Assembly (NCBI RefSeq): GCF_046119375.1
Contig: NW_027362764.1
Span: 604,066,001-604,130,000 of the forward strand
DNA from: Phyllobates terribilis
Lineage: Eukaryota
Reading direction: 5' to 3'
Length of the DNA stretch: 64,000 bases
Made by a program: the position numbers and the translations under genes
Shown here: one piece after another, positions 1 to 64,000 of the stretch
Position numbering within the stretch: position 1 is the first letter of the stretch
Layout: every line of letters begins with the position of its first letter
Notes under the pieces: generated by a model
Told to the model about the DNA's origin: nothing
The model's input: only the letters and a program-made list of their open reading frames with translations
The model's database searches: none

Positions 1-1205
1 GGCAGGTAGGCTGGCACACAGACTGGTGGGTATAGGCAGGCACGACTGGTATGCAGGCAGGCGGGTAAAGACAAGCACAGCTAGAGTGCAGACAGGGAGG
101 CACTAGCAGGTAGGAACACAGGCGGGATAGGACCCAGTACACACCGGGACTCAGGAACAATACAGGCAGAGGGTTACAGGCAAGCACAGCTAGAGTGCAG
201 ACAAGGCTGAGCAGGGAGGACAGGGCTCTGTTCACACGGAACAGACAGGAAGGGAAAGACAGAGCCAGATACTCACACAGTACTTGCAGAGACAACAAGC
301 AGGAGTTAGGTACGAGTTCAGACTCTGCAGAAAAAGGAAGGGAACGGACATAGAGGCAAAAACAGGTAAAGGACAGGAGAGAGTTCAGACTGGAACTGAG
401 TGAACGGAGGAGACCGACACTGCAGAGGGATACAGGAGCGGGTCTGGGAATACGGCCCCCAGAGAGGCGGAACGAACAGGCAAGGAGCGTGTTCAGACAG
501 GACAGACCAGACACAGGAGCGGGTCTAGGAAATCGGCCACTAGAAGGCGAGAGGAACAGGCTAGGAGCGTGTTCAGACAGGACAGACAAGAGAGCACAGA
601 AAGGACTCAGTTCAGACACGGGAGCTGATACCGCAAAGCAGGAGACATACAGGACTCAGTTCAGACACGGGAGCTGATACCGCAAAGCAGGAGACATACA
701 GGACTCAGTTCAGACACGGGAGCTGATACCGCAAAGCAGGAGACATACAGGACTCAGTTCAGACACGGGAGCTGATACCGCAAAGCAGGAGACATACAGG
801 ACACAGTTCAGACACGGGAGCTGATACCGCAAAGCAGGAGACATACAGGACTCAGTTCAGACACGGGAACTGATACAAAAGGCAGGAGACAAGAGACGGG
901 ACCTGGCACCTTCAGAGTGCAAGCACACACTGAAGGAAACACTATGCTCAGGCAGGGATAGAAGGGAGCTGCTGAGCTATATACCAAGTGACAGACAGCA
1001 ATAGGCTGAGGACGCACAAGGGGTGTGACCCACAGCAGGTACAAAAGGCAGGAAGTGATCGGGCGCCGCCCTTAAGCAGCAGAAACAGACACAAACAGAC
1101 AGCATGGAGGGAAGCCAGAGAGACATTCTGGACAGGAGATCAAGTGCGCCCTCTTGCACAGTGGGAGATGGACCACCATGCAAGGACGCCGCCAGGTATG
1201 TTACA
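1..1205 (-). mobile_element. LTR-like retroelement segment, running off the window, adjoining or inserted in a Tc1 remnant
   Basis: Purine-rich + strand ending ...GTATGTTACA at 1205 (TGTAACATAC on the minus strand, a TG start typical of LTRs). Internal 49-bp tandem repeat. Tc1 sequence starts at about 1206. The other end and the TSD are not visible. Confidence 0.45.
604..876. repeat. 49-bp tandem repeat, about 5.5 copies
   Basis: Unit GACTCAGTTCAGACACGGGAGCTGATACCGCAAAGCAGGAGACATACAG starts at 604, 653, 702, 751, 800 and 849. Confidence 0.95.
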
Positions 1206-3501
1206 TGAATTTATAAGCTTTTGATACGTTTTTAACTCTTGTTGACAAATACATCAAGTTTATGCAAAGACTCAACATTTACAGAGTTGACCCTTATTTT
1301 TCAAGACTTCTACAGTTTGCCCTGACATGCTGGATATCGGCTTCTAGGCAATTACTGTGTTTTTGCTTGTACATCCACTTTTTGATGATTGACCACAGGT
1401 TCTCAATAGGAATGAGATCTGGAGAGTTTCCTGGCCATGGACTCAAAATTTCAATGCTTTGTTCACCAATCCACTTAATTGTCACTTTTGCCTTTTGACA
1501 TGGAACTCCATCATACTGAAAAAAGCATTGCTCATCATCAAATTTCTAATGGATCGTTTGGAGGATGTTTAGATACCATTACTTATTTTTGGCAGTTTTT
1601 TAAGGCAAAATAGTGAGTGAGCCCACTCTCTTAGATGAAAGGCTACCCCATACATGAATGGTCTTTGGATGCTCTACTGTTGACAATAATTTTCAAACAG
1701 TCTGAAGGGGGCTTCATCATAGTAGATAACTTTATCCCAGTCCTGTGCAGTACAGTCCATGTACGTCTTACAGAATGTCAGTCCGTCCTTATTGTTTTTC
1801 TTGGAGAGAAGTGACTTCTTTGCTGCTCTTCTCGACACCAGATCAGCCTCCAAAAGCCTTTACCTCACTGTACATCCAGATGCACTGACACCTACCTGCC
1901 TGTTGCCATTCCTGAGAAAGCTCTGTACTGGTTTTAAAGCGAACCTGTCATGAGGATTTTGCTAAGTAAACTACAGGCATTGTCTGGTTGGCACTCTTAC
2001 ACTGATTAAAATGATTCCTGGGCTGAAGAAATCCGACTTGTGGTTCTTGTTTAATCTGTGTTTGCAGTTTTGAGTTAATGAGATGCTCGTGCACCGGGGC
2101 GGGCCTGTGGGCAGGGTCTTTTTTTGGTGCTCTGTCTAGATGGATAGAGCATATATCAACCTAATGAATATCTAACTATTTAGCTACCAATCAATATACC
2201 TGTCAAACTCTTCATTATCTTGTATCAGCTTATTTAGCTGATTTCTAATCTCTATCTTCACTAACTACCTTCACCATGCTATTTAGTGTCTGATGAATCC
2301 TATACAAAATATCCCTATGTATATATACATACACTATCTTACCCCATTCCTATCTAACTAAGTAGCCAGCCAGAAAATTAATATTCATGATATATTTTAA
2401 TACATTGGTGGCACAGTGGGGTTGAACTCATTATTTATCAGTGCGTATACCAAATCTCCTGTGTGCACTGCATTGCTATGTTCAGCGGCTTCAATTTCCT
2501 CCTCTTGTGCGCACTTCCGCACTTGTCCTCAGAACACATTGGGCGGCGCATGTGCAGATTGAAAGCATCGCTTCCCATTAAATGCTACTGCGCATGTGCC
2601 ACCGCCATTTTTTTGGAGCCAAATTTTTTTTGACGACCACAATATTAAATGCGCAGGCACAGTATTTAAAATAGGAGGCAGGTCACTGAAGGTTCAGTGA
2701 CTTGTCAATTCACCCCAGAATGATGACGATGAGGCCCAAGCACCAAAAAAGATCCGCCCACAGGCCCGACCCGAAGCACAAGCATTTCTTTAACTTAAAA
2801 CTGCAAACACAGATTAAACAACAACCACAAGTCGGATTTCTTCAACCCAGGCATCATTTTAATCAGTGTAACAGCACCAACCTGACACTGTCTGTAGTTT
2901 ACTTAGCAAAATCCTGATGACAGGTTTGCTTTAAGCCAATCCCATAGTTGAATCTCCTTAAGGACTCGTTCCTGGCACTTGAACCTTTTTGAACTTTCTT
3001 GAAGCCTTCTTCACAACAATTGAACCTCTCTTTTTGAAGTTGTTAATGATCTGATAATTGTTTGATTGAGAGACAATCTTAGAAGCAGCCATTTCCTTGC
3101 CTGTAAAACCATTCTGATGCAAATCATGTATGTGTTACCTTGGAAGTAAAAAATGGTTAACAGCAGAAAAGAACAATTTCAAGAACCAGCCCCCCTTTAA
3201 AGCAACCAGTCTGTCTATCACAGAGTGATATCAGAAGCCTTGTCCTTGTTAATATTTTCTACTGAGCTAACTAGAAGGTAACTGAGATGATGCGAGCAGA
3301 AAATTTTGCAAAGTGACTGAAAATCAGTTTTTAATAGAGTTTTGGAGATTGTTAATCTTCTTGGCAAAGAATGACTTTGCAATTTTTTTCAATTCATCTG
3401 ATCAATCTAGAGTTAATGCAAATTACTGTTATAAAAGTTGACGAAGCAACCTTTGTAAAAACCAAAATTTGTGTCAGTCTCAAAATCTTTGGACACGACT
3501 G
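1206..3501 (-). mobile_element. Degenerate Tc1 transposon, interrupted by a MITE
   Basis: Minus-strand ORF 1294-1485 contains WPGNSPDLIPIENLW, the Tc1 DDE C-terminal motif. TIR-like end CAGTCGTGTCCAAAGATTTTG on the minus strand ends at 3501. Many stops and frameshifts. Confidence 0.8.
1938..2930. mobile_element. TTAA-flanked T2/Kolobok-like MITE nested in the Tc1 remnant
   Basis: TTAA at 1934-1937 and 2931-2934. Imperfect TIRs of about 55 bp (AGCGAACCTGTCA...GGATTTTGCTAAGTAAACTACAG / CTGTAGTTTACTTAGCAAAATCC...TGACAGGTTTGCT). Tc1 sequence resumes after it. Confidence 0.8.
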
Positions 3502-4164
3502 TGAAATGTATGTATGAGTGTGTGTTTGTTTATATTGTGTATATTTCTATTGTATTTGGGAAAGGGTTATAATTTGGTATTTTGCTTCAGGAGGTTTCCT
3601 GGCGGATGATATGGTTTCTTTGTAGTTGTCCTATAGACTCCAAGTATGCTATATTCATAACTGCAAGATGTGGTCTACTAGAGAATCTCTTTATAACAAT
3701 TGACTGTTGTCTCAGGAAGCCAGCAATTGTTGTTCTATAGAAAATGGAGTGGCTTCTAAGAAAGGTTGTCTTTTCACACAACCTTAAGGCCAAGGCATAG
3801 GTGATGCTTGAATATCTCAATAAAAGAGTTACTTACCCATTGAAGCCCCTGTTACCACCTCTTAGTTCCTGCTGTCTACATCAACACCACCGCTAAAGGC
3901 AGTGATTAGCTGCAGCTGTCACCGGTGAACAAAAGAAACATGGGGAGCAGTGGAAAAGTGGTGCAAGAAAGGCAGGGGCATAAATGAGTAGGTATTTTGT
4001 TACCTCAAAGCAATAACTATTTGTGGAGCGATTATTGGTGAAACGGATAATCCCTTATACCAACTAAATCAGCTGTAATCCGTCAAGCATTCAGTCCTGG
4101 CCACATATGCAGCATTGGACTAGCATATGAATTGACTAAGTTTCTGTTGCCCACAGGTCAGCTA

Positions 4165-5624
4165 CAGTTGTGCTCAAAAGTTTACATACTCCGGCAAAAT
4201 TTTTCCTTTCTTGGCCTTGTTTCAGAGAATATGAATGATAACAAAAAAACTTTTTTTCCACTCATGGTTATTGGTTGGGTGAAGCCATTTATAGTCAAAC
4301 TACTGTGTTTTCTCTTTTTAAATCCTAATGACAACCAAAAACATCCAAATGACCCTGATCAAAAGTTGACTTACCCTGGTGGTTTTGGCCTGATAACATG
4401 CACAGAATTTGACACACATGGGTTTGAATGGCTACTAAAGGTAACATCCTCACATGTGACCTGTTTGCTTGTAATCAGTGTGTGTGCATAAAAGCTGAGT
4501 GAGTTTCTGGGATCCAGACAGACTCTTGCATCTTTCATCCAGCCACTGACGTTTCTGGATTGTAAGTCATGGGGAAAGCAAAAGAATTGTCAACGGATCT
4601 TCGGGAAAAGGTAGTTGAATTGTATAACACAGGAAAGGGATACAGATAAATATCCAAGGAATTGATAATGCCAGTCAGCAGCGTTCAGACTGTGATTAAC
4701 AAATGGAAAATCTGGGGCTCTGTAAAAAACAAACCACGGTTAGGTAGACCAACAAATATTTCGGATACAACTGCCAGGAAAATTGTTCGACATGCAAAGA
4801 AAAACCCACAAATAACATCAGCTGAAATTCAGGACTCTTGAAAACTAACGGTGTGGGTGTTTCAACATGGCTCATAAGGAGGCTCTTGAAGAAAAATAGG
4901 CTGCATGGTCGAGTCGCCAGAAGAAAGCCATTACTGCGCAAATGCCACAAAGTATCTCACCTACAATACGCCAAACAGCACAGAGACAAGCCTCAAAACT
5001 TCTGGAACAAGGTAATTTGGAGTGATGAGACCAAAATAAAACTTTTTGGCCACAACCATAAACGTTACATTTGGAGAGAGGTCAACAAGGCCTATGATGA
5101 AAGGAACACCATTCCTACAGTAAAGCATGGAGTTGGATCGCTGATGTTTTGGGGATGTGTGAGCTACAAAGGCACAGGAAACTTTGTAAAAGTTGAAGGA
5201 AAGATGAATGTAGCACGTTATCAGCAAATACTGGAGGCAAATGTGCACTCATTAGCCCGGAAGCTGCGCATGGGACGTACTTGGACGTTCCAACATGACA
5301 ACGATCCAAAAACACAAGGCCAAGTCAACCTGTCATTGGCTACAGCAGAACAAAGTGAAGGTTCTGGAGTGGCCATCTCAGTCTCCTATCCTCAATATCA
5401 TTAAGCCACTCTGGGGAGATCTCAAGCTCGCAGTTCATGCTAGACAGCCCAGGAATTTACAGGAACTGGAGGCTTTTTGCCAAGAATAATGGGCTGCTTT
5501 ACCATCTGAGAAATTAAAGAACCTCATCCACAACTACCACAAAAGACTTCAAGCTGTCATTGATGTTAGAGGGGGCAATACACTGTATTAAGAAATGGGG
5601 TATGTAAACTTTTGAGCACAACTG
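4165..5624 (+). mobile_element. Full-length Tc1 transposon with a pseudogenised transposase
   Basis: Perfect 25-bp TIRs CAGTTGTGCTCAAAAGTTTACATAC (4165-4189 and 5600-5624) flanked by TA. Transposase starts MGKAKELSTDLREKVV at 4569, has an early TAA, then WSDETK, QHDND and WPSQSP motifs split by frameshifts. Confidence 0.93.
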
Positions 5625-5746
5625 TATATGCTCACCCCTCATTTGTATGTTTTAAAAACAATTATATTAATCTTATACTGAAAGAGCTCACTATTAAAAT
5701 GATGCATTTCTATTATTTTTGTTTTTCATTTCTTTCCATTGTACAG

Positions 5747-5832
5747 GGAAGGACATGGTAAGATCACAGTTTTTGCTGTCAAAATGGCATTGGCGACACT
5801 GTGTGGGGGGAAAATTATGGACAAATTGAGAT
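5747..5832 (+). CDS. dtna: dtna exon 4 ([28 protein letters not shown])
   Basis: Pyrimidine tract, ACAG acceptor and GTAAGT donor; 86 nt; near-identical to the recalled alpha-dystrobrevin EF-hand region. Confidence 0.96.
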
Positions 5833-5956
5833 GTAAGTCTATGCTTTACATTCTTCATTTATTATGTGTTTAAGACACTTTTTATTGCATGTTTGAAAAG
5901 GATGAGGTGGGCAAACAGGAATGGTGCATGGCTTCATTCATAAGGATGTGACTTAA

Positions 5957-6248
5957 AGGGGTCCCGTGAACAAAACAGGAGTAAAACATTTTTTAGAAAC
6001 GGTCAGGGAAATGTTTTATCCCACAAAAAGAATAATTTATGATCCCATGCTGTCCTGGCTGTATACTTTTTTGCGTCTTCTCCTACCCAGTAGATGTATG
6101 ATCAGACCTTATTCCTGTACGGTCAGACACAGCCATTACACAGTACACAGCAGGGGCACATTTATAAGATTATCTCAGCACAGGAACATTTTATTTAAAC
6201 ACATCCAATTGTGGAAGTTATTATAACAAGATCTATTGAAAAACCCCT
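5957..6248. mobile_element. TTAA-flanked MITE, family A deletion derivative
   Basis: TTAA-AGGGG...CCCCT-TTAA. The body matches the right arm of the copy at 37409-37964. Confidence 0.75.
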
Positions 6249-7070
6249 TTAAAATGCGACACTGTTTCACCAAATTTCTGGAGAACATGATGTACGGCCA
6301 GACCATTGTGTTCCAGCTATATGGACATGTGACCATTGCAACCTATCACAGGTGCCGCAGTGTTGCATTTTACACCGCTGCAGCTACTGATTGACTGATA
6401 GTCACATACCTTTTATGCTGAATGTGGAAGCATGGAGACAAGAGAGAAGAGCCATGAACAAGAGTTGTAATGGATCGGTAAGGTGAATATTAATTAGCAT
6501 GTTGAGATAAAGCTATTTTTTTGGGCGGGGGAGTGGTGGGGGTTATGGGAGGGGTTAATTTGAGGGTGGACAGTCCTTTTAAAGAAGGTGTGATTTGACA
6601 ACTATGGGCCTAAGAACTAACAAGCAGGTTTTTGCTACCTGCCTGTTGTGCCCGGCACAGATCTCTGCCGACAAGTGGCAGTCACAGACATGTTAGCTGA
6701 GCAGTAGCTTTTCTTCCGCTCTGCTCTGTTGATTGGGCATGACTGTTGATTGACAACCGACTCCCTGGTGCCTTATCGGTCCCATCAACGGAGCAGCCCG
6801 GAAGAGGAAGAGCTACTGTGTTGACATCAAGCAGCAGAATCACCAGCAAAAAAAAAAATCAAATACTCCCGGATAAGCCCTTTAATAGTACTTCTCTACT
6901 CTCTGTTATCTTGCATGTAAGTAACTAAGAATAAATCTTAATTACCAGTGGGCTAAATTTGCTTACCTGTGAGTGAATTGCTAAAAACACATATGAGTAT
7001 TGGAGAGTTTCAGCAAGATGTTGTTGACACTTTATTTTCCTTTTTAATCTGTTTTTTTTTCTTTTTACAG

Positions 7071-7225
7071 ACATTTTCTCACTGATCTCTGATTCAGGTG
7101 GTGTCATGGTTTACCAGAAGTATGACCAGTTTTTGAAGGAAGTGCTGAAACTGCCAACCGCTGTGTTTGAAGGACCTTCATTTGGTTACACAGAGCAATC
7201 TGCAAGGTCTTGTTTCTCACAGCAG
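7071..7225 (+). CDS. dtna: dtna exon 5 ([52 protein letters not shown])
   Basis: TTTTACAG acceptor, GTATGA donor; 155 nt; phase continuous with exon 4. Confidence 0.97.
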
Positions 7226-9425
7226 GTATGAAGAATGCAGCATGATGATTATGTGGTGCTTTATAACATAATGGGTCTGATTCATCAAGACTGGCAATTT
7301 TCTTGCGGGTCTTGATGAGGGGCCATGGAGGAGTCGGACGCTCTTGATTCAATACGAGGCACACGACTCTTGATGAATTAGGAGCGTCTGACAAGTGACA
7401 TGCATCAGGCCAGAAATCTTACACTAGTCCCTGACTGGAGTAATATTTCTGCCGTAAGGAACGCCACAGCTCTTCATGGATTAGATCAGCTGTTGCGTCA
7501 CGTTCTTGTTGCACCCCGTCCCACCTAGCTTCGACCATTTTGGCAAAGCTGGGAGAAACTGGCGTGAAAATGGCAAAAGTTGCAAAGTTTAGGCACAACT
7601 CTGAGTTGCACCAAAATTTTGTGGCTTTTCAAAGCTTTTACACCACTTTTTTTGGCATAAAAGCTTTGATGAATCGGGCCCATTGGCTTCTATTTATAAT
7701 AGATGCTATGATGGATCCAAACTGGCACTAACTGGGCATTCTGGTATGTTTTAATGGCAAGAACAGCGCTGTAAACTTTGCAGTCAAAGATACGGAATTG
7801 CAGACTAAACCCCTAAAGGAGGCTATAAACATCAGTGTGAACAAAGTCTAATAATAAATAAAAAGATCCAAAGTTTTTAGTGACTCTGTGTTATAGATGT
7901 AATTACATGTTAAACGTACACGTGGTTTCGACTACAGAAATTGCCAATTTGGTTAGCCTTAAAGAGGTTGACCTATGAACAACCCCCTTTAAAATAATGC
8001 TGTTTTTAGCCAGAAGCAAATATTTATATGGAAAGCCAACGAGATCTGCACATTCTAGATCTACTGAAGGGAGAATATTTTCATCAGAACAGTTATATCC
8101 TCTGTTTAATCATTTATTAAAGTTTATCAAAGTAGTTAGTCATGTACAAAACTGTTTGTGCACAGAACATATCATGCCTGTGTGTGGCTCATTTTTGAAT
8201 AAAATATTTTATCATTACGTTTTTTTTCCCTGTTTCCTCCTGCTGGGATCCGTTACTGGTTTTGGCAAAAAAGTATGGAATGGAACATGGACCTCAGATA
8301 CAGGCATGTAAAGAAGCCCCTAAGCTGGCCACTTCATAATGACAAGTGATGGTTTTTTTTTTTGGAAATACACTGTTTATAGCACCAATTTACAAAGAAA
8401 ATCACCTAATGACATAAAAAATGTTTGCCCAAAAATGTTACTTTGAACAAGCGTAGTGTATTCTACGTTTTGATGTTAGAAGGAATGTCATAAAAATGAC
8501 CTATTGCTTAAAACAGGTTTTTATGCTTTTTTTTTGTTGTTTTGTTTTTTTTCAATTTTCCAGATCACGATCTATATTAAAATTTCACACTGGCCACTAA
8601 ACCTAATATTAGACTGATTGATCTTGTTCTTTTCAGCAGCCACATGTACATAAGAGGCAATAGACTGGCTCTAACCCTATTAACTTTCATTCAAGTATTT
8701 TCTGAGCAAACTGTGATCTGGGCAAATGTCACTGAAAAGAGTGTGAGGAGGTGATTTGTGACATCACCTATTTTAAATGGGGGGATCCTATGTTATAGAT
8801 GGGTCACCTTTTATCTTAACCCTGCCTGTGATAAAATATATTCTAAAAAAGAAAAAACAAAGATACCAGTACACAAAGGGTATTAACCCGACAAAAACAA
8901 AATAGAACGTGTATGTAAGCTGCTAACCTGATGGCATTGTGCTAAGTGCACGACAACCCAGAGGGCATATCAATCATGTAGCAGGATGCTACATCCAGGG
9001 GTCCCACCGGATTCTGGATGGTATGTCATGATACATGTACAACAAAATTACCTCCTTAATCGGCCCTGCTTCCCCAAAGACAGTGACGTGCTACAACGTA
9101 GAACTTCTTTGCAAAAAAAGTTCTTCATCGTTGCACCTTATTGCATGTGCATGTCTTCGATCTAGGAAAGCAGCGCTGATTAAGGAGGTTGTTTTCTTTT
9201 GCATGTGTCTTATGATAATAAGACTGCTGAAATGTCATCTGTACAATACAAGAAGTGTGAGTATATAGTATTAGGTAGTCTGTGTGAAAGCTGCAACATT
9301 TTGTCTTTTTTTTGTTTTGTAAATAGTACAGTTGTTCAAAAATATTCACAGGACCATGGTCCAGAGGCCATGACTGTAGTCTGTGGCCGACCCGACCAGA
9401 GTCTTGCGAATCTCATACCTGCTGG

Positions 9426-11271
9426 CAGGGCCGGCTCCAGGTTTTTCTGGGGCCCGGGCGAAAGATTCTCAGTGGCCCCTTTAACACATACACGATTCAT
9501 GATGCACAGATACCGCAGAGAAATATATATATATAATATAGTACAATGCAAAGATTTCACTTCTTACATTACATGAGTGATATCTATTGTAAATTCCACA
9601 ATAGCTCAGAAACCGGTGAATCGCTCCACACAGAATACTGGCCCCCATATAAGGCTCCATACGGAATACTGGCCCCCATATAAGGCTCCATACGGAATAC
9701 TGGCCCCCATATAAGGCTCCATACGGAATACTGGCCCCCATATAAGGCTCCATACCGAATACTGGCCCCCATATAAGGCTCCATACGGAATACTGGCCCC
9801 CATATAAGGCTCCATACGGAATACTGGCCCCCATATAACGCTTCATACGGTTTACTGGCCCCCATATAAGGCTCCATACGGAATACTGGCCCCCATATAA
9901 GGCTCCATACGGAATACTGGCCCCCATATAACGCTTCATACGGAATACTGGCCCCCATATAAGGCCCCATACGGAATACTGGCCCCCATATAAGGCCCCA
10001 TAAGGAATACTGGCCCCCATATAAGGCCCCATACGGAATACTGGCCCCCATATAAGGCCCCATACGGAATACTGGCCCCCATATAAGGCTCCATACGGAA
10101 TACTGGCCCCCATATAAGGCTCCATACGGAATACTGGCCCCCATATAAGGCCCCATACGGAATACTGGCCCCCATATAAGGCCCCATACGGAATACTGGC
10201 CCCCATATAAGGCCCCATAAGGAATACTGGCCCCCATATAAGGCCCCATACGGAATACTGGCCCCCATATAAGGCCCCATACGGAATACTGGCCACCATA
10301 TAAGGCTCCATGCGGAATACTGGCCCCCATATAAGGCTCCATGCGGAATACTGGCCCCCATATAAGGCTCCATACGGAATACTGCCCCCCATATAAGGCT
10401 CCATACGGAATACTGCCCCCCATATAAGGCTCCATACAGAATACTGGCCCCCATATAACGCTCCATACAGGATACTGGTCCCCTTATAAAACTCCATACA
10501 GGATACTGGTCCCCTTATAACACTCCATACAGGATACCGGTCCCCTTATAACGCTGCATGCAGGCTGTTACCCCCCACATAATGCCCCATACAGGCTGTC
10601 CCCCCCTTATAATGCTCCATGCAGGCTGTTACCCCCCACATAATGCCCCATACAGCCCCCCCCCCTTTTAATGCTCCATGCAGGCTGTTACCCCCCACAT
10701 AATGCCCCATACAGGCTGCCCCCCCTCCTTATAATGCTCCATGCAGGCTGCCCCCCCCCCCTTATAATGCCCCATGCAGGCTGTTCCCCACCTTATAATG
10801 CCCCATGCAGGATGCCCCCCCTCTTTATAATGCCCCATGCAGGATGCCCCCCCCCTTCTCTACTGCCTCATGCCTCCATACATTAAAAAAAAAAATCAAA
10901 TACTCACCTCCCTTCTCCTCACCTGCTGCTTGCTGCCTGCTGCTCGGGTCCGAACTCCAGCGTTGTCGGCGTCTTCCCGCTCAGCGCTCCCTGTGACGGC
11001 TCAGGGGAGGGCGCGGTGTAAAGACATCACCGCACCCTCTGACCTGACACGTCACAGGAAGCGCAGAGCAGGAAGACAGCTGATCTGCGGAGGCACGGGG
11101 AGAGGTAAGTATCCTGCTGCCGGGGCCCTGAGCAAGCGGCGGAGAAAGGCGGCGCTGACACCGCTCTCCTCCGCCCATAGCCCAGCGGGGTGCGCGACCG
11201 CCAGTGGGCCCCTCTGCCTGCTCAGGGCCCCGGCATTTGCCCGGGTGCGCCGGGTGCTGACGCCGGCCCTG
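9426..11271. mobile_element. Non-autonomous hAT element carrying a minisatellite
   Basis: Perfect 8-bp TSD CCTGCTGG at 9418-9425 and 11272-11279. TIRs CAGGGCCGGC / GCCGGCCCTG. No transposase ORF. Confidence 0.9.
9633..10860. repeat. 31-bp minisatellite (27 units to about 10469) grading into degenerate C-rich units of about 30 bp
   Basis: Unit GAATACTGGCCCCCATATAAGGCTCCATACG repeats with period 31. From about 10470 the units drift to CAGGATACTGGTCCCCTTATAA... and then CAGGCTGTTACCCCCCACATAATGCCCCATA. Confidence 0.97.
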
Positions 11272-12189
11272 CCTGCTGGCTTCACAGACACCTCTTCTAA
11301 TTAGTAGGCCTGACGCAACGTCATCATTGTGGCACAATGCATGTGTGACATTGCACTGGTCCAGTCTTCACAACTTACCAATGTAGCTGCTGGAATGGGG
11401 TCCTGAAAATCTTTTCACTCAACTCTATTAGGTAGTGAAAATGAAAATTGAAAAAAAAATGCTAAAAATGTTAACACATTTAACCTAAAAGCCATATTTA
11501 AGGAGTTGATCATTTTTTTTCATGATCCGGTCCATTTAAGTTGTATTTCTTCTGCCTTTGTTCTTCATTATTTTTGAAACTCATGTAAAGACTAAAGGGT
11601 TAGATGGGTTGTCTGGTCTAAAATGACAAGTCTGCAGTCAATCTGTGTGTCTGCAGACTTGTGAATCCTCATATAGCACTCACTATGCACTGTGAGGATT
11701 CTCCGGTGTCAGCGCTGGCATACTTCTGGCCAGTTTCTGACTAGACTGCTTCCGGTGTGCCCAGTACGTGACTGCCGTTCCTGGTGCTGACACCAGAGAA
11801 TCCTCATAACGCGCTATGTTAAGATTCACATGTCTGCAGTCACATAGAGTGACAGCAGACTTGTCATTTTAGACCGGACAGCCCCTTTAAGTTTGCATTA
11901 CTTGTATCTAGTGTTCATGTAGACAGTCATGTGGCCATTCTTAACTGGTTGCAGTAGGGTTTTTCCCTCATGTAGTTAACCATTTAGGCACAATTATGAA
12001 AATAGCATACTTAAGGCACAGATCCGCAAGAGGGGAGAGGGAAATAAAAATTGTTACATTGTATATTGTACACCAATAACAAGACATAATGTAAATACCA
12101 TTCATCGCAATTAGTCTTACTCATTAATATTTAATCTATATGTATATGCTAATAGTGATTTTTCTCATCTTTGTTTTTAATCCAAACAG

Positions 12190-12295
12190 AAAAAAGTTAG
12201 CTTAAATTTATTTTTGGACACACTTATGTCTGACCCACCACCTCAGTGTCTTGTCTGGTTACCTCTTCTACATCGACTGGCGAATGTAGAAAATG
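12190..12295 (+). CDS. dtna: dtna exon 6 ([35 protein letters not shown])
   Basis: AACAG acceptor, GTAAGT donor; 106 nt. Confidence 0.97.
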
Positions 12296-12679
12296 GTAAG
12301 TACAGTCTGCAATAAAGCTTTGTACTATGTAGACATTCTATGTTTTTCTTAGGATAGAGTATCCATATCAGATCTATGAGTATCTAACTCCCAACACCGA
12401 AACCGATTAGTGGGGGTCTGGCTCCGGCACTCACACCGATCAGTAGACTGAAGGTTGAGTGATATGTCACCATTATTGTTTACCAGACATAACTGTATAC
12501 TTTTTCCCTCGGCTGTACCTGGTATTACAGTTCAGTCTCACTCACTAATGGGACTGATCCACACAGAGCTGCAGGACGAGGCACAGATCCTACAATGGAA
12601 AGTGGATGGCGCTGTATACGATAAACCATGAAAGGGACACAAATGTCACAAGTCAGACTTCCACTGATTGGGAATAGCT

Positions 12680-12844
12680 NNNNNNNNNNNNNNNNNNNNN
12701 NNNNNNNNNNNNNNNNNNNNNNNNNNNNNNNNNNNNNNNNNNNNNNNNNNNNNNNNNNNNNNNNNNNNNNNNNNNNNNNNNNNNNNNNNNNNNNNNNNNN
12801 NNNNNNNNNNNNNNNNNNNNNNNNNNNNNNNNNNNNNNNNNNNN
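12680..12844. other. Assembly gap or masked run (165 N)
   Basis: Run of N. Confidence 0.99.
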
Positions 12845-14434
12845 GGACACACCTCATTTAAAGATTTTTCTGTATTTTCTTGACTATGAAAATTGTACAT
12901 TCACACTGAAGGCATCAAAACTAAGAATTAACACATGTGGAATTATATACTTAACAAAAAGTATGAAACAACTGAAAATATGTCTTACATTGTAGGTTCT
13001 TCAAAGTAGCCAACTTTTGCTTTGATGACTGCTTTGCACACTCTTGGCATTCTCTTGATGAGCTTCAAGAGGTAGTCACCGGAAATGGTCTTCCAATAAT
13101 CTTGAAGGAGTTCTCAGAGATGCTTAGCACTTGTTGGCCCTTTTGCCTTCACTCTGCTGTCCAGCTCACCCCAAACCATCTCGATTGTGTTCAGGTCTGG
13201 TGACTGTGGAGGCCAGGTCATCTTGCCTAGCACCCCATCACTCTTCTTCTTGGTCAAATAGCCCTTACACAGCCTGGAGGTGTGTTTGGGGTCATTGTCC
13301 TGTTGAAAAATAAATGATGGCCTAAATAAACGCAAATCTGATGGAATAGCATGCCGCTGCAAGATGCTGTAGTAGCCATGCTGGTTCAGTATGCCTTCAA
13401 TTTTGAATAAATCCCCAACAGTGTCACCAGCAAAGCACCCCCACACCATCACACCTCCTCCTCCATGCTTCACGGTGGGAACCAGGCATGTAGAGTCCAT
13501 CCGTTCAACTTTTCTGCGTCGCACAAAGACACGGTGGTTGGAACCAAAGATCTCAAATATGGACTCATCAGACCAAAGCACAGATTTCCACTGGTCTAAT
13601 GTCCATTCCTTGTGTTCTTTAGCCCAAACAAGTCTCTTCTGCTTGTTGCCTGTCCTTAGCAGTGGTTTCCTAGCAGCTATTTTACCATGAAGGCCTGCTG
13701 CACAAAGTCACCTCTTAACAGTTGTTAAAGAGATGTGTCTGCTGCTAGAACTCTGTGTGGCATTGACCTGGTCTCTAATCTGAGCTGCTGTTAACCTGCG
13801 CTTTCTGATGCTGGTGACTCCAATAAACTTATCCTCAGAAGCAGAGGTGACTCTTGGTCTTCCTTTCCTGGGGCGGTGCTCATGTGAGCCAATTTCTTTG
13901 TAGCGCTTGATGGTTTTGCAACTGCACTTGGGGACACTTTCAAAGTTTTCCCAATTTTTCGGACTGACTGACCTTCATTTCTTAAAGTAATGATGGCCAC
14001 TCGTTTTTCTTTACTTAGCTGCTTTTTTCTTGCCATAATACAAATTCTAACAGTCTATTCAGTAGGACTTTCAGCTGTGTATCCACCTGACTTCTGCACA
14101 ACACAACTGATGGTCCCAGCCCCATTTATAAGGCAAGAAATCCCACTTATTAAACCTGACAGGGCACACCTGTGAAGTGAAAACCATTTCCGGTGACTAC
14201 CTCTTGAAGCTCATCAAGAGAATGCCAAGAGTGTGCAAAGCAGTCATCAAAGCAAAAGGTGGCTACTTTGAAGAACCTAGAATATAAGACATATTTTCAG
14301 TTGTTTCACACTTTTTTGTTAAGTATATAATTCCACATGTGTTAATTCATAGTTTTGATGCCTTCAGTGTGAATGTACAATTTTCATAGTCATGAAAATA
14401 CAGGAAAATCTTTAAATGAGAAGGTGTGTCCAAA
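12845..14434 (-). mobile_element. Tc1 transposon with long (about 245-bp) inverted repeats and a frameshifted transposase; both termini lost in N gaps
   Basis: Inverted repeats at about 12845-13089 and 14182-14434. Minus-strand ORFs MARKKQLSKEKRVAII (from 14036) and LWSDESIFEIFG...QQDNDPKH...WPPQSPDLNTIE (13114-13581). Confidence 0.92.
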
Positions 14435-14574
14435 NNNNNNNNNNNNNNNNNNNNNNNNNNNNNNNNNNNNNNNNNNNNNNNNNNNNNNNNNNNNNNNNNN
14501 NNNNNNNNNNNNNNNNNNNNNNNNNNNNNNNNNNNNNNNNNNNNNNNNNNNNNNNNNNNNNNNNNNNNNNNNNN
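14435..14574. other. Assembly gap or masked run (about 140 N)
   Basis: Run of N. Confidence 0.98.
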
Positions 14575-16109
14575 TTTAAGTCTGATGGTGAATTTGAACC
14601 GGTTAATATGATCCGGATTCTAAAGAATGCTCATTCCCAACTATAAGCTCGTGTAAACATGACGGTGATCACCCGATGCTCAAGCAAAAAATGCTCCTTC
14701 TTGGGGTGATCAGATCTTTTATGCTGGTATAAAAATCATTATCAACCGTACTTCACCTATGTAAACCAAGGAGGTGCTCCCGATAACAACATGATGATGC
14801 ATGGGGACAGATTGTTCATATCAACGGTCATTTTGCTCCCATGTATATTCAACAGCCTGTGTAAACAGGCAGGTAAATTTGTGCTGATCAACTTAGTTGA
14901 CTGGTTCTTGTTAAAGTGCATTGATGGGTCGAAATCGACTTGTTTAAATGCACCATCAGAGATTTCTTCTCTCTGGGTCTAAAGACTGGATTAGTGATGG
15001 CATTCACTGATCATTCTGACTCTGCAGTAAATGGGAGGTTATGTGATATCGGCTGTCAGATTGTCGAGGAAGTTGCTAAATGACGCAATCTAAAAAGATG
15101 AAAAAAGTAGAGGATGTTTGGGTGGATCACAGGGTGTGTTGCCTGAAGACAATTGGCCTCATTTATCAAACATGCCTAAAAGAAAAACTTTTTGCAGCCC
15201 ATAGTGACCAATCAGAGCTCAGCTATTGTTTGAAGAGCTCTGGTAAAATAAAAACTGCATTTTGATTGGTTGCTATGGGCAACAAAGATAATTCTAATTT
15301 TGGACATTTTTTTTCCTAAAACTTCCCCCTCGGGGCCTCATTTATCAAATTGGTTTATATAAGCTACAACCAGTTTTGCCAAATCTACCCCAATAAACCT
15401 ACAGTACAGAGTATATTTATGATATCTTCCTTTTATGAAAAGAGATTCTCCTTAAAGTAAGCCTGTCAGAAACTTTTACCATCCCCTCAAACCCCAGCCA
15501 TTAATATGATTGTGTAGGCCTTTAAAATATAAGTCAGTGCTGATCCAACAGCGAGAAATCGCATTTTGAAGTTGTGTCTGTAGTGCATTGGGATGTGACG
15601 ATGCTCTTCTAGCTTCTCAGCCTCATGCTTTATCTCCTACCTAGGAGCCTCCTTCCCTGGATGATTGACAGATGGTTTGCTTTGGTACATGGCCACTGAC
15701 CTGTCAATCAGCTAGAGGAAGGAGCTGTTGGGTGAGAAATATAGTGCAAGGCTGAGAAGGTGGAAGTGCACCGTCACGCCCCAATGCACTTCCAGACACA
15801 ATGTGATTTCTCACTGCTAAATCAGCACTTTGCGGTCATAAAGGGTCAACTGGCTTATCTTTTAAGGGGCTACACAATTATTAATGGTTTTGGAGGGGAA
15901 AATTTCTGACAGACTCCCCTTCAGATACAATTGGGACGTTCCTTTCAGTAAAGTAAGATCTTCCACTTCACCCCCCGAAGTAAAGAAGTGACTGTCATTT
16001 CCTTTGGTGTAAAGACAGTAATATAAATGGACTAGAAGAGCGGTCTGACCAGATAATAACCTTTCACTCTTATGTTTTAATTGTAAAAAATCTTCTCTGT
16101 CTGTCTTAG

Positions 16110-16276
16110 TCTTCCACCCTGTCGAGTGTTCCTATTGCCACAGTGAGAGTATGATGGGTTTCCGCTATCGCTGCCAGCAATGTCACAATTACCAGCTCTG
16201 TCAGGACTGCTTCTGGAGGGGACATGCCAGCGGTTCCCATAGCAACCAACACCAAATGAAAGAGTATACGTCATGG
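16110..16276 (+). CDS. dtna: dtna exon 7, ZZ zinc finger ([56 protein letters not shown])
   Basis: CTTAG acceptor, GTAAGA donor; 167 nt; CxxC motifs of the ZZ domain intact. Confidence 0.98.
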
Positions 16277-16362
16277 GTAAGAGAAGGTTCACTGGGCTCG
16301 GCAGCTGCACCGTACAGAGGCGCACACAAGAGTGGACTAACCCAGACAGGGCAGGGCCGGCA

Positions 16363-16437
16363 ATGAATGTAGGGAGAGAGGCAGAGTGTTACTTTGATTA
16401 TGACTCTGGAAGACATTGGTTTATGAATGGCACACGT
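16363..16437 (+). CDS. dtna: Candidate coding part of an internal alternative first exon (exon 7b-like): [25 protein letters not shown]
   Basis: ATG at 16363 and a second in-frame ATG at 16423 are open to a consensus donor CGT|GTAAGT at 16438, in phase 0 like exon 8. No transcript evidence. Confidence 0.35.
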
Positions 16438-16968
16438 GTAAGTATTTAGCTTGGCACGGGGGGTGTTGGGGGCTATGCTGGTACTACGCAGTCCTGGATA
16501 CAATCAGGTATTGTCATTCATCCTCTTATTATAGATCTGCTGCGTCAGAGTCGTAGAATAGACCGGTTATATGTCTTTGTATTTAATATCACAGTGGAAG
16601 TGTGCAAGATGGATAGAAATAGAAGTCTATAATTATGGATGTAACTTGTAAGACCCGGAGCTGCTACACACAAAAAAAATCCATCCAGCATGTGTTATAG
16701 TCCCTGGCTTATCCATTGGGAATGGAGACAAGGGTTAAAAAAGACGTGTAGACTCCAACATAGAGCATGAGCAAGATATTGACCGTGTGATGCTAGAATT
16801 GTGTCTGCTAAAACGCTGCAATGTAATAGTTTCTATCAAGTTTAGTAAGTCGTGAGAATATTTATAACAGTTGTCATAGCTCAGTGATCTGGGAAAAAAA
16901 GACTGGTTAAAATATGGCTTCTAATTAAAGAAAATGATATATTGATTAGATGTGTTTGCTGTTGACAG

Positions 16969-17093
16969 AAATCCCCTGCCAAGAAGCTCACTAATGCACT
17001 AAGCAAGTCTTTAAGCTGTGCTTCCAGCCGTGAGCCGCTGCATCCCATGTTTCCTGATCAGCCGGAAAAACCTTTAAACCTGGCTCATATTGT
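16969..17093 (+). CDS. dtna: dtna exon 8 ([42 protein letters not shown])
   Basis: GACAG acceptor, GTGAGT donor; 125 nt. Confidence 0.98.
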
Positions 17094-17695
17094 GTGAGTA
17101 TCAGACCTCTCAGCCATGGACAACGTCCGGGGCCTGCACATGTATGTGGGCTCCGCAATAGAGGTGTCCTCTGCACCACAGATCTTTAGGTTGCTGTGAA
17201 TTGTTTGTTAGCCTTGGGTATAAAAGCAAATGCAAATCCTTTGTATTCCATATCTTTTATGAAGCAGAGCAACATGCTCAAGGTCGAAACGCTGAAATGA
17301 ATAATATGCGTTTTACTTGGTGACCGTAACCATGTAATAATGAGAATCTAGTGAAAACCTCTAAGGTACGACGTATAATACACTTGTCATTGGTGACTTC
17401 ATTATATCTCATCAATTAATAGATTTACATTTCCCACTCAATGCCATATACTTTTTATCTCAAAGATAGTTATTACATTTATACCTGTCATCAGTAAAGG
17501 GCTATAATTAAAATCTTTGCCCAAACCAGATATACATATAAAACAATTGTGCCTACTGGGAATTTTGTGACCTCCTGTGTCTTCCAGACAGCTTTTTTGC
17601 GGTTCTGTCTAAAACATGAAGGGGTTAAGAGTTTATGAAGGAAACTCAATGTAGAAATTTTTGAAAAATGTGAAAATAGTCAGACAACCCTTTAA

Positions 17696-18032
17696 AGAGG
17701 ACCTGTCACCAGGACAAAGGTGGCCAGTTTTTGCTCTTATATTATTCCCGCTGCTCTCCTGAATATTTTTTTTTTTTTTTTTCTTGTTTTAAGTCTGTTA
17801 TTTTAATGATCTTTACCAAGATGCGTAGCAGGCAGGATTCTCTGGGGGCATGTCTATAGGCTGCTCTGCATAATTACCCTATAGGCAACACCCATTTGGT
17901 ATCAACCATAAATAATAACATATTGGGGGCAGTAAATAAAAAGGCACACCTCTCTGGAACCTCTGAATGCTCAGAGGAGGGAATAAGATGAGAGTAAAAA
18001 CTGGCCACTTTTGACATGGTGATAGAACCTCT
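17696..18032. mobile_element. TTAA-flanked T2/Kolobok-like MITE
   Basis: TTAA-AGAGGACCTGTCACC...GGTGATAGAACCTCT-TTAA, with subterminal IR GGTGGCCAGTTTT / AAAACTGGCCAC. Confidence 0.75.
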
Positions 18033-18036
18033 TTAA

Positions 18037-19009
18037 CCCCTTCATGCCTTGGCCATTTTCCGTTTTTTCCTCCCCTTCTTCCAAGAGCCATAACTTTTTT
18101 TTAGATTTTTGTCAATATAGTCATATGAGAAAGATGCAATTCCACAGTTGTTTTTTGTTTTTTTATTTACCATGTTCACTATATGGTAAAACTGATCTGG
18201 CAATATGATTCCCCAGGTTAGGCCTCTTTCACACGTCCTGATATTTCCGGTACTGGAAAACCCAGTAGCTGTGCTGTGTACCCAGTACACAGTGTCCGTG
18301 TGTATGTGTGCCATCTGTGTGCACCATCAGCGTGGCACATACTGGAATAGAATGCAGAATAGAAATGACAAATGTTTAGGTGTTAGATGTGCAAAGATAG
18401 AGGATAGAGAGATGTCCGTGAGATATAGAATTAGTGCCATGCGTGTGTTTACTGTACATACATTTAGCAAAAAAATAAATAAATGAAAAAAATGGCGTGG
18501 GGTCTCCCCTATTTTTAATAACCAGGTAAGGGAAAGCGGACAGCTGTGAGCTGGTCTTATTATTCTGGGTAGGGCCCAGTAAACATGGAGCTTCCCAGCC
18601 TATTAATATCATCTCGCAGCTGTCTGCTTAGTCTTTGGTGGTTATTAAAAAAATTTGGGGGACCCCACGCCATTTTTTTCTTGTGAACGGGCTGGTATTC
18701 ACAGGAGTATCGTAATGGTAGGTCTTCTGCAGACCCCCGGCTGTCATGACAACCCATCACTGCCCCGCGATCCCAAGCGCGCCAATGGTAGAGTGGAATG
18801 CCGCACGCCCCGCCGGCGTTTGTTAAATTCCACTGTCAGAGATTGTTAGCTGGATTTAACTGGTTAACAGCTGTGGGTGGAGCTCCTATCCACCCGTGGC
18901 TGTTAAAGACTGAATCATGTGCAGGGAAAGATGTGGGCTCAGCGTCAGAGCTCTCATCAGTCGGGGACACGACATATGACGTAAATATATGTCATATGTC
19001 ATGAAGGGG
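18037..19009. mobile_element. piggyBac-like non-autonomous element
   Basis: TTAA-CCCCTTCATGCC...GTCATGAAGGGG-TTAA; no ORF. Confidence 0.8.
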
Positions 19010-19013
19010 TTAA

Positions 19014-19178
19014 AGAAAACTTGTCTGCATGATTTTTCAGTGTAAAGTAAAGAAATAATGATTAAAGAAGAACAACAAAATACATTTCTTCACCAAATGT
19101 ATCAATTAAATCTTCATTACTGCGCCATTACAGCCATGTTTTTGCTTAATATTAGAAAATCATCCTGACAGGTTCTCT
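19014..19178. mobile_element. Short TTAA-flanked MITE
   Basis: TTAA-AGAAAACTTGTC..ATGATTTT / AAAATCAT..GACAGGTTCTCT-TTAA. Confidence 0.6.
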
Positions 19179-21065
19179 TTAAGTATAATTTTCCGTCACT
19201 TTGATTTTGTTCAAAGTGCTTAATGTTAGTACAGATATCCCTGCTTGTGCAGTTTTGACCAGAGTTGTCTTTAGGTGCTCGCTTCGATGGGTGCACTCTG
19301 CTAATTATTTTGTTGATTTCGTTTCTCCAAAATTATGCGCCGTATATATTTTTTTTTCTGCAAAAAGTATCAATCATATTTTTCCCTGCAGTCAGATTAC
19401 TGGTCTGTTGACGCCACTGATAACCGTTCATCACATTTGATCACAAGAAAAGAGCAGCAAACAGCGCTATTAAAACTATCAGACGGCCGGGCACCACATC
19501 AGAATCTTGTTAGCTTGAGACACTGTGGATCTGGCGGAGCTTCCTTTATAAACAGAGAACCAAATCTTCCTGGAACATGATTAGTTAACTAAAGTTATGA
19601 AATTTCTGAGTGTGTTCCATGAAAATTAGATTATGGGACTATTTGGGATTGGGACTGGGGATGACCATCTCCGTGCAGCACTGTGGAGTGTGGTGCTATA
19701 TAAAAGCCAAGAGCTAATTGAAGTTTAACATTTATTCTGTATTCACAATCTCTAAAAATCCGTCTTGGATTCTTACAGTCATCTTTTAGATGTCTGACTT
19801 CTACATTAGCTTCTTTTTGTTTTGTTTTTTTTTTCTATTTTTAATAACTTGATTGAATGTACAATCCAGATCTGATCAGCGCCGTATTATTTTCTTTTTT
19901 GACCCTTCTGATGCATGAATGCTGCGCAACAACTTGGAAAACAATTTCTGTATACAAAGCTTTTAGTAATTGCATGATTTCTGCTTTTGCCTGGCTTTTG
20001 GGGACTGTGTCTGTTGCTTCTCTTACAGTTCAAAACTTATTGTATTACTTTTTATTTGCTCTGGCTTCTGGACTCACCGTGAACATCCTTTAAAAGTTTT
20101 GACTCATCAGGGACACCAGGCACAGGGTTAATCAATGTTCAGGCATTGAAGGAATTGGAGTAATTATTGTTTTCACATTGCATTTATGTATCTTGTGTAC
20201 AATGTGCAACTTCAGATACTTGAAAACCAGGCTCCCATTAACTCAACAGGGACAACCACTGATTTTGAAGAGGTGTTATTCAATTTGAGGAGGACCTGTC
20301 ACCGGGTCAAAAGGGACACATTTTTTTACCTTATTTTATTCTTTCTGTTCCCTTGAGTATTCAGTTTATTTAAACCTTCCATACAGTTCCAGATATACGG
20401 GCGTTTTAACTTAATGTGCTCCTTATGCAAATTTTTAAGGTCTTTACCTTGGGGTGTTGCTTGCACAATTCTCTTGGTGTGGAAGATGGAAGGGGGTATC
20501 TTTAGGCTGGTCTGAATAATTAATGTGAGAGCAACATCCTCTTGATTAAGACCATAAAAATTTGCATATTGGGTGTGGTGAAAAAAAATGCCCCATATCT
20601 CTGGAACTGTGTGACGGATTAAAAAAAAACCCAATGCAATACTCAGTGGAGCAGTTACCATAAAATAACAGTGAAAACTGAACACTTATGAGCTGATGAC
20701 TGGTCTTCTTTCAGTCTACGAAAAATATGGAAAATGTTACAAGGATTAGGATAGTATGTCTTTAATTCACTTTAATTTAGTCAAAAAATAACTTGATATC
20801 ACATTAAATTAATTGTAGCAAAATTGTACAATATAGGCTCGTACGGCCAGAGCTCTGTCTCTTCACTGTGCTTCTGTCTTTTTATATACTTTATACATTT
20901 TATATGCCATTGTTCTTTATATTTGTTTTAATGTTTTATGCACATTGTCATGGAGGTGGATCCAAAAATATATAATCTCATTGGCCAGATTTGTTTTGTA
21001 TTAATAAATGTACTCTATTTAATTTGTGTCTATAATTCTGTACTTTCTTTTCTGCCTTCAAAAAG

Positions 21066-21074
21066 GGACACTTG
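21066..21074 (+). CDS. dtna: dtna exon 9, 9-nt microexon GGACACTTG (adds DTW)
   Basis: Pyrimidine tract and AAAAG acceptor, GTGAGT donor. GT+G GAC ACT TG+G reads V-D-T-W, matching the recalled mammalian HIVDTWPPRP. Confidence 0.93.
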
Positions 21075-22991
21075 GTGAGTATTGTCACCTGCAACCAGTC
21101 TAGTTGGAGATCACTACCATACTCATCATTCGTGTATAGATCCTGCATTGTGCTTAGTATTCATTGACATTTACTCTCCTTCTTACATATTAAAATATTA
21201 AGAGGGCCATGCACACTATTTCATATACATTCATTATTCTTCCATGTTTTCATCTATGCCTGACTCCTTTGTTATGTAAAGTGTGATAGTACATTGTCAA
21301 AATATCTCACACATAGGAGTTTTTTACTTTTCTCTTACAAATCATATGCAGGAAATAGTTGATTTCTTCTTATGCCAATTTTATTAAGTACTACAAGATA
21401 TGTGCACACGTTGAATATTTACCGCAGATTTTTCTGCAGCAAAAACCAAAGTGTTGGCAGGAAAAATGTTTGCATAAAATACGCTTGTTTTTGCATGCTT
21501 TATTGATGCTTTTTTTTTTTCATTTGAATGGGTGAAAAGCATTGCAAAAACACAGAAAGCATTGACACGCTACAGGTTTGCAAAAACGCTTTGATGGTTC
21601 AAATCTGCAGGGAAAAAAATAAGGAGAATGTGCATGAGAATTCAGAAATCTCATTCACTTGGCTGTAAAATACTACATTTTGTGCGCTGCAAAAGCATAG
21701 TGTGTGAACAAGTCAATTGATTGAATTTGAAATTTTTGAGATTAATGATTACCTATAAATTTATCATTACATGTTGAAGATTAATAATAATTGATTGTAA
21801 AGGGGTTGTCCAATGAAAACATATTATCCCACTGCCGGTAACCACGTCAGTTGGGAAATCGATGACCTTTTACCCCCATTACAGAAGGTAGTATCAGGTC
21901 AACACCTGAACGCCCCTCCATTTGTTCTGACGTAAAGACGCTGAGTGCAGCACTTGGCAGCCCCATAGGTGATGAATGGAGCAGTGGATGATCATGTGCA
22001 CTCCCACTCTATTCTAAAGAAATCCAATCATTTAGACCCCACCAATCAACAAGTTATTACTGGGTAACCTATATGCCACCAGACTTTTGTACCTCATCTG
22101 AGAGTAGCATAATGTTGGGGACCATGATTCCAGCGCTTGGTCACTTCCTTGGCTGCTTGATGTAGTTTTGATAAAACAGTATTTTATTGGCAGATTATCA
22201 CTGATAGGAATAGTAAACCTGCAACATGATGACTCATATTTGATTTCTCTTTCACTGCCCCTACCGCAGTTTATTTAATGCCTATGCACAGTGTAGAAAG
22301 AAAGCTGTCAATCAATGATGTGTGTGGCAATATACAGAGCTCAGCATTCAGAGATCGGGTAGATCTACAAAGTATGCAATAGTAATTTTATCAAAACTAC
22401 AGAAGCAGCCTAATAAATGACACATCACTTGAATCAGAGTCTATTTTCTTATATTATGTTGCTCTTAGATGGGGCAGCAAATATCTGGCTACAGATTCCC
22501 TTTCAGAAAGTGTTAACATTTAGGATTTCTTGTATTAGAGAGAGAGAGACCCCGAGGCCTTTGGCAGCCCCCTAACCCTTACTATGACCATTTTATAGCA
22601 CCAAAGTTCAGGTCCCCATTGACTTCTATGGGGTTTAGGTACAGTTCTGGTTCCTGAACTGAACTTTGGACTAAAGTTTGGTATAACCTGAACTTACATG
22701 GGTCCGCTCATCCCTAATGCCAACCCCTTGACACCACTTATGTTATGTGAAGAGCTCTTAGCAAAGAGCAGCCTCTGACCATCACCGAGATCTGAGAACA
22801 CAAAGCTGAGACTGAAGCTGCCTAATCTAATTTAATATGGCGGCAGTGCGGAGTGGTTTTACTTCCGCGGACTGGTTATTATAACATATATTCTGTCACT
22901 GGAGCTTACATTCACATCATTAGGTAGTTGTACATTGTATCCTGTGCAACGTTCGACAAGCTATGACGCTAAAGAGTTGCTTTTCTTGTAG

Positions 22992-23072
22992 GCCTCCAAG
23001 ACCAGTTACCAGCATGAATGACACTATATTTTCTCACTCCGTTCCCTCAGGAAGCCCCTTCACTAACAAAAT
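22992..23072 (+). CDS. dtna: dtna exon 10 (PPRPVTSMNDTIFSHSVPSGSPFTNK)
   Basis: CTTGTAG acceptor, GTAAGT donor; 81 nt; phase 2-2. Confidence 0.96.
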
Positions 23073-24065
23073 GTAAGTATCAATCATATACACATGTATA
23101 TACCTGTACAGTGGATTAATAACTGGATGTTCAGTTCACTTGTGTCACACTGTTTGCGGCGTCTAAGTCTTATCTATACAAAATTTACAGTACTGCATGG
23201 ATAAATCTGTCTATTTCTGTACATGGGAAGTGAATATAATGCAGAGAAGAACTGAGGACCCGACTCATCAAAGCTTTTTTGACAGAATTCTGGCATAAAA
23301 AGCTTTGAAACGTCACATTTTTTCTGCAACACAAGGCTTTGCAAAAATGTGACCTTTGGTATTTTCACACCGTTTTCACCCAGCGCCACCAACATGGGCA
23401 GTGCCGCGGTGAGGTGACCCCCACTCCGAGCAGCAGCGTTCCTTACTCCACAAATCTTACTCCCTTGTGCCTCTTAGTGAATCGAGTGCCTCACACTCCA
23501 CCTTGCCTCTCATCAAGACGAGCGTGAAAAACACTGATCTTGATGAATGGGGGCCTCTGTTTTTAAAGAGGTTATAGGGTTTTAACCTACAAGTCTGCAG
23601 TCACTCTTCCTGAATACTTCTGGCCACATTCCGACTAGACTGTATCCGGCCTCGCTCAATACACTTGCACTGAGCAAGGCCAGATAGTCTAGTCGGCGCG
23701 TGACCACATGTATGCAAATCACATACTTTTGGTCACACCCCCTCCTCTCCTGGCACCGAAGAATCCTCACAGCGTGCGGTGTGCGACATTTGAGGGATCA
23801 CAAGTCTGCAGTCACACAGGTTAAGACCAGACAACCCCTTTAACCTAATTCCAAAGCTAAGAGCGCAAATTATGTTGCAATACATTAATGCATGCTGCGT
23901 GGTTTGGCTGCTGTTTTGAGACCATCTGGCTCTTACTGCATTTTCAGCTTGTATTCTGGGTATTTTATGAAGATGCAGTAGTAGTAGAAAATCTTTGGAT
24001 CCACACAAGTACTTGTGACATTTTCTTGTAACATAACCATGGACTCCACTGTTTGACTCATTCAG

Positions 24066-24155
24066 GTTACCAGACAATGTAAGTGTAACTAGTGGCATCA
24101 CTGACGAGCATTCGCTGATACAGATGTATGTGTGTCAGCTGCAGAGCCTTCCACG
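24066..24155 (+). CDS. dtna: dtna exon 11b-like cassette, extra syntrophin-binding site (LPDNVSVTSGITDEHSLIQMYVCQLQSLPR)
   Basis: TTCAG acceptor, CG|GTCAGT donor; 90 nt; phase 2-2; no stop. Aligns without gaps to the recalled human LPEGISASSPVAEEHSLIKLYVNQLDHGAR. Confidence 0.88.
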
Positions 24156-24516
24156 GTCAGTATGAGAACTAAACCACTAACCACCTTAGTTCAGTAGGTC
24201 GTACACTAAACCATTAGCATCTGGGAGTGGTTAGATGCTTCTAGATAAGCCAAGGGTGGCAGCTTGCGTAACGTTACCGTAGACTGCATGTCATATCTTT
24301 TATAGTGACATTATTTTATGTCACCAATGACTCCTCTGAAAGCAAACCATTGGGGAGTGTTGTGTCGGAATGAATATTTTCATAGTTGGACTTCATAGTT
24401 GTCTATAGCACAAGTAGAGATGATTTTGAGATCAATAATTATTCTTCATTTGCAATCAATGGCAAACCTGTATACTGGATTTTATTCTGTATTACTTCTT
24501 TAGAGTAATGTATTAA

Positions 24517-25164
24517 AGGAAATGTGTCACTAGGCTTCTACTACACCATGTAGGGGTAGAGACCTTGACTCCAGCAATGTATCACTTACTGGGCTGCCTG
24601 CTGCAGTCTTTAAAAAAAAACACTGTTTATCTGCTGCAGATTTTATTTATTTATTTTACTCGCTTATATAGAGCTGTTAATTCCACAGCGCTTTACAGAC
24701 ATTATGGGCACTGTCCCCATTGGGGCTCACAATCTAAGTTCCCTATCAGTATGTCTTTGGAGACGGGGAGAACATTCAAACTCCTTGCAGATGTTGTCCT
24801 TGGTGGGATTTGAGCCATTGCAGTGCTAACCACTGAGCCACCGTGCTGCCCATAGTTATCTGAATGCTGAGCTCTGTACAACCCCACCCACACCACTGAT
24901 TGAATACTTTGTGTACACTGTGCATAGGCAGAACTTTGCCAATCAATGCTGGGTGCAGGGTTATACAGCGCTCATATAGAATGATGACTACATGGCAGCA
25001 GGTTTTCTAGTACTATAGTAATAATCTCCTGCTGATAAAACAGCAACTTTTATCAAAACTGTAGCAAGCAGCCCAGTAAGTGACACATCGCTGGAATCAG
25101 GGTTTCTGGCCCTACATTATGCTGCTCTCAGATTAGGTGACAAAAGCTTGGTGACAGATTCCCT
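24517..25164. mobile_element. Family B T2/Kolobok-like MITE containing a SINE insertion
   Basis: AGGAAATGTGTCAC...GGTGACAGATTCCCT termini. Shares subterminal CAGTAAGTGACACATCGCTGGAATCAGGG with other copies. Confidence 0.7.
24641..24851 (-). mobile_element. tRNA-derived SINE (V-SINE/SINE2-type), internally deleted
   Basis: Minus strand begins GGGCAGCACGGTGGCTCAGTGGTTAGCACTGCA (tRNA-like A box) and ends CTGTAAAGCGCTGTGG...AAATAAATAAAA, an L2-like tail. Confidence 0.85.
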
Positions 25165-27561
25165 TTACGTAATATTATATTGGATATCCACTGTGAATAT
25201 GATGTAGTAGGATAAAAGGAACCAAAAAGCCGCCACACACTGAAGTTCTGCATTGCCTTTTAAAAACTGAATGCATCGTTTCCATCACAAATACTAAAAA
25301 GGAGCCTCATAAATCCTGAAACAGATGTATGCAAGTTGGGGAAAAGGTCTTTTGTTCTAGAAGGCGTGATTTGCTCTACACCAGCAGCTCTGGATAAATA
25401 ATTGGCCAGAGACTAAAAGAAATCTGTAACAGAACTGCCTCTTCTTTCTCTTTGATGTGACATCTGTATTACCATGCAATAATATAAGTAGCTAAAGTAG
25501 ACAAAGAAAGTGGTTAGTAAATGCAGACAGCGTGTTTACTGTGGTTTTCTTGATTGTCCATTGTTTAATTGATCTGAACTGGTACCTGACATTGACTGCA
25601 AGGAGTCTGTATTGGATTATAGTGTCAGATATTAAAACCAAAATAGTTAAAGAGTAACTGTCGGGTTAATTTCTTCATAAATCAATACTACACGTGGAAA
25701 TAAGAAACTATGTAATATATCTTATTAGAGTAAGATATCTATGTAATGTATCTTATTACAATCCTGAACTGATCATTCAATCTCAAATTTCTCAAAATTC
25801 TCAATTCACTGGGAAAATGTATCTTCTGTGAAAACAGATTTTCCCATGACTAAGATAGGAGATGACAGCTGGTGCTGATAAAGTTCTATGGAGAAATGTA
25901 ACTTGTTTCAGGAGTATTTGGAGCAGAATGTCTGTGGCTGCCTCTAGCTCCTCTCCTCCCTAGAATTTTGAAAGAACCAAATGTTGTGTCTTATTTTCCT
26001 TAGTGGAGAGATCTGTCTTCACTGAATATAGATTTTGCAGATTTTACCTGGGAATTGAGATCAGTGCAGGTGGAGAAAAAAACTAAATTCTCTGCTAAAA
26101 TATATTACAAAGTTGCCTATTTTCATGTGTACTATTGATTTCTGGAAAAAAAACTAAAATAAAACAACTGTTACTCTTTAAAATATTTGACCTCCAGGTG
26201 GAACTGTAACCTCTGCACCACTTATAGGTGTGTCCCTGCCTTCTCTTATTGGCTCAGCATGCCCATTAGAGCTTATGTTTGTTTGTTCTTCTAATTATTT
26301 ATGGCCTCGGAACAGAAATCTGGATAACGTGTTTTATGTATACTTGCATGGGTTTTTTCATTTATTCTAGCTAGGGTGATGACCATAAATGCTGTCCAGC
26401 TAGATGGGTATGGGTTTGACATCAAGTATATGGCTAGCATTGTTAGGCGTTTGTTTACATGTCCAGTTCTCATCCATTTCAAAGAGCATCTGTCAGCAGG
26501 TTTTTGCTGTTTAGTCTGAGCGTAGCATAATATAGGGCAAGTGAGCCTAATTCCAGCGATGTATCACTTTGTGTCACAACTGCTGCATAGGAAACTATCA
26601 GAGTTGTTAGATGTAGTGGAATTCATCAAAGCTGATGAAGCTAACCCCACCCACACCAGGCTCTGTATGTACAATGTATATTGACAGTGAGCTGCTTATC
26701 ACAGGAGGGGGCGTGGTCACACCAGGGCTCGCACACTGCTGTAGTCCAGCAGTGATTATCTCCTAGTGATAAAACCTTCATTGTAAGTAAACAGCAGCAC
26801 AAAGCCAAGAAAAGGACATATGGCTGAATTCAGTGCCTCATGCAGTCCTCACATTAGATAGCACAAACCTGCTGAAAGATTATCTTTTAAGAGATTCAGT
26901 ATAAAAAAAAAACAAAAAAAAACAAAATCCATTACAGTTGAGGCAAAAACGGATGCACACTTTGGTTTCTCTTTTGCATCCAGTATTGTTTTCCGTTTAT
27001 AATTGACCCATTTTTTTCTGGAGGTGTCTCTGCATACCTCTAGTGTTCTGGGCATGTGCAGTGCTAACAAACAGATCTGTTAACGGATGACCATCCACTA
27101 TAATATGTTTCCTATATACTTTAATGGCAAATGAATCCAGTGATTAGTCATTTCTTGGGTTGGGATCAAATCTAAGGATGAGATCTGCTTGGAGTTTTTA
27201 TGTTCTCTCTGTGCTTGATTAGGTTTCCTACCATTTCTCTGGTTTGCTCCGACACTTCATACACATACTGGTAACAAATCTACATTGTGAGTCCCAATGG
27301 GGACAGTGAGTGATGTAAAGCATGTCAGCTTAAGAGCATAATGATCTGGGCAAATCGGATGCGCTGTGTTCTGGGTAGTTCCACTTAATACCCAAAAGGT
27401 TTGATTACTATGCAAATATTAAAATATGGATTTTCTATACGTTATGTCACTCCAGCTTCAATGGTTCTGTGATTATCCTCGGGTGCTAACTAGGCCACAG
27501 CAGTCTTGGTTAATGATTGGCCTGGTCACATGACTATTACAGTATGTGATTTGCATCTTAA

Positions 27562-27764
27562 GGCCACGGCCCCACTATCAGTGTTTGGTCAGTATTTGGT
27601 CAGTATTTTTTCTCAGGAGTGGGAGCCAAAACCAGGAGTGGGTGATAAATGCAGAATTGGTGACTTGTTTCTATTATACCTTTTCTCTGATTGTTCCTCA
27701 CCTGGTTTTGGCTCTCACTCCTGAGAAAAAATACTGACCAAATACTGATAGTGGGGCCGTGGCC
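27562..27764. mobile_element. Palindromic MITE
   Basis: TTAA on both sides; TIR GGCCACGGCCCCACTATCAGT(G/A)TTTGGTCAGTATTT. A related, diverged copy lies at about 44319-44482. Confidence 0.8.
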
Positions 27765-28785
27765 TTAACCCCTTTCCGACCTTGTCAGTAATAGTACGCA
27801 ACTGCGCCCTGGGCCCATAGGGCCAGCTATGTACTATAACGCGCGCTGCGATCGTGCCCGCACACAAGCGGTGCAGGGCGATCGCTTCCGGGTGTCAGCT
27901 GATTGTCACAGCTGACACCCGGTGCTATGTGCCAGGAGCGGTCCCGCACTGCTGCTGGCACATTAACCCCCGCAATGCTACAATCGAAGTCGATCGCAGC
28001 ATTGCAGGGGCAAGGGGAGGTAAGCACCGGTACTCACCTCCTCTCCGGCATCCCGCGGTGTCTGAGGCGGCTCCCGGATGTTGTCATGATGACCCGATGT
28101 CGTAATGACAACATCCGGGTCACCAGACAGCAGGAAGTTACTTTGGTCATGCACAGTGCATGACCAAAGTAACTTCTCCCTGTGCAGCACTGACAGGCTG
28201 CATAGCATAGGGAACTGCTGCTCTCTATGCTATACAGCCTATCAGGCTGCAAAAAGTGAAAGTCCCATAGTGGGACAATATGTAAAAGTGAAAAAAAAAA
28301 GTAAAAAAAATTGTAAAAATATAAGAAAAAATAATAATAATAATAATAATCCCCCCCCCAAAAAATATATATATATATTGTACCCATAATATTTATTGAT
28401 TATGAAAAAAAAACAACCAATAAAAGTACACATATTTGGTATCGCTGTTTCCGGAACGACCGGACCTATAAAACTGTCCCAGTTGTTAACCCCTTTAGTG
28501 AACACTGTAAAAAATAAAAATAAATAACGAAGCAAAAAATGATGCTTTATCATACCACCAAACAAAAAAATGGAATAAAACGCGATCAAAAAGACAAATT
28601 CAAACAAAAATGGTACCGCTGAAAACTTCATCTTGTCTCGCAAAAAACAAGCCGCCATACAGCTCTATCAGCCGAAAAAAAAAAAGTTTATAGCTCTCAG
28701 AATAAAGCGATGCAAAAACAATTCTTTTTTTTCTATAAAATAGTTTTTATGGTGTAAAAGCGACAAAACCTAAAAAAACGATATA

Positions 28786-29754
28786 CCCTATTTTTCGGAC
28801 TATAAGATGCACCGGACCATAAGACACACTCTAAATTTTGGGGTGGAAAATATGAAAAAAAAATATTTTTTATAAGATGGGGTCCGTCTTATAGTCTGAT
28901 TAGGTATCTTACCTGGGGGTGGTGGTGGAGCAGGAGGCAGGGTCCTTCAGGAAACCGGCCCGGCGGAAGTGAAGGAATGCTGCGGACCCTGGATACATGA
29001 AGCCGGTGCTCCAGCAGCTGTGAGTTGCGGTGATGTTGGAGCAGGATCGCAGGTCCCTCCGTTCCCAGCCTCAGGAACCCTGCGGCAGCAGAAGAGGTGA
29101 GTTGCCGGTGTCTGGTTGGGGCCTGTGGACTGGCCTGGGGCCTGTGGACTTGCCTGGGGCCTGGACCTGTGAGCGGCGTCCAGCAGTGAAGCAAAGGAGC
29201 CAGGGCCTGTGCCGAGCTGTGAGTGGTTTCCGGCGATGCGGCAGAGCAGCGTGTGTGGCTTCTGGTGGCCGCGGCCATCTTCCTGAGGCTGTGATCTACA
29301 GGAAAATGGCCGCTGGAGCTCCGGGTCTGCGCCAGCTCCGGCGGCCATTTTCCCGTGGATCACTGCCTCGGGAAGATGGCTGCGGCCACCAGAAGCCACA
29401 CACGCTGCTCTGCCGCACCGCCGGACACCGCTCACTGCCCGGCAGGGGACTCGGCTCCTCTGCCGCACCGCCAGACACCGCTCACAGCCCGGCAGAGGCC
29501 TCGGCTCCTCTGCCTCACCGCCGGACGCCACTCACAGCCCGGCACAGGCCCTGGCTCCTCTGCTTCACCACCCGACATCAGCACAGGTACAGGCCCCGGC
29601 TCCAGCCGCATCTCACCTCTGCTGCCACCGGAGGACCCTGCGATCCCCGCTCCCCCACCACCGGTAAAGTAACGTTTGGACCATAAGACTCACCCCCCAT
29701 TTTCCTTCCAAATTTTGGGGAAAAAAAGTGTGTCTTATGGTCCGAAAAATACGG
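28786..29754. mobile_element. TA-flanked Tc2-like (TcMar) MITE nested in the piggyBac-like element
   Basis: TA-CCCTATTTTTCGGACTATAAG...CTTATGGTCCGAAAAATACGG-TA. The flanks rejoin as host sequence AAAAAACGATATAAATGTGG. GC-rich repetitive interior. Confidence 0.82.
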
Positions 29755-30193
29755 TAAATGTGGTACTGCTGTAAACGTACTGACCCGAAGAATAAAGCTG
29801 CCTTATCAATTTTACCACACGCGGAGCAGCATAATAAAAATAATAATTCCGGAATTGTTGGTTTTTGTTTATTGCCTCCCAAAAATCAGAATAGAAAGCG
29901 ATCAAAAAATGTCATGTGGCCGAAAATGGTACCAATAAAAACGACATCTTGTCCCGCAAAAAACAAGCCGTCACATGACTCGGTCGGCCGAAATATGGAA
30001 AAATTATAGCTCTCAAAATATGGTGATGCAAAAACTAGTCTTTGCAAAAAAAAAAAAAAGCGTCTTTTAGCATGTGTCAGCTGTCAATCATAAAAAAACA
30101 ATATAAATCTGGTATCGCTGTAATTGCACCGACCCGAAGAATAAAGTCGTCTAATCACTTATACCGCACGAGGAATGGCGTAAATAATAAACT

Positions 30194-30552
30194 CTAGGGT
30201 TAGGGTTGTGCTAGGGTTGGGGTTGTGCTAGGGTTGGGCTTGGGCTTGGGCTAGGGTTGGGGTTGGGCTAGGGTTGGGGTTGAGTTAGGGTTGGGCTAGG
30301 GTTATGGCTGGGTTGGGGTTGGGCTGGGGTTGGGCTAGGGTTATGGCTGGGTTGGGGTTGGGCTAGGGTTATGTCTGGGTTGGGTTAGGGCTAGGGTTAT
30401 GGCTGGGTTGGGGTTAGGGTTGGGGTTGTGCTAGGGCTGGGGTTAGGGTTGGGGTTGTGCTAGGGCTGGGGTTAGGGTTGGGGTTGTGCTAGGGCTGGGG
30501 TTATGGTTGGGGTTCTGCTAGGGCTGGGGTTGTATTAGGATTGAGGTTAGGA
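30194..30552 (+). repeat. Degenerate telomere-like hexamer tract (TTAGGG/CTAGGG/TTGGGG/CTGGGG)
   Basis: About 60 hexamer-like units of NNNGGG type, inside the piggyBac-like element. Confidence 0.9.
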
Positions 30553-30612
30553 TTGTGTTGCTTTTGGGATTTTTACAAAAGTAAAGAAAAAAAATTACGA
30601 CAATATGGCGAA

Positions 30613-30926
30613 TAGTGTTGAGCGCAAGTGCTCGCTACTTGAGTTTGCATTGGGTGCTCGGGTATGCACCGAGTATCGCGGGTGCTGGAGTGACATGCTC
30701 GAATCTCCGCCCCATATGTTTTGCAGCTGTTATACAGCCAAAAAAATCTTGCGGGGATTGCCTGCCATGCACGAGCGATCCTCGCATGTTTTTTTTTTTG
30801 GGTGTCTAATAACCGTGAAACATGCAGAGTGGGGACTCGAGCATGTCACTTGAGCACCCGAGATACACGGTGCATACCTGAGTACCCGATGCAAACTCAA
30901 GTAGCGAGCACTTGCGCTCAAGACTA
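30613..30926. mobile_element. Palindromic hAT-like MITE
   Basis: TAGTGTTGAGCGCAAGTGCTCGCTACT... / ...AGTAGCGAGCACTTGCGCTCAAGACTA, imperfect TIRs of about 80 bp. Possible degenerate 8-bp TSD (ATGGCGAA / ATGACAAC, 5/8). Confidence 0.72.
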
Positions 30927-31020
30927 ATGACAACTTATTCAATATGATAACCTAATGTTATCAAATTCTGTGTTGTACCTCTGGGTTCAAAATGTTCACT
31001 ATACCCCTTGAAAAAATCCT

Positions 31021-32200
31021 TGAGGGGTCTAGTTTCCAAAATGGAGTCACTTCTGGGGGCTTTCCCTTGTTTAGGCGCGTCAGGGGCTCTCCAAATGCGA
31101 CATGGCGTCCGCTCTCGATTCCAGCCAATTTTGTGTTCAAAAAGTCACACAGTGCTCCTTCCCTTCTGAACTCTGCTGAGTATTTTCCCCACATATGGGG
31201 TATGGGCGTATTCAGGAGAAATCGCACAAAAGTTTTTGGGGTCCATTTTCTCCTCTTACCTTTGTGAAAATAAAAATTTTTGGGCTAATACATCATTTTT
31301 GTGGAAAAAACGCCATGTTATAAACTTCTGTGAAGCACATAGGGGTTCATGGTGCTCACCAAACATCTAGATAAGTTCCCTGAGGGGTCTAGTTCCCAAA
31401 ATGGTGTCACTTGTTGGGGGTTTCCACTGTTTAGGCACATCAGGGGTTCTCCAAATGCAACATGGCGTCCACTAATTATTCAAGCAAATTTTACATTCAA
31501 AAAGTCAAATGGCACTCCTTCTTTTCCGAACCCTGCCGTGCGCCCAAACAATGGTTTTCCCCCACATATGGGGTATCGGCTTACTCAGGAGAAATTGCAC
31601 AACAAATGGTATGGTGCAATTTCTCCTGTTACCCTTATGAAAATGCAAAATTGGGGGCTGAAAAACATTTTTGTGGGAAAAATGTGAAAATTTTATTTTT
31701 ACGGCTCAATGTTATAAACTTCTGTGAAGCACCTGGGGGTTCAGGGTGCTCACCACACATCTAAATAAGTTCCCTGAGGGGTAAAGTTTCCAAAATGGTG
31801 TCACTTTTGGGGGGTTTTCACTGTTTAGGCACATCAGGGGCTCCCCAAGCGCAAAATGGCGTCTGCTAATTATTTAAGCAAATTTTACATTCAAAAAGTC
31901 AAATAGCGCTCCTTCCTTTCCGAACTCTGACGTGCGCCCGAACAGTGGTTTTCCCCCACATATGGGGTATCGGCTCATGAAGAATTGCACAACAAATTTT
32001 TGGGTCCATTTTTTAATGATACCCTTGAGAAAATAAAAAAAATTGTGTCTAAAGTAACATTTTTGTAAAAAAATATAAAAAATTTTCTTCCACATTCCAA
32101 AAATTCCTGTGAAGCACCTGAAGGGTTAATAAGCTTCTTGAATGTGGTTTTGAGCACCTTGAGGGTGCAGTTTTTAGAATGGTGTCACTTTTGGGTATTT
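31021..32200. repeat. Internal direct repeats of about 360-395 bp (at least 3 copies)
   Basis: The landmark TGAGGG...CAAAATGG.GTCACTT recurs at about 31021, 31381 and 31775, and in a more diverged form at 32160. Confidence 0.8.
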
Positions 32201-34228
32201 TCTGTAATATAAACACCTCAAAGTCACTTCAAATGTGATGTGGTCCCTAAAAAAATGGTTTTGTAAATTTTGTTGGAAATATGAAAATTCGCTAGTCAAC
32301 TTTTAACCCTTATAGCTCCCTAACAAAAAAAATGTTGGTTCCAAAATTGTGTTGTAGACATGTGGGAAATGTTATTTATTAACTATTTTGTGTGACATAT
32401 CTCTCTGATTTAAGGGCATGAAAACTCAAAGTTTGAAAATTGGGAAATTTTCAAAATTTTCACCAAATTTCCATTTTTTCACAAATAAACGCAAGTTATA
32501 TCGAAGAAAGTTTACCACTATCATGAAGTACAATATGTCACAAAAAAAACATTCTCAGAATCAGTGGGATTCGTTGAAGCGTTCCAGAGTAATTACCTCA
32601 TAAAGTGACAGTGGTCAGAATTGTAAAAATTGGCCTGGTCATTAACGTGCAAACTACCTTGGGGGGTAAAGGGGTTAAGGGGTTATACACTTTCAGGAAA
32701 GTGGCCCCCAAACTGTCTAAAATACCAAACTCTGCCAGTGTTAACAGTAAACATCTCCACCCTAGCCAGTCACTGAGCTCAGTGCTTGTACACGGAGCTC
32801 AGCGTTGCATGATGTCATCCTCAGCACAGCCACTGAACTCCATGCACGAGCCGCTGAGCTCAGTGACTGGCTAGACGTTTCTGCTACAGCCAAAATACCG
32901 GGACTGGAGTAGCAGCCTAGAGCTCGTGCTGGATCCAGGGAGGGAGAATACATGCTGAGTTTGTTATTTAGGTATTTTACACAGTTTGGTACCCAATTTA
33001 CTACAAGTGAACAACTTCTTCCAAAATGAGCATTTTCCAACTTTTATAGAGGTTGTCTTATTATCTATTTGGGTCATACTCCTGGAAGTGTTAGGCGAAA
33101 CTTCCTCAATGAGTTTTTGACGAATGTGCCTTTTTAGTGCGTTTCCGCGTTTGCTAGATACCTTGGTCAGGTTGACTACTATCTTCTAACAAAACGCGCG
33201 TCGGGGTGGGCTCCACACTTACTATCGGGATCCTATACAGGTTTATACCTATTTGATTTTCTTTAAACCTTGTCACATTACTGCTGTTGATATACATATT
33301 ATGTTATTCACTTTTAGCACTTTGTTTATTCAGCTACTATGTTATATTCGTTGTCATTTTTACATGTGACTACATGGTCCGTATACAATATATGTTCATA
33401 CATATGTACCTTATAGCTTCCCCTTGCACATGCCACTTTCCATGTTTATTCCATTTAATTGATTTTACCCAATGAGTGTGTATGCGCCTGTCTCCTACAT
33501 TACCACTGCACACCAACTTGTGTTTTCAATAAAGCTTTTTGCATTATCTTTATATGACTACACTATTTGACTGCATATCGGATCCTTTTCTTTGGCTGCT
33601 CTAGTATGAATGGTTTATACTGTGATAGGATAATTAAACTATCCACTAATGGTATATAATACAGCAGTGCTACATAAATAAAAGGTATAGACGAAGATAA
33701 AGAATGAGGAGTTTCAGAATACACACGAGCAAAGTCAGCAAATCAACGGATCACAAATGCTGACTTGTGGAATCTGGTATTGGAGCATTAATATATAGTA
33801 ATTATTAATTCAGCTATACATTGAGGTCAAAGTAACCAAACCCGAATCCAAGTGTCTGACAGCTGAAAATCCCGCTGCTGATAATTATTTCCCACATTAG
33901 CTTGACAGTGGATTTCCGATAAGAATCTCATGTCTGTGGTCCGCTCCATTACCTAATTCCCTTTGAATATCTTTTTATTACCTAGATATAAAACGGACTG
34001 CTTCTTTCTTGTCTAGACTACTTTAATTTGGCTAATGAATATCAATCATCCTCGTCCTCCTCTGTTAGATTTCTTTCTACATCAAATGATATTTTGGGCT
34101 TCATTTAATTCTCTGTAACCAGTGGACCGATCACTTTACATTCTGGAGCGTTCATTCACCACTTGTTTATCGCACCCCTTTGTTCTTCATGTGAACTGTC
34201 CTAAGCAATGTTCTGTCTTGTTAACCAG

Positions 34229-34306
34229 CTCTACTCAAAAGACCTCAGAAACAGAGCAGAGCAGACAGCTGGCTATGGCTGCTCCAACTTTGCTTAAAGG
34301 CAAAGG
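34229..34306 (+). CDS. dtna: dtna exon 12 cassette (STQKTSETEQSRQLAMAAPTLLKGKG)
   Basis: AACCAG acceptor, GG|GTAAGT donor; 78 nt; phase 2-2; matches recalled SPPKDSEVEQNKLLARAAPAFLKGKG. Confidence 0.93.
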
Positions 34307-34339
34307 GTAAGTTTGAGATTGGCCTGTAGTACTTGAATG

Positions 34340-34404
34340 TGCATGTTGTGCCCTAGAGCAAGCAGGCGGGTAGCGGTACTTTAATCCTACTAATCCATAC
34401 TAAT
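34340..34404 (+). promoter_or_regulatory. Candidate intronic splicing enhancer cluster downstream of exon 12
   Basis: TGCATG (RBFOX) at 34340-34345 and two ACTAAT (QKI ACUAAY) at 34389 and 34399, all within 100 nt of the donor. Confidence 0.5.
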
Positions 34405-37400
34405 GACCATGCAAGTAGTGCTGAATTCTGGCATCATTTCGAAAAGTCACAAAAATGTGTCATTTTCCCAGCATTAACTTGATTGGATCCCTGTAATGAA
34501 ATTCTTTCTAATATTTATCTAGAATTTTCTGCATTTTGTGTGAAGTTATTATCAACAGGACTGAAAAAAGGACATCTTTATATTCTTTTTGCTTAAAACA
34601 GAGCTACCTTTGTCCACTGGTTGTCTGTTTATATAGCTCAGTCCTATTCACTGCCAGTATGTCAGATATAGTGGATTTTATAACCACAGTGTGACTCCGC
34701 TGTAACAGCAAGACCATGCTGTTTTCCCAAAGTTCTCAGATTCATCTCCGTTGTAGCCATGAGCTTCGCTGGCAACAATGATGTGTCCTATGGGATTACA
34801 CAGGAGATCCAAATAATCATACTATTATCATAGCAACACAATGCCTTCCACTATCCGCTGCTCCACCTGCTGTTGTCATACTTGTCTATTATCACCTGAT
34901 TAAAGCCAATTTGGCCCAGAAAGCAGGAGGATTTAAAGGCCAAGGTCTCTTCCACATGTGGTCAGAGTGGACGCCTGTCTCCTCTACCCGATGAGACCCC
35001 TCACCTCTGTACAAGAGGCGTTGTTAGTTGCTCTTTTCTACAATAATCTGCCAGTTTACAGCCTTTTCTGCCTCCGTAGTCCCCTTATAATGAGGCTTTC
35101 TGATGTGGAGGGTGCAGACAGCGACTGTTTGACGTTTTCAGGAGCAGCAGGATATTCAGAATTGCCGTCCTTCCACAAAACTCCCTCCTCAAAATCACTT
35201 TTCCTGCTATTCTGGCCATATATAATAGCAACAAATGTGAGAATATGCGACCCCGGTGAGTACAGTGCATCAATTGTCAGGGTTTAGCAGTGATAACTAG
35301 GGTTACTTCTTACCAGCTGCCGCCTGCAGATTTGGAACAAAGCTTGGTGATGGAGTCTTACTGTTTTGATAAGTAAAATATAGGAGGGGTTGAGTTTTAT
35401 GACAGTGAAAGAAGCTTTTAAAATGTTTTAAAATATGATGGCATTTCCTATTTACCTACATGTTGTTACCATGGACTGATGGGAACGGTTTATTCATGAT
35501 TTTATGTTGAGCATTCCCTATTGGGAAGGGTTTGCAGACACTTTGCTCGTATACAGCATTGTGTTGAGTCGATTGTTTCCCCCACAAATATTTTATTGGG
35601 ATAGAACAACTGTTAGGACTCCTTTATCTGTTTTGATCTTTGCAAAATAAAACCTTCCTATTCTCTATAAAGGAGGTATCTTTGGCATGACTGTTGTTTC
35701 AAGAGCTCTCCCAACCACTGTTCTAGAATAAGATGTTTTGTAAGTTAACCTGTGCATCAATTTATTAAAGAAAAATAAGGTGCAGGACATTGCCGGCAAA
35801 TCATTTTTAAAGGGAATCTGTCAGCAGGTGTCTGCTATGTAATCTGACTGCTGCATGATGTAGGGACAGAGACCCTGATTCCAGTAATATAAAAATGGGG
35901 ACAGCCAAGAAGTATAAGAAAATAAAAAAACTGATGGGGGGATAAGTGAGGGAAGAGACACATAAACAATAAAAAGGAACCATAACACAGTATATGTGAT
36001 GTGTTATGGTATTTAATTTACCATAGAACAGATTTGCACTTGACGGATGGGGATGGGCATATACTGAATGCTTTCCACAGTCCCAGGTTTTGAATAATGT
36101 AGCAGGAGTGTCATTCAAGACACTTGTAAGTTGTTCAATGGTTATAAAATTATCCACACAGGCCAAAAACTCCCAAGAATGGGATGTGTGTTTTTGTAAA
36201 GCTTGGGCTATAATTTGCTTTGCCGCTAAAAAGAGAAAAGGTTGAAGTTTATACTGAGACCAAGTGAACGTGGAGGATTTATGATGCAACAAAACTTCCC
36301 AGGGGTCCCTAGTAGGATAGGTATGGAAGATAGCGCCAGCCACATTGTATGTTCCAGACCAGATGCGAGATACCCACAGACCGGTCTACCACACATGACA
36401 GGAAACCTAGGGAGCATGTGTGCTACCTGCGCAGGTATTACTGGATTACATGCTAGGCATTTCCATATACTGCACAAATTCATGGATGAACAGTGAAGAG
36501 GGGTTGTATAGGATAAAATAAAAATAACATATTTTGTTTCTACCCGAAATGGCGCCACACCTGTCCATGGTTTTCTCTGCTAAGCTGCTTTAAAGTGAAT
36601 AGGGGTCAGTTGCAATACTGCACAAAACCTGAGCACAAATGTGGCAGTGTTTTGGAAGAAAGCCGCAATGTTTTTCTAAACTTTAACATTGTTTAAAAAA
36701 TGATTTGACCCCTTTATCCCTGCTTTTATCCATTGTGACTCTCTTCATTGTTTTGGCTAGGGTCACATGGCTTTCTACATTTGGCATATACATAGGGAAG
36801 TGCTGCTAACATTTAGAAATGTCTCACACGAGTGTTGAGTTCTAATAGCTTGAACTTTGCCAAAAGTCATATATTTGACCAGTATACATCAGTATCTACT
36901 TTTCAATACAACTGAATGCCCAATACAACAGCATTGTATTGGTGGGCTCAGCCAAAGGCTGGGAATGACACAAGCGTCTAAAACATCTATCCAGTTTTTA
37001 TCCAGAAAAGTTGAACAATTTTTTCTCACTTGTTAACCGCGTGCAATCAGTTTTTTTTTTTTTAACTCAGCGGCTATTAATTTTTTACACGACCATTTAC
37101 AGTTTCCTAAGTTACAGAATTACAATGTATCTATAAAAATCAGATGGCACACTGATGGTCTACATGGCATTTTTTTTTGCACCCATCCAATTTCAGAGTC
37201 GAATCACAAAATGCTGTGATGTTTTACTCCAGCCGAATACAGCTGAAAAAAAATACAAAGATCTGCGCTGCCTCATAGAATAACATTGGTCCCAGTGCAA
37301 TCCCTTTTTTTTATCGGATTGCTCTCGTCTGATTTATACATTTGTGTGAGCGAGCCCAAATAGTCTGAAGTGTAATAAGTAATATACAGTATATTAACAA

Positions 37401-37408
37401 AGCCTTAA

Positions 37409-37964
37409 AGGGGTTTTGCCACAAACGAAGTTACGGTAATTTTAAAGTTGATTTTAATCAATAGATGTTGGAGTAATAATAAGTTCCACAATTGGATGTG
37501 TTTAAATAAAATGTTCCTGTGCTGAGATAATCTTATAAATGTGCCCCTGCTGTGTACTGTGTAATGGCTGTGTCTGACCGTACAGGAACATGGTCTGATC
37601 ATACCACAGCTCCTGGGCGGGGGAGGAAGCAAATTAGTATTCAGACATTACAGCACGGGATCACATCTGATTGTTTTTGTGAGGTAAAACATTTCCCTGC
37701 CTGTTTTATAAAAAAAATGTTTTACCTCAAAAAAAGAAATATTTGCAATCCCATGCTGTCATGTCTGTATACTCTTTTCCTTCCTCCCCTGCCCAGGAGA
37801 TGTGGTATGATCAGACCATGTTCCTGCACGGTCAGACACGGCCATTACACAGTACACAGCAGGGGCACATTTATAAGATTATCTCAGCACAGGAACATTT
37901 TATTTAAACACATCCAATTGTGGAAGTTATTATTATTCCAAGATCTATTGATTAAAATGAACCT
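37409..37964. mobile_element. Family A palindromic TTAA-flanked MITE
   Basis: Inverted arms of about 180 bp (…CCACAATTGGATGTGTTTAAATAAAATGTTCCTGTGCTGAG… and its reverse complement); TTAA at both ends. Confidence 0.85.
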
Positions 37965-38556
37965 TTAATGCCCCATACACATAAGTCTATCATCAGATGC
38001 ACCGCCAATATCCGCAAGCTTGGCCAACAGTCTTATGTGTATTGGGACCTCCGACTCTTCCCCCAACCTCATGAGATCCTTTTGTTCCCAGTGAGATAGG
38101 CCGCCAGAGGGGTTTGTCAGCGGCTTTCTCGTAGAGAACACAGGAGCGTTAAGTAAAGCAAGTACTTCTGTGTAGGAACAAGGCAGGAGATAGCTGCCAA
38201 ACAAACGATCGGACGAACCATCCTCTCACAACTGTCTATTGTGTATGGGCCCGTTAGGGATTCTAGCAGTTTTTGTGTCGGATTTCTTGTTGGCATGCTT
38301 TGCTTGGCAGTCTACTTCACTGAAATTCTTAGGTGGCCATGCATTCGATGCAAATAGGTGGCTTTTAGGAACTAGTGCACGATTCTTATGTTTTAATCTC
38401 TGGATTAGAGGTGATGTCTTCCTTTGCAGCATGCCCTTTTCTCTGCTTTTGCTTTCCTGAATTACATTCCCAGCATGCACACATTATATTTTTCATTTGT
38501 TTAATTTCTTTATTTTTTACATTTAAGCCTTTCCCATTTCCAAACCATCCTTCTAG

Positions 38557-38649
38557 GTTACAATACAGCCTGGATGTGGCAGACAGGCTGGCTGATGAAC
38601 ATGTTCTCATCGGGGTATATGCCAATATGCTGCAGAACAACCTTTCACG
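38557..38649 (+). CDS. dtna: dtna exon 13 cassette, syntrophin-binding site (LQYSLDVADRLADEHVLIGVYANMLQNNLSR)
   Basis: TTCTAG acceptor, CG|GTTAGT donor; 93 nt; phase 2-2. Confidence 0.96.
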
Positions 38650-39078
38650 GTTAGTTAAGGCTTGGCAAATGTCTTGTTTGTACAAAATGGAGGTTGACGC
38701 AAATGATGGTCACTTGTTGTTGAAACTTAGTGAGCCAAGTCAGATGCCTTCAGCATGTGCTCAGGTGGCCCGGCTACGGGAGAGATCTGTGTAAGAAGGG
38801 ACTGAGCTTGCATCATGCTCTCGATACAAAGCTGCGTCGACTCTGGTTTTACAGATGATGTTATTATTCCTTTTCACTATTTATTTTTTACACCGATACT
38901 AATCTGATTTAGAAGTGTGATTACTTTATTCATTTGTCTGCAGGAAGTATTGTCTAGTTTTAAGCAAGTTTTCATAATTTCATTCAAATGAGGCTTATTT
39001 ATGTTTTCATTAAAATAGTATGACAATATCCCAGTTATGAAGGCTGCAATGCGCTTCATGTAGTCAGAAATCTGTCTA

Positions 39079-40394
39079 CAGCCAACCAATAGCAATGCCT
39101 CACAATGGGAGCACCGCACAGCCAACCAATAGCAATGCCTCACAATGGGAGCGCCGCACAGCCAACCAATAGCAATGCCTCACAATGGGAGCGCCGCACA
39201 GCCAACCAATAGCAATGCCTCACAATGGGAGCACCGCACAGCCAACCAATAGCAATGCCTCACAATGGGAGCACCGCACAGCCAACCAATAGCAATGCCT
39301 CACAATGGGAGCACCGCACAGCCAACCAATAGCAATGCCTCACAATGGGAGCACCGCACAGCCAACCAATAGCAATGCCTCACAATGGGAGCACCGCACA
39401 GCCAACCAATAGCAATGCCTCACAATGGGAGCACCGCACAGCCAACCAATAGCAATGCCTCACAATGGGAGCACCGCACAGCCAACCAATAGCAATGCCT
39501 CACAATGGGAGCACCGCACAGCCAACCAATAGCAATGCCTCACAATGGGAGCACCGCACAGCCAACCAATAGCAATGCCTCACAATGGGAGCACCGCACA
39601 GCCAACCAATAGCAATGCCTCACAATGGGAGCACCGCACAGCCAACCAATAGCAATGCCTCACAATGGGAGCACCGCACAGCCAACCAATAGCAATGCCT
39701 CACAATGGGAGCACCGCACAGCCAACCAATAGCAATGCCTCACAATGGGAGCACCGCACAGCCAACCAATAGCAATGCCTCACAATGGGAGCACCGCACA
39801 GCCAACCAATAGCAATGCCTCACAATGGGAGCACCGCACAGCCAACCAATAGCAATGCCTCACAATGGGAGCACCGCACAGCCAACCAATAGCAATGCCT
39901 CACAATGGGAGCACCGCACAGCCAACCAATAGCAATGCCTCACAATGGGAGCACCGCACAGCCAACCAATAGCAATGCCTCACAATGGGAGCACCGCACA
40001 GCCAACCAATAGCAATGCCTCACAATGGGAGCACCGCACAGCCAACCAATAGCAATGCCTCACAATGGGAGCACCGCACAGCCAACCAATAGCAATGCCT
40101 CACAATGGGAGCACCGCACAGCCAACCAATAGCAATGCCTCACAATGGGAGCACCGCACAGCCAACCAATAGCAATGCCTCACAATGGGAGCACCGCACA
40201 GCCAACCAATAGCAATGCCTCACAATGGGAGCACCGCACAGCCAACCAATAGCAATGCCTCACAATGGGAGCACCGCACAGCCAACCAATAGCAATGCCT
40301 CACAATGGGAGCACCGCACAGCCAACCAATAGCAATGCCTCACAATGGGAGCACCGCACAGCCAACTAATAGCAATGCCTCACAATGGGAGCAC
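39079..40394. repeat. Highly homogeneous 40-bp minisatellite, about 33 copies
   Basis: Unit CAGCCAACCAATAGCAATGCCTCACAATGGGAGCACCGCA; only three variant units seen. Confidence 0.99.
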
Positions 40395-42287
40395 AACAAA
40401 CAGCCAGGGCACATATTCAAGCACTTTAGCACATCATGGTTTTTTTTAATCTTCACGGCAACAATTTTCAATAAAGTACAGTGCAATATATTTGAATTGC
40501 AATTTCATAAAATCCCATTAACCATTTCTTTCAGATTTCTTTGGGATTTTCAGTACGTTCCATCCATTGTAATGCAACGGTTTGTCTTAAAATTCACATC
40601 TGGAATGTTTTCACATGGAGGTAGATAAGATGAAATCTGCTAGGACTACAAAATACAGTATGCACCAAGTTCTAGCATTGTAAAAGGGAATCTGTTATCA
40701 GGTTTCTGATATGTAACCTGAGAAAAGCATGATGTTGGGGTAGAGACCCTGATTCCAGTGATGTCACTTACTGGACTTTGTGGTGGTTCAATAAATTAAA
40801 TGTTTTATCAGCAGGATATTATCATTAGAGAACCAGTTGTCCCGTGTGATGTAGTCCTCCTGCTCTGTATAATTCCTAATCCCGCCACCAACTATTTGAC
40901 AATGTACACAGAAAACTGTGAATCAGTGGTGTGGGCGGGGTTATACAGAGCTCAGTATTCAGAGCACTGCTAGATCTGCAGCAGAGAAAACGGATTGTAT
41001 CAAAATGCCAGCAAGCAGCTCAGTAAGTGATACAAGGCTGCAATCAGGGTCTCTGCCTCTACACTACACTGCTCTGTGATTACACAGCAAAAACCTGCTG
41101 ACCGATTCCTTTTCATAATACATTTTCAGGCCTTTCTCTACTGCTTAAATATGCCTACTTTTCTAGCCACTAATGAAAGGTAACGAAAGGAAAAAAAAGT
41201 TCAAATTTGGCTTGCTCCAAAATGAATCCCCCCACAGTCTTCAATGCTACGTACACATTTTCTACTTATTTTTCTTTTTTTAATTGTTTAAAGGAGCTAA
41301 AATATGTTACACAACTTTGCTATAGATTTTGACTAAAATATGGCCACATGTATCTTCAGTTCCTATGCAGGCCTATGGATCTTCATGGTAACAAACTACA
41401 TATCCAGTGCAGTAAGATCGTGTAGTCTTACATATTTTCTTCCATCATTTTTTTTGTAAACTTACATTCTTCAGATTAATAAGAAGTACGACTGGATGAT
41501 GAGACGCACTGGATTTGATTGTTGCTGGTTACCATTTTTTAGATACCCATGGGAAGTAAAAATTGGTTTTGAAGGGGGACTCAATAGGGTTGCAGTCAAT
41601 AAAAAGGAATTGTGTAAAAAAGCGTTTTCTTTGCCATTGTCCTCGGACCTCCACTGCTGTGCATTTATGCAATTCTCTTAATGTTTTTGGTTATTCTGTG
41701 TCACTTTAAGGGTATATTCACACAGGAAAGATACACAGCAGAGTGTTTCCCCAGTGAAAAATCCACGGTGTAATTACATTACTAGCAAAGAGGTTTCGAT
41801 TTTACTATTTAATTTCAGCCACAAATTTTGTACAAAAAATCCGTATGGAATCCACATAGAAATCGAACTGCTATGCAGATTTTAAATCAATCCATTTATG
41901 CTGCTGATTTTCACTGCTGATCTTCGCAATACATGGGGTGAAATTGGAGGCATATAACTCGTGATTCTATGTAGAATTTTTCCACTCTTTTTACATCTCG
42001 TGGCTATATCCTAAGTAGGCCTGCTAAAGGGAAATGTGCCAAAAATGTGAACATTAACAGCCATGAAAACTTTTTTCATTAGGTCATAGGAGCATCATAG
42101 CCACTGTAAAGAGCAGCTCTTTGTCTTATTCAACACAACCTCCTAATATATATTAATTTTATAAATCATTAACTCAGTCCATCATTTGTTGCCTTTTACT
42201 ACTACTTACAGTATCTATATTTAAAAAATGTGTTTGAACTGTTGGAGTAATCCCCCAAATATTGTTTGCTTTTTTATTAATGTTTAA

Positions 42288-42714
42288 AGGGAATCTGTTA
42301 CCAGGTATTTGCCACCTAATCTGAGTGCAGCAGGGTAGTGGGGCAGAGACCCTAATTTCAGCAAAGTGTCACTTACTGGCCTACTTACTGCTGTTTTTTT
42401 TCAGGAGGAGAATACCACTAGAGGACTAGTAAACTTGCTGCCATGTAGTCCTCTACATTCATGATGGCTGTATAACTCACCCCCACAGCTGATAGGCAGC
42501 TTTCTGCCTATGCACAGTGTACACAGATAGCTGCTAATCAGTGGTGTGGGGAGGTTAAACAGGGCTAAGCATTCAGAGAACTGGTAGCACTGCTACAGAG
42601 AAAAAGTATAGTTTTATCAAAACTGCAGCAAGCAACCCAGTAAGTGACACATCACTGGAATCAGGGCCTCTGCTCCTACTTCATGCTGGGGTAAAATTCG
42701 GTGACAGATTCCCT
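42288..42714. mobile_element. Family B T2/Kolobok-like MITE (related copies at about 22073-22502, 26490-26868, 35812-36588, 40685-41111 and 51783-52172)
   Basis: TTAA-AGGGAATCTGT...GGTGACAGATTCCCT termini and shared subterminal CAGAGACCCT.ATT.CAGC.A.GTGTCACTTACTG arms. Confidence 0.8.
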
Positions 42715-43264
42715 TTTAAAAGGTACAGGTCCAAAGCCTGAAGCTGCACTACTGATTCCTGTGGATTCAACTTATCATCTATATCAGTGTTCAACAAATA
42801 TACAAATGGGGTAGATTTATGAATTCTTGTCCATAACAAACAATTCTAACATATTGTCCATTTTTCAATTGCACTATAAGTTTGTGACCACATGCGGATG
42901 AAAGTCTGTCAACAGTGATGGCCAATAACTGCGTGTTGTTGTTGCACAACCATGTCGCCATTGGCCCCACCACGGATTGGAGGAGTTTAGCTGTGTGGCT
43001 AGCCGTAACATGTGGCTGCACCCTCATACATGGAAGGTGCTTTGTTATTGGCTTCTTTGAATAACATTTCCTTTTAAACAGTTTTAGAAATTTTCATAAA
43101 AAAATTATTTTATCTAAAGGAGTATTTTACATATCGGATATTGATGGCAAATCCTCAGGATATTTTATGTATGCTTGAAAGAAGAGACCAGCCTCTCGGA
43201 CCCGCACTGATCTTGAGAATACAGATCTCCCGATCCCTGTCTCACAGCTAATATGAACAAATAT

Positions 43265-43951
43265 TGTCACAATGCTGTCTGACAACCTGGGACCAGGTGC
43301 TCCTATCCTGTCCATAACGCTAGTGGCGCCCTAGCTATCCCTGCTCCCCAGGTTACTTCTGATGGTGAAGATGCTGGGGCCACGTACCGTACTGGTCTCC
43401 TGAATCAGCCATTATCTGTCCCCTTCCCCACCCAGGGAAGTGGGGAGGAATAATGTATGTAAATACACAAACCAGTCAAACAAGGAATTTACGTACAGGG
43501 ATAACTGAAAATACCAAACATACAAAATATGCACTCACAGACAACAGAGGGAAAACACCGAAGAGATTAGGAAGGTAAACATAAATAGAAGAGGAAGGGA
43601 CTATGAACACAACCAAAACACCAAGCAACAGTCACAGAACAACTCTCCTTAAATGCCTCTACTGAACACCGAATCCTCCACTCCACACTAGGCAGAACAA
43701 GACTTAACACTGGCAATCCAGATTGCCAGAAGCGAGAATATATAGGAGAGGGGAGTGGCTGATACTGCACAGCTGAAAACTTCCAAGAAGGAAGCTACAG
43801 ATACTCAAAGCTGAGCTGAATAACTCCTGCACTGCTGAAAGAATCTAGCACCATTTATTAAGAGGGAGAAGTGCTTCTACTCAATGCAGGAGTACATGAA
43901 CTCAGACGCTGCGGTCTTCTGGCTCCTCTCTGTCACGGTAAACCTGTGACA
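43265..43951. mobile_element. Solo LTR (687 bp)
   Basis: TGTCAC...GTGACA termini with a perfect 5-bp TSD AATAT (43260-43264 and 43952-43956). Confidence 0.85.
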
Positions 43952-45951
43952 AATATCCTTTGGATACTGGCATAAATGTTACAGCTGAAAATAACCTTTT
44001 AAGCCAGTTAGGCTGTAAATATCGATGGGGATGGTAATTCTGAATCCACGTACTACTGTGAATGACTGTATGAAATGGCTGAATACAACAAATGCAATCC
44101 ATCTATTGTTAATGTTATTTTGTTGCTTCATTTGTTATATCACCCTCTATTCCCATAGTACAAAAACAGCCTAAAACAGATATAGCAAGTGGGGACAAGT
44201 TACACCTCAGAAAGTGACCCAATGATTCTTGGGGAAAAGAAAAAGGAAATTGGTCATTGTAAATGAGGCATAAAGCCCTGCATGTTTTTTTCTAATGTAT
44301 AAAATTGTGATATGATCACACTTTCAGTATTTTACATCAGTATTTGTATGCAAAAACCAGGAGTGGGTGATAGAAACATGTCACCACTTCTGTATTTATT
44401 ATACTTTTCCTCTGATTGTTCCACTCCTGGTTTTGGCTTACAAATACTGATGTAAAATACTGAACGTGTGAATGTGGCCTTACTGACCAATAATTTTCTT
44501 TATTGCCAAGTAAAAGTGTAAAAATGTGCCAGTTTACTGTAATGTAATGGACATTTCAGGAGGTCGGAATGACCAGCAAAGCATCTGCATCGCAGTGTCA
44601 CAAGAAGTAGCTGTCGGTCAAACAAGCATTCATCCGACAATTACCTAGTGTGTACGGCCACCTTGTGTCTTGTTTCTAAATACAAATTTATGTAATCTGA
44701 ATATAGAGCCACAGGGTATTGGGTTATGTCACATGTCCAGTAATTATTAGTTAGAATGGATCCAGCAGCAACCCTTCAACAAAAAAGTTGTGCAGATACA
44801 AGTTTTTTGTCCAACTAAAAAAAACTGATTTTAACTGGATCTGTTTTTTTTAACATTGAAGTCTATGGAAAACTGATCAGTTAAATAGCCCTCAGTTTTT
44901 TTTTCAACTTGAAAAGGATCTGTTTGTTGCTTACTGGATCACTTTCAAATGGAATAAAACAGATGGCTATTTAAAGGATCCGTTTTCCGAAGACTTCAAT
45001 GTTAAAAAAAAAAATCTGTTTTTTTTAGCAGGATAAAAAACTTGTGTTTGCACAACTTTTTTGTTAGAACGGATCCAGCAGCAATGCTTTAACTGATGAT
45101 TACTGGACATGTGAACACAGCCTTACTGATTTTTTTTTTTCTTACTGTTAAATTCAATTTACCGGACAATATAACACTTAAATTGCTGCGTGGGACAGTG
45201 ATTAGATAACTTACTATGACTATGCAGTCCACTGGGGTCCATTCCCACAGAGGTATAACTTAGTGATTTTCCTGCTCATGTGTTCATCACACAATGTAGA
45301 AATGTTATTGTGACTCTTTTTAGTAACATTTTTTTCTCTAAAACGTGAGATTATTTAATATTCAAAAAATAAAATCTGTCCCAAACCTTCCCTGGTATTT
45401 CACTTGCAAGCAGCTGTGGCCTCTTAGAAGAGGTGCCTCATGTTGGGAGCTTGGTCATGCCAGATGTATGTGGTGTATATCATATACAATAGGAACACTA
45501 ATTTATCATTTGTCATAGCCCCAAACTATGGAAGATCCCTGCATTTAAAGCAGTAAAACATTGTAGTTACATTTGTTTTCAGGGCTGTGGAGTTGGTAAG
45601 CCAAACCTCCGACTCCTCAATTTCCATGACTCCACGACTCCGACTCCCTCATACAGGGCTCATGTTTAAGTGATAAATTTACTGTAGCACAGATTCATCT
45701 CAGCTAAAAGTCTAGACCCTTAGATCAGTAATAGGACAGACATTTATAGGACATTTCATAACTTTCCCAAATTCTTATGAAAAAATATTCCCCACAAACT
45801 GCATTGAACTACTATACCCAATTTATTATGTTTTAGGAGTCGGTCCATTTTATACAGACTCCACAGCCCTGTTTGTTTTACATGATATATCGCAAAGATT
45901 TATGCTTCATAATAATTATTTTTCTGTTCATTGAGTGGGCAGACCTTTTAA

Positions 45952-46727
45952 AGGAGTTTTCCGACAAACAAAGTTAATTTTGGCTGTGTCTGACCATGCT
46001 GGAACATGGTCTGATCATACCACAGCTCCTGTGCAGGGGGGAAGCAAAAGAGTACAGCATGGGATCGCAGCTTTTTTGCTTTTTCCCCTGCCCAGGAGAT
46101 GTGGTATGATCAGACCATGTTCCTGTACAGTCAGACACGACCATTACACACTACACAGCAGGGGCACATTTATAAGATTATCTCAGGAACATTTTTTTTT
46201 CCAATTCAAAACTTTATTGAGGATTTTATCATAACATCATGAAACATAAATCAAACCAAGAATTATTCTCGAACATATCAATAAATGAGTGGTCAACATA
46301 GATACAAGACAGACATAAGGGGGGGAAACATCTAGTAAGAGACAGTAGATGGGCACCAGACCTGATGAGAACTTAATGAGACCTCATACCACTCAAGGCA
46401 GATCCAATGATTAGTTTACATAACAATTGATTTAAATAATGGGGAATCCAAAAAGACGTCCCAATGGAACCACTTGTAAACGAACTTGTCCCTTTCCACA
46501 GGAGAGTGGGTAATCAGCGACTCCATACATTGAGTGGTGGCAACCTCCGAGACCCACTCCTCCATAGATGGGGCAATCGTGGATTTCCAATGTCGAGGAA
46601 TGATCGTTTTAGCAGCTTGGATCAGGTGTCAGGAGCATTTTTTTTTTTTAACACATCCAATTGTGGAATTTATTTTTATTCTAAGATCTATTGATTAAAA
46701 TTAACTTTGTTCATGGGAAAACTTCTT
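45952..46727. mobile_element. Family A MITE interrupted by an L1 fragment
   Basis: AGGAGTTTTCC / GGAAAACTTCT termini next to TTAA; the body matches 37409-37964. Confidence 0.8.
46192..46628 (-). mobile_element. 5'-truncated L1-clade LINE (ORF2 C-terminus, 3' UTR, polyA)
   Basis: Minus-strand open frame 46625-46416 reads LIQAAKTIIPRHWKSTIAPSMEEWVSEVATTQCMESL...KFVYKWFHWDVFLDSPLFKSIVM*. AATAAA and a polyA tail follow. TSD-like TCAGGAACATTTTT / TCAGGAGCATTTTT. Confidence 0.8.
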
Positions 46728-47307
46728 TTAATCATTTAAAAGAAGAATTGTCTTTCTGATTAGAGCATCATCATGTGTTTTGTAAAGTCAGTTTGATTTT
46801 TCTAACCGAGTAGAAAAATGAAAGAGACATCCTCATGACCATGTAGTTATGAATTAACTGTCTCCATAACGTGCAAGTATCTTTACACTTTGACATCAGA
46901 GCTACTGGGAATATGATCCCTCTTTGGTTAGTGGAAATGCAAGAATCCATGGAGCGCAAACTACTGCTAAACTGGACTAAAGTTATCACGTGATTACCAA
47001 ATGATAAATAGCGATTTCATGATGTCTGAGTGTATGTAATCCAGACTACAGCTCCCCGGGACAAAATACTCAAAATATGCTTATTACCAAATTGTCTTTA
47101 CTGTACTTAAACATTTTCTTTACAGGTAGAGAATTTAGCAGCAATTTCCAGCTTACACTTGCTCTTTGTAGTAGTGGAGCATATTAAGAAAGTGAAAACA
47201 CCATTCACATACATGCTGCCTGGGTTACTTGCTTATGATGTAATAAGTTTCCAGGTGTAAAATGTTGTTTTTTCCTTTTTCTTCCTGTCCTACATTCCTT
47301 TGCACAG

Positions 47308-47395
47308 AATGCTCGACAGTCCCAGCCGCCTTGATGAAGAACATAGATTGATTGCCAGATATGCAGCGAGACTGGCAGCCGAGACCACGTCTTCA
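47308..47395 (+). CDS. dtna: dtna exon 14, constitutive syntrophin-binding site ([29 protein letters not shown])
   Basis: GCACAG acceptor, GTAAGT donor; 88 nt. Confidence 0.98.
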
Positions 47396-49101
47396 GTAAG
47401 TACCGTACATCTCTCTTAGAATAGGAACAAGAAAGTTACATTTTTGTAAGTCTTCCATGTCCCAATATCTAGTATAATGTTTATTTAGTGCCTTTTAGTG
47501 TTTTTTTACAGCATTGTAATATATGCCGTGCACAGATGTCCAATGCGAGGTGGAGCGGGTGCTCATTTGTCTAATGATACCAGAGCCCTGTTGTAATGCA
47601 TTCTTCCCCTTAAATGCTGTGGTCAGTGCCTGGGCACTGATGGGTTGCCATCGCCCGCACATTCTAACACAAGTCAACTCGCCCCTAACCCAATTCTGCA
47701 ATCTAATCTGTAACTCCCTGCCAGAGTTTTATCCAGCAATATAGAAGTTTTTCAGTGTGTTAAGAAAGCAATAAAATAATCCCATGGTGGGAAAAAAATA
47801 TACAAAAAAAAATCAATACAACTTATAGAAATAAAAATATATATCCTAAGTATATAAAGAAAGCTTTAGTATTTTTTAAGAAAAGCACACATAATTGGTA
47901 TTGCTATGCCTGTAGCAATAACTCAGTTATAAAATGGTCATAAGCAGCAGTACTCCATGTCAAGCAGCAGTTGCAAAAGCAAACAACATTTATAAAAATA
48001 TATAAAGAGAGCGAGAGAAAATCCCATGATCTCAAGGTATTATTATTCCTCTATAAATCACTTGTAAGGCCACATGGGATCCAGTTTTGGGCTCCACATT
48101 AAAAAAAAAAAAGATATTGTGATGTTAGATGCAAGCCGAGCCCACATCTTTCCCGGCTGATCATGGCTGAATCATTCAACCATCATCAGCCTCTAACAAC
48201 GACAGGTGGAGTGGGTCTACTCCTGCGACTCTTAAGATGTTAAATGCCGCTGTCAATTTCTGACCGTGGCATCTAACACACACTGGCGGGAAGGTGGTGG
48301 GGGCGTCATTCCATGCGCCTATGACGTGATCATGGGATGCCAAGACAGCTGGGGATCTGCTGAAGACCTCCATGCTTGTCATGATGATTCTCCTGTAAAA
48401 GCTGGTGTTCATAGGAGACCGTGTTTTCTATTATGCATAGTATACATAGTAGTGCTGATGCACGGCTATGAATAGTACAAGCGATCAGATGATCACAGCT
48501 TTAAGTCCCTTAATGGGACTAACAAATAAGGTAAAAAGTGAAAAAAAAAGTTTTTCAAAATATGAAATAAAAAAATTAAAGTAAAAAAAATGTTTTGCTC
48601 CATTAGAAATCAAGCAATTAAAAATACACATTTGGTATCGCTGCATTTGTAAAAGTCCGATCTATCAAAGTATAAAATAAATTAATCCTATCGGTGTAAC
48701 AAAAAAAAGATCAAAATACCAGAATTATGGTTTTTAGCCACCACAACATTGCAATAATAGGCGATCAAGACTCTACCCCAAAATGGCATCAGTAAAAATG
48801 TCAGTGCAGGGTGCAAAACATAAGCCCTCACACAGCCGCAGATCCCGAAAAATGAAAACGTTACAATCTCAAAGTGGCGACACAAGCAAATTTATTTGTT
48901 GGGTTTTTTTTGTTTTTCTTTTTTTTACAATTTTCCGAATTTTTTTCACCATTTGAATAAAAAAAAAAAAAAAAGTACATGTTTAGTATGTGCGTAATTG
49001 TACTGACCTGGAGAATTATGTTTTGCGAGTCAGATAAATGAAAAAAAAATGCCTTTCATGAGGCCATGTCATAAATGCATAGCATTGAAGAACCTGCTTA
49101 A

Positions 49102-49743
49102 AGGGAATCTGTCACCTCCGGGAGATATCAGATGTCTACTATGGGCCATACAGGGCATAGAAAAGTAAATCTATACATACCTGTATGGCCCATAACAGAG
49201 GTCTAAATGCAGAGAAATGTAGTTTCATCTCCTTGGTTTTTCACAGGCTTTGTGTCCCCCGGATGAAAAGCTATCCCCGCCCATCTGCTTATTATTCCAC
49301 CAATTCCCTGCCTATGTCCACGTTTACCATAGTCCTCCACCCTCCCCGCACGTTATTGATCCCTGTGACCTGAGCTTTTTTTCCTCGCCTCCCAGTGCAT
49401 ACGCAAAGAACGGCTCACAGGGAGCGCGCTTTGTTTCCTCCTGGGCCCGTTTGGCTGAGCACACAGTGCTCTATTGCGCAGGTGCCGGGGAGTCCACAGT
49501 GACTCCCCGGCACCTGCGCAATAGAGCACTACTGCACTGTGCTCAGCCAAACGGGCCCAGGAGGAAACAAAGCGCGCTCCCTGTGAGCCGTTCTTTGCGT
49601 ATGAAAAGCCAAGGAGATAAAACTACATTTCTCTGCATTCGGACCTCTGCTATGGCCCATACAGGTATCTATAGATTTACTTTTCTATACCCTGAATGCC
49701 CATAGTAGAGGTCTGATAACTCCAGAGTGGTGACACATTCCCT
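49102..49743. mobile_element. Foldback TTAA-flanked MITE with an inner palindrome of about 100 bp
   Basis: TTAA-AGGGAATCTGTCACC...GGTGACACATTCCCT-TTAA. Outer IR about 140 bp; inner arms 49398-49494 and 49501-49603. Confidence 0.88.
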
Positions 49744-49978
49744 TTAACATCTGTACAGACTCATTTTTCTTATTATATCACCATGTAAGAGAATAGTCTG
49801 CTGATGTCCTGAAAATAAATAGCATTTCTTGAAGCAAAACAGCTTGAGGCAAACCTCTTGCTTTGTTCTTCCTATACATTCAGCACATCTTGCGGTAGAA
49901 GGTCTATTCCCCTATAGGGTGTCGTTGTGCGGCTTGTGCCGGGGAGATTCTTGATCAGAACGTTTTGTTTTATTGCAG

Positions 49979-50070
49979 CAGAGTCAGCAGAGAGGCCCAG
50001 ACATCTCTTTTACCATCGATGCAAATAAGCAGCAGAGACAGCTTATTGCAGAGCTGGAAAATAAAAACCG
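49979..50070 (+). CDS. dtna: dtna exon 15 (QSQQRGPDISFTIDANKQQRQLIAELENKNR)
   Basis: TTGCAG|CAG tandem acceptor, CG|GTACAG donor; 92 nt; start of coiled-coil H1. Confidence 0.96.
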
Positions 50071-52463
50071 GTACAGTATCTGTTATTTGTTTTATGGCTT
50101 CTTTTGTGGACACTCAGTAAGTAAAGTAATTACACTGCAGGGAAATGTTACTTCTACCTGGAATAAGAGCCTGATTGTTTGGAAATGCCTCTAGACTACA
50201 CGCTATAGAATTGCGAATAATTTATTACAGCTCATTTATACATTTGAAGTGGTGAACTTGTCTAATGGCCCACTTATACTGAGCATTGAAGGACCGCTCA
50301 TAAAGTCAGTACTGAGCATTGTCAGTGCAAACATGTCCAGCAACATTGGTCTGATCTTTAATGTTGACATAAAACTCATTGTTTGTCAGCAGCACATGTA
50401 AAGCGGAATGTGATGCTGACAATAATGGGAACTCTGGAGAAACCGCTATCATACCATATCATACCAACGTAGTAGAATCGCATAATAACTAAAGCATGTA
50501 TATAAAAGACCGCAATCCACTTACTACACTGATGCTTAGGATGGGCAGATTATCTACTCATCTAAGTAAGCCTTTGCGGTACTACTCATTGTATGAAATC
50601 TTGTAGTTAATCCGTTGTAGTTAATATTAATTATTATTGCGGTAAATTACCAAGGATAAGGATGAAATGTTCCTTTAAAGAGTTATTCCCGTATTTTGAA
50701 GTTATAACCTATCACTAGAATGAGTGATAACTTGCTAAATGGTGATGACCCAACAACTTGATCCTGAGGACTGGGCTCTGCAGAATGGAGCAATAGCCGA
50801 GCACGCACACCTCTCCATTATGTCTCTGAGACTGCCTGAAAAAGCTAAGAAGTACCCAGCTATCTCAAGCAGTCCAATAGAGACTGAATGGAGTGGTGGT
50901 GCACATGTTCGGACACCATTCCATTTACATGAGACATTTCACAGCTCTGTTCTCAGGATTGGTAGGGTCTTAGCTGTCAGACCCCCACCGATAAGCAAAT
51001 TGTTACCCATCCTATGAACAGGTGAAAACTTCTAAAGATGGTAATAATCCTTTAATAAAGTATCCTGGTTACCAGAACATGATTGTCTAACTTTTATGAT
51101 AGGGGCTGACTCAAAAAGGAATTAAGATGAAGTCTATGTAATTGCTGTTAAGCTCAAACAAGGTGACCACCCCACTGCCATCCAAAGATAATTAAAGTGA
51201 ACCTGACAGCTGACTTCTTGTTGCCCGAACCACTGACAGCATGAATGAGACACTGGACTGGCTCTGTCATTTCAGCGGGCTAGGAACATGTGCATATAGG
51301 GAGAGGTCTGTCACTCAAGGGGAGCTGGAGATGCTGTCGGGTACTGGCCTTTTTGGACTAGTCACCCAAGCTACATTGTTCCTAGTCAGTTTTTTAATTT
51401 GTGTTTTCTCTGAAACGCTGAAGCATTTCAGAGTGAAAGATACCTGGCTGAAATGAGAGCCAGTGTCTGCTGCCTGCAGGTCCGGAGGTCTAAATCAGCG
51501 CTCCGGTTCCCTTTAAATACAAATTCTATATATTTAGACTTATGTTCTGAGAATATGACATCATTGTGACAGTGTGAATATGGCAACAAAATTATGATTC
51601 TAAGCAAATGAATATTTTCTGAGCTTGTCTTGACTGTGCATGACAGTCTAAAACACTCTACCAAAGGTGGATCAGTTGCACCCAGAGGCCAAATTAAGAG
51701 TAAACCGTCAGAAGACAAAGTGAATAACTTCAACAAAAATATAAAATATGCTAAGTTTGTTGCAACAATTTAAAAAAAATGCAGGGAATCTGTCAGCAGT
51801 TTTTGCTATGTAATATGAGGGCAGTGTGAGGTAGGGGCTGAAACACAGTTTTCAGGGATGTGTCACTTTCTTAGGCTGTGTGCTGTTATTTCCACACAAT
51901 GAATGTTTTATCAGCAGGAGATTGCATCCTGGTCCAACTCTGCCAACACCACTGATTAGCAGATTACTGTCAATCTACAATGTACACAGAAAGCTGCTAA
52001 TTTGGGGAGTGGATGGGTTTAGCTTTTTGAGCTCTGCTACATCTAAGAATCCTGACTGTGTCACAACTGCGGCACCCAGTAATCTAAGTGATACATCACT
52101 GGAACCAGGGTCTCATTTCCTACATCATGCTGCTCTCAGATGAGGTAGCAAACACCTGGTGACAGATTCCCTTTAAAAGGTAGATATACGTATAAAGATG
52201 GTAATAACCCTTTAACAAAGCATCCTGATTACCAGAACATGATGGTTTAATTTTTATGTTAAGGGCAGAATCAGAAGAGAATTAATCTGAAGTGTCACTG
52301 ACCATCTTCTCATATAATAAAACTTATTTTAGATGAATTAATTGATTAATATTATGTATTTGTAAACCTTAAATGGATAATTCCAGATTTCCTTCTTAAA
52401 GAATGGTGATACATTTCCATATGTTATACAACACAGTAACATTTTGTTTCATCTTTTTTCCAG

Positions 52464-52577
52464 AGAAATATTACAGGAAATCCAGAGGTTGAGAATTGAA
52501 CATGAGCAGGCCTCCCAGCCCACACCAGAGAAAGCACAACAGAATCCCACTCTTCTGGCAGAACTCCGACTGCTCAG
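52464..52577 (+). CDS. dtna: dtna exon 16 ([38 protein letters not shown])
   Basis: TTCCAG acceptor, AG|GTAGCA donor; 114 nt. Confidence 0.98.
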
Positions 52578-53762
52578 GTAGCAAAAGATAAAATCCGTCA
52601 GAGCTTGGCTACAGAATATCCTAATGAAGCCCAGTATTTACCTCCCGTCCCTATCCATACCATTACTAATGAGGGTGCAGGACAGCCATTATGGCCGCAG
52701 AATTGTCTTAATCCAAACCTCAAACAAAAAAAGAACAAACCAGAGCATAAAACCCTCTGTATATAAAGCATAAAATAATGTCACATAGTGTTCCTGTTGT
52801 CATTAAGTAAATGGATTTTAGCGCTTTAGATGGCCTTTATTTAGTTTCTCGTTTATTCTCTGTGCCAGCACCAGAGCACTTTGCTTGTATGTCTACAACT
52901 ACATGAGAAACTGTGTAACCAGAGGTCATAAATAAATTCATGGTTGCACGCATTAAAAGAGTCCTATGAAAGAAAGACATTCCAAACATTAATAGTCATG
53001 CACCTGTGTGGCATATTTACCCCTACATAATGGTGGGTAAAGGTAATCTTAAGACCAAACTAAATAGCAGCGAGAGGTTAAAGGGGTTGTCTTGTGAAAA
53101 CATGTCTCATATCCTTGGGATCGATGGGGGGCCAACCACTGGGACCCCCACTAATCAGCAGAACAGTTAATAGGGAACCTTTATCTCTTCTAGAATGAAT
53201 TAGCAGCCCAATAGCTGCCACATTAATTTTATATGGGGCTGCTGGAAAAAGCCGAGCGCGTAGCACTCAGCAGCCCCATAGGGAATGAACAGGGAGGTGA
53301 TCAGACATGTGCATTGCTGCCTCATCTTAATGGGGATAAAATTGCCCCATTCTGCCGAATATGTATTCACATAGGAATTTGTATTGACATCAGTTACACA
53401 GTACCTGCCTGATCCTTTAGTTTTGTGTTATGCCAATCTCTCTGCTCCTCCGACCTAAATTGTAGGTAACATAATATTATAAGAGGGGTCAGACGGAAGG
53501 CAGTAACACATTAGTGCAAAATCAGGCAGCACATAGGGGGTTTCTAGTCTGTAACCATGATAATACTTAATCAGAGAGAAAAACCAGCGTACCCTTGAAG
53601 TAAGATGCAGCATTCCATACAGCGTGTAGCACAAGAAAGGGAGATCCAGCACTCTTCTGAAGAGAAAAGCTTTACGGCTTTATTGTCCATAAATTAAAAT
53701 CCCACTCACACCAGCAAGAGATTCATCTGATGCGTTTCGAACAAACAAATGTTCTTTATCAT

Positions 53763-54888
53763 TGTGAAGACCCGGGGTCTTCCGTGGGCGTAACGCTACT
53801 CAGACAACACAGGGTGAGGGTAAAACAGCGTGGCAATACTTTATTGAACCACAAAGCGGACAATAAACACACAGAACAGTCCCAGCAAGTACCCAAGATG
53901 GTACAGCATTACACAGTCTCACCCTTCCTTCTCCGCCCGCCTGGGATAGAAGAGCTGCGACTTTGGAGACTCCCAGAGCCAACTACCTCAACCAGTGGTC
54001 CCCCTGCTTCTGGCAGGCCCCCAAAGAGAGAAGGAAGCAGCAAGCTTAGGAAGCTAGCAGTCCATTGAGGTACAAGACCATGAGATCTGAGGATCCCAAC
54101 CTGGCCTCTCTGAGAGTTTCCACGGGGCCAGATGACTGGTGGGTCCCAATCTGGCTTCTTCGAATATCTCCATGGATTACAGGCGACCGGTGGGTCCCTC
54201 ATGGCTACCCCAAACAACATATCCATTGGGGCCAGGTGACTTCTTCGTCCCAGCCCTGGTCTCCCCAAAATATATCTGTGTTTCTCTAATGGTTAATGGA
54301 GCAGATCCCAATCTTTCCAGTCAGGGCCAATATCCTTAGACTAGAATCATATAGATTCCAAATCTGTGTCTCTTTGGGTAATGCCATGCAATCCATCTAC
54401 TTTCCTGAAGGATGTTTCTCATTTTCATTGTTAAGTCTTTCTGATTCTCTGTCCCAAGTCTGACTACTACAAAAAACACATGTCCCTTCTGCTTCTCTGG
54501 GCTCAACTCCCTGAATGGCTGAACTGCTCTCACCCCCCCCCTCCTTAAAGCTAAGTGTGCATTAGTGGAGGTATCTTTCTCAGGTCGACCACATCGCCTG
54601 GGTCTACATGTGAGACTCCCTGTAGTGAAGGCTCCGCCGGATCTTCTTTCAACACTTACACAATTGGCCTAGACAATTTTTGAACAATGGTTAGAGGCTC
54701 CAGAGATAATAATGAGATTAGTGGAATGCTGGACACTTTACAAGTTAAGTTAGTGTACATAAACTGACGAGCAAGCAGAACATTAATGAAACACAGCCAG
54801 CAATCATTAATTAAACACGATAAGGTATTTCTCTTGGATTAGCAAATCTAATCGTCTGGCTAACGAAGATTTTAAGTTGTATCTCACA
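53763..54888 (-). mobile_element. Solo LTR (1126 bp)
   Basis: TGTGA...TCACA termini with a perfect 5-bp TSD ATCAT (53758-53762 and 54889-54893). AATAAA on the minus strand near 53840 suggests the orientation. Confidence 0.82.
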
Positions 54889-55456
54889 ATCATACTCATG
54901 GACATGCCACCAAAGTCGCCTGATCGCAACCCTGCCGCACTTTTATAGGGGGCACTTGAAGAGAAGGAAAAGGCAAATGTTCAATAAACTAAAATCCTCT
55001 GGAAAAATGTTTGTTCTTGCTGAACTAATAAAGATCATTACGTTTTGCACACAACCTCTTGAAGTCGATTTTGCACTCGCATTAAATGCTGATAATAAAA
55101 TTTGTCATTTTGGATTGCGATGAAAAATAATATGTAATGGATTCATTTTCAATAGTTGTCTCGGACTCCCAGCTGTGTGTGTGCACCTACCGGCACAGGC
55201 GGAGGGCGGACTCACAGCTGTACCTGGCTTTCTAAGCCCAGAATTTCTGTCTCACACTAAAGTGACAATAACATTTAGCTGTATATAGATTGTCTCACTG
55301 ATATATTTTTCCATTAATTTAATTGAGCACATACCACATTAGCACCGAAGTTGTGAGATAACGGCTGTCAACGAAGGGAGAGACAGAAAGGTTGATTGTA
55401 ATCTATGATAATTAATGCATGGTAAGCTTTCTGATCTGATTCCTATCATTCTTCAG

Positions 55457-55553
55457 ACAAAGAAAAGATGAACTTGAGCAGAGGATGTCCGCATTACAAG
55501 AAAGCAGGAGGGAACTGATGGTGCAGCTTGAAGGGCTCATGAAACTTTTGAAG
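55457..55553 (+). CDS. dtna: dtna exon 17a ([32 protein letters not shown])
   Basis: CTTCAG acceptor, AAG|GTGAGG donor; 97 nt. Confidence 0.98.
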
Positions 55554-56249
55554 GTGAGGAATAGAAGTTACTTTTACAGTTATAGTAGAAGTTAAGAGCT
55601 TATACAGTATTAGCAACATGGCTCTTTATCTCCAAAAACAATGCCACACTTGCCTTTGGCTTGTGTCCAATATTGCAGCTTAGCTCCTTAAGGGTTAATG
55701 AGACTGAGCTTGAATAATGCACTTAGGGGCCGATAAATCAAAGTATTTACACCAGAAAACTGGCGTAAAAACACTTTGAATACTTGCAAAACCTTTGTAC
55801 CATGCAGAGTACCGCAAACATTTTTTATGACTTTTGACATTTTCACACCAGTCTGTATTTGAGGCTGGGCATGGCTATTCTCTCCCATCAAATAAAGAAA
55901 AAGTGCTGCCGTTCTTAAACCAGAAATGTTACTCCGGTCTCTGACTAGAGTAATATTTCTGGCGATGCTCACATAGGTACAAGCCAGTGATAAGATGCCA
56001 CTTAATCAATCTGCCGCATCTTATTCCTGCACGTTCCTCTTTGAAACTGGCATATGAAACTCCATTCTTAATGAATCTGGGCTAGATGTGTGTCGTCCTG
56101 TTTTTTAAGGTAAGCAGCCATATTTTTCTAATTCTGTACAACCTTTTTGAACTGATCACTCTGTATCTGTAACCTCTAATAATGGGAAGCCTTGTATGTA
56201 TTAATGGACCTTCATATTCTGTTTTCTGTTGCGTATGAACATTTTACAG

Positions 56250-56270
56250 GAACAAGAGCTGAGACAGGCA
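56250..56270 (+). CDS. dtna: dtna exon 17b, 21-nt cassette (EQELRQA); read-through would end at TGA 56328-56330
   Basis: TTTTACAG acceptor, GTAAGT donor; matches the recalled mammalian EEELKQG. Confidence 0.88.
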
Positions 56271-57506
56271 GTAAGTCCTCCTGTATATTCTCATCACTGG
56301 GTGCATGTCTTGTATTGGCATGGGATGTGAAAAATGGTATATTATTTTAACAAAATTAACAATCGTATAACTTTCAATGTTTTAGAGAACTTTAAGTGCT
56401 TTTGTGTAATTTTGTTATAAACAGTCAGTTGCTATTATGGATCATCAGTATTGCATTTTTTGTGTATAAGTTGTGTGCATACATAATCTATATTTACTTG
56501 TATTCACAATCGCCTGAATGCTATGGTCCTTATGTTTTTTTGCTATTTTATGTCTGTAGAGTAAATGTATTTGGGTGTCCAAAAACTGTTCTTTGACCTT
56601 TATTTTTGTTGCCCTGGTTGTCGGCTGTGCAATGACAGCATATTTCACTGCTGGATTGGAAAAGGGAAATAATCTAAATAGCTGCTAAGGACAACTCCTT
56701 CACTTTTGTTCTGTACGGTTCTTAGTAATGAGTGTACAAATACGCACATGGTGAGATGCAATCCATTTTTCTGAGCCTTAGTAGGTGCCATTTATTTTGC
56801 AGAAATAAGTGGAAATTGCAAGTGCTGAAATCTGTGGTCGATCTACAACAGAAAAGGCATGCCGCAGATGTGAAAATCCAGAGCGTGCCCTAAAATCCAC
56901 GCATAGGTGTCCCACTAAATGCGTTAACATCTGCCTATACCTCTTTTCTATGCATATCTATAGATACAAAGAAGTAATGTGCAAATATTAGATTTCTATG
57001 TGGCATTTGTCCTGAACGTTGAGCAGAAGTGTGTAGGACTGATGGTGCATGGCTAATAACACAACACCTACTTGGGTCAGAAGCTGCCGCCATGCATGCT
57101 GCTACTTACATATGTGATACAAGTTGTGATGTTTGTTGTTCTGTTCCATTATTCCTGTTATACAATCTGACACATTACCTGCAAGACTTGTTTGGACTCA
57201 GATTTAGCTACTGAATTCACATTAATCACAAATCGGGCAAACAGGAATGTTTTTGAGGGCGGCACCATCTAATATATACAAAATAATTTCTTCTGTCAGC
57301 TGTTTCTTAGTTAGATTTGTCTGTAGAAAAGTAGAGCGATGACTATTACAGATGGGGTGTCCTGTCCTGAGTCAAGAATCCATAATGACTATATCTGATT
57401 GGGCTCCCGGTCATATGAACAACAATTACTACATTACAAACAGATAATAATATACATACTTTGTCATATATCTATTTCCCCCCTGATCATTATTTGTTTT
57501 TTTCAG

Positions 57507-57666
57507 ACTCAGGGCGCTGGCTCTCCTCGCTCCTCTCCCAGTCACACCATCAGCCGGCCTATTCCAATGCCTATACGGTCTGCATCGGCCTGCTCCACCC
57601 CAACACACACCCCTCAGGACTCTCTCACTGGGGTTGGCGGAGATGTGCAAGAGGCTTTTGCGCAAA
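57507..57666 (+). CDS. dtna: dtna exon 18 ([53 protein letters not shown])
   Basis: TTTCAG acceptor, GTAAGT donor; 160 nt. Confidence 0.98.
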
Positions 57667-59994
57667 GTAAGTTCTAGCAGAATATGACCAATTAGGCCCT
57701 ATATCTGTTGTCACAGTGTGTGTCCCATGCAAAAATTGCTGCCAAAAAATGGCAAAAATATCTTTAAGTTAATACAAATATAATTACCAGAAACAGTAAA
57801 AAGACCAGAAGAGTGGGTACCGCATATTATCAAATGGACTGCTTACCAATATACTGTACATGGAAAACATATCCATACCAAAAAGAGAAGAAGACATACA
57901 ATCAAAGTAGGTCGCACATCCAACATGAATCATTATTTGAATATTTTTCAAAAACACACTATTAAAAACCCTTACAATGCCCAAGCTCCAGAGCCTGGTT
58001 CATAACCCCTAATATGGTTAAGGATCATCCCACATTGCTGGTAAAATGATCAGATTAGACATATAATTGTACTAAAGTACAAAAGGCAGTGAACACTACT
58101 CCCAGTGTGATATAGAAGACATGCAGGCATATAAAAGATGAGATATACAAACAGTAAGACATAGTTAAAAAACAATGCAGTGTCAGGTGATCAGTGCGGT
58201 TATTCACACAATTGAGCAGTAGAACCATAACGAAAAAGTGCTATTTGCAAAATCATTGTGATGAAGCATCTCATTTTAATAGCACCATGTGAGAAAGCGG
58301 ATCTCACGTGTATCCATCCTTAAAGGGGTTGTCCAGACTTGGGATGAAACTCTGCAGTCACTCTATCTGACTTCTGAATCCTGACAGTGTGTGGTGTGCA
58401 CATTATCAGGATTCTCTGGTATTACTGGCAGGAGGGTGCAGATAAATGACTACATGTAATCAGTTTGCATACTTCCGTTTACACTTCGCACTCGACCGCT
58501 AGTATGCAAATCGCACACTTGCGGTCACATGACTGTCCAATCTCAAAAGCAATAACAGAGAATCCTGCCAGTATACATACCACGCATGGTTAGGATTCAG
58601 AAGTCTGCAGTCGCATGGAGAGATTGGAGAGTTTCATCCTAAGCCTTAACAGTATCATGGATTATGGACCAGGTTCCAGTGCTGTTTGCGATTTTAAGGG
58701 TTTTCAATTGTATTGTCTTGAATTATAGTCAAATAAAGATTCATGTTGCATACAGACTACTTTGCTTGTACAGTATGTGCTTTTTTGTTATAATTACCTA
58801 ATGTTTTCACTTGTGAATATAAGGCCATTGTAATTTGTTAAGATCGGCATTCTTTCCATCAGTCACAATAAAAAGTACGCTGGAGTAAGATGCGCCTAAG
58901 TTATTTTTTGTTGCGCATGCACCAAAAAATACCACCAGCCGCATTTGCACTATAATTTATTCCTCTTTTGGTGTCAATTTGTTGGGCTGTGCGTGGCTCT
59001 ACCCCTTTTTGCTAAGTTCTGGCCACATGATTCAATCCACCACAAAAGTGAATTTTTCCCTCCAGATCCCAATTATAGATCCACTGGATCAAACAGAAAA
59101 GAACTTTTCACATTTATGTAATTATTTGTTATTTTCTTCTAAGAAAAGCATCTAAGCCTTTTTAAAAAATTATTATCAATGGTTCCCGCTGTGACCTGCT
59201 CCTAGAGTATTCCACAGATATTAGCTCTTATGGTAAAGAAGCCTGGTCTCCTCTGGAGATTTCAGTTTTCTTACTCCAGGCAGAGCGACTTGTTTTTTGG
59301 AGTAATTTTATGTAAAAAAAAACCTTTGACCATAATTTTGTATGGGACATATATTTACTTGTGCAGCTAATTATGCACCTCTCTTCTCAGGATCAAATTA
59401 ATTCTTTTAATTTTTTCATCATAACAAAGATATTCAATGCGCAGTATCAATTTTGTGGCTCTTATTTGTACATTTTTCTAGCTCCAGGGCATCCTATACG
59501 CACACGTAGGGAAAGACCTGTCAATCCGGGGCAGCGGACAGGGAGAAGCCGCCAGGGACCTTTCTGTCCGACAAGTCTCTCATGCGGCTCGGTCCCTGGC
59601 GGCAGTTAAAGTATGTTTTTCTCTGAAACGCCACAACGTTTCAGAGTCCAGCACACCTGGCTGAGTTCATATAGCCGGTCTCTGATACACGGTGTAATAT
59701 TGAGATCTACACTTTTAAATTGACATTCACGTCCTGCCCAAATTCCAGTGGAGCTCAGTCTAGTTCCCTTGCACACATGGTTGGGCTAGTATAGTTGGAA
59801 GCCAATTAATCTAAACTTTTTTTTAGAGTATGGGGTTACATTAGAGTATCTGAGAAAAGCCAACGTGGATCCTACAAACTCCTGTGATCTTAGCAGACTA
59901 TCTACAATGGTACAGAAGTTGTATGGACCGTTCATGAGCTTAATTTCTGCTGCAGGTATCTTTGTCATCAGCTTTTCTTAATTTGACATTTTAG

Positions 59995-60084
59995 GTGCAA
60001 GAAGAAATCTGCGGAATGACTTGTTAGTGGCAGCAGATTCCATAACCAACACTATGTCTTCTCTAGTAAAGGAGCTTAAATCAG
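59995..60084 (+). CDS. dtna: dtna exon 19 ([30 protein letters not shown])
   Basis: TTTTAG acceptor, G|GTAAAA donor; 90 nt. The gene continues beyond the window. Confidence 0.97.
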
Positions 60085-61224
60085 GTAAAAATGGCTGCAC
60101 TGACTTTGCTTTCGCTGTTTGCTAAAAGAAAAGACCTGCATCCGATGGGTAATGAATAGTGTAATGTTCTGCACAGTTGGGTAAAGGGCAGAACACGGAG
60201 GGATTTTATTTAGGATGTGGATAGAAAATATTTAGTTTATTTTCTTGATCACTGGGCTAATTTTGGCCTTAAAGGAAATTAATGATAGAAGTAAGCAAGA
60301 AATATACTGGTCCACATTTTAAGGTTAAGTGCCCACGTAGCTTTTTTGTAGCGTTTTTACGGATGCGAAAACGCTTGTAAAACAGTCTGCCATACAAAGC
60401 AATGTGAATTCGGATGTGCTGTGCACATGATGCGCTAATTTGCGCGCCGAATTCGCATTGCGTTGCAAAACGCAGCATGACCATTTCTACCACGATTACG
60501 CTGCAAATTCGCGGCCATTGAGGAACATTGAAACGCAGCAAACCAACAGGTATATGTGGATTTGCTGCGTTTCAATTAAATTCAATGGCCGCAAATTTTT
60601 CATCGTAATCGCGGTGCGTGTGGTACCCGGGATGAAGAGGAGACTACAGCTCCTCTTCATCCCGGCTACCACGCGGTGGAAAAAAGAAATAATAAAGTTA
60701 AAAATAAATAAAACCTGTATATTCACCTCTCCGGCGGCCCCCGGTCTGCTCCCGGCCACGTCCTCTTTCCTCGGCGTCCCGCAGTGTACTGCCAGGACCT
60801 GCGGTGACATCATTTAGTCACCTGATGGTCACGCTGACGTCGGCGGTCAGGTGATGGTCGAGTGACCATGAGCTGACTAAATGACATCACCGCAGGTCCT
60901 GACAGTACACTGCAGGACGCCGAGGAGAGTGGACGCCGCTGGGAGTAGACTGGAGGAGACCGGAGAGGTGAGTATACAGGTTTTTTTTTTATCTTTAACG
61001 TTTTAATTCTCTTTTTTTTTTACTGTAGATGCTGCATTTAAAGCATCAGTTGTTCACACATTATAAATCCATGCCGGTTGCATGGATTTATATTGTGTGA
61101 CCAACTTGTCAAGCACTTTTCCAAGTGATGCTCGAAATCGCTTGGAAAACTGCTTGAAAAAACGCATGCGAAAACGCTGAAAAAACGCTTCTCTCTGGCA
61201 GAAAAAACGCATGTCAATCTTTTA

Positions 61225-63488
61225 TGCCCAAAGATAACAAAAGTATCCTCGAAGTGATACCTTTATTGGCTAACCAGAAAAAAATATATATATTTGCGAG
61301 CTTTCAGAGCACAGGGGCTCCTTCACGCAGGTTTACAAATGAATAAGACAAGAGCATAACATTTAAGAGATATTACAGCAGGACATTTGTTCATGAGGCG
61401 GAAGGGGTGATGCCTCCTAAAGATAAGCCAAGGAAATCAAATTAGGGATTTTGTTACAAATGGAGAGGCAGTGGAAATATTCACTTAATTATCTGGAGTC
61501 TGTCTGGTGGAGGTGTGAATTGTATCCATGTAGTCAGTCATAAATCCAGGTGTTAAATTGAGTCCTATTGTCAAAGAATTGAACATCCTTATTAGTTTGA
61601 ATTCCCAAATTCTTCTCTGTCGTCCTTAAAATGACCTTTCAATATTAAGACTTTTAAATCGGTCATACAGTGTCCAGGTCCAGAGAAGTGTTTTCCCACA
61701 GGCCTGTCCAGTTTATTCCTGAATGTGTGTTTGTAGATTCATTTTTGTTTATACAGTTAGGTCCATATATATTTGGACAGAGACAACATTTTTCTAATTT
61801 TGGTTCTAGACATTACCACAATGAATTTTAAACAAAACAATTCAGATGCAGTTGAAGTTCAGACTTTCAGCTTTCATTTGAGGGTATCCACATTAAAATT
61901 GGATGAAGGGTTTAGGAGTTTCAGCTCCTTAACATGTGCCACCCTGTTTTTAAAGGGACCAAAAGTAATTGGACAATTGACTCCAAGGCTATTTCATGGA
62001 CAGGTGTGGGCAATCCCTTCGTTATGTCATTCTCAATTAAGCAGATAAAAGGCCTGGAGTTGATTTGAGGTGTGGTGCTTGCATTTGGCAGGTTTTGCTG
62101 TGAAGTAAACATGCGGTCAAAGGAGCTCTCCATGCAGGTGAAACAAGCCATCCTTAAGCTGCAAAAACAGAAAAAAAACATCCGAGAAATTGCTACAATA
62201 TTAGGAGTGGCAAAATCTACAGTTTGGTACATCCTGAGAAAGAAAGAAAGCACTGGTGAACTCATCAATGCAAAAAGCCATGGGCGCCCACGGAAGACAA
62301 CAGTGGTGGATGATCGCAGAATAATCTCCATGGTGAAGAGAAACCCCTTCACAACAGCCAACCAAGTGAACAACACTCTCCAGGAGGTAGGCGTATCAAT
62401 ATCCAAATCTACCATAAAGAGAAGACTGCATGAAAGTAAATACAGAGGGTTCACTGCACGGTGCAAGCCACTCATGAGCATCAAGAATAAAAAGGCTAGA
62501 CTGGACTTTGCTAAAAAACATCTAAAAAGCCAGCACAGTTCTGGAAGAACATTCTTTGGACAGATGAAACCAAGATCAACCTCTACCAGAATGATGGAAA
62601 GAGAAAAGTATGGCGAAGGCGTGGTACAGCTCATGATCCAAAGCATACCACATCATCTGTAAAACACGGCGGAGGCAGTGTGATGGCTTGGGCATGCATG
62701 GCTGCCAGTGGCACTGGGTCACTAGTGTTGATGATGTGACACAGGACAGAAGCAGCCGAATGAATTCTGATGTATTCAGAGCCATACTGTATGCTCAGAT
62801 CCAGCCAAATGCAGCCAAACTGATTGGTCGTCGTTTCATACTACAGATGGACAATGACCCAAAACATAAAGCCAAAGCAACCCAGGAGTTCATTAAAGCA
62901 AAGAAGTGGAATATTCTTGAATGGCCAAGTCAGTCACCTGATCTCAACCCAATTGACCATGCATTTCACATGTTAAAGACTAAACTTCAGACAGAAAGGC
63001 CCACAAAACAAACAACAACTGAAAACCACCGCAGTGAAGGCCTGGCAGAGCATCAAAAAGGAGGAAACACAGCGTCTGGTGATGTCCATGAGTTCAAGAC
63101 TTCAGGCAGTCATTGCCAACAAAGGGTTTTCAACCAAGTACTAGAAATGAACATTTTATTTACAATTATTTAATCTGTCCAATTACTTGTAGTCCCTTTA
63201 AAAACAGGGTGGCACATGTTAAGGAGCTGAAACGCCTAAACCCTTCATCCAATTTTAATGTGGATACCCTCAAATGAAAGCTGAAAGTCTGAACTTCAAC
63301 TGCATCTGAATTGTTTTGTTTAAAATTGATTGTGGTAATGTCTAGAACCAAAATTAGAAAAATGTTGTCTCTGTCCAAATATATATGGACCTAACTGTAG
63401 TTTCCCCAATATAGAAACCTCCAGGGCACCTGGTACATTGTATCATGTACACCACATTGGAGGATGTACATGAAAAGACATCCATGAT
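61225..63488 (-). mobile_element. Penelope-like element 3' fragment (GIY-YIG endonuclease), split by a Tc1 insertion into 61225-61751 and 63400-63488
   Basis: Minus strand reads FSCTSSNVVYMIQCTRCPGGFYIGET | ...DRPVGKHFSGPGHCMTDLKVLILKGHF...EFKLIRMFNSLTIGLNLTPGFM, with frameshifts. Confidence 0.82.
61754..63397 (+). mobile_element. Full-length Tc1 (1644 bp) with IRs of about 220 bp and a frameshifted transposase
   Basis: TA-CAGTTAGGTCC...GGACCTAACTG-TA. ORF from 62111 MRSKELSMQVKQAILKL..., then TDETK, MDNDPKH and WPSQSPDLNPID in shifted frames. Confidence 0.95.
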
Positions 63489-63707
63489 TTTATATATATA
63501 TTTTTTATGATTTTAACACTGATTTGTGTTTTGTATGCGGACTGTATTTGTTGGTAATATGTGGGTAAAATTCTTGCAGTTTTTATTGTTACATAGGAGT
63601 GTGCCCGTCACTGATGGTGATGAGAGGACACTTCTGACAAGGAGATTACTTATGTTAGGGGATTGTTTGTAGGAGAGAAGTGATGGTTCTGGGAATATTT
63701 CTTTGTT

Positions 63708-64000
63708 TTATTATTTATTATTATAGCGCCATTTATTCCATGGTGCTTTACATGTGAAAAAAGGGGTATACATACAAAAACCAATTACAATGATCTTTAA
63801 CAAAACGTGACGGTGACTGGTTCCTTTTGAAGGTTTCCACGGTAGGCAAGAGTCTGATATGTTGGGGTAGAGAGTTCCAGAGTAGGGGGGATGCACGGAC
63901 GAAATCTTGTATGCAATTGTGGGAAGAGGAGACAGAAGTAGAGCAGGAGATCTTGTGAGGATCGGAGGTTGCTTGCAGGTATGTACCGGGAGACTAGGTC
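63708..64000 (-). mobile_element. L2-clade LINE 3' end, continuing off the window
   Basis: Minus-strand frame HNCIQDFVRASPLLWNSLPQHIRLLPTVETFKRN, then GTAAAGCACCATGGAATAAATGGCGCTATAATAATAAATAAT tail. Confidence 0.82.

What the first reader, a model, noticed from the sequence alone, without database searches (positions are those of the whole stretch)
9633..10469. Transposon-borne array of 24 perfect CArG (SRF) boxes with adjacent Ets-like sites in intron 5 of a muscle and brain gene
Seen: each 31-bp unit contains CCATATAAGG, an exact CC(A/T)6GG. It is intact in 24 of 27 units; units 7, 10 and 27 read CCATATAACG. Most units also carry ACGGAA 9 bp upstream of the box. Established: CC(A/T)6GG is the serum response factor site, and an adjacent (C/A)(C/A)GGA(A/T) is the TCF/Elk ternary-complex site; together they form a serum response element. 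SRF is a major muscle regulator. Inference: this hAT element delivers a ready-made multimerised SRE, either an enhancer or an SRF sink, into dtna. If the family is dispersed it could seed an SRF regulon. The CpG in ACGGAA could make it methylation-switchable.
Basis: partly seen in the sequence, partly recalled or inferred. Interest (0 to 1): 0.75.

Follow-up and report, generated by a model that had tools for sequence, protein, structure and literature searches.

The report
Frog hAT transposon minisatellite with CArG motifs
A small, very abundant frog "cut-and-paste" transposon sitting in an intron of the dystrobrevin gene carries a 31-base tandem repeat whose unit happens to spell a perfect binding site for the muscle regulator SRF. 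The motif count is real, but it comes from a few duplication events and nothing shows that it regulates anything.

Summary
There are 27 units of 31 bp at 9633-10469, 24 read CCATATAAGG, and units 7, 10 and 27 read CCATATAACG. ACGGAA lies 9 bp upstream in 19 units.

The array sits in a 1,846-bp non-autonomous hAT-type element (9426-11271) with a CAGGGCCGGC terminal inverted repeat and a perfect 8-bp target-site duplication, CCTGCTGG. The element lies between two consecutive dystrobrevin exons.

Public reads show the family is hugely repeated, very roughly 10^4-10^5 copies. Depth drops exactly at these ends, and a second species label also holds the family.

The 24 boxes are not 24 independent events. 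Unit variants show 1-, 3- and 7-unit duplications, and the 12 older units on the 3' side carry no CArG. One 31-bp unit has about a 0.2% chance of holding a CArG. Another array in this window carries 32 CCAAT boxes.

CCATATAAGG is a competent site: nine copies form the synthetic E9NS promoter. In vitro SRF binding is therefore likely. A role as a dtna enhancer, an SRF sink or a regulon seed is untested, and the copy number argues against it.

This scan has already found several hAT elements with internal arrays in this genome, with other repeat units. This is a new member of a known kind.

The parts
9418..9425 (.). Left copy of the 8-bp target-site duplication, CCTGCTGG
   Evidence: Identical to 11272-11279 and directly abuts the terminal inverted repeat.
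9426..9440 (+). Left terminal inverted repeat, CAGGGCCGGC (10 perfect; 14 of 15 with the right end)
   Evidence: Contig pieces of three runs begin exactly at 9426 (table 8).
9441..9622 (+). Left subterminal arm. It holds a possible proto-unit at about 9473-9496 resembling the older repeat units.
   Evidence: Local alignment scores 24 against a shuffle mean of 14.2 (sd 2.4, maximum 26). This is weak.
9623..10459 (+). Young homogenised block of 27 units of 31 bp. It holds 24 CCATATAAGG, 3 CCATATAACG and 19 ACGGAA.
   Evidence: The variant string shows 1-, 3- and 7-unit duplications.
10460..10857 (+). Older, degenerate part of the same array: 12 units of 28-33 bp. The box-equivalent reads CCTTATAA(A/C)(A/G), CCACATAATG, CCTTATAATG and similar. 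None is a CArG.
10858..11256 (+). GC-rich right arm (CpG observed/expected 0.75 against 0.42 for the window). It carries consensus 5' splice-site motifs on both strands: AG|GTAAGT at 11103-11110 (+) and AG|GTGAGT at 10909-10902 (-).
   Evidence: No Pfam match to its ORF and no Rfam match.
11257..11271 (-). Right terminal inverted repeat
   Evidence: At 11271, 108 contigs of run X5 continue into unlike sequences (agreement 0.35), which indicates many insertion sites (table 7).
11272..11279 (.). Right copy of the target-site duplication, CCTGCTGG
7071..7225 (+). Upstream dystrobrevin exon (residues ~151-201)
   Evidence: phmmer E = 5e-26 to dystrobrevin alpha, 8yt8_C. AG and GT splice sites are visible.
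12190..12295 (+). Downstream dystrobrevin exon (residues ~202-236)
   Evidence: phmmer E = 3e-17 to dystrobrevin alpha. Splice sites are visible.

Best explanation
This is an ordinary insertion of a very high-copy, non-autonomous hAT DNA transposon into a dystrobrevin intron. About two thirds of the element is a 31-bp minisatellite. The array grew by replication slippage or unequal exchange, and one unit variant was recently amplified into a 27-unit block. That variant happens to read CCATATAAGG, with ACGGAA 9 bp upstream. The 24 CArG boxes are therefore a by-product of amplifying one unit. Naked DNA would probably bind SRF in vitro. In the animal the array is most likely silenced repeat DNA like the rest of its family, with no dedicated effect on dtna.

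Shown: the anatomy, the element ends, the dispersal and the duplication history. Inferred: silencing and neutrality.
For: - The TIR and the perfect 8-bp TSD define a 1,846-bp element.
- Summed contig depth is 10^5-10^6 inside the element and 0-45 outside it in two independent samples, with breaks exactly at 9426 and 11271. In run X5, 53,853 contigs are at least 90% alike. A second species label also holds the family.
- There is no transposase in the element or in the window; only Tc1 fragments are present.
- The unit-variant string ABBBCBDEBDFGHGGBBGGHGIJJKKL shows repeated BD(E/F) and GHG(G/I) blocks and the JJ, KK and BB pairs. The longest perfect self-match, 141 bp, is at lag 217.
- All 12 older units lack the final GG of the box.
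- The edge units 1 and 27 read ACAGAA rather than ACGGAA.
- A second intronic array (39078-40394) carries 32 AACCAATAG CCAAT boxes, which shows how readily arrays multiply a transcription-factor motif.
- MITE-borne satellites are known in frogs, for example Xstir and miDNA4 (PMC9659126).
- Earlier notes of this scan report several hAT elements with internal arrays in this genome.
Against: - CCATATAAGG is not merely a formal match. Nine tandem copies of it gave the maximal induction among synthetic CArG promoters in human cells (PMC6497884).
- The Ets-like site lies upstream of the box and reads towards it on the top strand. From memory, this is the orientation seen in the c-fos SRE.
- Within the young block, only 1 of the 10 box columns varies against 10 of the 21 other columns (Fisher p = 0.055). 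This is confounded by shared descent.
- At 10428, about 70% of the summed depth reads G, so box-bearing units are common in the family.
- No chromatin, methylation or expression data were available.
Confidence: 0.78

Rival explanations
1. The array is a remnant of the transposon's own regulatory region. In the autonomous parent, a tandem array lies between the 5' end and the transposase gene. Multimerised SRF/Ets sites there would drive transposase transcription, for instance in early embryos, as SRF does for MERVL in mouse. This deletion derivative would keep the array, a promoter-like GC-rich segment and a first-exon splice donor.
For: - The order along the + strand is array, then a CpG-richer segment (observed/expected 0.75), then a consensus AG|GTAAGT donor at 11103-11110, then about 160 bp and the right TIR.
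- Earlier scan notes place tandem arrays directly in front of the transposase gene in this genome's hAT families (not checked by me).
- SRF sites on a transposable element that drive its expression are documented (PMC11960700).
- Box-bearing units are common in the family.
Against: - No autonomous partner with these ends was found or could be read.
- The older units lack the box.
- A donor-like motif also lies on the opposite strand at 10909-10902, so such motifs may be chance.
- No transcript data were available.
Confidence: 0.09
2. One reading: the inserted array acts as an SRF/TCF-dependent (or MRTF-dependent) intronic enhancer of dtna in muscle or brain.
For: - The array holds 24 exact consensus CArG boxes, 21 of them with an Ets-like site.
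- Multimerised CCATATAAGG is an active inducible promoter element in reporters (PMC6497884).
- From memory, the 31-bp period is about three helical turns, so all sites would face the same side of the helix.
Against: - The same module exists at roughly 10^4-10^5 places, so any effect would not be specific to dtna.
- There is no sign of constraint, since the older units decayed away from the box.
- In the literature search, no paper that holds Dtna, CArG and SRF together has them in its title or abstract; the texts were not opened.
- Transposable elements in vertebrate genomes are usually methylated (established knowledge).
Confidence: 0.07
3. The SRF sink reading: the family as a whole titrates SRF (or TCF/MRTF) and so buffers SRF-dependent transcription genome-wide.
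For: The number of family-borne boxes probably exceeds the ~2,577 SRF-bound sites of a mouse fibroblast by orders of magnitude (PMC5179500).
Against: - For the same reason, open sites in such numbers would be expected to be harmful, so silencing is the simpler expectation.
- There is no evidence of accessibility.
- The copy number estimate is rough.
Confidence: 0.03

Closest known systems
MITE- or transposon-borne minisatellites and satellites in frogs (Xstir on Xmix in Xenopus laevis; miDNA4 in X. tropicalis), as reviewed in PMC9659126
   Same: A non-autonomous TIR element whose interior is a tandem array that expands and is homogenised, in a family amplified to high copy number in an anuran genome.
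   Different: - These ends are of the hAT type (8-bp TSD, CAGGG...). miDNA4 is Tc1/mariner-derived, and Xmix has no superfamily listed in the review's table.
- The unit is 31 bp.
- No free-standing satellite derived from this array was shown here.
hAT transposons with internal tandem arrays already noted by this scan in the same genome (110-bp and ~149-bp units)
   Same: The same superfamily, the same genome and the same architecture: an array inside the element that varies in unit number between copies.
   Different: The repeat unit differs (31 bp), and this element is a short deletion derivative without transposase. I could not compare the sequences.
Serum response element (c-fos and Egr-1 type: CArG box plus TCF Ets site) and the synthetic E9NS promoter, (CCATATAAGG)x9 (PMC6497884)
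   Same: The 10-bp box is identical to the E9NS element. An Ets-like hexamer lies upstream on the same strand.
   Different: - The boxes are 31 bp apart, not contiguous.
- The Ets-to-box gap is 9 bp, against 2-3 bp in c-fos (from memory).
- There is no minimal promoter context.
- There are no binding or activity data.
- The site is not conserved within its own array.
Transposable-element-borne MADS-box or SRF sites: the SRF motif in the MT2C_Mm/MT2_Mm (MERVL) LTRs (PMC11960700) and PHERES1 sites on helitrons in Arabidopsis (PMC6914339)
   Same: A dispersed transposable-element family carrying a consensus site for a MADS-box factor.
   Different: Binding and regulatory effect were demonstrated in those cases, and the site is single per element. 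Here the site is multimerised by tandem duplication and untested.

Membership tests
hAT superfamily, non-autonomous element | 8-bp target-site duplication | tested here: met
   CCTGCTGG at 9418-9425 and 11272-11279, identical in both copies.
hAT superfamily, non-autonomous element | Short terminal inverted repeats beginning (C/T)A(A/G)NG | tested here: met
   CAGGGCCGGC at both ends, 10 of 10 and then 14 of 15 positions. The consensus start is quoted from memory.
hAT superfamily, non-autonomous element | Dispersed copies sharing the same ends | tested here: met
   Depth steps and contig ends lie at 9426 and 11271 in 4 runs, and 108 divergent continuations follow 11271.
hAT superfamily, non-autonomous element | Autonomous partner encoding a hAT transposase (BED finger, hAT dimerisation domain) with matching ends | not testable with these tools
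   None is present in the window, where only Tc1 domains are found. The rest of the genome could not be read.
Serum response element (SRF + TCF) | CC(A/T)6GG core | tested here: met
   24 copies of CCATATAAGG.
Serum response element (SRF + TCF) | Adjacent (C/A)(C/A)GGA(A/T) Ets site | tested here: met
   21 of 27 units, + strand, 9-bp gap. By my estimate, the chance of such a hexamer within 31 bp is about 11%.
Serum response element (SRF + TCF) | SRF binding and signal-dependent activation | not testable with these tools
   No ChIP, EMSA or reporter was possible. There is only indirect support from E9NS (PMC6497884).
Serum response element (SRF + TCF) | Evolutionary retention of the site | tested here: not met
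   The 12 older units of the same array have no CArG. Orthologous loci could not be examined.
Transposon-borne minisatellite | Tandem array internal to a TIR/TSD-bounded element | tested here: met
   The array at 9623-10857 lies inside the element at 9426-11271.
Transposon-borne minisatellite | Unit number differs between copies of the family | tested here: inconclusive
   Contig joints skip 33-500 bp within 10030-10888 in runs X5, X8 and X10 (table 5). These are short contigs, and many joints have sides under 30 nt.

The most novel reading that the evidence does not exclude
The 31-bp array is a genuine SRF/TCF-responsive module that this hAT family uses for its own transcription. With roughly 10^4-10^5 copies it would have spread ready-made serum response elements through a frog genome, and some of them would have been co-opted near muscle or immediate-early genes. 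That would be the largest transposon-borne SRF site reservoir described in a vertebrate.
Probability: 0.06. Interest if true: 0.65.

Novelty: new member of a known kind. Interest (0 to 1): 0.22.

Why it matters
If the array were shown to bind SRF in vivo, it would be a natural counterpart of engineered multimerised CArG promoters. It would also be a test case for how a DNA transposon could spread a MADS-box factor site. As the evidence stands, it mainly illustrates a general caution: a tandem array multiplies whatever short motif its unit contains, so motif counts in arrays are not evidence of function. The practical value is a well-delimited family member (ends, TSD, array history) for repeat annotation of this frog genome.

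Tried and rejected
- **Array encodes a repeat protein.** The minus strand is open in all three frames (338, 283 and 176 aa). The word-based protein search found no relative at E <= 1e-5 among 8,000 candidates. The ORFs follow from a unit that has no stop codon on that strand. Rejected as an artefact.
- **Structured RNA.** No Rfam family reaches its gathering score in 8000-13000.
- **Other copies in the window.** blastn with 9-nt words found only a 21-nt match at 6848-6868. A third CAGGGCCGGC at 16352 is within chance expectation.
- **Other copies in public collections.** An exact 21-mer of the unit is absent from metagenome contigs and viral contigs. These collections are not expected to hold frog DNA.
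- **Earlier findings by sequence.** The look-up was blank.
- **Literature link between DTNA and SRF/CArG.** Only four papers hold all three terms, and none has them in its title or abstract. I did not open them.
- **Proto-unit in the left arm.** The score is suggestive but within reach of shuffles, so I keep it only as a weak lead.
- **Presence or absence of this insertion in other individuals.** One X5 contig (11249-11452, no mismatches) spans the right junction with only 23 nt inside the element. That is below the tool's 31-nt criterion, so it is supportive only.

Full report
**Observation**

Tandem Repeats Finder reports a 31-bp array at 9623-10559 (30.2 copies, 95% matches). The array continues in degenerate form, as 59-63-bp double units, to about 10857.

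A regular-expression count gives 27 CC(A/T)6GG in the whole window. Of these, 24 are CCATATAAGG at an exact 31-bp spacing between 9645 and 10420, and only 3 lie in the other ~61.8 kb.

ACGGAA is present in 19 of 27 units. Two more units read AAGGAA, so 21 fit (C/A)(C/A)GGA(A/T). All are on the + strand and 9 bp upstream of the box. The description is accurate to the base.

**The carrier**

CAGGGCCGGC occurs at 9426 on the + strand and at 11271 on the - strand, and the two ends agree at 14 of 15 positions. They are flanked by a perfect 8-bp direct repeat, CCTGCTGG, at 9418-9425 and 11272-11279. An 8-bp target-site duplication with CAGGG-type ends is the hAT signature; the consensus is quoted from memory.

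The element is 1,846 bp long and has no transposase. The only transposase domains in the window are Tc1-type. It is therefore a non-autonomous hAT-type element, and about two thirds of it is the array.

**The host gene**

The exons on either side are 7071-7225 and 12190-12295. They match residues 151-201 and 202-236 of dystrobrevin, with E = 5e-26 and 3e-17, and dystrobrevin alpha is the best solved-structure hit. The element therefore lies in the intron between two consecutive dystrobrevin exons. I did not verify that this is intron 5, or that the gene is the alpha rather than the beta paralogue, beyond the ranking of these hits.

**Dispersal of the family**

Contigs of four public runs were laid on 8900-11600.
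- In two independent DNA samples of the same species label, summed contig depth is 10^5 to 4x10^6 inside 9426-11271 and 0-45 outside it.
- In run X5, 53,853 contigs lie on the element at 90% identity or more.
- Contig pieces begin exactly at 9426 in three runs.
- At 11271, 108 contigs of X5 continue into mutually unlike sequence (agreement 0.35), which is what many different insertion sites give.

Dividing right-arm depth by the depth of single-copy flank contigs gives about 3-5x10^4 copies in both samples. The right-arm depths are 4.7-6.7x10^5 in X5 and 1.4-1.7x10^5 in X8, and the flank depths are about 12 and about 4.7. The tool warns that summed contig depth is not a copy number, so I take this only as an order of magnitude, 10^4-10^5.

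A small run under a second species label (X12) also holds the family, including an 82-nt piece without any mismatch that covers the first CArG unit. At 10428, about 70% of the depth reads G and 30% reads C, so box-bearing units are common in the family and not private to this copy.

No listed run is on record as RNA, so expression could not be judged.

Earlier follow-up notes of this scan call this a poison-frog genome; I did not check that. For the dyeing poison frog, 265,361 hAT elements are annotated (PMC11152451).

**History of the array**

Each of the 27 young units was labelled by its differences from the consensus, which gives the string ABBBCBDEBDFGHGGBBGGHGIJJKKL.
- The repeated BD(E/F) block marks a 3-unit duplication.
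- The repeated GHG(G/I) block marks a 7-unit duplication. The longest perfect self-match, 141 bp, is at lag 217.
- The pairs JJ, KK and BB mark single-unit duplications.

On the 3' side, 12 older units follow, and their box-equivalent reads CCTTATAAAA, CCTTATAACA, CCTTATAACG, CCACATAATG, CCTTATAATG and similar. None is a CArG.

The two edge units of the young block read ACAGAA rather than ACGGAA. The simplest reading is that one unit variant carrying both motifs was amplified recently. The 24 boxes therefore stand for a handful of events and have not been retained over time in this array.

Within the young block, 1 of the 10 box columns varies against 10 of the 21 others (Fisher p = 0.055). 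The cells are not independent, and the whole 3' half of the unit is quiet, so I do not read this as constraint.

A possible proto-unit in the left arm, at about 9473-9496, resembles the older units, but its score is within reach of shuffles.

**Chance**

Under the window's composition, a 31-bp unit holds a CC(A/T)6GG with probability 0.23%. From the observed background density the figure is 0.15%. An Ets-like hexamer on either strand within 31 bp has roughly an 11% chance by my own estimate.

These are small odds for one named motif. The window supplies its own control: another intronic array, 39078-40394 (40 bp x 33 copies, 99% identity), carries 32 copies of AACCAATAG, a CCAAT box.

**Would it bind SRF?**

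CCATATAAGG is a competent site. A synthetic promoter made of nine tandem copies of exactly this 10-mer (E9NS) gave the highest induction among tested CArG multimers, and it responds to radiation, cisplatin and resveratrol in human cells (PMC6497884). I therefore expect SRF to bind a naked unit in vitro. That is an inference.

Whether SRF binds in the animal is a different matter. A mouse fibroblast has about 2,577 high-confidence SRF sites, most of them in active compartments (PMC5179500). This family alone probably offers orders of magnitude more boxes. If they were open, SRF titration on that scale would be expected to be harmful. Silencing of the family, as is usual for vertebrate transposons, is the simpler expectation, and it is also inferred.

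CpG observed/expected in the array is 0.48, close to the window's 0.42.

**A more interesting rival**

Along the + strand, the array is followed by three features in order:
- a CpG-richer segment (observed/expected 0.75);
- a consensus AG|GTAAGT donor at 11103-11110;
- only about 160 bp more before the right end.

Earlier notes of this scan place tandem arrays directly in front of the transposase gene in this genome's hAT families (not checked by me). The element could therefore be a deletion derivative that keeps the parent's upstream array, promoter and first exon, with the SRF/Ets motifs serving the transposon's own expression. SRF does this for MERVL LTRs (PMC11960700), and PHERES1 sites on helitrons are a plant parallel (PMC6914339).

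Against this reading, a donor-like motif also lies on the other strand (10909-10902), the older units lack the box, and I could not read any autonomous copy.

**Comparison with known systems, and verdict**

The architecture matches transposon-borne minisatellites known from frogs, such as Xstir and miDNA4 (PMC9659126). It also matches the hAT arrays this scan has already found several times in this genome with other repeat units.

It meets the sequence criteria of a serum response element. It fails the one retention test I could run, and the binding and activity criteria could not be tested.

I file it as a new member of a known kind: a real, well-delimited hAT insertion whose CArG count is a product of tandem amplification. 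The regulatory reading is possible but unsupported.

**Limits**

- No N stretch was filled or looked up.

Noticed in passing
window:39078-40394: A 40-bp unit repeated 33 times at 99% identity, in another dystrobrevin intron just downstream of the exon at about 38560-38650. Each unit carries AACCAATAG, a CCAAT box, giving 32 copies. I did not establish whether it sits in a transposon.
   Followed up: partly
window:30194-30555: A degenerate telomere-like array (TTAGGG, CTAGGG and TTGGGG variants) inside an intron, i.e. an interstitial telomeric-type repeat.
   Followed up: no
window:432-891: Two adjacent arrays, 80 bp x 2 and 49 bp x 5.9 (97% matches), in a purine-skewed stretch at the start of the window.
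   Followed up: no
window:12702-14574: A Tc1/mariner remnant (DDE_3 ORF at 13114-13581 on the - strand) framed by about 390-bp inverted repeats that are 96-98% complementary (12702-13093 against 14179-14574). An N run starting at about 12681 touches its left arm and was left alone.
   Followed up: partly
window:11600-11890: A MITE-like palindrome (78-nt arms, 85% complementary, with a nested 21-nt pair) about 330 bp downstream of the hAT element. Similar small palindromes lie at 9030-9209 and 15582-15790.
   Followed up: no
window:10902-10909 and 11103-11110: Consensus 5' splice-site motifs on both strands flank the GC-rich right arm of the hAT element: AG|GTGAGT on the - strand and AG|GTAAGT on the + strand. 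The + strand motif is in the sense of dtna and could give chimeric or alternative first-exon transcripts.
   Followed up: partly
window:6848-6868: A 21-nt exact match (an A-run followed by TCAAATACTC) to 10885-10905 of the hAT right arm, lying about 200 bp upstream of the dystrobrevin exon. It is probably a scrap of a related repeat.
   Followed up: no
window:4838-5404 and 61921-63173: Further Tc1/mariner transposase fragments (HTH_Tnp_Tc3_2 and DDE_3 domains), in keeping with a genome rich in Tc1 elements.
   Followed up: partly
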